From Octopus vulgaris (taxonomy: Eukaryota): a stretch of DNA of 64,000 bases. The translations under genes were made by a program, and so were the position numbers. The notes beneath the pieces are model-generated. The model did no database searches. It saw nothing but the letters and a program-made list of their open reading frames with translations, and was not told the origin of the DNA. Shown here in pieces: positions 1 through 64,000 of this stretch; within the stretch, counting starts at the first letter, position 1; each line of letters starts with the position of its first letter. The stretch spans positions 53,196,001 through 53,260,000 of the forward strand of contig OX597821.1 of the NCBI GenBank assembly GCA_951406725.2. The letters run 5' to 3'.

Positions 1-1011
1 AAACGACATAAACGACACTCCCTTGTTTATACCTAACATTCACTATATAACAGATGGATGAACAGGGAGCGGCACCAGCTTTGGACTGGTACGCATACGG
101 GAAAAGACGTACATTGATCACGTATGCAACGCGCAACCTAATCTACCAATCAAATGCATGATCATGTCTTCGTGAGCTCATTATCATTAGCACTAGGTCT
201 CTCTCTGCCTCTGTCTGTGTTACTTTCACATGTACACGTGCGCGCCAGCTTGCACGTAAGTACAGATTCACGTAAACACATACATATGTACACACTCACA
301 TACATATTTGCACACACTTACCAGAACACATTTTCAAGCAGTGTTTCATAATGTTCAATCATAGGTATGAACAGACAAACGTACATTATTTAAGAACCCT
401 AACCTTGATCACATCTGTAATATAATTTAACTACCTACAGGGAATTGGAGAAACTTTTGTTGATAAAATAACACGTGCTCACAAGCGTCTCACTCAAGTG
501 GGAGATATCTAATTAGACATTACATATTTCCTGTTGCCGAAGAATCACGAGAATTACAACAAAGCGAAAATTCAATGGGTAATACAGATAGTTAATCGAT
601 TTACTAGCATATAGTAATTACGTAACAAATGTGTTACAAGATGATTAGTTAATGGTTGTCGAAGTAAACCACGCTGACAACAGAATTTTGTACACAAAAG
701 AATATAATTGAAAAAAAAAACAAATGAAATTATGAAAATGAAACATTACAAAATTGTTCTTAATTTACAAAAGTTTTGTTGAAATGAATTATCCTCGAAA
801 AGCAACTTGATTGGCAAATTACTCTAATGTTTTAACAGCCTTCTTATTAACAGTGTTTCAATAAAATACTTCAGTTTCAATGTTATCTTAGTGTGTTGTG
901 AAATGGAAAGCAGATAATTCGAGCTGCCTGTAATTTTGCGAATCATACACTTACACCTGTCTGTTTGTCTGTGTCTGTCTGTCTGTCAGTCAGTCTGTCT
1001 GTGTGTGTACG

Positions 1012-1886
1012 TGTGAGAGAGAAAGTGGGTGATTGTATTTCCTCAAAACATATACAGAAATGGATGTCTTTTAAGGTACACACTCATGCAGAAAATGTGA
1101 CGTCGTCATCGTCGTGGTATGAAATGTCGTTTAGGATAGTTGAAATATAGAAATATTATCATGTTAAACTTTTGTAATGCAAATATGTAAATGAAAATGA
1201 ATTCTATCTTTTAGCTGAAAGATTAATGAATCCTTTGATATCCCATACGTCAAAATCAGCAACTAAGTTTTCGAATGTGTTTGTTAATTTCCGTAATTTA
1301 AAAAACATTTCTTTATGCTTTGGAGAGAGCAGAAATTGAAAGAGCGGAGAAAGTGAAAGATCAATTCACGTGTATATGAAATGGACGTGTTGAGTGTGTG
1401 TGTGCGTGCATGTGTGCGTGTGCGTATGTGTGTGAGAGAGAGAGAGAGAAGAAGAAAGAAAGTGAGTGAGTGAAGGTGTGCGCTGTCAGGTGTGTACTTT
1501 TTGCACATATGTGTAAGTCTCTTTCTCTTTCCCTCTCTGTCACACACACACACATCTTACATTTCATATACATAAATACATATGCATACGTCTTTTTTGT
1601 ACATATGTGTGCGTGTGCATGTGCATGAGAGAGTGAGTGACTGTCTTTCGTCATAACATATAGAGAAATGGACATATTTTAAGGTACATACACACAAAGA
1701 AAATGTGTCGTCAACGTCGTTATCGTCCTGGTATAAAATGTTTACGATGGTTGACTTATAGAAAAGATTATAATGGAAAGTTTTTGTAATGCAAATACGT
1801 AAAAGAAAAAGTCAGTTTGGTAGTCGGAGGATTACTGAACATTTTGATAGCCCGTACGTCAAAATCTGCAACTCAGTTTTCGAATG
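1012..1886 (+). repeat. Diverged direct duplication of a ~260-bp unit (1012-1277 and 1626-1886)
   Basis: Colinear shared blocks: aacatat.cagaaatgga, tttaaggtaca, agaaaatgtg.cgtc, ttttgtaatgcaaata.gtaaa, tacgtcaaaatc.gcaact.agttttcgaatg. The copies are separated by microsatellite-rich DNA. Confidence 0.8.
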
Positions 1887-2379
1887 CATGATGAAGATAC
1901 ACACACACACACACACACACACACATACGAACTCTCTCTATATATATGTAAGACGGGGTGCTATTTATCTATGGAAGAAAAGGAAAGATATATATACGTT
2001 GGTAAATTTTAATATGTCTGAATACTGGGATGTCAAATCAAATATAAAAACACTTTACCGTTCACTTGTTTAACATCTGTTGTTTCACATATTGTAAAAC
2101 TTTTGACTGAGCATACGACAGTTAATTCTCTAAACCACATGCGTTAAGTGATAGGGAGAAATGAAAGAACAAAGTATTAAAATTAGCTTTTCCCTTCATT
2201 AAACACACTCTGTCTCTCCCAATCTACGTCTGTCGGCCGTTCTCTTTGTCTGTCTCTCACATTCCCTGTCTGTCTATCTCTTCCTGTCTACTCTCCATCG
2301 CTGATAACATCAACCCTCATTAGGGTACATTTCCCTGAACCTAACACTCTTGCACACCTCTCATTTTATCCTATAATAG

Positions 2380-2544
2380 ACCAACCCACGTAGTCGGTTC
2401 ATTATCGATTCAATTAAACTATAATTGATCGGGATGTTAGATCAACACGTATACGAAGTGTGGTGAAGATTAGTTTGCTGGTTTGGGCAAAAAGACGGTA
2501 ACAGACAGACGGACAAATAGAAATTGACATTTATACATAAAGAT
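2380..2544 (+). mobile_element. Possible non-autonomous Helitron/Helentron (DINE-1/Lep1-like) terminal remnant
   Basis: Ends gaagtgtggtgaagattagtttgctggtttggg...acagacagacggacaaatagaaattgacatttatacataaagat. The ACAG/ACGG microsatellite followed by catttata..agat resembles DINE-1/Lep1-type ends. Recognition by eye only. Confidence 0.35.
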
Positions 2545-2635
2545 ATGCACCCTTACATACAATATATATGAACATTTACATACACACACACACATATATA
2601 TATATATATACACATATACATGTATATATATGTAC

Positions 2636-2681
<46 letters not shown>

Positions 2682-2691
2682 TATATAGAAG

Positions 2692-2744
2692 GAGCTTCTA
2701 CAGGACTAGAACTGTTTCATTCAAGAGAAATCTTCAGGAAGCTC
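2692..2744 (-). ncRNA. Type I hammerhead ribozyme, essentially complete
   Basis: Minus strand reads GAGCTTC-CTGAAGA-TTTC TCTT GAAT-GAAA-CAG TTCTAGTC CTG-TA-GAAGCTC. Perfect 7-bp stem I, intact CUGANGA and GAAA cores, stem III, GUA cleavage triplet. One U-U mismatch at the base of stem II. AATAAA follows about 10 nt downstream. Embedded in (TA)n. Confidence 0.8.
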
Positions 2745-2854
2745 ATATATATATATATATAAATATATACATATATACTTATATATATACATATTTACTT
2801 ATGTACATATAAATATACATATATATATATACATGTCTATATATGCACATATAC

Positions 2855-2916
<62 letters not shown>

Positions 2917-2954
2917 GTATACTTGTATATATAAGTATGTATATGTACATATCC

Positions 2955-3262
2955 TTTGTGGCTTGCGCATTCGGCTCACGATCGTTAGTTAGTGTGTTCA
3001 ATTACCGGCAAGGCGTTGTATCCTTGAGCCAGACACTTTATTTCACGTTGCTCTTGTCCACTCAGCAGCCAAAAAGGAGTAGTACCCGTATTTCAAAGGG
3101 TCAGTCCTCTAACACTCTGTGTCACATTGAATCTGCCTAAGAACAACGTTAGGGGTATACATGTCTTTGAAATGCTCAGTCACTTGCACGTTAATTTCAC
3201 GAGAAAGGTTTCCCTTGATCGTATGAGCTGGAACCCACGTCGGCGCAACTGACAGAGTGCTC
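2955..3262 (+). mobile_element. Old tRNA-like SINE (family C); related remnants at ~15685-15820, 21170-21445 and 56030-56170
   Basis: B-box-like gtgttcaattacc followed by the core gcgttgtatccttgagccagacactttatttcacgttgctc. Degenerate versions of this core recur at the other three loci. Confidence 0.6.
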
Positions 3263-3366
3263 CTTCTTATATATACATATATATAGTAGCATATATATAT
3301 ATATGTATATATATATATGTAGGTATATGTATGTATGTATATATATATATGTAGCTATATGTATAT

Positions 3367-3463
<97 letters not shown>

Positions 3464-3651
3464 TGTATACTTATATATATATATATATATATGTATGTAT
3501 ATATGTATGTATGTATACATATATATATATATGTATACTGCTATTTAGCCCCAAGAAACATCGTTTCTATCTGGGTATACGATACAAACGCATTGTCTCG
3601 TTATGTTTTCGAACAGGGGAGATTAGCACTCCACCCAGAAAAGCCCAGTAA

Positions 3652-3693
3652 CCAAGGATTAGTATCAGGGTTTATTGCCCCTTATCAGCTTAG
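3652..3693 (-). ncRNA. Degenerate minimal type I hammerhead ribozyme
   Basis: Minus strand reads CTAAG-CTGATAA-GGGG CAATAAA CCCT-GATA-CTAA-TC-CTTGG. Stems I and II pair. The core has G8A and GAAA>GATA lesions, so it is probably inactive. Confidence 0.55.
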
Positions 3694-3900
3694 GGTAGCT
3701 TGACTCTGCTAGATGTCGATGCTAATCTGCTGTCAAAAACTTATAGATTTTAAAGTGAAAAACTTTCACTGATCTACAGAAGCAGAAATATTACATTTTT
3801 AAATCTTGGGACTAAATAAGAATAACATACCGCTCTTTCTTGGGACTGACAGATTATGTTAGCAACAAGCTACTACTAGCTACTCACGTGTTGTGACTAC

Positions 3901-3990
3901 TTCGTCAACCAAATCGCCCCCAGGACTTATTCTTTGTGAGCCTAGTACTTATTGTATCGGCTTTTTGCCAAACGCTTTGCCAAGTTACAG
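3901..3990 (-). mobile_element. 3' body fragment of SINE family A fused to a 5S head
   Basis: Minus strand gtaacttggcaaagcgtttggcaaaaagccgatacaataagtactaggctcacaaagaataagtcctgg matches the 3' half of the SINE at 8634-9040. Confidence 0.8.
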
Positions 3991-3995
3991 AGACT

Positions 3996-4084
3996 AGCGG
4001 TCATCCATCGAAGTACAAACTGGGTTTGACGTTGCTTAACTTCGGTGATCGGACGAAAACCGGTGTTTTCAACGGGATATGGCC
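3996..4084 (-). pseudogene. 5S rRNA-derived sequence (about nt 7-95, 3'-truncated)
   Basis: Minus strand ggccatatcccgttgaaaacaccggttttcgtccgatcaccgaagttaagcaacgtcaaacccagtttgtacttcgatggatgaccgct matches metazoan 5S rRNA, including box A and box C. Confidence 0.9.
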
Positions 4085-4180
4085 ATATATATATATATAT
4101 ATATACATATACACGCATGTACGTGTATGTACAAATAGACTGACCTACGGACGCATATGCATGTATACCATTCATGATTT

Positions 4181-4220
<40 letters not shown>

Positions 4221-4719
4221 CACAATCATGAATGATAGACATAATTAATGAGATAAACATCAGATTTATTCATGAATAAGTAACGAGACAGATAAAAAGA
4301 ATTGTTACCTATTTTCAAATATATCATTCGATATTCAGAAACTACGTTATATTTATGAGTGTATGAAATATACGTTAAATTGAGAAAACAAACTGTCACC
4401 ACTTCATCTCTACCACGTAGTGGTGATGAACTCGGTATTATGTGGTTGGGACACAAATTTCTCACCACTTTGCCACGCATGTATTACTATATTTAATTCT
4501 TTTCGTTATTTACGTTGGTGATTTGGCAATTTATTGCCATATATAAAAAGAAAGAGATTACTAGGTTTTCTTAGGAAACATTATACATATGCATCTCCAA
4601 TACCGTTATGATACTGTAAATGTTAGAAGGATTTAGTAAGGAACGAAATGGGAGTTATGAAGTAGTTCACTGAGGGTGTTGTGATATAGACTTAAAGGTA
4701 GATACACGATGTATCTTCT

Positions 4720-4870
4720 AATTCTTTCCGCTTCTATCTACCAAAGCCACTGACAAGGCTTGGATCGGCCTTAGGCTATAATAGAAATGTGCTGCAGAGT
4801 GAGTTTGAACGCGGAACTATGTGGTCGAGAAGCAAACCTCTTACAGTACTGTCACCCCTGTATCCACGCC
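4720..4870 (-). mobile_element. Degenerate 5' half of SINE family A
   Basis: ctaccaaagccactgacaaggcttggatcggcc...ggaactatgtggtcgagaagcaaac is a diverged reverse complement of the family A head and core. Confidence 0.65.
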
Positions 4871-5499
4871 TATATTTGCAAATGGTTATTGAATATTATA
4901 AATCAGACATCATGCTTTCCGAACTGGTGAAAGAATACAGAAACATGAAATGTTGCTAATAATGAAACTTCACAAGCATGAACTCACTCCTGGTCTATAA
5001 TTTTAATGAATCTCAGGTTTCAAACTTATATAACTAAAGAGTAATTGATATTCTAATCACGAACACTGATTTGATACTGAGATAAATTACTGTTTAAAAT
5101 GTCCTTTAGTTGAATGAAAGATGTAAAGCGATGATAGTAGATACAATTAAGAAATTTCAAAATTAAGCAACAAATTTTCTAAACAAGATAAATAACGCAA
5201 CACACATTTGACTTACTCATTTGCGGTAACAAACAAAATCGCTTCCTCGTGTTTTTAGCGCCCAAACAAAGGGGAAAATATTAAGTTCTCAAACTGGGGA
5301 AAACTTAAGGACACAGAATACTTGTGTCGCGTAGCCAACTAGAAACGTTGTTTCTTGGGACTAAATAACAGCAACATCCGTTCCGTTTCCTGGGACTCCC
5401 ACATTAAGTTTGCAACCAACCGTCACTTTATCGTGCTGTTACTGCATAACTCTGACTGAGAAATTTAGACATGTGATATTTCTATTATTAACATTATTG

Positions 5500-5720
5500 T
5501 ATTGAAACTCACAGCGTATTTCACTGGGTATGATGGAAACTGTCAGCTGTCTACAGCCAGCAGGATAAGGTGACACTTGTTTTACTGGTCATGTTTCAAG
5601 AAACCTGCGAAGAATTCTTGCAGTTCCAAGCAATGCTGATTTTTCTAAATGTTCTTCCTTCACACTTGCACCGATCTTTTTCAGCCATGTTAGTAGTTGA
5701 GTGCTGATACTTCCAAGTGC
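5500..5720 (-). mobile_element. 3' end of an R4/Dong-clade (RLE) non-LTR retrotransposon
   Basis: Minus 5720-5589 translates ALGSISTQLLTWLKKIGASVKEEHLEKSALLGTARILRRFLET*, the typical R4/Dong C-terminus, followed by a short 3' UTR. Confidence 0.8.
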
Positions 5721-6257
5721 AGACAGTGGCTCTCATGGCTTCTGATCTTAACTGATTGGAAGTGTTATCATGTACATTGCCTTGTTTTGGTATAAAAGAT
5801 GGGGTACAGCAAATATTCTGCTCAATACCACAGATTTGCTTGTCAGTTGTTTGACTTTAACCAGTTGACCATGTCCCTATGTGGCTGACGATATGTGCAT
5901 CTCTGATCATGAACATAAGTAGTGGGGGAGCATCATAGCCGTGTGTTGAAAGGAATTATTAGATGCTTGGATAATTCACCTCTGGAAACATTAGTGGTTC
6001 GCTCAACATCCTTAAACAATCCTTATTCAGGGACGGTTTGAGCGGTATGGGCTACTCCACCAGAAGAAAATACTAACTGGGCCCCACCTGCAAGTTTATG
6101 CGCTGTTTATCTTGATATGAGATCACCATGTCACGCACATATGGTTGTGATGCATGTGCCTAGTGTACCCTTATCAGACAGGTAGTCATGATGGGTATAC
6201 TGGGCTTCGTATATTTTCCCCAGTGTCACTTTGATGGTATGCACTGCTCTCTCACTC
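5721..6257 (+). mobile_element. Non-coding interspersed repeat ending in an (AAT)n tail (probable LINE 3' UTR or SINE)
   Basis: Higher-GC block ending gcactgctctctcactc directly into (AAT)24. It abuts the R4 fragment on its left. Family assignment is inferred. Confidence 0.45.

Positions 6258-6329
<72 letters not shown>
6258..6329. repeat. (AAT)24 microsatellite
   Basis: Perfect trinucleotide run; it produces the poly-Leu in ORF 6131..6607. Confidence 0.98.
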
Positions 6330-6970
6330 CTTTTTAACTCAGGTTTTGCTGGAACACCTGGTGTCTTGCAAGCGCAGTAGGCTTGATACCTGCTGTGTAC
6401 GGTACCATGCTCTCTGTTCTTTTTAGCTAATACTTTCCTGATTATTCTGGCCGTGTCATGGAGGTAAACATTTGGTAACACTTCTACTGAGAAACCTGTT
6501 CCTATTTCCTTTACATTCCCCTTGATTCCTTTACCGGAATCCTTTTGGTAAAGAACCATTTTCTCTCTCGTAATCCTCTTTGGGATTTCCACACCGTCGT
6601 TGATCATTTCATCGATTTGCGTAGCTATTCTTTCGCGTAAGGCTTGTAACTTATTCAGCCAGTACTTTTGTACTCCATCCGGGTCTTATATCTATTTTGG
6701 AACCTTAGTTATCTCCTCGGTTACCATTTCAGTTGTTATTCCTAAAATGTTCTGCTTCACTTCATTTTCTCTTATTTTAATTCAACCATTCAGCATTTTT
6801 CATATGATTCATTCATTTTCCCAGATGTTACTCCAGAACATCCTACTTTCTTCAGCATCAGATTTCTCATTTCTGTAAACCTTTCCGTTTAGCTGCTAGT
6901 AAACCCTAGGATCCTACTGGAAAAATTTAACCATTTGGTATTGTCCATTTCTTTGATCCTATACAGATAT
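6330..6970 (-). mobile_element. Internally deleted R4/Dong-clade LINE
   Basis: Minus strand shows DAEESRMFWSNIWENE, DPDGVQKYWLNKLQALRERIATQ and EIPKRITREKMVLYQKDSGKG (start of RT) joined directly to the C-terminal TARIIRKVL, then a 3' UTR running into the TAA repeat. Confidence 0.8.
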
Positions 6971-8633
6971 ATATTGACAGTGCCAAGAGAGGCGCTGGTG
7001 TCACAATTAGCCATATAGTTTATTCATAAATATAAAGTATATATTAGCGACAGGGGTAGTATTAATACAGAGAGGTGAAATTTATCACCACGTAACCGCA
7101 TTTGTTGTATTAGAACAAACTTTACTGCAGCAGTTTCCATGAGAGATACTCACATATTGGCTTTCTGAAAAAGAAATAGTTTGAGAAAATTTGATTCTGT
7201 ATATTTGTAGGGTTTTATATTTGTTATTTCATGGGGAAGAACCAGAAATTAAATAATGCTGGTCCCGGCTTTGGTCTCCCGAAGGTATGCCAATGGAAGA
7301 CAATAACAAAACGGCACCAAGTTGAGTTGCCTGCATTAAAAATATCTGCAAGAGTCGCGCTTTAAAATCAATCCTCTGAAGAGAAAAAATAATGTCAAAT
7401 ATTACATTAAACTTAGACAAAAGGAAACTAGCTGCAATTTCAGAGACATATTGTCTGGTTGCTAACGGCGAAAGTCTTTAAAACACACCTTCGCTACAGA
7501 GATAACAGTTACAATTTACAAAATTCACAACCGAAAAAAAGAACGAACTTCAGAAAAAGTCTATGTAAGGAACATAGAATACCTTACACCCGTGGGTTTA
7601 TAAAAAACATGTCACTAATTAGTATTTTTCTCGTTTTAATCATTTTGAAAATGATTGCAAAGATAAAGTTTAGTGGAAGCTAGAGCCTTATAGAATATTT
7701 CAAGTTATTTCACATTGATTAAGCGATTGCCTCCTTTCATTAAGAAATTGATAAAATTCTTTATTTGATTGAGTGCATTGATTCTATTCTTTCTTCAATG
7801 TCTTTTAACTGAAATACAAAAATCCATTTCACATAAAATTGAAAACAAACAAGCAGCTTGCCAATAGATTCAAAACGGAGAACAAAACAAAAAACCCGTT
7901 AAAACATAAAAAGCAAATAGAAATGTTGTGCTTTGTGTAACAGGTCAGACCATATAGGCAATTTATGGAAAAGTCACGTGGTTACCACTTGATAGAAACG
8001 GTATAAATAGGAGACGGAAAACAGCAAAAAGCAAAGAAAAAAAATAGTACAAACTGAGATTTATAAACTTTACAGAAGTTTTATTTTGACACATATTTTG
8101 AAAATAAATAAACAAGTCAAGAATGTTCAAATATAAAATGAAAATAAGGAAATAAGAGTATTGATCTTTGCATATAAGTAGGAGGTCAACGTTGAAGAAA
8201 AGATTAGAGAGTGTATGAGATCGCACACGTGTAAGACTGTTGCTTGTATTGTTTAATAAAGCCACTGACTTATGGAGAATTTAGTGAACAACGTGTCAGA
8301 AATTGCACACATATTCCCTCACACTTCTACATAAAATCTGAGCGATTTGTGAGAGAAATCAATGGCAGCTCTTCATCGCTATCTTCAACGTCGATATCAG
8401 AAATTACAAATGATAATAATAATGATAATGAGGAAGCGGAGGAGAAAGATGACTATGATAACGGCTACGACGACAATGGCGACAATGACGACGATGGCGA
8501 TAATGATGATGAACTTATAAATCAATTTACTATGCCAATACATTGTTGATGTCATATATTATATAGTTCCTACTTAATGTAACGCTGTTGCAAACTACCT
8601 AACAAATACTTATAAGTAATAAATAAATAGATA

Positions 8634-9040
8634 GGCGCAGGAGTGGCTGTGTGGTAAGTAGCTTGCTAACCAACCACATGGTTCCGGGTTCAGTCCCACT
8701 GCGTGGCATCTTGGGCAAGTGTCTTCTGCTATAGCCCCGGGCCGACCAATGCCTTGTGAGTGGATTTGGTAGACGGAAACTGAAAGAAGCCTGTCGTATA
8801 TATGTATATATATGTATGTGTGTGTTTGTGTGTCTGTGTTTGACCCCCTAGCATCGCTTGAAAACCGATGCTGGTGTGTTTACGTCCCCGTCACTTAGCG
8901 GTTCGGCAAGAAGAGACCGATAGAATAAGTACTAGGCTTACAAAGAATAAGTCCCGGGGTCGAGTTTCCTCGATTAAAGGCGGTGCTCCAGCATGGCCGC
9001 AGTCAAATGACTGAAACAAGTAAAAGAGAAAAGAGAAAAG
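8634..9040 (+). mobile_element. Full-length tRNA-derived CORE-like SINE (family A, resembles octopus OR-type SINEs)
   Basis: A box tggctgtgtgg, B box ggttcagtccc, core gcatcttgggcaagtgtctt, internal TA/TG microsatellite, tail ggcggtgctccagcatggccgcagtcaaatgactgaaacaagtaaaagag. Multiple copies in the window. Confidence 0.9.
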
Positions 9041-9170
9041 AGATAAATAAATGAACCTTGATTTATTGTCATTGAAACAGAAGGAAAATCGAGCAATGTG
9101 AAGACGTGTGAGTGATCTGCAACGTTAAACGAAGAACTGTGTGCTGTGAACGAAACAAAGAAAATAGTTA

Positions 9171-9582
9171 CTCTTTTACTTGCTTCAGTCATTTGACTGC
9201 GGCCATGCTGGAGCACCGCCTTTAATCGAGCAACTCGACCCCGGGACTTATTCTTTTTTGTAAGCCCTGTACTTTTTCTATCGGTCACTTTTGCCGAACC
9301 GCTAAGTTACGGGGACATAAACACACCAGCATCGGTTGTCAAGCAATGCTAGGGGGACAAACACAGACACACAAGCACAGACACGCATGTATATATATAT
9401 ATATATATATACATATATACGACGGGCTTCTTTCAGTTTCCGTCTACCAAATCCACTTACAAGGCTTTGGTCGGCCCGAAGCTATAGTAGAAGACACTTA
9501 CCCAAGGTGCCACGCAGTGGGACTGAACCCGGAACCATGTGGTTGGTAAACAAGCTACTTACCACACAGCCACTCCTGCGCC
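9171..9582 (-). mobile_element. Full-length SINE family A, inverted relative to 8634-9040
   Basis: Reverse complement of the family A sequence over its whole length. Confidence 0.9.
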
Positions 9583-9769
9583 TTAATATATTTTTAAATA
9601 ATTTTTTTTTTCTCCTCTCCAGAATATAATTTCTTTGGATGCAGCAGATGATGTAGTTCCACTCATCAATGTTAAATCTTTATACAGTGTTGAGTCACCT
9701 ATGTATGACTTGATAAGGGAGAGAGAGACTGAAGCATTTTAATTGGTTGAAAATATTAACTGCATCGTC

Positions 9770-10370
9770 TTATTTTTTTACTACCCAGGAGGGTCTACAC
9801 AGAGAGGGGACAAACAAGGACAGACAAACGGATTAAGTCGATTATGGCGACCCCAGTGCGTAACTGGTACTTATTTAATCGATGCCGACCGGATGAAAGG
9901 CTAAGTCGACCTCGGCGGAATTTGAATTCAGAACGTAGCGGCAAATGAACTACCTATTTCTTTACTACCCACAAGGGGCTAAACATAGAGGGGACAAACA
10001 AGGACAGACATATGTATTAAGTCGATTACATCGACCCTAGTGTGTAACTGGTACTTAATTTTCGACCCCGAAAGGATGAAAGGCTAAGTCGACCTCGGCG
10101 GAATTTGAATTCAGAACGTAGCGGCAGACGAAATACCTATTTCTTTACTACTCACAAGGGGCTAAGCATAGAGGGGACAAACAAGGACATACATAGGTAT
10201 TAAGTCGATTACATCGACCCCAGTGTGTAACTGGTACTTAATTTATCGACTCCGAAAGGATGAAAGACTAAGTCGACCTCGGTGGAATTTGAATTCAGAA
10301 CGTAGCGGCAGACGAAATACCGCTAAGCATTTTGCCCGGTGTGCTAACGATTCTGCCAGCTCGTCGCCTT
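9770..10370 (-). mobile_element. Trimeric tRNA-derived SINE (family B, Meta-domain-like) with a 16-bp TSD
   Basis: One head plus three ~183-bp bodies containing gtcgacttagcctttcatcctttcggggtcga..agtaccag. TSD tattaactgcatcgtc at 9754-9769 and 10371-10386. Confidence 0.9.
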
Positions 10371-13300
10371 TATTAACTGCATCGTCCATGTAACTGCTTA
10401 AAACCGAAAAGAATCTATTCAAAATGTGAACTTAGGTTTGCTGTTCAGTTGCTGTAGGTGTTAACAACAATGACAATAATAATCACAAGAACAACAACTG
10501 TTATAGCAATAAATCTGAAGCTAAAGTAAGTTTTATAAGATTATGCATATCAGATAGAAATACTTGAAATCACTCTAGAAAGGAGAGAAGAAGATTATAA
10601 AAAAACAGTTAATTTTAAGAAGAAACACAAATTAAATATGTCAGAGATTTACTTAGGATCTGAAGTACATAACTCCACTTCTTTAAGTTTCTAACTTGGT
10701 ACGTTTTAAACCTTTAACAAGTTGTGTACTTATATACTGGAGTAGTGTTACCCGATAATTATAGAGTGAGAATCAATACATATACAGATAAGCAGCAACT
10801 CTGACTTCTTTTAACTATGTTCACTGAATCGCTGAATTTTGAAAATATTTTTATAGATTTTTCGCAAGATGTTATTGAAATAATTCAATTTCATCGGCAA
10901 ACAGAGATGAATGAATTAGTTTGTTGTATTTTATTTCCTTTTTGACACGTAACTTCCAATACAAAATTCCCATACGGCATATAACTATCATCTCACTGCA
11001 TTTGTTTGTTAAATTAACCTTGCCATGAGGTTATTGTGAAAGCTAATTAAAGATAATTAGTATAGTTTGTAAACCTTTGAAACAAACAGAAATATTTCGT
11101 GAACTGAATAAAAGAAAATAGAATAATTAATTACTAATAAACATCAATCAACTACAAGCAAACCAAAATTAAATAAAATATTATGTAATTTGTCATTAAT
11201 AATCAAAAGTATTTGAAATTTTAAGGAAGAATATTTCCCTCTATATGTATTTTGTTGAAGTTTTGATAATACATGCACACAAGCTAAATACAAAACATGG
11301 ATGTTCAGTGTCAAGACTGCTAACGTCTGTTTCGGAGATTATAATAATTACATGAATGTGATAGTCAACAACTTTAATACTCCCGGCATAGCTTTAATAC
11401 AACACTTTGTTATTATCCACACTGATTGCTATACACTAGTATTGACTAGTCTCCTCCTGATTTCAAGATGGAGAAATCACGTTATTCAATTAGAAATGTG
11501 TATTATTATGAAGTTGTTTCCTTTCCTTTCTTCTATATTCCATTTGTGTCGCTGTCATCGTTTTTAACACTTTACCTTTAGGCATAATTTAATTATATTT
11601 GAAGCCGTTTCATTACCCTGACAGACTGGAGGTAAGAGACGTCAAATTCAATGTAGTTTAGACATAATTATATTTATTATGGATGTGAACAATTTTATTA
11701 AAAAAATATCCCATTAATTCAATTAATATGTAATAAAACGAAAAGACGTAAAGAAGTTAAATAAGATTTAAACACATGACAAATCATAACTATTCTGAAT
11801 GTGGATTAGAGTATTGACTATGAAATGCAGTTATAGTAAACTTATTATGTCTGTCCAATAATGAGCTAGAACTTTGAGTCCTGTCGCTAAACTATCCAAA
11901 TTTTTTGTCTTACCCAGATATCATAATTATGTTGAATAATATAATCTGAAAGTGATCATAGATTATTTTGCTAATCTATATTCCTCGTTAGGTGTCCATC
12001 ATTTATAGGCAATATATTTCGATGTGAGACTGAAGTTTTCCAGATGCTGAGGAATGCTATTTTATTTCTGATAGTCCCTGATCACTTTCTGCCAACAATT
12101 TTCCTGCTATGTTAAATATCAGTACTAGTCATTTTCAGCAAGGAATACTAAATTCGAATCTTATTATAGCTTAGATGAGTGAATTATGTATTTTGATAAA
12201 CGGATTATCATTATGTTGTTTGAAAAAAATTCTTTGAGTTCATCAATAACTAAGCTTTTCTATATATGTAGGAAATCATTTATCATGCTACATTCACTAA
12301 GTGATAAGCATTCAAACCATTTTTCTTTGGCGCTTTTAAATATAACAAATAGTTGTGTTGTTGTTGAGAACGTGGTTACGGGTTCTGTCTTCCTGCATCG
12401 AATATTGTGCAAGCACCTTCTATCATAATTGATGAAAGAAATACTTTTCCCTGTTGTTCGGTGATCATCGCAATCATTTGCTCAGTTTCGCACCATCATC
12501 TTGTTCGTTCGTAGATTATAACCAAGTGAATTATATTGTAAGCTTTCTTGCATTACTTACATTTGACAATAATATCTTCTCATCTTATACACCACTCGAA
12601 TGCCCAGAAGTGCCTTCCCCACTGGAACATTAAGATAAAGATCATATACAAAACTGCACGAAGAGTCTCCAGTTATTTTTTATAATTTTAAGAGCATAAC
12701 TTTCATTTCAAACAACTTGATCAAAATATGTTTGTCAAAAATAAAGAGCCATTTTATATAGCAATATGATAATTTGAGGTGAATATTTTGACTTGGAGTT
12801 AGTCACTATTATGAGAACAGAAATCAGCCACCGTTCAGGAAATAATATTTATAATTAAGTTTATGATCACCAGAATTATGATCTGCATAGTGTATGCATA
12901 TAACAGCTCTGAAATGATTTCTCACTCACACGCGCTCGCGCACGCACACACACGCACTCGCACATGACGTATGTATGTAATATAATTTTGGTGGTATTTT
13001 ATTACTTCGTTTCATCACTGTTGTTGTTTGTGCTAAAATGCAAGTCAACTGTTGTCAAGGAGATCTTTTATTACAAGCATTCTATCCATGCCCGTACCAT
13101 CCTTCCCTCGGAAATTCTATAACTATAATTAATCTATATATTGTTTATATTCTCTTTTGAAGACGATATGTCTTAATTTTTGGCAGTTTGAGTTCTATTT
13201 CTAACAAAATAATGAGGAAAGGTTTCCTTTGATAATTATTTTCAGTTCGTTAAGCATTTTGACTTTTATAGCAAATATATTTGTGTGGATAGTTTGTGTT

Positions 13301-13490
13301 GCTAGCAAGGTGGAGTAATGCAACCGTGATAATCGTAGATGTTGATAGGAAAAATAAGGCATGTGAAACAAAATTTCATAACCAATCAAAGTCAAATCGC
13401 AGCAGAGTCGCAGAAATTTATTATAGTTATAAACGCAGCGATGTCACATTTGAAGATCTCAAATTTAGATTATGATTAATACATTATTTA

Positions 13491-13880
13491 AGGCGGCGTG
13501 CTGGCAGAAACGTGAGCACGCCGGGTGAAACGCTTAGCGGAATTTCATCTGCCGCTACGTTCTGAGTTCAAATTCCGCCGAGGTCGACTTTGCCTTTCAT
13601 CCTTTCGGGGGCGATAAATTAAGTACCAGTTACGCACTGGGGGTCGATATAATCGACTTAATCCATCTGTTTTTGTTTGTCCCCTCTGTGTTTAGCCCCT
13701 TCTGCGTAGTAAAGAAATAGGTATTTCGTCTGTCTTTACGTTCTGAGTTCAAATTCCGCCGAGGTCGACTTTGCCTTTCATCCTTTTGGGTTCAATAAAT
13801 CAGTTGCATGCTAGGGTTGATCTAATCGACTGGCCCCCTCTCTAAAAATTTCGGGCTTTGTGCCCAGAGTAAAAAAGAAT
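13491..13880 (+). mobile_element. Dimeric SINE family B with two different tails
   Basis: Head ggcggcgtgctggcagaaacg, body 1 ending gtagtaaagaaata, junction ggtatttcgtctg, body 2 ending tttcgggctttgtgcccagagtaaaaaagaat. Confidence 0.9.
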
Positions 13881-14445
13881 AGCACATCATTGTTAATAGC
13901 AAATAAGATTGTTGAATCCGATCGAAAGCTTATATTCCGAAACGGAATTTAGTTTCATCGAAATTGGAATTAATATACCAGTAATTAAATGTAGCAGTGT
14001 GAAAAAGATTCCCTTCCAGATAAAAATGTAGCATGATCAGGATTTATGGTACCTAAAATAGTCGACAAGTTGGTAGAAAAGATTGGCAGACAAGTGCATA
14101 GCAAAGACTGCTAATTTTACATTTACTTCTAACTCCGATTTCAAATACCGACGCTATTATACATCTTTCGGGATCGATAAATAAAGTGCCACTTCTTTCT
14201 TCTTCTTCTGTTCTTTCGATTAGGGAAGAAATCTGCAATAGTTGATCTAGTGAGGATGAGATTCTTAGGTCTAAAAACACACAATGCATGTCACAACAAT
14301 GCCTCTGCAACATGATCAGTACTATGTGTCGAAGCTAAGGGGTATAAAAATGTCTTGCTCCCACGTATATTATTTTTCACAAACCTATTCACATTGTATC
14401 AGTATCTGTAAGAGAAATGCGACTCAGTTTGCTACGTGGAATATA

Positions 14446-14511
14446 AAGTAAACGTCGAATCTAGTTAGTACATAGACGGGTGACCGCTTGGGAAACCTAG
14501 GTGCTGTAAGC
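14446..14511 (+). pseudogene. 5S rRNA 3'-half fragment
   Basis: aagtaaacgtcgaatctagttagtacatagacgggtgaccgcttgggaaacctaggtgctgtaagc aligns to the 3' half of metazoan 5S rRNA. Confidence 0.85.
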
Positions 14512-14523
14512 GTCACATATAAA

Positions 14524-14930
14524 GGCGCAGGAGTGGCTGTGTGGTAAGTAGCTTGTTTACGAACCATATGGTTCCGGGTTCAGTCCCACTGCGTGGCACC
14601 TTGGGCAAGTTTCTTCTACTATAGCCGCGGGCCTACCAAAGCCTTTTGAGTGGATTTGGTTGATGGAAACTGAAAGAAGCCCGTCGTATATATGTATATA
14701 TTTTTATGTGTGTGTGTGTTTGTGTGTCTGTTTGTATCCCCACCATCACTTGACAACCGATGCTGGTGTGTTTACGTCCCCGTAACTTAGCGGTTCGGCA
14801 AAAGAGACCGACAGAATAAGTACTGGGTTTACAAAGAATAAGTCCTGGGGTTGATTTGCTCGACTATAGGCGGTGCTCCAGCATGGCCACAGTCACATCA
14901 CTGAAACAAGTAAAAGAGTAAAAAGAGAGT
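14524..14930 (+). mobile_element. Full-length SINE family A
   Basis: Same head, core and tail as 8634-9040. Confidence 0.9.
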
Positions 14931-15864
14931 AATCAACCAAATAGACGATGATTTCTATCCTCTACACCACACTTTTTAAGGTTCTTCGTCAGCTGACATT
15001 CAACAGCTTAATACCACTTTTCGAAATAATCCAGCTCGGTGAAAATGTACTTAGCTTTGTGAAATATTCGTAATATGCCAGCTTTGAAAATTATCGACTT
15101 TCCATTATTTCACAGTTGCGGTGATTAGCCTTCCTGTGTTGTCATAAAACATGGAAACTGTGGGCACATTTGCTATTACATTACCTTATTTCCTATGTGG
15201 GCGCTATTTCAAATGGCTGATAATACTGACATTGTTACAATCTTCGTGTCTATTAATGACACTATTAAAACATATATACTTAATCTTTGTTTATGCTAAT
15301 GGCTACCACATTTTAAGTAGATCCCTCAGGACGCCAATACATTCTAACATATATACCCATTCTTACCTAAGCTAAATTAGATGGAAAATTAATTACCTGC
15401 TAGTTCCTGCTTCCCTAATGGACACATACTTTATCATTACTTCTTAAATACGCTAAAATTAATGGAAGTAATTAACAAACATCATTATTATTACAAATGC
15501 TAATCAAATAAACGCAGTAGGAAATAATAAGCTAGTGCTGAGTATAAGGTCTCTTGAGAAAAGGTGAAGCCCAAACATTTAAAGGTGAAAACTATAAGAG
15601 CAATATTACATACATGCAGACACACGCAAACACGTATGCGCGCGCGCGCGCGTGTGTGTCTATGTGTGTGTGTAGGTGCGTGCGTAAGTAGTTTGGCAGT
15701 TGCACTTCTGATAATAAGATTGTTGCTTCCCGAACCGGGCAATGCGTTGTGTTTTTCAGTAAAACATTTCCTTTCATGTTGCTACAGACCATCCGGTGGG
15801 TACATATGAGTAATCTAGGAACGGACCGACATTTCCTCTTTTTCACATTCTTCTTTCCATAGTG

Positions 15865-18056
15865 TAAGTAATGTTTCAGTATTGATGCAAAACATCTACC
15901 GACATGCTCATCAAAATCCCTTCACCAAATGATCTTAAACTTAGACCAATAATAGCAGGCCCAGCATGTGAGACTCACTGCCTCAGCAACCTCTTAGACA
16001 CACTTCTTAAACCTTTTCTAAAGCACATCAAATGCTACGTAAGAGACGATATAGACATGCTTAACTACCTCCCTAAAACAGTCAATGAGAAAACCCTACT
16101 AGTATCCTTCGACGTAATTAACCTTTATTCAAACATCCCTCACACCCTAGGAATAGAAGCGATCGCTTTCTGGCTAAACAACAACTCCTTTGAACTTCCA
16201 ACTCGCATAAATAAAGAACTCATAATAGAAGAACTTAGATTTATTTTAGAAAACAATTACTTTATTTTTGATAATAATTACTACAGACAAAGATCGGGAA
16301 CAGCGATGAGAACGCGTACTGCGCCTTATTTTGCCAACCTAGTGATGGGATACCTCGAGATAATACTCTACCAAAAAACACTCGAGAAATATGGAAGCAC
16401 TTTCTCCACCTATATCCAGAACAATTGGAAAAGATATCTCGATGACTGCTTCATCATCTGGGATGAAAGTATAGAAAAACTTGAGGAATTTAAAATACTA
16501 TGAAATGGAATAAATGAAAATATTCAGTTCACGATAGATGATAATGAAGAAAAATTGCCATTTTTAGACATCCTCATTAAGAAAGTCGGCAACAAAATAG
16601 AGACAGATATCTATTATAAACCGACAGACTCCAAGCAGTACCTACCCTTTGATTCATGCCATCCAAGACACACTAGAATAAATATCCCTTTCTGTTTAGC
16701 CAGAAGGATTTGCACCATAATATCAGACACAAACACCCAACACACACATCTCCAGGAATTCAGAACTACACTCATAAATAGAAATTATCCACAGCCCCTA
16801 ATAGACAGTGCAATCCAACGAGCACTTAAATTAAGTATAGAAGACCTGAGACAAGCAAAACCAAAAAAGAAAGAAAGATTAAAAACCCTACCCTACATCT
16901 CTACATACAACCCACTTAACAATGAGGCCTCCAACACCATACTAAAAAGCACATCCCTACTCAAGGGAGACCCAAAGATGAACCTAATCCTCCAAACACA
17001 CACCATCATTAAAAGTAAACGGCAACCAAAATCCTTAAAAAAGATTTTAATCCAAGCTAAACCGCACTCAACAACAACCACAAAATCAGCAGTTAGAAAA
17101 TGTGGAAAGACTAACTGCGGAATTTGTGTCATCTTGGTAGAAGGTTCAGAATTCACATTAGAACAAGGCCATCAGTTTACCATCTGAACAAACTTCACCT
17201 GTGCATCAGAAAACTTAATTTACGTGTTAACATGCGCAGGGTGCAATAGTATATAGGCCATACAAAAAACAGCCTACGAAAAAGGATGGCGGTGCATAAA
17301 TCCCATATTAAGAATCCTGAATACAGGAAAATACCAGTCAGCGGACACATAGATAGATGTGCTTCACATAAAAATCCCTAATTCACAACCTTCCCACTTT
17401 ACAAATTCAGTGACAGCGTAACCTTCACTCAACGCCAAAATAAAGAACTTTATTTTATTAGAAAATTCGGACCAAGTTTGAACACCCTGGGCCAGGAACA
17501 GTAAAGCAATACATTGGTCTTTCGAAAAGAAAAATGGAATTCTACCACTACCACCACGTTCACTACTACTGCTGCTGCTATTACTACTACTACAACCACC
17601 GTGGTCACTACTATTACTACTACGATCAACAGTCTTCCACTGCTGCTGTTGCCACTGCCACAGCTAAGCTGCTACTACGACTGCTCCAACCAATCAGCAG
17701 CTGCAACCCCAACTACCACCACCACCACCACCACGGTTACTACTACTACGACCAACAGTCACTGCTGCTACTGCCTTTTCAGCCACTGACCATTACCTTA
17801 GTTCTATTCGAATACATAAGACAACTATTATGCTTACTCCCCACAAAAAACCACCACGTGGATTCTATTGAGACCAGTAAGAAATTATTATGAACTTTTT
17901 TAAATATTTAACTTTTTAAAATATTTTTGATAAGGTTGGTTTTTTCAAGAAGAACCGAAACGTAAAATTTCTATGAAAATAAAAATTTATCTTATATAGA
18001 GGCGTTTTCAAACTTCTTTTTTATAAATATATACCCACTCGTATACGACCTACACT

Positions 18057-18060
<4 letters not shown>
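15865..18060 (+). mobile_element. 5'-truncated Penelope-like element (RT + Cys linker + GIY-YIG), pseudogenised, with a 3' pLTR-like end
   Basis: RT motifs LRPIIAGP, LVSFDVINLYSNIP, QRSGTAM, WKRYLDDCF, MPFLDI, YYKPTD. Linker CGKTNCGIC. Endonuclease NLIYVLTC..YIGHT to a stop at 17502-17504. In-frame TGA at 16501 and 17185 and a frameshift near 17250. 3' region has trinucleotide repeats, an HHR motif and AATAAA, then (TA)n. Confidence 0.95.
17921..17970 (+). ncRNA. Minimal hammerhead motif with a U3-A8 variant core in the Penelope 3' end
   Basis: ATTT-TTGATAA-GGTT...AACC-GAAA-CG-TA-AAAT. Palindromic ACGT stem III, GUA site, weak AU-rich stem I, AATAAA at 17978-17983. Confidence 0.6.
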
Positions 18061-18151
<91 letters not shown>

Positions 18152-18277
18152 GTATATATATGTATATATATATAAGTATAAATGCATATATATGTATATA
18201 TATATATATATATATGCATTTATACTTAAATATATATATATATGCATTTATACTTATATATATATATGCATTTATAC

Positions 18278-18331
<54 letters not shown>

Positions 18332-19864
18332 GTGTGTGTACGCATACGTACATAGACGAGCGTACGTGAATATGAGTCCCTTTTGGGGGTACCTTATTAA
18401 TGATGGAAAATAATGAATGTCAAACTATTACTAAGAACGTGTATTATGGTGACCAAGATATGAAGAAACAAATTTCTTGGAAACCGATTTGAAAGTTTGA
18501 CGATATATATACTTCTGTGTTAGATACACTTGCTTCATTTAATCACTTGTTCTTGTGGAAAAGCTATGAACTTCCTAAATCTCCTGCTATATGGACATCC
18601 AAGGAATATCTGCCATCAATTTGCACTCAGTCATTCAGCCTTGTATACATATATATACATATATACATATATATATAACCTGCAGTTATTTTCTTCCACA
18701 GACCTTGAAAGAGAAATATACGCTGTTGCCTGACGACATGGAAATAGCAGGAGAATCTCCATCACATGGAAGATACAAATTAGCTGACGTTGTCCTACAT
18801 AACCATGAAATGGTTGTTGATGTCTGGAATGCAGTTGAACTGCTCGATTAAGTTTGCCATGGTTAAACAAGAACTCATAGCTTTATATTTCAAATAATTA
18901 TTTATTGATTCTAATGCTCCCCGTTATTTGGTTTCTATTAAATGATAACTCCCCAATCGCTATTTTCATTGCAAACACTACAGTCACAACTGGGATTTTT
19001 GCAATGCATTCATTATAAAATAGATTATCCCTTCTTCCAAACGTTGTAGGAAATCCCCTATCTATTAGCCAAACACTGAAACTATCGTGTACATTAGTTC
19101 ATAGTTGCTGCCAATATCTATGTACTTCAACATCTATTAACAGTTACTACAACATCTATTAACATATGTAACGACGGCTGCATCAGTTAACCCAATTGAA
19201 ATGCTCCAATTATTGTTTTAAGTCCTACAAACCTAATTCTAGCAAATCAAAAGTTATTTGCATATGTAAATTTAGCTAAAATATCGAGAAAGGGATTTCG
19301 TTTTCTGTATTGAAACTCACTGGTCCATGTGGTATAAAAGGATAAAGAAACATGAATAATTCAGATAATCAATCTCGAATAGGTATAGCTAACGTCAAGC
19401 GGCAATAGCCAGTGCATTCTGATTGTCATGTTAATTATCAGTAGCAATATTATCGCTTGTAAGATACATGGAACACAATATTCTCAGTGATGAAAAAGTA
19501 AATATTTCGATAACTCAAAAGAGTGGCATTGAATTAGATAACAAAATAAAATAACGTTGAATGAAAATGTTAAATGGCGATGTAATGCGAAACAACAAAG
19601 CTATTCACGAGGAATAATGATAACAGGGGCAGTTTTAGTGGAATTATGTTATTATACAGGAACTGTTCCAACAACAGTGAGAGAAAGATATTAAATGTAC
19701 ATAAACATACAAGCACATACGTGTATATGTGGGAGTCGCACGTGCCCACACACATACTCATACACAAATTTACATATATGTGTGTGTATGTATATATATA
19801 TTCCTAGTTTGCAGCCATTTAAAAAACACACAAAGACCGTTAGATTCACTTCATTTAAATTTAA

Positions 19865-19985
19865 TTTGTCAACATATTTTCGTCGCTTTGAGCATGAAAC
19901 TTGTTCACTAACTAAATTCCGTGCTGCACAGAATTTTGTCAGTGAACAGGTCGCGGTCTCAAAGCGACGGCAAAATTTTTATAAA
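19865..19985. repeat. Fold-back palindrome (centre 19925) whose arms each carry an HHR-like motif with a G3-C8 core
   Basis: Left arm cgtcgctttgag..tgttcact..aaattccgtgc pairs with right arm gcacagaatt..agtgaaca..ctcaaagcgacg. Confidence 0.75.
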
Positions 19986-20860
19986 CTAATGTTGCAGCAC
20001 ACGATCTCAGTTCAGGTCAATTGCTATGCAAGTACATCTCCGTTATTCTTAGCTTCCCTTTTCAAATTTCTCATAAATGGAGGTCTCTTTGGCCCAAAAA
20101 GAACGCTATTTCTCTGGAATTTAAACGATAACAACAGGGTAATTTTACATATATGTGTGTGTGTGTGCGCGCGTGCGTGTTCGTAGATGCGTGTCTTTGT
20201 GTGCGTTTGTATGCGTGTGTGTATGTCTCCATGTATGAATGTATATATTAATGTACGAAAGCATCTATGTGTGTGTATATATATATATATATATGCATGG
20301 TCATTGGTATAATATCTATATATTAAAGATATGTAAATATTTGACATTGTGTGTATGCCTATATTTGAAGACTTATCTATATGCCTAGACTCAAACTATG
20401 GATGCACAAACTTATCCCAGTGTAAACAAAGAAGTCCTCTGCGAATAGGAAATTTACAAACGAAATCAAAAAAAGCAGTATAATCACACCGCTATAATTG
20501 CAATAATACCAATGCAACGATTTTATCAAACATCAAATATAGTTTAATCTAATGTGACCAAGTAATGGATATATTTAACAGAGGAAATCTCAGAAGATGT
20601 ATTTTTATCTTGAAATTAAGAATGTCAGCTAAGTCAAAGTTAATCATTTCTATATATTATTGACAAAATATATCGGGAAGCAAGAGAGAAAGAAAAGTGC
20701 AGCCGATATATTTTTTGAAATTAATCAATGACAGAAAAAGATATCTCCGATTCTTTTACTTTTATAATAAAAACGCACAATTTTATCTCTTTCAGACCTC
20801 CGTTTCACACGATGAATGCTTCAATCTCATTGTGAACTATTTCTCTGTGTAGGCGTGCCT

Positions 20861-20956
20861 ATGTATGTATGTATGTATGTATGTATGTATGTATGTATGT
20901 ATGTATGTATGTATGTATGTATGTATGTATGTATGTATGTATGTATGTATGTATGT
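20861..20956. repeat. (ATGT)n microsatellite
   Basis: Perfect tetranucleotide run. Confidence 0.97.
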
Positions 20957-21452
20957 CATTATTCAGTTTTATTTCAAGATTTCTTGCAAACAGAGAAAGA
21001 ACCGGTTTCTAACCTAAGTCCAAGGCTCCTTCATTAGAATTTCAACATCAACAGGGTATTTTTGTATCTATTTATGTATGTATATATGTGTATATGTATG
21101 AATGTATGCATGCATGTGTTTATATCTGTTTGTCTGTCTGTCTATATGTGTGTGTGAGTGTGTGTCCGTGAGGCTGTATGGCCTTATGGGTTAGATGTTG
21201 AACTTATGAGCTAGCGAACGTGATTTCATTTCCTACAGAAGGTGGAACGTTGTGTTCTTTATCAAAAAACTTCATCTCATGTTGCTCTGCGATCACTTCG
21301 GCACCTGACGCATAGCTTCCCGTGCACCAGTCCAACATCGATTTGATGGAGAGAGTGAGCTAATGTACAGCACTATAAACAAATCATTTTCGCATGTTGT
21401 TTGGGAAATTCTGAATACCCATACACCATCTTCGAAGGGAGAGTCCAACACG

Positions 21453-21509
<57 letters not shown>

Positions 21510-21514
21510 CACGC

Positions 21515-21621
<107 letters not shown>

Positions 21622-21969
21622 TGCTTGAAGTTTTCTTTTTCTGCCAAGTTAACTTAATTTTCTTTAAGTTATATTATTTACCGTTTTTATGGTATTTTGT
21701 TCATATTCGTGTTGGATCTGTCTTTTCGTAGCTCACAGACAATTGATAGACATCCCTTTGTTTTTTTTTAAACTTTGTTTAATATTTATTTCTATTTTGG
21801 CGGGTTTGATTTGGCCGAGGGTTCAATACTGCTAGAGTCAAGCCCGGAATCTCATGATAACACTGCTGAGTAGAACAAATAGTTCAGTCTCTCTTATTCA
21901 TAAGCCAAGACTGTAAATCCTCAGAGGGCTCTGATATTTGTATGTTTTAATTCACACAGCTGTTTATTC

Positions 21970-22620
21970 CATCGTAGTTGATGTGTTTACCATGGTTCTT
22001 GTTTATTGATTTTGTAATTCATTCTCTTTTAATATTTTCAGTCAGATTCCTCTATTCCAATGGATTTGTAGAAGTCTATGTTTCTAATTTATTTGTTGAA
22101 AGCTGTGGACGAAGAAAATATTTTTGGTATCTATGTTTTTGGTTATGTGTCTGTATGTTCTCTCTTAATTTATGTACTTCTTTTTCTTTTTCTCCTGTTA
22201 TTTCTTTTTCTTTGTTGACAGCTATGCAGGAACGTCTTTTAGATTTCAATGCTCACTTACTATATTTCATTGCATCCGTTGTATCCGTGTCCTTTTTAGT
22301 GTCTCGTGAAATATAGGTTCTATTGTGCTATATTTGTTCGTTTGTGGCTCACTGTTTTGCGTAGCTAGATGTTTTTCATTTTCTTTGTGTGTATCCTTTC
22401 CATAACTTCGCCTATTTCAATTTTGATCACTTTAACCTCACAAAGAATAAATCATCAAGCTCTTTCTAGTTTATCATTTTCTTTCATACATCATATGTTA
22501 CTTTTACGAAGATTACATATATTGGCTGTCGTGCTACTGCACAGAATACACGTTATACATCAATATAGCCATAATTTTCCCACTTTTCTAATTTTTTCAT
22601 CCTTTGGACGTTGATGTTCT
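21970..22620 (-). mobile_element. Possible highly decayed N-terminal remnant of an R4/Dong-type LINE
   Basis: The minus strand is A-rich and coding-like, with a KQEPW motif resembling the R4 KEPWWKRR region. No continuous frame. Confidence 0.3.
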
Positions 22621-23789
22621 TTGCCTGTTTAGTGTTAACAATTTGATTGGACAGCCTTTTTGAACTCCCTGTATTATGGCATTTTCCTACAGTGGCTGTA
22701 TAAGACTAACAGACCAAAATTAATATATATTTATTTATCATTTATTATGGATGTATTTATGTCCGGGCTTAATCTTTTTTTGTGTGTGTTTCAGAAAAAA
22801 AGCTGATAATAGTTTCAAGACACATTTAGAAATTATTTATGATTATTATTATTATTGTTGTTGTTGTTATCATCATCATCATCATCACCACCAGCATCAT
22901 CATATTTATTATTATTACTATTATTATTATTGTTGTTGTTGTTGTTGTTGTTTCTTGCAAATTGTTTGTGCAATTTCCGTTCACAAAGAAATTGTTCTCT
23001 TCATTTTCAGATAAATGGCGACCAGTGATGTTTTTATTTCATATCAAGGAGTTGAAAAGGCTAGCAGTTAGGGAAATAAAAACATTATTTCTTCGTTAAA
23101 ACTCAGAAAAAGGGGAAAGAGGGGGAAGGGGGTAGAGTAGTCGAGTGAGTGATAAAGAGAGAAAAGATGATAGAAAAAGAGAAACACAGAGAAGAGGAAT
23201 AAGTAGGAGACGTTGGGCAATATGTAATCCTAGAATGAGCCATTAAGTCTACATCTGCAGTAAAATAAAGCTTCGTTTTCTTCATTTTGCTCATTTAAAT
23301 TGTTATTGGTGTATATATATGTATGTGTACTAAGCTACTAAATACTTTTTCTTAAGCAATTGATTTCTAAATTCGACTATGTTATATAGTTTCAACATCA
23401 TTTGACGCCATCGTTAATCTATCTGATCAAAATCCCGAGAATAATAGAGGTAATGTTCGTAGGTATATATATATATATATATATGTATGTATGCATGTGT
23501 GTATGTATGTTTGTATGTATGTATGTTTGTATGTATGTATGTTTGTATGTATGTATGTATGTGCGTGCGTGGGTGGTTGGGTTATTGTATATATACAGCA
23601 AGACAGAGAGATAGACAGATAAATAGATAGATAGTTAATTATGAGTTTGAGCGCTTGTAAAAACTAATTACCAGATTAACTTACATTGTTAACACCACTT
23701 TCTAAAATATTGTGTGCAAAATATTAAGTGAAAGTATTATTTGGATCGGCAAACAAATAATCTATGTACGAGTGTTTGTATAAGTGTGC

Positions 23790-24085
23790 ATGTTGCGAGT
23801 GCTCCGATTCCTACTCCTCGAAGATGGCTGGATTTGTTTCTACTACCCTCACACATTCTCGACTCATTCATATCTGTCATGCTAATTTGTTATATCGCAT
23901 CCCATATCAGGTTTCTCACTACCTAACAGACCCAGTCCTTTCTTTACAGAAATTGAGAAATTTGGGATTGCATCCTGGACCATGTTCTTCCTAGAATCGT
24001 CTACATGCAAATGTTGATTTTGTGCCGTTAGTAGAATCATCTTCATTTATAAGTAGGGCCTACGAAAGACATGGGCTCTACCCTT
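23790..24085 (+). mobile_element. 3'-terminal remnant of a Jockey/CR1-superfamily (Zenon-like) LINE
   Basis: SYSSKMAGFVSTTLTHSRL and, in another frame, SFLYRN*EIWDCILDHVLP resemble the CSSEL..HSR..SFF.RT..LWN.LP..VFP C-terminus. Confidence 0.5.
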
Positions 24086-24351
24086 TCCTACACACCTAAG
24101 AAAGTAATTTAGTACACGAAAATAATGTGTAGAATCATTCGTGTTCTTTTCTCACAAATATGTTTCGTTGTTTGACACCACTACATTGCTCTTACATCCC
24201 TCTGGCCCGTTGATAGCTTCGTACTCCAACCAGCCTAATATACCTAACGTCTTGCTTCCAGTTAAGCACTGAATTATAGTAGAGATGCACGCGCACACAT
24301 ACACAGTATATACCTACATATATTAAATATATATATATACACGCATATTAT

Positions 24352-24882
24352 TTTATTCTTTTATTTGTCATTTGACTGCCGCCAAGCTGGAGCACCGTCG
24401 CAAGGGATTTTAGTCAAAGCAATCAACTCCAGGACTTATTCGTTGGAAGCCTAGTACTTATTCTATCGGTCTCATATGTTGCATCAACTTTACAGTCTGG
24501 GTCTCATAAATACATCTATACATAAAAGTCTGTGTCTCGCTACAGATCCTGAGTTTTGGCTGTCATGTTACTATATGCACGTCTAGTTAAGGGGCCTGAC
24601 AACACATGTTGAAAGCAGTCACATCTATAAGGGAGTAGCAGGATGTATCGAAACGTCTGTTGTATTAAATAAAAATTAATATTAAATAGACATCTATACT
24701 TAACAAATTATTATTGTTACGAAGGGATTCCTTTAATTTACGTCAACCAAATCCACTCACAAGGCTTTGGTTGGTCCGAGGCTATTAAAGGAGACACCTG
24801 GCAAAGGTAGTACACTGTGGGATGGAACCTAGAACCAAGTGGTTGGGAAGCAAGCTTCTTACCACACAACAACTCCTGCGCC
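24352..24882 (-). mobile_element. SINE family A split in two (tail 24352-24473, head 24725-24882) around an unrelated insert
   Basis: Both halves match the family A reverse complement. The middle is replaced by about 250 bp containing gaaacgtc and aataaa. Confidence 0.75.
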
Positions 24883-24938
24883 TATATATATATAAACTTA
24901 CTTGGAAATGGATGGCTCGCATTCAATTAAAATAAGAA

Positions 24939-24975
<37 letters not shown>

Positions 24976-25036
24976 CAGTTTTATTTTGTCTCTAATTTGT
25001 ATAATATATATATATATATATATATACACATGCATA

Positions 25037-25330
25037 TAGGGATACAGGACGCCACCGACTGTGTGAACAACATGAAATACGTAAACAACCCTCTTAATTA
25101 TTAAAGGAACGAGAAAAAATTGATAACAGGACAAGCAAACAGGGAAAGGACCCTTCATCATTTGCTATGCTGTTTATCTACTCCTCATTTCGAGCGCTCG
25201 AAATGAAGAGTAGATACACAGCCGACAATTGGGTTTACTTTGTCTTGTTCAATTTTTTTCTCGTTGCTTTCGTAATTAAGTCGTTTGTTTAGGTATTTCA
25301 TTTTGATTGTACCGTTGGTTACCTGTACCC
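25037..25330. repeat. ~295-bp imperfect palindrome with no central loop (centre 25195/25196)
   Basis: gctgtttatctactcctcatttcgagc|gctcgaaatgaagagtagatacacagc (27-bp arms, 2 mismatches). Outer arms aacgagaaaaaattga/tcaatttttttctcgtt and atgaaatac/gtatttcat. Confidence 0.9.
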
Positions 25331-25361
25331 ATTTATGCATGTATATATATATATATGCATG

Positions 25362-25395
<34 letters not shown>

Positions 25396-25540
25396 CACAT
25401 ACATACATATATGTATATAAATATACATATGCATTTATATATATACATACATTTAAATATGCATATACATTTATATATAAATATACACATACATATATAT
25501 AGATATATGCGCATAAATATATACATATATATATATACAC

Positions 25541-25596
<56 letters not shown>

Positions 25597-25817
25597 GTAG
25601 CTATGTGAGTGTGTGCGCGCACATATGTATGCGAGTGCGTGCCTTATTGCTTGGCAGTTGTGAGAGATGTATTTAAGTGTTTAGAGTTCTGTGATTTGGT
25701 ACTTGTGAAACTTATAAACTGGAGGTGGATGGAAGTTTAGGACCTTGAATCACTTTCTAACTTCTGCCGATTACTATGAATAATAATGAAAATCGCTTCT
25801 GTTGCTGATTCGGCCAA

Positions 25818-25853
<36 letters not shown>

Positions 25854-27237
25854 CCTGTGTGTGTGTGTATGTGTTTGCGCGCGCAAGTGTGTGTGCTTAC
25901 GTTTTGAGTTCTAATTTCCTGTCTGTATCACTCAAAGAAGGAACAGAGGTGTGTGACAGTTACTTGATTATTTTATCAGATCACGCGATACTGTTCACAC
26001 ATACTTATTGTATTCTATATGCCAGCTGTAACTGTTATTGATTTATTTGCGTAAACGTCCAGTTTGTGAGAAAAAGATATACATGCATAATATGTTTGGA
26101 TAGGTATGCAAAGCGTTTCTCTTCCAGTTCATTGTTGAGATACACTAGACCAACAATTCTAGAATCTCTTAGTTTGTTATTGAAGGAATAAGCCTCGAGT
26201 ACTTTCCTATGGACTTGTAGGATATTGTGGCGTTATTTAGCAGCTTCGATTGGTAATATCACAACGCTTACTGGTCAGTGTGCATATTACCGTATATGTA
26301 AGTAATATGCATATATTTCTAAGTAAGTCTCCATGTACATGGTAGTGTGCCTATGTCTTGTAAAAAATTATTATAAAATAGATAGCAGGAATCTGCCTAT
26401 GGAGAAATATGAAATTGGTTGCACGTTATCGGAAAGAATTGGATAACAATCAATTACATAGGATAATATGTCATACGAGATATTAAATGATAAAGTGTGA
26501 ACGATGTTGAACGAAATTTGCCTAAGGGAAGATCTTCGTAACCAATTAAAGTCTCCCCGGAAATTTCATATCTCGAGTCAATACGATTTTAAGCCGATTT
26601 AGATTAGATGTTGAGTTTCTGTTGCTGGAATCAGAACAAATGAGCTATTACAGATGAGGTAATAAGAGTGGATGGGCACTGCTTGAATCAATTTGGTTAC
26701 TACAGCAACTTTGTTCTTCAATGAAAAGTCCGCTCCTTTTTCTTTCATCAAATGCAATGATATTCATAATGAACGTATCGTTTTAAGAATGGAAATTCGT
26801 TATTCTAATTCAAGATTATCTTAATAATTACAGGAACCCACACGCGTTTTTTTTCCGGTAAGTATTGAAGAAAATGTTAATGATATAAGTTTAAAAGTAA
26901 CTTCAAGAAATGTGTTTTTTTCCTTTTGTTGTGTAATTATGTGGAAGATTCGATATAGAATCATGCGTAATGGCCCATCACAGCAGACAATACACCTATT
27001 TTACTTTTCTGTATGTAATATTACTTAAACCGAAATAACTCATCACGATATGGTTGCAATTTCTTTTCATTTGGAGATGCATTAACAATGACTTGAATAT
27101 CAATGTCTTCGTATAAAGGAAACTATAGAATTAATAGTCTAATAGGTATGTGAGTGTGGTAAGAAGTTTGCTTTCCAAACTAAAAGTTCCGAGTTCAGTC
27201 CCGGAGGTCTTGGCAGACGGAAACGGGAGGAAGCGGG

Positions 27238-28070
<833 letters not shown>

Positions 28071-28149
28071 TAGTCAACAAAATCAAAAAAACAAAAAACA
28101 ATGTATATGCACGAAATTAAAAATATAAAATGTATATACAATTGCATGT

Positions 28150-29050
28150 ATGTGTCTTTTTGCCTGTGTTTATCCGCCACCATTATGTGAAACCGGTGTT
28201 GTTGCGGTTACGTCATTTAACGGTTTGGCGCAATAGAATATTTACCAAATTTAAAAGAAGTAATCACTTTCGAATAAGATTCTTCAAGGCGATGCCTCAG
28301 CATCGCTGCAAACAAATTACTGAAACAAGGAAAACATAAAGGACAGCACCTTATTTTTGACATCCGGAATCAGTTATATTAAAGTTTTTAAAACATCTGG
28401 TCCTCAATTACGGTTTTATTATCAGTTCATTGATAACATAATGTCATCCTAGATCTGAAAATATATATTCAATTATCTTTTACTTGTTTCATTCATTGGA
28501 ATGCGACTTTGCGTAGTCACCGTATTGCAGGGTTGAATCGAAGAAATCGACTAAATTATATTTTAAAACCTAGTATTTATTCTATCGCGTTCTTATGTCG
28601 AACAACTACGTTACAAGGACCTAGATAAATCAACGCCAGTTGTCAAGCGATGATGGGGACAAATACAAACACAAGGATACGCGCACACAGATAAATACAT
28701 ACATACGTACGTGTGTGCATTCATACGTACGTATGTATGTATGCATGTACGTATATATGTATGCATGCATGTATGCATGTACGTATATATGTATGCATGC
28801 ATGTATGCATGTACGTATATATGTATGCATGTATGTATATATGTATGTACGTATGTACGTATGTACGTATGTATGTAAGTATGTATGTGCGTACGTATAA
28901 AACGGGAGTCCTTCAGCTTTCAGTTTCGTACCAAATTCACCCAGAAGGCTTGGGTTTACCAGGAACTATAGTCGGTGACAATCACCCACTGTAAGATACA
29001 GTGTGACGGAAACAGGAGCCAGGTTAATGGAAGCGAAATTCAAACCACAC
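28150..29050. mobile_element. Degenerate SINE family A pieces (28150-28345 plus; 28485-29050 minus with an expanded internal microsatellite)
   Basis: Diverged matches to the family A tail and head. Further head fragments at 27148-27240 (minus) and 29715-29880 (plus). Confidence 0.6.
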
Positions 29051-29981
29051 AATGCTGGATTTATGACAAGGTATAGGTATATATTGATTGAATAGTTCTA
29101 AGAAATATAACTGAATGCGAAAACATGCAAGAAAATAAAACGGATTTTCATTATTTTGTGAGATCAGTAATAGGCTTGGCTCTGATCCCACTCCTATGAC
29201 AGTCACGTTGAAAAACCAAACTTTCAAATGTTATATTTCCTCTATAGGCATTATGATCGACAAAACTTTTCTTGAGACTTAGCAGAACATTGCCACTAAT
29301 GTAATCCGTTTAAATACAAGCTAAATTCATAAATATAGAATCACATGATTCCTGTTTACGTTCTTGACAAAATATCTTAATGATATTATGTGTTACAGCG
29401 TACATTTATAGATTTTAGTGGACACTGGAAAGTAGACAAATGCATTCACCTACATTTTATATCCGATATCTTCAGTGCTTGCGAACTTGTGCATGTAGTA
29501 ATTGATTAGCTTTGAGATGTATGACGGAACGATTTGTAACTTTGCAGAATACCATAAAGTTAGGGGAAAAATACGCAAGTTAAAATGATACGATATTTTC
29601 CTTTTAAATTTAGTTGTGAAACACATGATTGACTTAATTTGGAAATATACAGTCTCATAAATGTATTTCTTGATGTAAGTAATAGATTGTTCCTTAGCAG
29701 ATATAATTTTTATATAGGAGTGGATGCCTAGTAAGAAGCTTGCTTCCCAATGACGTGGTCCCGGGTTCAGTCCCACTACGTGGTAGAATTGAGCCAGTGT
29801 CTTCAACAATAGACTCGGGCTGACCAAAGCCTTGTGAATGGATGTGGTAGCCGGAAACTGAAAGAAACCTGTTTGATATATATATATATATATGTATTTG
29901 TGTATTTGTGTTCCCGAGCGTTATACTGCTACATCTGTTTGTTGTCTACACCACTTGTCTTCGTCTTTTTTTGTAAATTCT

Positions 29982-30029
<48 letters not shown>

Positions 30030-31185
30030 TAGCTCTGAATTTAGGATGTAGAGAAATCTTCATAATCGCAGTATTAGTTTCGAACACTGAACATCCAGTA
30101 AGATAAAAAAATTATTCCAATTCAAAGCACAATAGCATGTTGTATGAATTTTAGATTCATTGGTTATTAACGTAAATAATATATTATTTTATTAGATATA
30201 TAATATATCTAATGCAAACGCATTAACGTTTATACATATGTATATCCGAAAGGCTTAAATAATTAAAAATTGGATTTTAATAGAATATTAATATAATTTT
30301 ACCTCCAAATATATCGATTAACATTTTATGTAGATCATTAAGTATTTTTGCTGGATACATTTATATGTTGATAAGCTTCAGGATTCAAACGAATTTTGAT
30401 AATATTCCGTTTTATCTTCCTTGTTACTGTTTCGATGTTTTACATGTTGTATTTAGAATTGAACTTTATACCGATATTAGCTAAAAGCTTATGTTTTATT
30501 TTATTGAATACAAATGTATGTAAGAATGATAGATGCAAATATGTTTATTTATTTCTTTTCAACCATTTCACATTATTTATTTTTAATAATGATATTACAA
30601 TAACTGGATTATATGAAACTTTTAACTTATTCACTCTGTTCTGGTTTCTCTAATTACTTCCTTAGATATACAACACATCTTATGCCTATACATATACACA
30701 CATACATACATGCATACATACAGGCATACATACAAACATACATATACATTTTGAATGGGTTGGGATAATAGATCCAAGCAGGTACCATTCAAGCACTTTA
30801 GTATGATATGGAGTAACTTGGGATTATTTAAGATAAACAATCGGGAATTATTTCCCCTTATTGTTAAATCCAAGGGAAAAGAGAAATCAGGAAATAATAT
30901 TCTGCTTGTCTTTCTGTCTCACTCTATTCAAGAAAATGAAATACGATATCAGCTCTTCCTAAAAATATCTACATACTTTTTCTAATAGAGACATACACGC
31001 ATATTCATTATAGCTTAAAATATCACGCGGGTTCGTTTTTATTATTATTCCTGTTCTCCTGAGCTATTATTGTGTGCTAACGTTATTATCGCTTCAGGTG
31101 AGTTGTTTCTAAATAATTCCAAATCCTTTAACTCTCTCTCTCTCTTTGTTTCTATCGTTCCTTCTTTACAGGAGCACATATGCAT

Positions 31186-31307
<122 letters not shown>

Positions 31308-31701
31308 AGGAGTGGCTGTGTGGTAAGTAACTTGCTAACCAACCACATGGTACCGGGTTCAGTCACACTGCGTGGCATCTTGGGCAAGTGTCTTCTGCTA
31401 TAGCCCCGGGTCGACCAATGCCTTGTGAGTGGATTTGGTAGACGGAAACTGAAAGAAGCCTGTCGTATATATGTATATATATGTATATGTGTGTATGTGT
31501 GTGTGTTTGTCCCCCTAGCATTGCTTGACAACCGATGCTGGTGTGTTTACGTCCCCGTCACTTAGCGGTTCGGCAAAAGAGACCGATAGAATAAGTACTG
31601 GGCTTACAATAAACAAGTCCCGGGGTCGATTTGCTCGACTAAAGGCGGTGCTCCAGCATGACCGCAGTCAAATGACTGAAACAAGTAAAAGAGAGTAAAA
31701 G
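31308..31701 (+). mobile_element. SINE family A
   Basis: Near-identical to 8634-9040. Begins right after a long (TA)n run. Confidence 0.9.
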
Positions 31702-32430
31702 GTATAAATCTCTTTGTCCACGAGCAATCTGGAACTGTTTGAAGCTGATGAAAAGAATTTTCTTGCTCGTTTCATTACTTTGGACGAAAGTTGGGTTCAT
31801 CACAACCTTGAGCCAAAGATCAATCAAAGCAGTGGAAGCACACATCTTCTCCTACATCAAAAGAAGACCAGGTCATTCCTTCAGCAGGCACGGTCATGGC
31901 GTCAGTTTTTTGGGGATTCTCAAGGTGTCTTGCTGATCGATTACCTTGAAATGGGTCACACCGTGACAGCGCTGTATTATTCTCAGCTACTGAAATGCCT
32001 CCGAGAAGCAATCAAAGAACAAAAAAAAAAGGAATGCTCACCAGAGGAATCCTTTTTCATCACGACAATGCTCCAGCCCACACCTCAGTGGTTGCCATGG
32101 CAACAATTCGTGGTTGTGGATATGAACTTGCTCCCCCATCCACCTTATTCGCCAGACTTAGCCCCCTCCGACTTACATCTATTCCCAAAAATGAAAAAAA
32201 GCCCTGGCTGGCCGCCATTTTGCCACTGACAATGACGTCATAGACGCTGTAGGAAGTTTCCTGTAGTCTCAAACAAAAGAGTTTCTCTACGCCGGGATAA
32301 TAGCGCTTCAGCACCGATGGAGAAAGTGTTCAGCCATCGAGGGGCGGATTATATTAAAAAATAAATCATCAGAAGTCTTGTACTATGTTTTGTTACTTTG
32401 AGGCTCAAGACTTTTCATACACTCCTCGTA
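31702..32430 (+). mobile_element. Mariner (DD34D) transposase pseudogene, 3' half with right terminus
   Basis: FITLDESWVHH, GVLLIDYL, LFHHDNAPAH, HPPYSPDLAPSDLHLFP and LQHRWRKC across frameshifts. Ends cttttcatacactcctcgTA. Confidence 0.92.
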
Positions 32431-32732
32431 AATACGATCTTGCACCCTTACGTGCCACGTAATGTATAGATATATATTACGTATATGTGAATATGTTAAT
32501 GATATATGAAATATTATGTGTTAAGGAATTGAATACTAACTTAGAGTCAAATGTAAATGTTTTTTATATCAGGGAAAAGTTACTTATAAGTTTTGCTCTA
32601 TATCCAGCTCCTTCAAATTGCAGCTTAAAAGGTTAAAATCATAGGATGTGGGTGGAGAAATTAACTTATGATATATAACCGATGATGTTATAAGACCGGT
32701 GGGGCGATAGAAAAAAGATATATTAGTGTGTG

Positions 32733-32773
<41 letters not shown>

Positions 32774-32826
32774 AGAGAGTGAGTCTATGCATGCTTGTGC
32801 GTGCGTGAGAGTGTGTGCATGAGAGA

Positions 32827-32866
<40 letters not shown>

Positions 32867-32938
32867 GATAGAAAAAAGGAGAAAGGAGCTCATGTTCCAT
32901 TGGGAAAACAAATGTCAGCGGGTATGCGGCGAAATTCT

Positions 32939-32972
<34 letters not shown>

Positions 32973-33134
32973 CACACAGACATAATATATATATATATAT
33001 ATGTATACATTTATATATATACATATACATACATATATTTATCCATACAAATATGTATATACATATATATATATACATACATATATTTATACATACAAAT
33101 ATATATATACATATATATATATATACATATATAC

Positions 33135-33167
<33 letters not shown>

Positions 33168-34334
33168 CACATGTATATAAATATATCTACAAATAGGCAT
33201 ACATGCGCGCACGCACACACACACACACATATATAGGTAGCATACTACTTCCGATATTAATAGCATCAATGACTCAATGATAGGAAAGCTAGGCAGCCGG
33301 AACAAAATGTTATAGAAAAGTTCGTTGAACTAAATGATAAAATGGAAACTTTCAATTTCCTCCAACTAACCGTATGAATAAATGTCAGTCTAATGTCTGA
33401 CAGCAATTTGAACTCCTGACCTTCTGTTCATTTTTCTGAATAGGATGGCTTTAAAAGTACGTCGTCTGACTTGTACATTAACTTATTATTGCTCAAGTGG
33501 TCATTATGGACGTAAAATAGTCATAAAGCGGTTTTCTTGCTTATTATACATTAATATATTTGTTCCTTCAATTATAACACTCTCCATCATCAGCGTAATA
33601 TACTTAATGATAGCAATTAGAGACACATATAAGAACATATTCACGCGCACATACACAGACATACATTTATTGCGTATCGAATAACGACTTGGATTGATAG
33701 ACTGCATAATATTCTGTTCCTTTATTACATTTTAGTGTAGTTTTTTTTTAAAATTTGGCATTACTGTAGTTTTCATTTTTCCTCATTATTCGTGTGTGGA
33801 GGTGCTTGGGTGTGTGTAGAGGGAAACTTCTTATAATCAACCAGTTATTTGAGGGACGTGGTCATTTTTAAATCTCTACTATAACATTCTTTAATACTAG
33901 CGAGTTGGTAGAATCGTTAGCACGCCGGTGAAAATGCTTCACAGTCTTTCTTCCGGCTTCACTGGTGCACATCATTTGCTACACATCATTTGTTATATAT
34001 ATATGTTTCTCTCTTAGACTTCCTAGCTGTGGAATATATTTGGCTACACAGGTTGCTTGTGTCATTACTTGAATAGGATGAAATCATTTAGCTAAACAAA
34101 TTTAGACATGCACTTAAAATTTTTTTCTTGAAAAGTATTTATTGCAAGGAAGAGTTAATAAAATATAATTCTTTTGTTGATGTAATAAATGGTAATAACG
34201 ATGCCAGAGATTAGCAATTATTCTGCATAAGCGCATTAAAAAAACTTAACGAATAATAAATTAAATTTACATACACACACATCCATCTATATATGTATCA
34301 ACATATCTATATGTATATCTAACTATATACCTCC

Positions 34335-34391
<57 letters not shown>

Positions 34392-34393
34392 AT

Positions 34394-34468
<75 letters not shown>

Positions 34469-34815
34469 TTAATTGTTGGAACGAGAAAAATAATAGACTA
34501 TAAATGAAACGTAATAATATATAAAAAGATGGAGTTATTTGAAATAAGGTAAGAAAATATCTTACCCAAATATTATCGATATAATCTCACGAGAAACCGT
34601 TATTTATAAAAACTACTTAAGAATATATTATTACTTATGTGACATCAATTATGGGCCATAGATTTAATTACATAGAGAAGACTAATTTCAAAAAGTGTAA
34701 ATAAAAAGAATCCTTGTACTAATTGAGGACTTTTGTATAAACCATAAAACAATTCTTTTATTGATGTTCACATTAATTAGTACACCCGCACATACACGCA
34801 CACACACACATACTA

Positions 34816-37500
34816 CTTTCTTTTATTCATTTACTGGTTTTAGCCAGAGGCTGAGGCCATTCTAGAACACCGCTTTCAGTGTTTTGAAGTCTCCCTTCGG
34901 TAGTGTTTTTGGTGAAGATGCGAGTTGGACAAAAGTGCCTACTACCGCGATGTGGGCTCATCTGGGATTTTCAGAGAGAAAATTGTCCTAGTGCTTTTTG
35001 AATGTTTTCACATCTACACCTTGCAGATCTCGTAGTTTCCTTGGTAGGATTTTAAATAATTGTGGTCCCCTGAAAACCAGGCTGTTGCAATACTTGTTCC
35101 TTATGTGAGATGAAGACGACGATATCTTTGATATTATGCAGCGCTGTATATTTCGGTGGTTGGTATTGCTTTTAATTCCAAAGCTGGGAGCTTAGCGTTT
35201 CAGGAACCTCCATATGTATATCAATGCATACCTTTCTCGCCTTCTATCCTGGGATTAGAGCTTCAATTCTTGTAGCTTCTCCCAGTAGCTCATCTATTTC
35301 ACCGAGTCAATCTTGTTTATGTAGTGGCGCTGGACTGTCTCAAGTTCCGCCAACAGCTTGACCCTCTGCGGTGACCACAGTTGGGAGCAGTGATCCAGAC
35401 GACTAAAGATAACTATCCTCCATAGGACTAGCAAGTAGGTCTGAATAATTCAAGGATCTATCCAGACACTTCTGGCAATATTCACATGGAGTGCTGCATC
35501 AATACTCATGTGTATTTCCAGGTCACACACCGATTCTAACTCTGGAATAGCACTGCCCGCAGGTCCTTCGTATTCCAATTGTATTCTGGTTGTCGGCCGA
35601 TAGCGGTGTGCGTGAAACTTATCCGCATTGAACTGCTTGTTATTTTCATCAGCCCATTTATACATAGCATGCAGGTAAATTTGGAGTTTTACTATGTCAT
35701 CATAGTTCTTCACCGCCTGAAACACCTTTGAACCATCAATGTAGCTTGTGAGAGTGGCTGACTGTACGACTGATGGCATATCTGAGAGAGCCACTAAAAC
35801 AGTAGTGGTCCCAGTACGGCTAGCTCAGGAACTCGGCTGTGGATTGATGTCACCCCAGAGAGAGCAACATTGGTTGCAACTGATCTTTTAAAAGTCGTAT
35901 AACCTCCAGTTTTCCAGTTGTAACAAGGTTGCGTAGTTTGTGACATATCATCCCATGATCAACTTTGTCAAAGGTCTTCGTAAAGTCGAGAGATATCACA
36001 ACCACGTTTGGGTGGTTGAGCTGGTGTTGCAGTACCCAATCATATTGTTGTAGCTATGTGGTGCAGCTCCTCCCTCGACGAAAATCATGCTGTGTGCTAG
36101 TAAGCAAGTTATTCTCTTCTAAGAATGTGATCAGTCTATTTCTAACAATGCGTTCCATGACCTTACCAAAATGTGAATTCAGAGTGATAGGCCTGTAATT
36201 TTAGTATCTGCTCTATTTCCTCCTTAATGGGTAGGGCATATGATATCCCTCTTTTAACAGTTTGGTAAATTTTCCAAATGCAAGGAGACTCTGAAAAAGT
36301 ATCTGCAATGGTTTTGCGAGAGCTTTCTTGCATGTTTTTAGGAGAAGAGATGGAAACTTATCCGGGCCTGTTGCTGAGTTTGCGCTCATATCATCAATGG
36401 CTGATATTACATCTTTCTCTTTTATGTCGATATATCAATGGTTGTCTTTTTCCCATGTAAGTCTGCAGTAGTGAGGAACTCTTTAGGCTCACTCACTTGC
36501 CAATGGAAAGACAATCTGGAATTCCTTATTTAGTATTTCACTCATCCTCTCGAGGTCCGCAGTTAGCGAGCCGTCTTCAAACAGCCATCTTCCAACTTAT
36601 AGTGCACTGAAGCAGCATCTTTCGCGAACTTGTAGAAGATTTTTGCTTATTCTTATATTCTCCACCACCCTGGCTTTTCTTTCCAACAATTCCGTTTCAT
36701 GGGACGGTTTGAGTTATTTTCGATCTCTAAAAGTCTCTCTTCTAGGAGTGATTACTCGCAGTCAATACGTTTACTTATGCCATTGCAGATCATTATACTC
36801 TTTCTCATAAGGAGTCTCATGTCCTGTGAAATGATGTTTTTGTATGTGGCTTCTCTCTTCTTTGAGATAAACTTAATACATACGGCTTGCATAATTGACA
36901 TGCATTCTTTAAGTTTCATATTAATGCCTTGCATAGAGAAACTGTTGGGCCAAGTTTGCTGGATAATTCGTTTTTCCATAGTCGGCCTTGTGAAAATTCA
37001 GACTAGACAAAATTTGGGTGCAGTCTGTGTGGAATACATCAGTAATTGGTTTTGGACTATACATCGTCAGTTTTACCATGCTGTGGCCTGAGAAGATTGT
37101 CAGTATTATCTTTACGTTGTGGAGTAGATCTACATCGTTACTGAAACAGAGATTTAATAGGTTAACATCCATGGCTTGAGATCCTATTGTTTTCTCCATG
37201 AACTGCATTTCTTGATGTCACGTAGACATTCTGCCTGGCTACGCTCTTTGAATATCATTCCTCAGATTATGTGCTCTTCGGACCATTTGATCTTCGGATC
37301 TTGGGGAGGTAGAAGTCACCCATCAGAAGTATATTAACACTTTGATCCAGTTTTGTCAGTGCATTATTTTATAATTATAAGACTTTCTTCAAATATACCC
37401 TCATGATTTGAGGCATGAGATTGGCAATACAGTGTACATATTACTACATCAAGTCGCATTAAATGCCCTATAAGTGTTGAAACAGAGTTGTGTGAAATTT
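34816..37500 (-). mobile_element. Decayed CR1-type LINE ORF2 (APE remnant + RT + 3' tail)
   Basis: Minus strand: LLMGDF (APE), NYRPITL..GKVMERIV, QHDFRRGRSC, FDKVDH, SYIDGSK (YADD site), LQ..L..MYKWA..NN..FN..KF, SRLDHCSQLWSP, YWEKLQELKL..RRRERY. Many stops and frameshifts. Confidence 0.9.
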
Positions 37501-37734
37501 TCCCGGATGTTCAATGTAATTCCACAGTGACTTCTTCCCCTTCTCCCTGCACGGAACACAGCATACATAGATATGTGTATATCTGCGTCATTCATATCTG
37601 CTTTAGATATATTTCTCTGTTGGTGCAATTCATATCGATCCAGTGCATGCAGAATGATCTTTCATGTGTGCAATTTATTGATTACTGTTGCTTTGTAGGA
37701 GGCCTCTAATATTTATTAAAAGAGTTGGGGTGAT

Positions 37735-37801
<67 letters not shown>

Positions 37802-37876
37802 TTTTTGAAGTGATGTACAGATAATTTATATTTAGAATAATAATATAGTCAGAATATTGGATGATTATATACATTA

Positions 37877-38486
<610 letters not shown>

Positions 38487-38542
38487 CTCCAACATTCTGA
38501 CTACCTTATTATTCTATATACACACACACACACGCAAATACT

Positions 38543-38860
38543 TATGCAGACTTTAGGTTAGTTAAAATATGTTTAAAGGTAAATTCACTTCCCTTAGCGT
38601 GGGGAAAAGTTCTCACTTATGTAGAAAGTAGTACAAACACAATATCTAACAATTGCTGTCTCATGTCGTATTCACAGGCGCAGCGTTTTTGTGCGTGTTC
38701 CACCTGGGCAACACTGGGCAACACTGGGTAGATATGATGTTTCTTACACCATTGTTTTTACCAGAAGATAAATTTTTTTCTCACGGTAACTGCAGTGACC
38801 TTTCTGCTAGAAGTTGAAATATGCCACAAGCATATTTTAACTAACCTAAAGTTCGCTTAT
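38543..38860. mobile_element. MITE-like element with terminal inverted repeats
   Basis: Perfect 22-bp inverted repeat actttaggttagttaaaatatg (38550-38571) / catattttaactaacctaaagt (38831-38852), extending imperfectly. Non-coding interior. Confidence 0.75.
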
Positions 38861-40424
38861 GCCTAAACACTGCTTGGCTCTGATACTACTGAATACATAT
38901 ATATATAATTTCATGAACGGGTATTGATTTTTTCGTAAATCAATTACTAAATCTTAGAAGTTACACCTTAATAATAATTTTTCTGTTGACGTCAATCACA
39001 TTATAGATCGACAATTTGGTGGTATTGATTAAAACTCATTCCTTTACTTTACTGCTATTTCCGACATAAGTAATATAGCAAAGTATCTTAAGAATAATAC
39101 TTTATATCGTATTATTTACAGTGAACTTATCACACGATGCATTTGCTAGCGGAATATGCCAGCAGATAATGCTATTTGCTTCTTGTTTGTGTGCCGGATG
39201 CACTGGACATATTTTTCCCTCTCTCATGTAAATGATTAGCTGTGTTAAAATGATATCGTATTTAGAATGGATTCAGAAGTTTTCTGATACAATAGCAAAA
39301 TAGAGACAAACTCCCTGCCTGACTTAACTCGCAACACGTGGAGTGGGGCAATGATAAATTCTTGAATACTTCTGTAACACATGATACAAATTTACACATA
39401 AATGCATAGCAACATACTCAAATGTAGTTAGGCATATACACCTCCAATACATATATATTTCTCTCCATATATATATATACATATATATATATATACGTAC
39501 ATATATATGTATATACATGTGTGTGTATGACATATATATATATACATATATGTAGATATTGTGTGTGCGCGCGTGTGTACACACTACTCTATTGATACTC
39601 TATTAATATTCTCGTAATATTAAATGTAAATCATATGTAAAAACATGGGTTCTCTTTCCTCTCTCCATTTTTCACACTTCGATAAGAATTCATCGGAAAA
39701 AAAACAAGGAGAAAAATCTTTCCATTTTCCACTTTCTCTCTCTCTCTCTACACTCTCCTTCGCCTTGCTCCCTCTCATTGCCATTATAAGGCAGCCTCTA
39801 GTGAACAGAACACGTATACGAGACTCTGGATAATTTCCAACCGCTATTCCGTTGAAAATGATAGTGAAGCATCATTTCGAGGTGAAACTGATAGGATACA
39901 GGTGTAAAAATGTCCCAAAAGATAAAGGAAAAGATAACACAGCCAGAAATTCATAATTTGCACCCGTAGAGCACACACTAAGACCTGTAGCGAAAACAAG
40001 TAAATGTGACTAAATAGAAGGCAAATAAACACAAGGCAAATAAACAGAAAAAATAGGGGAAAGAAAGCAAATAGTAATAACATGCAAGTTATTTTTAAGG
40101 ACCATGTAAGAGATTGTTTTCGCTTTCTGCCTCCCTCATTCCCCCTTTCTCCACCATAATACAAAAAATCATCTTTACTTTTAATTTCAACTCTTAAATA
40201 ACTTTAGATGGATTAGCTTTAAAAAGCTTGAGTTAAAAGCTTGGTGATCCTTAACGAAAGCGAAATGGAACCATAGACGACTAATCGATTAATAACAAAT
40301 AAAGCTTATGAGAAAACAGGTATGCTCTTTCCTCCCTCCATCTTTCACCCCCTGATGAGATTTTCTCGACAGAAAACAAAAACAAAATGAACTCAGAAAT
40401 AATTCTCTCCTCTTCAGCACATAG

Positions 40425-40712
40425 TTTGATCAATAAGCATCCGGACTGTTCCTATAGTAATGAAGCAAAAGCAGGCAGAGTAAAGCCGCTTGGCATAATT
40501 TTACCTTGAATTCTACTGTGCATGCGCACCAAGTTTTAATGTTTTCGCTCAATTCTGCGATTTACAACAGTGCTTGGAATGAAGATGTGTAGCATGTGAT
40601 TGTCACAGTGATCACGATAGAGTAAGCTGAGTAGAGAATCTACATCAAATTTTGCCAAAAGCTTCGTGAAACCTGCTCAGAAGTCTACGCAAATTTTTCA
40701 AGAAGTTTTCAT
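40425..40712 (+). mobile_element. Mariner 5'-end fragment
   Basis: TIR-like atcaataagcatccggactg, then E*RIYIKFCQKLRETCSEVY, matching the mariner N-terminal EQR..IKFC.KLG motif. Confidence 0.65.
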
Positions 40713-40859
40713 CGTTCTCAATTCAATCAAGGAAATCTTGTGCTACTGCATCCCGAGTGTCATATTGGTGAGCTGGTACAGAGAAAAGAGCTATTAATAA
40801 AACTAAAATTAAAATTAAAATTAGCAGTCATAAATTACTTTCCTTTTTTCCTGCAAGAC

Positions 40860-41213
40860 CACGTGGTAATATCCGTTAGTTCTGGTGGCATGACAAGTTG
40901 AACTGATTGTGAACGCAAATCATTACTATCTGTTTTTGTAAATTAAATAGTGTGGTCAAGACTTGTTTTCTTAGGAGTGGCTGTAGCAGTCGAATAACTA
41001 CCAGCAGTAATAATAATAGTCGTGGTGGTGAAGTTGTTCCTCCGAGGGTTTTAATAGAAATCGAGTTCTTCGACCCCTTGTCTTTATTTACGAATAACTT
41101 GCATATCCATATATCCATATATATATATATATATATATACATACACACACATATATACACTCACCCATATACACATATACATATATATACATACATACAG
41201 ATACATACACACA

Positions 41214-41265
<52 letters not shown>

Positions 41266-42120
41266 CACTTACATACATATCCATAACATACATATACATA
41301 TATATACACACACATATGAATAAATATATATATATATATATACACACACATGCATACATACATACATATGTATTCACATACATATATATATATATAAAAT
41401 CTCAGTGTTGCTAGTTTAGGGAATTTAGACTCTGTCGATATTTTCTTATGAAATATGTTACCTTGCTAATGCCTTTATTTTGGCTAGCATTGCCTGTAAA
41501 TGTGTATAGTGGAAATGTGAATTTGGCAAAATTTTGGGATGCACATTCATCGATGTTTTGGCTGATAGGTATTTTCCTGTATTCGGGAATCCTAATTTGA
41601 GACTTGTGGCCCGCCATCCTCGGACGTAGGCTGCTTTTTGAGTGTCCAATATATTGCCGTTTACATCCCGAGCATGTAATTAAGCAAATCAAGTTCTCCG
41701 ATGCACATGTAAAATTAGTTTTTATGGTGAAATTATGGCCTTGTTCTATTCGGCGTTCTGATCCTTCTGTTATGTTGATACAGATCTCACAGTTGGGTCT
41801 CCCGTATTTCTTTTTACTGTTGGCTTAGTTGTTATTGTTGAGTGTAATTGGGCCTGCGTTAAAATCTTTTTCATTCATTTTGGTTGTCTCATTTTCGATT
41901 ATTGTGTGTGTTTTGAGGATTTGTCTCATCTTTGGGTCTGTCTTGTGGTGTGGAGTATAGTGTTGAAGGCCTCATTGTTATGTGAGTTCTGTGTGGAAAT
42001 GTAAGAATGTAAGGCAGGGTTTTCAATTTTTTCTTCCTTCTTTGGTCTTGATTGTCTAAGATCTTGTGTATTTAATTTAAGTATCCGTTGAATCATATTA
42101 TCGATTAAGGGCTGTGGTTA
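40860..42120 (-). mobile_element. Second, shorter copy of the same Penelope-like family (thumb-linker-GIY-YIG)
   Basis: Minus strand PQPLID, QGHNFTIKTNFTCASEN, LITCSGCKRQYIGHSKSSLRPRMAGHKSQIRIPEYRKIP aligns to 16785-17500. Coding remnant 41411-42120. The 3' boundary is approximate. Confidence 0.88.
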
Positions 42121-42151
42121 ATATATATATATATATCAAACTTGAGCAGCA

Positions 42152-42372
42152 TTTTATTCTTTTCATATCTGGCACAAGGCCAGGAATTTTGACGGATGGG
42201 GAAGTCGCGTACATCGACGCCCAGTGCTAGACTGGGATTTATTTTATCGACTTCATAAGGATGAAAGGCAAATTCAACCTCGGTAGTATTTGAGTTCAAA
42301 ACACACAGAGGGACGAAATGCCACTAAGCAGTTTTATTCGGTGTACTAACGATTATCCCAGTTTGCTGCCTT
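42152..42372 (-). mobile_element. Degenerate monomeric SINE family B
   Basis: aggatgaaaggcaaattcaacctcgg and ggcacaaggccaggaatttt match family B. Other remnants at 33898-33960 (plus), 60340-60640 and 62110-62230 (minus). Confidence 0.75.
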
Positions 42373-43241
42373 ATGAGTTGTTTATTTTAGCCACAAACTA
42401 TTAAAAAAATATTAAGGCCACGAAAGTTTTAAACAAATATTGTTAATTACAATGTAGGAACTTTTTAAAGTAAATGACAAAATGAATACCGTTTATAGCA
42501 ACATCACATGACACAGAACTGAAATAAGTTCCGGCAATATATACACGATTACACTAATAAGTATGCGATTAAATTGGTTTGTCTGTGCAACTCATAACTC
42601 ATAGCTGCTAATGTGCTATTTAAATCTACAATCTATTTGTAAATAGTTTTCTATCCATAACAAATTAATTGACTTTTAACCTTCTAATATATCTGACGTT
42701 TGATCTCGCACATAGCACACATAAAATCAATTAAATATTATAAATTTTGATTTCATTAAAAATTATTCAAAGACAGTGCAAACTAGAAATAAAGTGTAGA
42801 AATGATTATATATATCTCAGAATTATAAGCAGCTAGGATGAAGGGAACTATTTTTCTAGAAGGAATCAAAATTGGGTTCCCTAGTGGTTTTATCAAAATT
42901 TTGCCTCTTTTTTTATTGCTTCAGGACTTGGATAACTGATTAAAATATTATAAAGCACAAACCCAATATTTAGGAAGAAATTTATACAACTCCTCAAATA
43001 TTCTAAAGCATTACAAGTAGAAGGACATTGTGAATAACTCACGAAAGTTTTGAAACAAGATTGAAATTACGTGCAATTGGAGCTTCAGCTGTCAGATATT
43101 AAATACAGAAAGGTATGTGATTATTAATGATGACTCAATCTTATAAGAATAACAAATGTCATTAAAATCCCTTAACAATTTCATCAGAACATATTTAATT
43201 CATATTCGTACAAAGACACAAAGGCATACGTAAATATGTGA

Positions 43242-43291
<50 letters not shown>

Positions 43292-43293
43292 GT

Positions 43294-43337
<44 letters not shown>

Positions 43338-43432
43338 GCATATATATATGTATATATGTATATATCTATATGTATATATGCATATATATATATGTATATA
43401 TGTATATATCTATATGTATATATGTATATATC

Positions 43433-43494
<62 letters not shown>

Positions 43495-43616
43495 AATATA
43501 GGATAACGTTTTCAAAACAATTACCAGTGGCCAGCATATTAAAAAAATACATTTTAAGGTGAAAATTATAAACACCTTATTTATATGTATATATAAATCT
43601 TTTGGATTTTTTCCCA

Positions 43617-44312
43617 TTTAACCCTCAATGCTTGATATTGTGCAGCGACTAACAAATTTCTGTCTCCCTCTTCGGCTTTCCCTTCTGCAGTCATAACCAT
43701 GTCACATTACTGCTATTTGCCGAAACTATGTTTAGGAATCTACCATGCAACGCCTTCTCCTGTCAGTTATGTAATTTATGCGCTTTTTCTGGTTATTAAT
43801 TTAGTTTAGTGTTTTGGTTTCCCTATGTCTTGCCGTGTCTCTAGCAGCTTTCAATAACCTTTCTTCACATTACCTAGATAGGAGTCTATACCTACTGTAG
43901 CTAACTCCACGCAGTCTTCTACTGATATTAACCCTCTTCCACCTTCCATTCTAGGTCGGTACAAACTTGCTACTCTTGCCGTTGGGTGGAGCCTTCCATT
44001 CATATTGAATTTCTTCCTAATTGTTCTGTCTAGCTTTGCTAATTCAGTTTTTATCCAATCTACAAAGGCTGTTGAGTATCTAAGTATTTACAGCTTTCAC
44101 TAGATTCGAACCGTTTTGCTTTGACTTCATTAGCTTCCTGACCTTTCTCAATTTTCATTTTTGTAGTCAGTACTATGTCAGATTCTAATACTCCTAGATA
44201 CTTATAACTCTCTCCTCCTTTCAATGATTTTAACGTCTGACCATATAGTAATTAGATGCCTTCGATGTTGACGACCTGTCCTCTTCTCATGATTAATATT
44301 GCATATTTCTTG
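43617..44312 (-). mobile_element. R4/Dong-clade LINE RT-thumb fragment
   Basis: Minus strand: ESYKYLGVLESD, NGSNLVKAVNT, ELAKLDRTIRK, LHPTARVASLYRPRMEGGRGLISVEDCV, KALHGRF, LLVAAQYQALR. Flanked by TTG/TCA/TTA repeats. Confidence 0.88.
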
Positions 44313-44551
44313 TTGTTGTTGTTGTTCATATCGTCATCATCATCATCATTATTATTATTGTTATTATTATTATTAGTTATAGTAGAAGTAGCAGCAGCAA
44401 CAGCAGCAGTAATTGCATTTTCTTAATTCAGGAAAGTATTTAGTATATGTTTCATAGTCACGTGTTTATTTTAAAGAAGTTGACTCCAGGTTGATATCAA
44501 TTGTATAGCACGTCTAACATGTCCTTGAACAAGTTTCCGAGACTCAATTTG

Positions 44552-44626
44552 ATTTACATTGATAGTTGACTCATCATTTACATTGATAGTTGACTCATCA
44601 TTGATATCATTGATAGTTGACTCATC
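44552..44626. repeat. 24-bp tandem repeat (2 full copies + 1 partial)
   Basis: atttacattgatagttgactcatc twice, then attgatatc and attgatagttgactcatc. Confidence 0.92.
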
Positions 44627-46525
44627 TAGTATTAAATTTGAAGCTCTTTTTCTCTCTCCTGTTCATGGCTAGATCACGTGACAGATTACATCGCTAAATA
44701 TATGATTTATTGTAAACGAAGAAGCAACATTTATTTGACTTGTTTCTTGAAAATGAAATGTTAAAATAAATACCATGATGGAAGTAAATGTAGACAACAA
44801 GTTCGTCAACTCCGACCAACAAAACCTATAACCAATTTTCACATCACTCTATCCGATATCATTCCGTAATTAGTAAGGGAGCATGAAATGATATAATGTT
44901 ATTTAATTTCCTCAGTTAATATAGGAAAACTTAAGGAATACTTTGTTGCTATTTTGAAGTTTTCGTATAAGATGATTACTGTTTGTTCTACATGACAAGT
45001 AATGTTCAATGAAATCTTCAGGCTCTTTGGTTATATTCTTAATACAAAAGCTGATCTATAACAGTTCTTGCAGTTCTCTTTAAGATGAGATCACTAAAGG
45101 TAACTGATATTTAAGATGAACTAGTTATTATCAAGTATTTTGTTTTTCACCTGCTTGTTCAGATAAATATTTACTAAAGAAACACGACTTAACACTGTTT
45201 GTATGGTAACGCTCACAATCTTAGTTTTTTATAAAAAAAACCCAACAAAACCAACATAGTGTCACAGTTTCATTTGATTTGAGAGTTTAAATATTTAGAT
45301 AACAACCATATCAATTATATGAAAAAGAATGTTTGTATATTTTAGAACTGATCCTCCATTCAGTATTCTAGACATTGAATTTTCTTGCAAATTTATTTAA
45401 AGGAAGCATTCAGTACAGGAAAGTTGCCAATGGTTGTCTTTGATCTAATTTAACTTTCCCGTCACTGGTAATGCTTCCACTCCACGTAAGAGTACTATAT
45501 CAATAGAGTAGGCAGTGAAAAGGCTACAGCATACACAGACCAGCAAGTTATACTGCATACGATTCATCATTAAATGTCAAAGTGGGCAGTATGGTTCTCA
45601 ACTGAACAAAGGTATCTTATAAATGGAATGAAAGATATGTCAGTCATACCAAGCCATACGGTTGACACCTTACGTGCTGCAACCCACTTCATCATCGTTC
45701 ATCTCGGCCAACAAAGCAACAGTAACAACAGCAACGACGATAACAAAACCGGTCCAACATTTCATTTGTTCAGAGTCTGTAATTTGTAAGTGAATAAATG
45801 AAAGTTTACTGATTTTTCATATTCTTCAACTCGATATTGATTAGAACATCAAATAGAAACGTAATACATGGTATGATGAGAATAACTAAAGGTCAATTAT
45901 ATTTTTCTGCAACCTACTGCTTCTATTCTTTTGAAATTTAGCAAACGTATTCTGCAACATTCTCACAAAACGGAAATATCATTTCAGTAAGAAATATATG
46001 AGAGAAACTAGGACAAAGACTAACATTGCGAATCGCTGAAGGCAAATAGAAATTAATTCTTTTTTTTTTTCGTTTTTTGATTACACTTTAGTTGGGGAGA
46101 AATCGAAGTTTCTATGTTGGTAATATATTAGTCACAGATGAATGGAGACAGCAAAACAGTTCTTAACTAATTAATTCCCCACTCTCACCTCGTTCCTTTT
46201 CTTTATCATTCTCAATGCCTAATACGTTGAATCTAGTATTCAGGATAGCTAAGTTAACATAATATTTCTAGTTGAATGTTATATCTAACTATTGGCAATC
46301 ATCACTAAATCATTGGATGAAAGTTTCTTGGAAGTAATGAACGTTTCGGTTTTTACTATAGAAAAGTGTCTATTGCAGAAATGTACTAGTCTTTTTTGAA
46401 CCAAAATATATTAATAAGCCATGAAGTTCCTGCAACTATGATTGTTATTGGATAAGAGTGTATCGTTGTAATCGATATTTGATCTCAGCAAATCAATATT
46501 ACCAATTTATAGTAATATAAAATCT

Positions 46526-47783
46526 AAATAAGTTATTTCACATGAAATATCGCATCTTTAATTACTTGTTATTTTAGTAATTTAAAAACTCAATTATGTA
46601 TACCTTGCATCTAATTTTGACTCTTTTTCTTTCCCAACAATATTGGTATACAAAATTCGCATCCACAGATCTTATAAAAATGATAACAACCAAACTATGT
46701 TGTGTGATTTTCTCCTATGAGCACAAACTGGACCACTCTGATGTAGAAGCTCTACGGAAAATCAAGCGGGCCTTTGGTAATGGTTTTTTTGACATCAGAT
46801 CTGTTCAGAAATGGTTCCAAAGCTCCCGTTCAGGAAATTATAGCCTTGAGAATAAACCAAGGAGTAGGCCAAAATCAATTATTCGGCATGATTGATTAAA
46901 TGCTTTGGTTGAACAAAATCCGAGAACAAAGGTTGGAAAACTTTCATCAAAACTCCAAACATCTCGCACAACTGTTTTTGGACACCTGTAAAACATTGGA
47001 AAAGTCAAGAAATCAAATAGGTTTGTTCCGCATCAACCGAGCGAGATTGAAAAATAACCAGACGCCTCGAAGTGTGCTCCTTATTGTTTTCTCGACTGGA
47101 AAACAAAAACATTTTTGCACCGAATTAATACTTGTAATGAGAAATGGATATTCTTTGACAACAGCAAGAGAACAGGACAGTGATTAGATGCAGGAGAGTC
47201 ATCTAAACACTACCCAAAACCATCATTGCACTCTAAAAAGTTAGTGGCCACTATATGGTGGTCTGTGAATAGAGTTATTCATTATTCATATTTGCAACAA
47301 GGAAAAACTGTAACAGCAACATCGTATTGCCAGGAAATTGATTGTATGCATGAGGATTTGGAAAAGAAGCAACCTAGACTAGTGAATAGATTTGGCCCAA
47401 TTTTCCTTCACGATAAAGCACGTCCTCACACTCCTCAAGCTACGGTCCAAAAGTTGCAAACCCTAAATTATGAGATTTTGCAACTTCTTTCCTATTCCCA
47501 TGATAACTTTCCTACTGATCATCACTTATTTAAGCATTTTGAGCTTTACATAGGCAATAAAACATTCTTAAATAGAGAAGAGGTAATTGAAGCATTCGGA
47601 CAGTTGATCAAAGCAAAAGATGATTTTTAAAAAAAAAAGACTGAATATATGACATAGAGAAACGTTAGGTAAACGTCATGAATGAACATGGATGATACTT
47701 TGATTTAATAAATCAGTTCTGTAACACTTCTGAAACATTTTATTCTTACCTTTCAAATACATTTCATGTAAAACAACCTAATA
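46526..47783 (+). mobile_element. Near full-length mariner element (Hsmar1/cecropia-like), pseudogenised
   Basis: About 1.26 kb with degenerate TIRs aataagttatttcacatgaaat / atttcatgtaaaacaacctaata. Motifs SVQKWFQ..RSGNYSLENKPRS, FVPH, TCNEKWIFFDN, IWWS..VIHY, LHDKARPH, PTDHHLFKHF. Confidence 0.92.
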
Positions 47784-48826
47784 TCATATGATTTCCTTAC
47801 TTCTTGAATTAACCTATTTATAATAATACTGTCATGTTTTAAGCATTAATTCATGCATATTTTTTTATAATGTTCTGAAACAATTGATTATTAGAAACAA
47901 TGGATGGACAGAGAAATTGGAAGGAAAATAAATGTATTGCAACACAAAATTAGAGAAGAAGAAAATAACGACTATCTCTAGATTCAGAGACTATTTTCAA
48001 TATGAATCTTCTTTTTATAAAATACATCATTTATGAATAATATCAGAAGTTACTAGAGTAAGATATTTAACTATAAATGTATTTTATATTCAATACAATT
48101 TCTAATATCTAGATTTTATCACAACAATATTTACAGATCTTCCGTGTATCCTGATATCTTTTACGTTTAACTTGCATGGTTCAGATAACAATTACTTTTT
48201 AAGAATTTTCTTATTTAATCAGGAAAACTATATCGTTTTACATTCAACACACGTACGTCAGCATCAAGTATTGTTGTCGGTTTTCAAGTAATCTAATGTT
48301 ATAGCATCTGATTAGGCGCCAGAAATAACAAAATTACCTCAGATACTTTAGAAAATAAACTATAGATAGTAATACATATGGTGCTGATCATTACTTTTAA
48401 AAGTAGGACATGTGTAACTGTTCAGTATATGAAAATAAACCATCCAGAGCTATGTGGGGTGGGTATAATATCAAAAGCTGCGCAATATCTTCAGTCGAAA
48501 AGCATGTGGAATCTGTACAATATCATGAGTATGCAGTACACCTGGAGATCTAGATTATTTCCAACTGAAGAATGCCATCTGAATGTACAATAACACGTGC
48601 TAGAATATTCAAAGCATTAAGGTATTGCAACGCATTATTTAGAGTAGAAGATAGAGGGTATCTGCAACTGTATAATATCTGGAGTTGTATAACTGCAGGC
48701 ATGATAAGTAACATCAAATACAGCAGTTGTGCTGGTACAGTATTTTGAGCTATAATATCTGGGGAAAAATCATTTGATGTTGTAATATCTGCAATATATG
48801 GAGCACTACCATATTTGAAAGGATAA

Positions 48827-49035
48827 ACGCGGTAAGCTGGCAGAAACGTTAGCAAACCGGGCGAAATGCTTAGCGGTATTTCGTCTGTCTTTACGTTCTG
48901 AATTCGAATTCCGCCGAGGTCGACTTTGCCTTTCATCCTCTCGGGGTCAATAAAGTACCAATTGCATACTGGGATCGATCTAATCGACTAGCCCTTTCCC
49001 CAAAATTTCGAGCCTTGTACCAAGAGTAGAAAAGA
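48827..49035 (+). mobile_element. Monomeric SINE family B with a 16-bp TSD
   Basis: TSD atatttgaaaggataa at 48811-48826 and 49036-49051. The tail is the same type as unit 2 of the 13.5-kb dimer. Confidence 0.92.
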
Positions 49036-49184
49036 ATATTTGAAAGGATAATGTAAGGAGCTACATATATTGGAAATGGTACAGTGACAGAAAAAGTAAA
49101 ATATCTGGAACTGAAATACTTGAGTTTCTTCAGTACCTGGAAGTGAAGAACTACGGTCAGCTGAAAAGTTCACTGGCTGACAAC

Positions 49185-50340
49185 GATACTCTCATGGTTG
49201 ATCAAAAAGTAGTCAACAACAGATATAACGTCATCATTACTTCGATACTAGTTCCCTGGTAAGTGGGGTTTTTTTTCATGTTGGGGAACAGATGATAGTC
49301 AGATGAACTAAATCGGGAAAATAGGGAAAGTGATGAACCGCTTCAAAGTCACAGTCACGCACAGCAGCAATTAAAACCCAAACTTATCTTCTGGAGCTTG
49401 TCCTGATAAAATAAGACCTCTCTCGTCAGTTTTTCTGGCGTTTGGTGTTGATAGTCTTTCGTAACTGTCTCGGCAAGTTGGTGCAGTACTCACCATTAAT
49501 TGTGTTGCCCTATTGAAGATTGTTAGTAAACACAATGCCTTTTACATCCCCCAAACCCTGCAGATGAAACGACTGTGGAGTTCTAGGCATATTACCGACG
49601 ATTTGAACAAATTTTCGAAAAAGAATACTAAGACGGGGACGGATGAAATGAAAACATGTCTAATTCTGAGGAAACTGGCGATGACAGAGCACAAACAATA
49701 CTCTAACTTTATATTGCCTAAAAATGTTTCTAACATAAATTTCACGGACACAGTTGACATTTTATGTAGGATGTTTAGTGAAAGAACATCGTTGTTCAAC
49801 ACGTTGCAAGAGTTTGAACACTGATAAAGGCAATGACGAAGACTTTACTACTTATGAGTAGTGAACAGAGAGTGCGAGAGATTTAAACTGGATAAACTAA
49901 CTCCAGACTCGTTCAAGTACCTGAATTTTTTTCAGGGATTTACTGCTAAAGAGGACGCAGAAGTCACAACGAAAATTCTCGCTAAGCTGGAAATGCTCCA
50001 GCTTAAAACTCTCCAGTCAATCGCCAGTCATCCATCACAATCAGAAGAATACGATCAATGTCTTCCACCGTGGTAACAGTCTCAGAATTTGAGTCCTGTT
50101 CAAGATTCTCCCTTCCCCTCCTAAATTCAGCAGTCAACTTTTGTGCTGTTGAGCGTCATCCCCTAAAGTATCAACGATGTCAGCATGAATGTCCTTGGGA
50201 GCTAACCGTTTCCTTCAGGTGCTTCATGACACCACAATATCAAATTTTGTCCATTGTAAGAGAGGTCACTATTAGTTACTTTCGAAGTCTTCTTTGAACA
50301 ATCTGATGTCAATTTACGTTGTTAGAAAAAATACATTTCT
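49185..50340 (-). mobile_element. Mariner remnant split into N-terminal (50010-50340) and C-terminal (49185-49558) parts
   Basis: Minus strand: GLAPKDIHADIV, AEFRRGRENLE, IVMDDWRLT; then GNTINGEY, VLFYQDK, SDYHLFPNMKK, YRSNDDVISVV. Confidence 0.8.
49565..49995 (+). mobile_element. Gypsy-type LTR retrotransposon gag fragment nested in the mariner
   Basis: LILRKLAMTEHKQYSNFILPK..FTDTVDIL..FSERTSLFNT..EDFTTY..VNRECERFKLDKLTPDSFK matches the K02A2.6-like Gypsy gag N-terminal region. Confidence 0.75.
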
Positions 50341-51237
50341 GAGTGAGAAGAGTTGAAATTAATGCTCCAGCATCACTCATTCATAATCAACTCCTCCACT
50401 TGTTTTCGTAGCTGGAATTACTCAATGCTCGGGACTGTAAAGTATTATGTAATAGACAATATCAGAGTGGCTTATTTGGAGGACACATTATTAAAACATT
50501 CTACTATAAAAGTGAGAAATATGTTTTTATCTAACTTGAAAATATTAAAATGATTATTTTCTTCCCGTCAAATGTTATTCAGAGGTAAAATACCAGACGA
50601 ACCCCGTTCATTCAGCATATCCTCTTTTTGCTGTTGTTATCGCATTTACTACCGTTGTTGCTGTTGTTATCGTTAATCGCCAGACCAGCATTAACCGCGG
50701 CAAGTGTATAATCGAAGGCGATAAAGTAAGCCACATCACGTATTTTTGAATATGTAGTATTTCATTGTCCTATGTTACTCTTATGCTTTAAAAGTGTAAT
50801 TTTTAAAGGAACGTTGGCTCATGCCTCCGGCATGTTGAGCAACCAAATTAAAGCTTGTAAAATTGTATCCTTCAATCTGCTTTAATGTAATTGGCAACCA
50901 ATATGGCTATTTATCATCGTAAGAGCATCTATTTCGATGTGGAATTACAAATGGATTATTTAAATACAATGAACGTGCTTATTTATCTGTCATATATAAA
51001 TGGAAGAATTGATGTTTCGTACAGTCATCACAAAGGCATGGTTGAAAATCCTGAGAAGTAACGTATCTCAGTGTTATATCCTTGTATCTGCTGAAATAAT
51101 TGTTAACAATGTAAAAGATCTTCGACTTAATTCCACAAACCACGAGAGAGTGAGTTTTATTTACAACCAAACCACAAACAACCGCTTTCTTTCTAAATTA
51201 TGTTTAATTTCATTTCATGTATACGTATCATGTACAC

Positions 51238-51270
<33 letters not shown>

Positions 51271-51618
51271 TGCACGCTCACACATAAACAAACAGATATA
51301 CATATGATACACAAGTCTTCAAATTTAGAGCTGTAAAAGCTATCTGGACGTGATTCTCTTACGATTAACCCTATAGGCATTCCTGAAAGAAACCATCTCA
51401 GCTTCTAAACACTTGCTGGTCTCACACAGGAGAACAAAAATAACTGCCACAGCAAAAATATTACAGACCAGGATTTACATTAATACGATAGAAAATAGAA
51501 AACATTCTGCAGCGTGACCTTATTAAGAATAGTAACAAGATAAACGCTTAGAGGCACAGACATAAACACAAATACGCACATATAGACACACTAACACCAT
51601 ATATGTGAATATGTACTC

Positions 51619-51690
<72 letters not shown>

Positions 51691-52762
51691 ATTTACATGC
51701 ACACACAGGCACGCGCATGCATTCATACATGCACATCACGTAAACACATGTGCGTATATGTTTGAGTGCGTGTGCATGTGTGTAGGTGTACATGCACAAT
51801 TGGAATGCATGCAAGATCATAATAATTGTTTCATGTTTCCTATCAACGTATATGTGTGACACTTCCCATCGGAGATCAGCAAATATACCATTATTCCCCA
51901 TAGCAAAATAGATTCCTAAATTGCTGCTTTATTTCTGATACGTATCTGTATATAAGTTGACCAAAAATATAACCTTTCAACAACAATTGCTGATTTTATA
52001 TTATATTCTATGAGAATTTAGTATAAATCGATAAGACGACCTGTTCTTTCACAGTGCCATGTGTTTCAAGACGCATTGTCAGATTAGTTCAGATTTTGTA
52101 CAATGTACATTATTTTGCAAGCTTATTTTCGCTGGAAACAAATAGGATTTTATTTGGTGCACCACAATGAGATATTGAACATAATCTGGTTTTAGAGTAA
52201 TCGATACAGAATTATGCAAGATTAAGTTTATTTAACAATACATGAATCTTGTATTTCCCAGTTTGATTGTAAATAAACTGTTGATGCTTTTGCATAACAA
52301 TCTATTTAAACGCCAACCAAGCAGACATCAACTATAGTGTTGTGTTTTATATAAATCATCAAAGTATTTGTAAGAACACTACTTCATATGCATATTAACA
52401 TATCAATATATATTTCCGCCTGTATACTTATATATGTATATATATATATGTGTATATCTATATATATATATGTGTGTGTGTGTGTGCGTATGTGTATATA
52501 TGTATATACATGTATATATATATGTGTATATATATGTATATACGTATAAATGTATATATATATATATTTATATATATATATATGTACGTATATATATATA
52601 TATAATATATATATATATATGTATATCTGTATATACGTATATATATATATATATATGCATATATATATATATAGATATATGTAAGTATATATATATACGT
52701 GTATATATATATATATACATATATATATTATATATGTATATATATGTATATATGTACATACG

Positions 52763-52807
<45 letters not shown>

Positions 52808-52898
52808 CTGAGTGTGTGTATGCAATATGTTATAAATAATATATCTATTTTAAATTTTCTGTGGTGGCCATATACGCATGTTGAAGTGCTTGTGTGTG

Positions 52899-52937
<39 letters not shown>

Positions 52938-53869
52938 ATCTACGAAGTTATAAAATGGGAAAATAATAGAGCTGGTGCCAGTAGAGCAATGTTTGTGAGA
53001 TGGAACTATATTCCAGAAGGAAGCAGATTGCTCTACCGAAACGCAGTCTCAGTGACTACAGTTTTTCTGAAGTTGGAAGTCTCAAATCAACTAGAGTTGA
53101 AGCCATTTTGCCTCTTCAAAACGAATTGAAATATTGTATTTCTATTGATATAACAACAGCAAAAACAACAACTGTTTAGATTAGATTAACAATTATTATT
53201 AGAGTAACAACCAGCAGCATCTGCCCTATCACTCTGAGCCAACTGCTCCTTCATCACTACCCTACAAGAAATGTTGTAGTAGTGATAACAAGAGAAACAA
53301 TCTTCTGATGCGTTTGCAGAACAACGATTGTATGAATGTCATCACAACTATAAAAACAGCAGCAATGACCTCTAAGACAATAAGAACACTTTTAGAAGGA
53401 AAAAAAAAAAAGAAAATTTAAGTAAACAAAAGGGTGATTTGAAACAAAATGGAGTAGTTTAAATAAAGAAAGATTCAAAATGGAAGAGGATGAATGAATA
53501 AACTATAACATTGGTTTGATTACCTGATGCTGTATGCCACATAGGACTTCATGTGTAAACATCTTCGTTATCAAATATACTTGTTTGAGAATAAGAAGCA
53601 CTGCAAGTTCATATCATGATCTGTGTGAACACAAAAGTTCCGCGTTCAATAGCCACTAAAGGTGGCATTTAAATAACAGCAGGAAGACACCTAGGAATCA
53701 TTACATAGTGGGCCCTGCTCTCTTGGTATATTAGGAACTAACGGGCCAAAATACATTTTTGAATGAAGAGTTCTTCCTTTGGAGATTTCTGCTGCTGTCC
53801 TCTGGCCCCATAACGAATTACGCCACACTGCGCCTATCACATATTTAAATTATTGTTGTTATTCATCTT

Positions 53870-56244
53870 ACTGGCTCCAGATTTGCACTGATTGATTTGA
53901 GTATACGTATGATTAATTGTTTTCCAGTCATGACCATTTTTAGTATACGTGCGTTTTTCCTCATCTGGTCTTCAAATGATAGCCGATGATTTCTTTAACA
54001 TTTCTTATTTTTCCGATGGCCGGTCGCTTAACTGTTCAGGCGCGATCTAAGATGGCAACGCGCTATGGAATGTGGAATTCCATCCGTTTGGTTCAAGGAT
54101 GGTGGCGTGCATGGAAAGGTAAGCATGCAACACTACGTCTGGAGACAATAAAAAAGTTATCACGGGTTCTGCGAACGATGCAAGACGTGGCCGGCCAATC
54201 ACATCCCGATCACCGGAGGACGTGGCAACTGTGCAGACGTTTAATCGCCGCGCGCAAAATCAACACGTCAAGCAGCTCATGAAAGGAACAACACTCACAA
54301 TACATACGGTGTATCATAAAGAAACTTCTTTACATGGAAACCCTCATTATGTGCCGGAGCTAAAACCTGAAGACTGTGGCCACAGAAATCCAGAAGCCCA
54401 GAACGCGAAGAAGTCCAGATCTCACGCCATGTGATTTTTACCTGTAGGGCTACACAAAAAGGATGTGTACAAGACAAAACTTCGCACACTGGAGGACTTG
54501 GAGACACGGATCCAATGATAGATGTTCAATGATATCCCAGACGACGTCCTTCAGAAGGTTCTTCATTCCACCCTTGGCTATTTGAAGAATCTGGTTGACA
54601 CCAACAGAGCTTACGTTGAAATATGAAGATTTACTTTCATTTTCTCAGTTTCCTATATAATAAAGAACATGTATCATTAGTTTCGATAAATTTGTTAAAG
54701 GAATATGGATATTATAACGAATTTTAATACCTACTTACTTCTCATCCACCCTGTGTGTGGGTTTACATATGGAGAGAGAGCGCAAGTTACGCCCATAAAA
54801 ATGACAAAGAACTCAGATTATCTGCTAAAATTATGGTACAATTTATGAATTAATAATTCATCATCGTTGCAGAATATCTAAAAAAAAACATTGTGTAGTT
54901 GTTCGGTCGATGTGATCGATATCCACTTGATTACCGATAGCTACTTTACCGATCTCACATAGTCTAAGATATTTCCATGACAATTATAGATTATATTTCC
55001 TACGTTAGATTTTCACGAGATACTCATTTTGTCATATACATGCATACATGCATAGATTAGTCAGAAATCGTGAAACAATACTGACATATGTATGTGTGTG
55101 CATTTATGTATACATATGTATATTTATATATATACATATATATATGTTTGTATGTAAGTATTTATATATATATATTATATATTTGGTCGACAATTTTAAC
55201 GAGATTTTATTATAACATAACATTAGGCAACATTCTGTATGCCACACGAAGTCAATATAATAATGTAAATATGGTTCCTATCTCTGATAGCATGCATAAT
55301 GTCGAATACGAAATTAGCTTTCTAATATTGATGTAGGTACAAGTCATTGGCCACCCAAGTGCTATTGAATTTCTTTTGATGCCATTAATATATTCCTTAA
55401 ATTTTTTTGATGCCAATATTTGGTTTTGATAATACAAATCTTGTTATAAAAGTATATGCGATTTCAAGTTAAAAATAAAAATGGGTTCAAATTATCAGTA
55501 ATTACAAATCATAATATAGTCCCATTTCCCGGAGCTATTCCGTCATTTTTTAACGTTGATCAATGTTCATTGAACAGGAGTTATCTCTTCAATAAATATT
55601 AAATATACTGAAGCCCGATCATGTCTATCGGCAGTGGAATTCTTCAATTTGAAATTGTGTTAAGTTTGGAACTTTAATTATGTTCTCAGCTCGAATGCAC
55701 CAATTATTGAGCTTATATAATGTCTGTAAATATTATATATATAAACATTCTGTCAAGCATTAATAAAAATTTCAGACTCTACCAGTTTATTGAACGATAT
55801 CAAAACGGCAATGTATTTACGGTACACTGGCATTTGTTTCGTTTTTTAGACATTTAGCTAACCTTAACTTGTACTGTGCATAATTGGTTAGCAGTAAGAC
55901 AGTATTGCACTAATTTAATTATATGAAAACCATGTGTCATGAAATCGGTGAAATAAAATAAGAGTGGGGAGAAAACGACAGCAACTCGCATCTCACACAA
56001 AAACAAAACCTTGTTCACCAGACTGCCAAGTAGTGATGTGGTTGTGTGACTTTGAAAGGGCTATATGTTGTGTTCTTGACCAAAGTACATCATTTCACGT
56101 TGCTTCAGTCGACTCATCCTATAAGAAAGTTATGTCTGGAACTGGGATATAGCCCAGCGGCAGACTAACTACGATTCACAATGGACTCGGGTACACCCAG
56201 TTACTTATGCCCCACGAACTCCCATGTCTAATAGGCCTGTGTAA

Positions 56245-56317
<73 letters not shown>

Positions 56318-57200
56318 TACAAGAGCGCGTAAGAGAAAGAGAGGGTGGACATGTGTGGAAATGTGAGTATATGTGTGAGTGTGCATGAGAGTGTGAATCT
56401 CTACAGGTGTATTTATGTATGGTGTGTCTATATGTACATCTGCATATGCATTTATATCCGCGGAATTTGTCAGGTAGAAATTTGTAAAGCTGATACCTTA
56501 TGAATGAAGTCTAATGTGGCATATATATTCTGCATCATATTAGAGCATAGCCTCGTCCATGTTGTTACTGCAAATACAGCGAACCTATGATTAACCAGGA
56601 CCATATTACCCGTATCAAATGATTCTTTGGTGCAGCAGTTGCGCTAGTCACGATATATATAAATATATCAAAATTATCAAATTATTTCGAAATGGTGTGA
56701 ATGAGATAAAAATTTAGATATATTAACATCAACCTATTTTTCTATTCCTGCTCTGAAATATTAAGTTCTAAATCTATGAGATACAGAGTTTAGCAATTCA
56801 TAAAATGAAATCTCGTTGTAACATCGGTAGATGAAACAGAGAGGAAACGGATTATCTACAAGCCATCACATGTATTGGTTGATGTTTCCCGCCTTAAGTG
56901 GTTATTTCTGATCAAGAAAAACCTATCATCAAAACCATTTTAGCAATGGCCATTTCTTCTCTTTAGGAGTGGGACAACATTCTCCAATGTCGTCATTCTA
57001 TGTCAAGGCGATAGAACATAACTTGTAAACATTAGATTCCTATATACAGAACGTTGATCAACCACAGATAGTTGAAAACCAACTATCTTTTTTGTTTTCG
57101 TTCATTCTCTGCAAGCTAGCCTTAATAGAGCAGATTTATTAATGGAGGGAACTGCAAGCATCCCTATTTTTCCGTGAGCCAGTACATTATCTAATGCATG
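53870..57200 (+). repeat. Several copies of an old short repeat (about 53870-53945, 56565-56615, 56900-56960, 57115-57200; also 50680-50760)
   Basis: Shared degenerate motif cct-ATGAT-AA...TTCCAG-CATGACCAT. Heavily diverged. Confidence 0.4.
53990..54754 (+). mobile_element. Internally deleted Tc1/mariner-superfamily remnant (DUF4817-type N-terminus)
   Basis: MAGRLTVQARSKMATRYGMWNSIRLVQGWWR at the start, then SPDLTPCDFYL*GY and a C-terminal AYVEI*. Ends catccaccctgt. Confidence 0.75.
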
Positions 57201-58285
57201 CTTCCGCTTCCAAGAAGTTTGTCATATTATTTTTATCAGGTGGAGGAAGCGTGTATACCACGCCTCTTCAGTTCTATTGACTTCCCGGTTCAATTTTCTA
57301 AAGTGTGGCACACGCTTGTGTGTGTGTGTATATGTGTGTGTATGCGTGTGTGTGTGTGATTGTGTGTGTGTGCATGTGTGCGTGTGTGCGTGTGTGTGCA
57401 TGTGTGCGTGTGTGCGTGCGTGTGTATGTGCACATGTTATGTTGGAAAATAAACAGATAGAGGGTGATATGTTAACTAAAAGCAGTTATTCACACGCATG
57501 CACACTTGCAAACACATACACACACACATATTTTCGCATATACTGTGAATGGATTAGTAGATTTGTGCGTGATCCTTGCCTGTCTTTGCATTTGATCTCT
57601 AACTTTTTGAAAACCGCTATAGCTTCGTGTTACTTTATTCCTCTTAAGTTGGCAATTTCGCAACTGAGATTAATGCATGAAGAACTAGATTGAAATAAGT
57701 ACTGCACTCGATATGATCAACTAAAAATATAGAAAATTGAATGATGTTCCCTACAATAGACATAGTCAAACGATAGTGTCCACAGAGTATTTTTTTCCGG
57801 AAGTGTGTTAAAACTAAAACGGTTTCAGCATTAAAGACACATTTGAGACATTCTAACAGAAATAATGTTAGCTTCACTATAAGTTTATTATTACAGAAAA
57901 ACACGGCGCAGATATTCAGAACACTATATATAGTAACATAACGGGATAATGCCATTCGTAGAATTGGTTATAAAAGACAATACATGACGATAAAAGAAAA
58001 TAAAGATAAAAAAATAATAAAAAGGCATTAAAGTACAAGAAGGTGTAAGATATAATTTTCTATAAAAAGTTTTTTGATATAAAGGAAGAAAGAAAGGAAT
58101 GGAGGAAGATAGATAAATAGATAGATATATGGCTATTTACATATATATACATACATACATGCATATACCTACATATACATGTATATATACATATATACAC
58201 ATATATATACTTACATATATACATATATATGCATATGCCACATATACATACATATATACATATTTACACACACACACATATATAC

Positions 58286-58341
<56 letters not shown>

Positions 58342-58371
58342 GGAGTTAGAGAGAGAGAGAGAGTGATAGAC

Positions 58372-58429
<58 letters not shown>

Positions 58430-59415
58430 GTAGATAGATTACCCTATATATATATGGCAGGTAAACTAGAGTGGCGTTTGTCGATTGATGTTATAGTTAA
58501 TTTCCTTGCGAGTGCTTTCGAATCCACGATTCTTCATGATACTTCCTTATTCACTTAATTTCCTTAATGTTGTATAGAGACAATTAATACCCGTGGAAGC
58601 AGTAAATATGCTTCCATACATCTAGCACTCTATTGCGGTTTGCGGTTCAGGTTTGATGTTTTTGCCCCTTCGCTCCCTTGTTGTTTGCCGCCTTTTATTA
58701 TCATTTACTCTATCTCCTTTTATTGTCTTTCCTATACCCCCCTACTAAGTGCATCATCCTCTTATTTACCCCACTCCATGTTACCTCATGGAATTCAGCT
58801 TCGTTTATTCCAAAAGAGGATTTTTGTTTTCACAGCACCTTATCACCTCCATATGTCCATTGTGTTGTCGTTTTAGCAATTCCTTTGACATGCAAATATT
58901 CATATTTTAATGGATCTGAAAGAGAAGTTATTTGTTGTTATTTCTTACTAATATTATCATCGTGTTTAAAACAGCTGTTATAGATGTTTCTAAAAATAAA
59001 CAGCAAAATATACATTCTTTATAAATTTCATTCTTTCTTTAGAAACTAACATACGTTCATTTGACGTATGTAATTCAATGTAAAAACGAAACACATATAA
59101 ATGATAATATTTTTCATAAAATTTCTCGTCTATTTTCGGGGCACCCATTCAGATATGGCATTGTAAACGAATTTAGCAATCAACACTCAGTCAGGCGTGT
59201 GTGCTCCCTCCCCCACCACACACGCACACACACACTTACATATTCACACATGTATTAATATGTATATGCATATTCATATAAATATACATATATGTATGCA
59301 TGAATGTATGCATCAATAGTAAAAACAAACAAGTTTATCGAATGGCGTATATCACCATCGCCCTATATTTTTTCCATTTAATTTTGCATATATATATATA
59401 TATATATATATATCA

Positions 59416-59800
59416 CCATCATCATCATTTAACGTCCGTTGGACATTTTGACCAGGGATAGGAACCTGGGGGCTGCACCACATTCCAATCTAATTTAGCA
59501 TGGTTTCTATGGTTGGATGTGCACTTCCTAACGTCAAGCACTCCGAGAGTGTAATAGGTGCCTTTACGTGCCACCGGCACTGGTGCCAGTTGCGTGACAT
59601 CAGTATTTGCCACGTCTACGATTTGACTTGCCTTGCTGGGTCTTGTTCTCAAGCACGGCATATCATCAAGCGTCTCGGTCACTTGTCATTGCTTCCGTGA
59701 GTCTCAACGCTCGAAATGCGCTTTTTACCTGCCAGCAGCACGGGTGCTAGTTACAAGACACTGGCATCGGCCCTATTCACTCTGTGAGGCCCAATGCTCG
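59416..59800 (-). mobile_element. SINE-like element with an RTE-type (GAT)n tail (family D)
   Basis: Minus strand ends acggacgttaaatgatgatgatg and contains gacgttaggaagtgcacatccaaccatagaaacc. Internal subrepeat gtgag-c-caa-gctcg. Confidence 0.6.
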
Positions 59801-60089
59801 ATTGGTAATTTCTATGTGCCACAATTCTATGTGGCATCAATTTCTCCATTATTTCCCACTTGAATTTACGAGGTGTGCACTTGGTCTTGAAACCCCATAA
59901 GTTGCTAGCCAACTTGGAGCATTTACTTTTATCGATGTTCAGGACAGAAGATTAAAATTACTTTTGCTTAAAACGGTGTAATTTTTCCTTTCAGTTAGGT
60001 TACCTTGAAGGTTTCCTTTGACATTTGTCACGAAGACGAAAGAATTTATCATAGGCACCTGGCAAGCTTCACCGAAAGCAAGAAATTCT

Positions 60090-60325
60090 AGGCCCATTCA
60101 AATAAGGATTTCCCCATAGAACATTTTAGTAGAAATTCGATAAAAATACATAACTGCTGCCTCGGTATGAAGAACATTGTCAATCGCAAGCCTCACGAAG
60201 GGTCCGCTTCCAGTTGTAACTGTCGAGACCCTGAAGGTTGCCAAATTGGCGAAGCGTATAAGATAAACACTATCATCTGTGAGGCAGAAGTTTCATATCA
60301 ATCTCAGTGCTCAACTGATACTTAT
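60090..60325 (+). mobile_element. Remnant of a different Penelope-like clade (CxCx5C linker)
   Basis: FSRNSIK followed by MKNIV..CNCRDPEGC..IICEAEV resembles the FNRNTVKVSYSC..NMK..CNCR....CP..G.C...IVY.A.V linker and GIY region. Confidence 0.65.
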
Positions 60326-62432
60326 TTTATCGTTCCCAAAAGGAAGAAATGTCAAGTCGACCACGACCGAGTTTAAACTCAGAGCGTAAAGACAGATGAA
60401 ATGCTGCTTACCATTCTTCCCGGCGTGCTTAGATTCTATGATAATAATAACAACACCTACTTTTGACACGAACGTAGCAGTTTGTAGGGGAGCGTTTAAT
60501 CGATGAATTTGACCCCAGATCTAGACACTAGTGGGATTAAAGACAAAGCTAATATTGGCAAAATTCGAACTCGGTATATAGAAAGCTAGAAGAAACGGTA
60601 ATGAGCATTTTGTCCGCCACTCTTGTGATTCTGCAAAACCACCACACCAAAAGACCGCAAACGAGCGCATTAATGTGAGCGTGGGTTTACATGTGTGTAT
60701 CTCTTTATAAGATCTCTATATGTGTATATAACTCATGGTTACAATAATATTCACATCATAATCTTCTAGATGTGCCTATACAATAGTCAATACTCAATAT
60801 ATTGACATGTTGAATTAATGTAATGGGAGGCCTTCATTTATATAACACAGACTGCTACACAAACAGAAAGTACACTTTAAAAAAATATAGACTAATGGTT
60901 AACTTTCTCTGATGTTGATCATATTTGCCGAAGCTAATTCACTATTCATTCAACTGAGTGGACATGAATTTGACCTCTTTATTTTCTAGGTTCGATAATA
61001 TACATAGGTGATCCAATCCCACATAAGAGCAAAATAGTTTTTTCACTTATATTCTAAACATGGTCTACCAATTACTTACATTTTCTATATTCTTATACAT
61101 AATGACAAACCCTAAAAACGAAAAAAAAATCAAGAACATTGTGTATCAATATTCACTGATCTCCAAAAGACTGGAGTACCAAAATTGTGTGTGTATATAT
61201 GTGTGTGTGTGTGTATACATATATATATTGGAGTTCTATTGATTAAATAATGGGTATCCGACTAATACTATTGAACTGTTAATGGAATCAGCAATGGAGG
61301 AATTGCACAAATATTTGAACATTGGATATTTTATGTTGTAATTTTTATATAGTTCCTGTACTGACATTCCGACTTTATGACCAAGTGTCACACAATACAA
61401 TCTGTGTAGCGTTGTACATTCAATGGTTTAGCATAGATGTGAATGCAGAAAGTAAGTGGGATATACTTTACGCAAATGTATTGGAGCAACGTGATATAAT
61501 GTGCTTTAATTCATACATATTCTGATTATCGAATACTGGTTTGAATTCAACAAACCAATGCTGAAAATGATACATTTTTAGGAGACGACACGGAACAATC
61601 ATGGAAAATATTTTGGGGGAAAACGAAATCAAATATAAATAAAAATGAAAACCGATTTAATGTGAGGACGCTTGATGGATAAAAGAAATAAAATGTGATA
61701 ATGATGGTACACTTAACAGTTAATGTAAACAAACTCAAATTATTAGCATATTTGTTTTGCTTCACAACTAACAAACGGATGATAGCCATCAATATCAGTA
61801 GAATAAATAAGTTTCTGACTCAGTCACTCGAATTCGGTATAGGTGCTACTGAGATGCAAAATATAAGTTATCTTACAATGGTTCACATCTCATTGTGATA
61901 TTCATCATTGCGTATGGACAAAGATGTAATACATGGTTTAGCCGAGCAAATGCGTGCAGGGAAAAATAAAACCTCTCTCGACTCCGTAAGGCGGGGTTTA
62001 TTATAAAAATGTGACTTGCCACGAGGTCAGCGGTTAAGTGAGGGTGTAAGCATGGAACGTCTGCCAAATTTCAATCGGAATGTAGAAAACTGAAACGAGT
62101 ATATCAAAGTAACAGGGCCCAAAATTTTACATTTAATCACTCAACTGACCTGTATTCATTATTTTTTTTATTGAAGCCGAAAAGATCAAAAGAGTAACTT
62201 GACCGTGGGTGGTGTGGTCTCTTACCATTCAGTAATCAAATGATCACTAAGTGTAGAGGGACAGGACAAATAATACGTGATATTCAGTCTTAAGCGTTTA
62301 CACAGTAAATAACCAACTTACAATAGTGTATAAATATTTTTTCTGTCTCAATATGCATATGCGTATATATTCTATAGATAGGATTAAAGTCCAAGCTGAT
62401 TAAAACTACCAGTGAAGTCATACATTTTCTTT

Positions 62433-62473
<41 letters not shown>

Positions 62474-62475
62474 TA

Positions 62476-62506
<31 letters not shown>

Positions 62507-64000
62507 TATACATTTATGTGTGTGTATAAGTGTGAATGTGTGTGTGTGTTTCAAATAATGAAGCTAATATTTTCTTGGTTCTTAAACACGCTCTACATAA
62601 CTGCATTAATATATGTCTCGATCTACTGATGTCTGCATTCTATATTTGATGAAGGTTTCTTTCCTTATCCGTACATTGTTTCCGGCTTTGTATATGAAGT
62701 AATAATCACTTTTAAGGATTTGAAATGTAATTATCATATACCCACTTCTAATATTCCATGTATCAATATAATTTTATTATATGACAGACACATAGACAGC
62801 TGATAAACAAATACTTGAATGACTATATGTTTTATTTGCAGTTTCTAAAATTAGTGATATTGTCTTAGAAGTTCTCTTCCTGAAGACTATAAAGTATATC
62901 GTTCCAATTTAGAGAATGTAATTGATTTCTTGAGAGCTATACTTAATCCGGCGGCCAGTTTAACACAACTATCTGACTGTTGGTTCTTTGATGAAAGCTC
63001 ATTTAGTTGCAAGCATTCAGACCTGATTTCGCAATCTGGGGATGACGTATTTTCTATTTTCTTAATGATCAGAAAAATGGGTAATTCTGGTTAGGAATGT
63101 CACAAAAAGCAACTCCGAAATTTAAATTATTTTTGTTGAAAATGTTTCATACTGCAAACAACATCGCGCCATCCATGGCCATCATGTATAGTTTTAGAAG
63201 AATTTTCCGGGATTGTATGTGAGAAATGTAATTGATTCTTAGAGAGTGGGAGAAGAAAGGACTCAATTGTACTTGATAGACCTCGGAGACATGAAACTCC
63301 CTCGTTCATGGGAATTTAAATCAGACACAAACTACCTAACAATTGCTCTAATATTTAACGATGTTGTCCATCACTTACCAATAACAAATATTTACAAATC
63401 CACTGAATTTCATTGAATTGAAAATGAATGAAGTCTGGCTTGTATGAAGATATCGAACTGCTAAACCGATAAGTTATACATTTCATAAATAAAGTTTCTT
63501 TCATTAAAATATTTTTTCACTTATTTACAATGATTTATTTAAGAAGATTTGGTAACGGATTAATAAAAGCGTTGTAAATGCTTCCAGCTATATTTTTAAT
63601 TATACAAGTCGGAAATTATATTTCCGCGTTTTAATGAAATTTATAGAACGTTTGCTTTAAACATAAATGTTGCTTGCTACGATACACAGAAAATATTCTG
63701 CATTGTGCCAAATCGTAATCCATGTTTAACTGAATATATATTTACATTCAGTGTTAAGTTTTTTCAAAGAAAACATAAAAATTATCTTTTCAAGTTTCTA
63801 TTATTTCAACATGTTTGGTTTCTAATTTTACAAAAATATTGTGAATGAATTCCATAGCACAAGTGTTTTTATATAATCGATATTATTATTTAACATGAAA
63901 GTAGCTGCATACTATTACAGGGAATGAATTAGGCAAAGAAAGTAATAGATTAAAATTCATGAAGTTCTAAATGTCTACACGCCCTCCCGTCATGAACATT

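Follow-up and report, generated by a model that had tools for sequence, protein, structure and literature searches.

A 69-bp fragment of a Hydra-clade Penelope-like element with a hammerhead motif in a (TA)n tract of Octopus vulgaris, likely left by abortive reverse transcription

The window analyzed in this work, a stretch of 64,000 nucleotides of the Octopus vulgaris genome, carries within a (TA)n tract a 69-bp fragment of a Hydra-clade Penelope-like element (PLE), which is likely the product of an abortive reverse transcription in which the 5' end of an uncleaved, capped element RNA was copied. The insert consists of one G (2744) and of positions +1 to +68 of the pLTR of the element (2743-2676), where +1 is the first base of stem I of a hammerhead motif. 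The features of the locus are the following:

2744, minus strand: extra G at the 5' junction; the parental pLTR has T or C there, and the G makes a seventh stem I pair
2692-2743, minus strand: type I hammerhead, +1 to +52 of the putative pLTR transcript, with a 6-bp stem I; identical to the pLTR of the full-length element L091
2698-2699, minus strand: predicted cleavage site after GUA, from the sequence and the established hammerhead consensus
2676-2691, minus strand: short tail, +53 to +68, including AATAAA (2682-2677, +62 to +67); it closes at +68, where one of the family's two fixed 3' ends lies
2684-2702, minus strand: predicted competing 8-bp hairpin, +42 to +60, which in the fold of the parental RNA takes up the cleavage site together with the 3' strand of stem I
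2745-2952, no strand assigned: 5' flank of the insert, a degenerate (TA)n target tract, from repeat detection
2594-2675, no strand assigned: 3' flank of the insert, a degenerate (TA)n target tract, from repeat detection

Direct reading of the minus strand from 2744 to 2692 gives a type I hammerhead motif with three stems and the elements CUGANGA, GAAA and NUH. Both core boxes (CUGAAGA and GAAA) are intact, stem I has 7 bp, stem II has a U·U at its base followed by 3 bp and a 4-nt loop, and stem III has its full 4 bp with a near-palindromic loop of 8 nt. The predicted cut after GUA would fall between 2699 and 2698, that is, between +45 and +46. The minus-strand hammerhead with intact cores and a GUA site announced in an earlier note is thus present as described, and a loose type I descriptor, run against both strands, matched nowhere else in the window; in 200 dinucleotide shuffles this descriptor gave 0.05 matches per window and a strict one gave 0. 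The Rfam hammerhead models did not match the motif, neither at the gathering score nor at E<=10. Its folding energy was unexceptional (z -0.66), and stem II was absent from the minimum-energy fold, with a predicted pair probability of about 0.05 in an identical copy.

Instead of the G10.1-C11.1 pair closing stem II, the motif has the U·U, which the earlier note had regarded as a flaw. We disagree with this view, since every native subfamily haplotype seen has the U·U, as do 14 of the 25 families published for the Hydra clade, whose pLTR hammerhead is listed as canonical (supplementary file S2 of PMC8557442); judged by this comparison of sequences, it is a trait of the clade and no damage. The perfect 7-bp stem I and the downstream AATAAA, a putative polyA signal, that had been pointed out are both there, but the seventh pair comes from a G that the parent does not have, and AATAAA also marks a fixed 3' end of insertions, of which there are two. 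As for the insertion into a TA tract, (TA)n does lie on both sides; however, it forms two degenerate arrays (detected at 2594-2687 and 2745-2952), and the insert reaches 2676, 16 nt past the end of the motif to which it had been limited.

The search of the genome (2.8 Gb in 227 contigs) showed at least 4,532 exact copies of the first 33 nt of the motif and 8,129 of a 23-mer at its 3' side. One motif copy continues into an RT-like ORF, and among 30 fetched loci with such an ORF the ribozyme was located about 130 nt upstream of the query start in 26. In L091, a 713-aa ORF (RT/GIY-YIG) lies between two pLTRs separated by 4,784 bp; full-length elements carry the same 52 nt twice, around the ORF, which is the partial-tandem arrangement of a Penelope-like pLTR. 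Two further loci presented pLTR spacings of 5,104 and 5,387 bp, so that both pLTRs were visible in three of the six long loci fetched (4784-5387 bp apart), and within the stretch fetched the other three had the 5' pLTR copy only. The copy number, the (TA)n flanks and the linked Penelope ORF for which the earlier note had suggested looking were all found, and its reading of the insert as a very short pLTR insertion was borne out, as the sequence is +1 to +68 of the pLTR of an autonomous Hydra-clade element.

The 713-aa ORF contains the motifs RWR, DKT, CNCPDKTTC (CxCX5C), CDLC (CxxC) and CMH (CxH) and a C-terminal VY..YIG of the GIY-YIG type. The Hydra clade is defined by an RWK-type motif, DKT, a CxCX5C linker, CxxC and CxH, together with GIY-YIG at the C-terminus (PMC8557442), and it shares with our family the (TA)n target as well as the optional tail at one end and the inverted 5' copies, as described in the same source. 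Placed by its motifs and its target, the parent is a Hydra-clade PLE with a unit of 4.8-5.4 kb. Naiad was rejected as its clade, given the C-terminal endonuclease and the Hydra-type motifs. The ORF itself was not recognised in Pfam and PDB sequence searches, where a VtrA_C match stayed below the cut-off; its top homologue (P0001) has a GIY-YIG domain. Among 8,000 candidates we counted 1,118 homologues of the ORF, most of those listed being near 40% identity.

The octopus family differs from Hydra-1_Obim, included in PMC8557442, by eye in both the hammerhead and the N-terminus. Compared with what that source gives for the clade, its unit is longer (4.8-5.4 kb against typically <3 kb), because of a microsatellite-rich 3' UTR of 2.5-3 kb, and its tail measures 73 nt against 30-40. 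In L091 the 2.5-kb 3' UTR (3914-6372 of that locus) is mostly (TA), (TG) and (TATG) microsatellite, which means that the element spreads microsatellites and its own target sites. The parental stem I has 6 bp, and its first A is preceded by T or C. In the 54 copies that have native upstream sequence, changes that recur were confined to N7, loop II and loop III, in agreement with the conservation of stems and core that the earlier note had proposed to check; a stem was broken in two single copies, and compensatory pair changes were not seen in these 54. All in all, the window copy is a commonplace by-product of a family that is new within a clade already known.

The family has two fixed 3' ends, +68 (short tail) and +141 (long tail), used by 46 and 54 of 100 copies, respectively. 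This census took the first 100 matches of a 3'-anchored pattern, all from contig C1, against six references, by an ungapped extension that makes the upstream values rough. The 5' boundary was at +1 in 23 copies, from +2 to +10 in 32 and further inside in 14; it was within -10 to -1 in a single copy, from -29 to -11 in 7 and further upstream in 23. Hence the ribozyme, its first base included, holds the start of 69 of the 100 copies, as against 1 in the 10 nt upstream. In the haplotypes with native upstream sequence (chosen by the presence of the -29 box, within 1 nt), TATAAAT or CATAAAT is found at -29 together with Y(-1)A(+1), so that +1 lies 29 nt after the TATA box, at the short end of the usual spacing. 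The edge in the 5' boundaries, together with the TATA-like box and the Y(-1)A(+1) dinucleotide, leads us to infer that transcription starts with the first base of stem I. An objection is that AGCT-centred palindromes account for 13 of the 23 copies beginning at +1, and such palindromes could by themselves draw junctions to this point. Four contig sets cover the element, with loose ends at +1, near +68 and at +141, these being assembly ends and not transcript starts or a measure of expression.

Another aspect to consider is the G at 2744. Genome-wide, the base preceding the 33-mer in the 4,532 copies was the native T in 2,623 and G in 767. This figure alone proves little, because among 70 G-preceded copies the base could have been taken from an inverted arm in 33 and from stem I microhomology in 3. 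For this reason the counts that matter here are those of copies joined straight to (TA)n. At +1 these amounted to 74 matches, counted by hand and corresponding to 72 loci, with two G loci representing one local duplication; the preceding base was G in 41, T in 13, C in 11 and A in 7, and GG in none. In TA-joined copies cut inside the ribozyme, an untemplated G was present in at most 4 of 51 loci among the matches listed (100 of 105 rows, counted by hand), against 41 of 72 at +1 (Fisher p 1e-8). The G-copies were distributed over six subfamily haplotypes and both tail types (30 TA-joined loci), so the G arose repeatedly. Copying of the cap by reverse transcription has been invoked for such a G in L1 and SVA (PMC2912911), and the G at 2744 is likely a copy of the RNA cap. 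Our search of openly readable papers brought up no description of a G derived from the cap in PLEs, nor of their transcription starting at the ribozyme. At one place (L148-L149) two G-started copies are found in series, 547 bp apart, in the order G, ribozyme, part of the ORF, and again G, ribozyme, short tail; this arrangement looks like a template jump after reaching the 5' end.

The same PLE fragment could have acquired its G and the accumulation of ends at +1 in a different way, by fold-back of the cDNA or template switching on stem I and on the AGCT palindrome, with no capped 5' end involved. If the end of the cDNA snaps onto a copy of the 3' strand of stem I, G is indeed the next templated base, and a switch of this kind was seen in 3 of the 70 G-copies; the AGCT palindromes make up 13 of the 23 copies at +1, and a second hammerhead family, described below, lacks the G. 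Such fold-back, however, should often reach GG or AGG, and GG was found in none of the 72 TA-joined loci; it also leaves the TATA box at -29 and the nearly empty zone from -10 to -1 unexplained. We consider this explanation rather unlikely.

We return to the abortive copying of a capped RNA, the course of which we propose on the basis of the pLTR identity, the copy number, the fixed ends, the TATA spacing and the extra G. RNA polymerase II would initiate 29 nt after TATAAAT, on the base that opens stem I, and the GIY-YIG domain of the element would nick (TA)n. Priming by the RT would be internal, at +68 or +141, sites at which the RNA resembles TA; if the template is a linear capped monomer, use of the 5' copy of the priming site would leave only 68 or 141 nt to be copied. 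It would then run off to the cap, adding a C opposite to it. Joining of this cDNA to the far (TA)n end would produce a solo copy as in the window, of which about 72 occur at +1. Far more often, the cDNA would be joined to a second one, primed on the other strand at the other site, giving an inverted pair. For the copy in the window, the most likely course is a nick of the (TA)n tract by the element's endonuclease, priming of the RT at +68 on an uncleaved capped transcript, synthesis of 68 nt up to the cap, addition of one base, and joining of the product to the other (TA)n end.

Regarding the inverted pairs, close head-to-head pairs among the fetched loci combined a long and a short tail in 83 of 85 cases and two long tails in 2 of 85. 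This strict pairing suggests a coordinated use of the two tail sites; the alternative is that inverted pairs form by fold-back of a single cDNA. The presence of a tail at one end only was already described for the Hydra clade (PMC8557442), and neither the ribozyme start site nor the extra G nor the strict long/short pairing is among the features that we found described there. An experimental parallel is the Poseidon_Ac (PAc) protein of the lizard Anolis carolinensis, which in vitro initiated internally at two sites that define the tail, with an AT-rich target, extension of both strands and use of uncleaved RNA as template (PMC11167929). According to that report, Poseidon_Ac belongs to a different clade, its ribozyme overlaps the start codon, its start sites are AC-rich without homology to the target, and the start site did not differ between strands in vitro. 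In the octopus family, in contrast, the ribozyme is at least 132 nt upstream of the ATG, both ends are TA-like, and the inverted pairs are long plus short in 83 of 85.

A further possibility is that ribozyme and tail form a non-autonomous mobile unit, a retrozyme monomer or SINE-like, amplified from its own masters. There are dozens of near-identical solo copies in (TA)n, and animal retrozymes have been reported as derived from PLE pLTRs (bioRxiv 10.64898/2026.07.22.740005). Non-LTR retrozymes are, like our copy, small non-coding units with a type I hammerhead related to a pLTR; unlike it, they are defined by tandem units each with a hammerhead, and the window holds a single copy and the fetched loci no head-to-tail arrays of units. 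Nine same-strand pairs lie within 600 bp of each other; they represent local duplications, template jumps or nested insertions, and not arrays of units. Furthermore, the solo copies lack the TATA box and also the downstream ORF region which, in PMC11167929, was required for binding of the Poseidon protein. They mirror six haplotypes of autonomous type with both tails, and some 72 TA-joined solos stand against thousands of pLTRs. Since G-solos occur in six haplotypes and with both tails, repeated by-products are to be expected and not the progeny of one master. An independent unit of this kind is thus very unlikely, and the terms 'minimal mobile unit' and 'stand-alone' in the earlier note are not supported, the same sequence being the pLTR of an autonomous element.

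Solo PLE hammerheads are, on the other hand, a described and abundant class in metazoans, where thousands of single motifs and opposite-strand pairs were attributed to truncated PLEs (PMC4209133). The motif shares with them a stem III capable of dimerization, and differs from those described there in that stem III is a full 4 bp long and closed by a loop of 8 nt, stem II is short, and U·U takes the place of G10.1-C11.1.

A second hammerhead family was detected with 186 exact matches, of which 30 were examined (L265-L294, around position 1500). Its 5' ends are clustered about 30 nt before the core, hairpin pairs are present, and its copies end in (TA)n with short and long tails. None of the four TA-joined copies among the 30 examined of 186 carried the extra G, so the G pattern is shown for one family only. 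Two different upstream sequences join this family at one point about 10 nt before the core, and one of them ends in TTTTAG, resembling a splice acceptor; it may be compared with the intron end at helix I in the Penelope of Drosophila virilis. A third, degenerate hammerhead-like motif, with a palindromic CCGG stem III, was noted at 1610-1680 (minus strand) of locus L004, where it shares a (TA)n tract with a copy of the main family and lies about 50 nt upstream of it.

As regards the activity of the ribozyme, folding predictions for the parental RNA place the cut site within the 8-bp hairpin at +42 to +60, with a drop of stem I pairing to about 0.25, and dimeric pairing of the stem III region is also predicted, at -14.2 kcal/mol compared with -2.1 for the hairpin. 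With the extra G, in the context of +1 to +68, predicted stem I pairing rises from about 0.25 to about 0.85, and stem II remains near 0.05 in copies identical to that of the window. Metazoan PLE hammerheads cleave poorly in vitro (PMC4209133) or depend on the element's protein for cleavage (PMC11167929). The parental ribozyme is probably functional but slow or regulated, which fits the need for uncut templates and the low activity published in PMC4209133. In the parent RNA, cleavage would detach a capped leader of 45 nt and shorten the 3' end.

The earlier note had also raised the possibility that the copy cleaves in cis a minus-strand host transcript at present, whatever its origin. The motif is intact and identical to young copies, and the G lifts its predicted stem I pairing. 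Nevertheless, predicted stem II pairing is about 0.05, the published hammerheads of this type cleave poorly or depend on the element's protein, nothing singles out this copy, and no host exon was recognised nearby: a Pfam search of 23 selected ORFs of the window gave transposon-type domains only, and one of 33 ORFs in the 20 kb upstream gave no match, although short exons would escape both. We judge this activity extremely improbable and the hammerhead of the copy to be a passenger.

The window contains other features as well. A 5S rRNA-like copy at 3967-4090 (minus strand) scores above the Rfam gathering threshold (57.4 bits) with several broken pairs, and is probably a pseudogene or else a repeat derived from 5S. 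A SINE-like unit of 183 bp is present three times in tandem at 9771-10321, with 91% identity. Fragments of RT, mariner-type transposases and a DUF7083 domain were identified with Pfam at 15886-16500, 31708-32226, 46581-47627 and 49465-49821.

By itself the copy in the window matters little, as it belongs to an abundant class already described. The family is the useful object, being young, its ORF intact and its junctions numbering in the thousands. The function of PLE hammerheads has been stated as unclear (PMC8557442), and a published hypothesis holds that cleavage helps to make circular templates for full-length copies. We tentatively propose, at somewhat less than an even chance, that in this Hydra family, whose hammerhead begins at the start site, the junctions record two fates of the RNA: the uncleaved capped form would give G-marked solo or hairpin insertions with coordinated tail sites, and the cleaved form would serve as a circular or jump-competent template for full-length copies. 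If true, this would be in vivo evidence on what PLE hammerheads do, and the edge at +1, the extra G and the long/short pairing constitute specific predictions for 5'-end mapping and for in vitro transposition.
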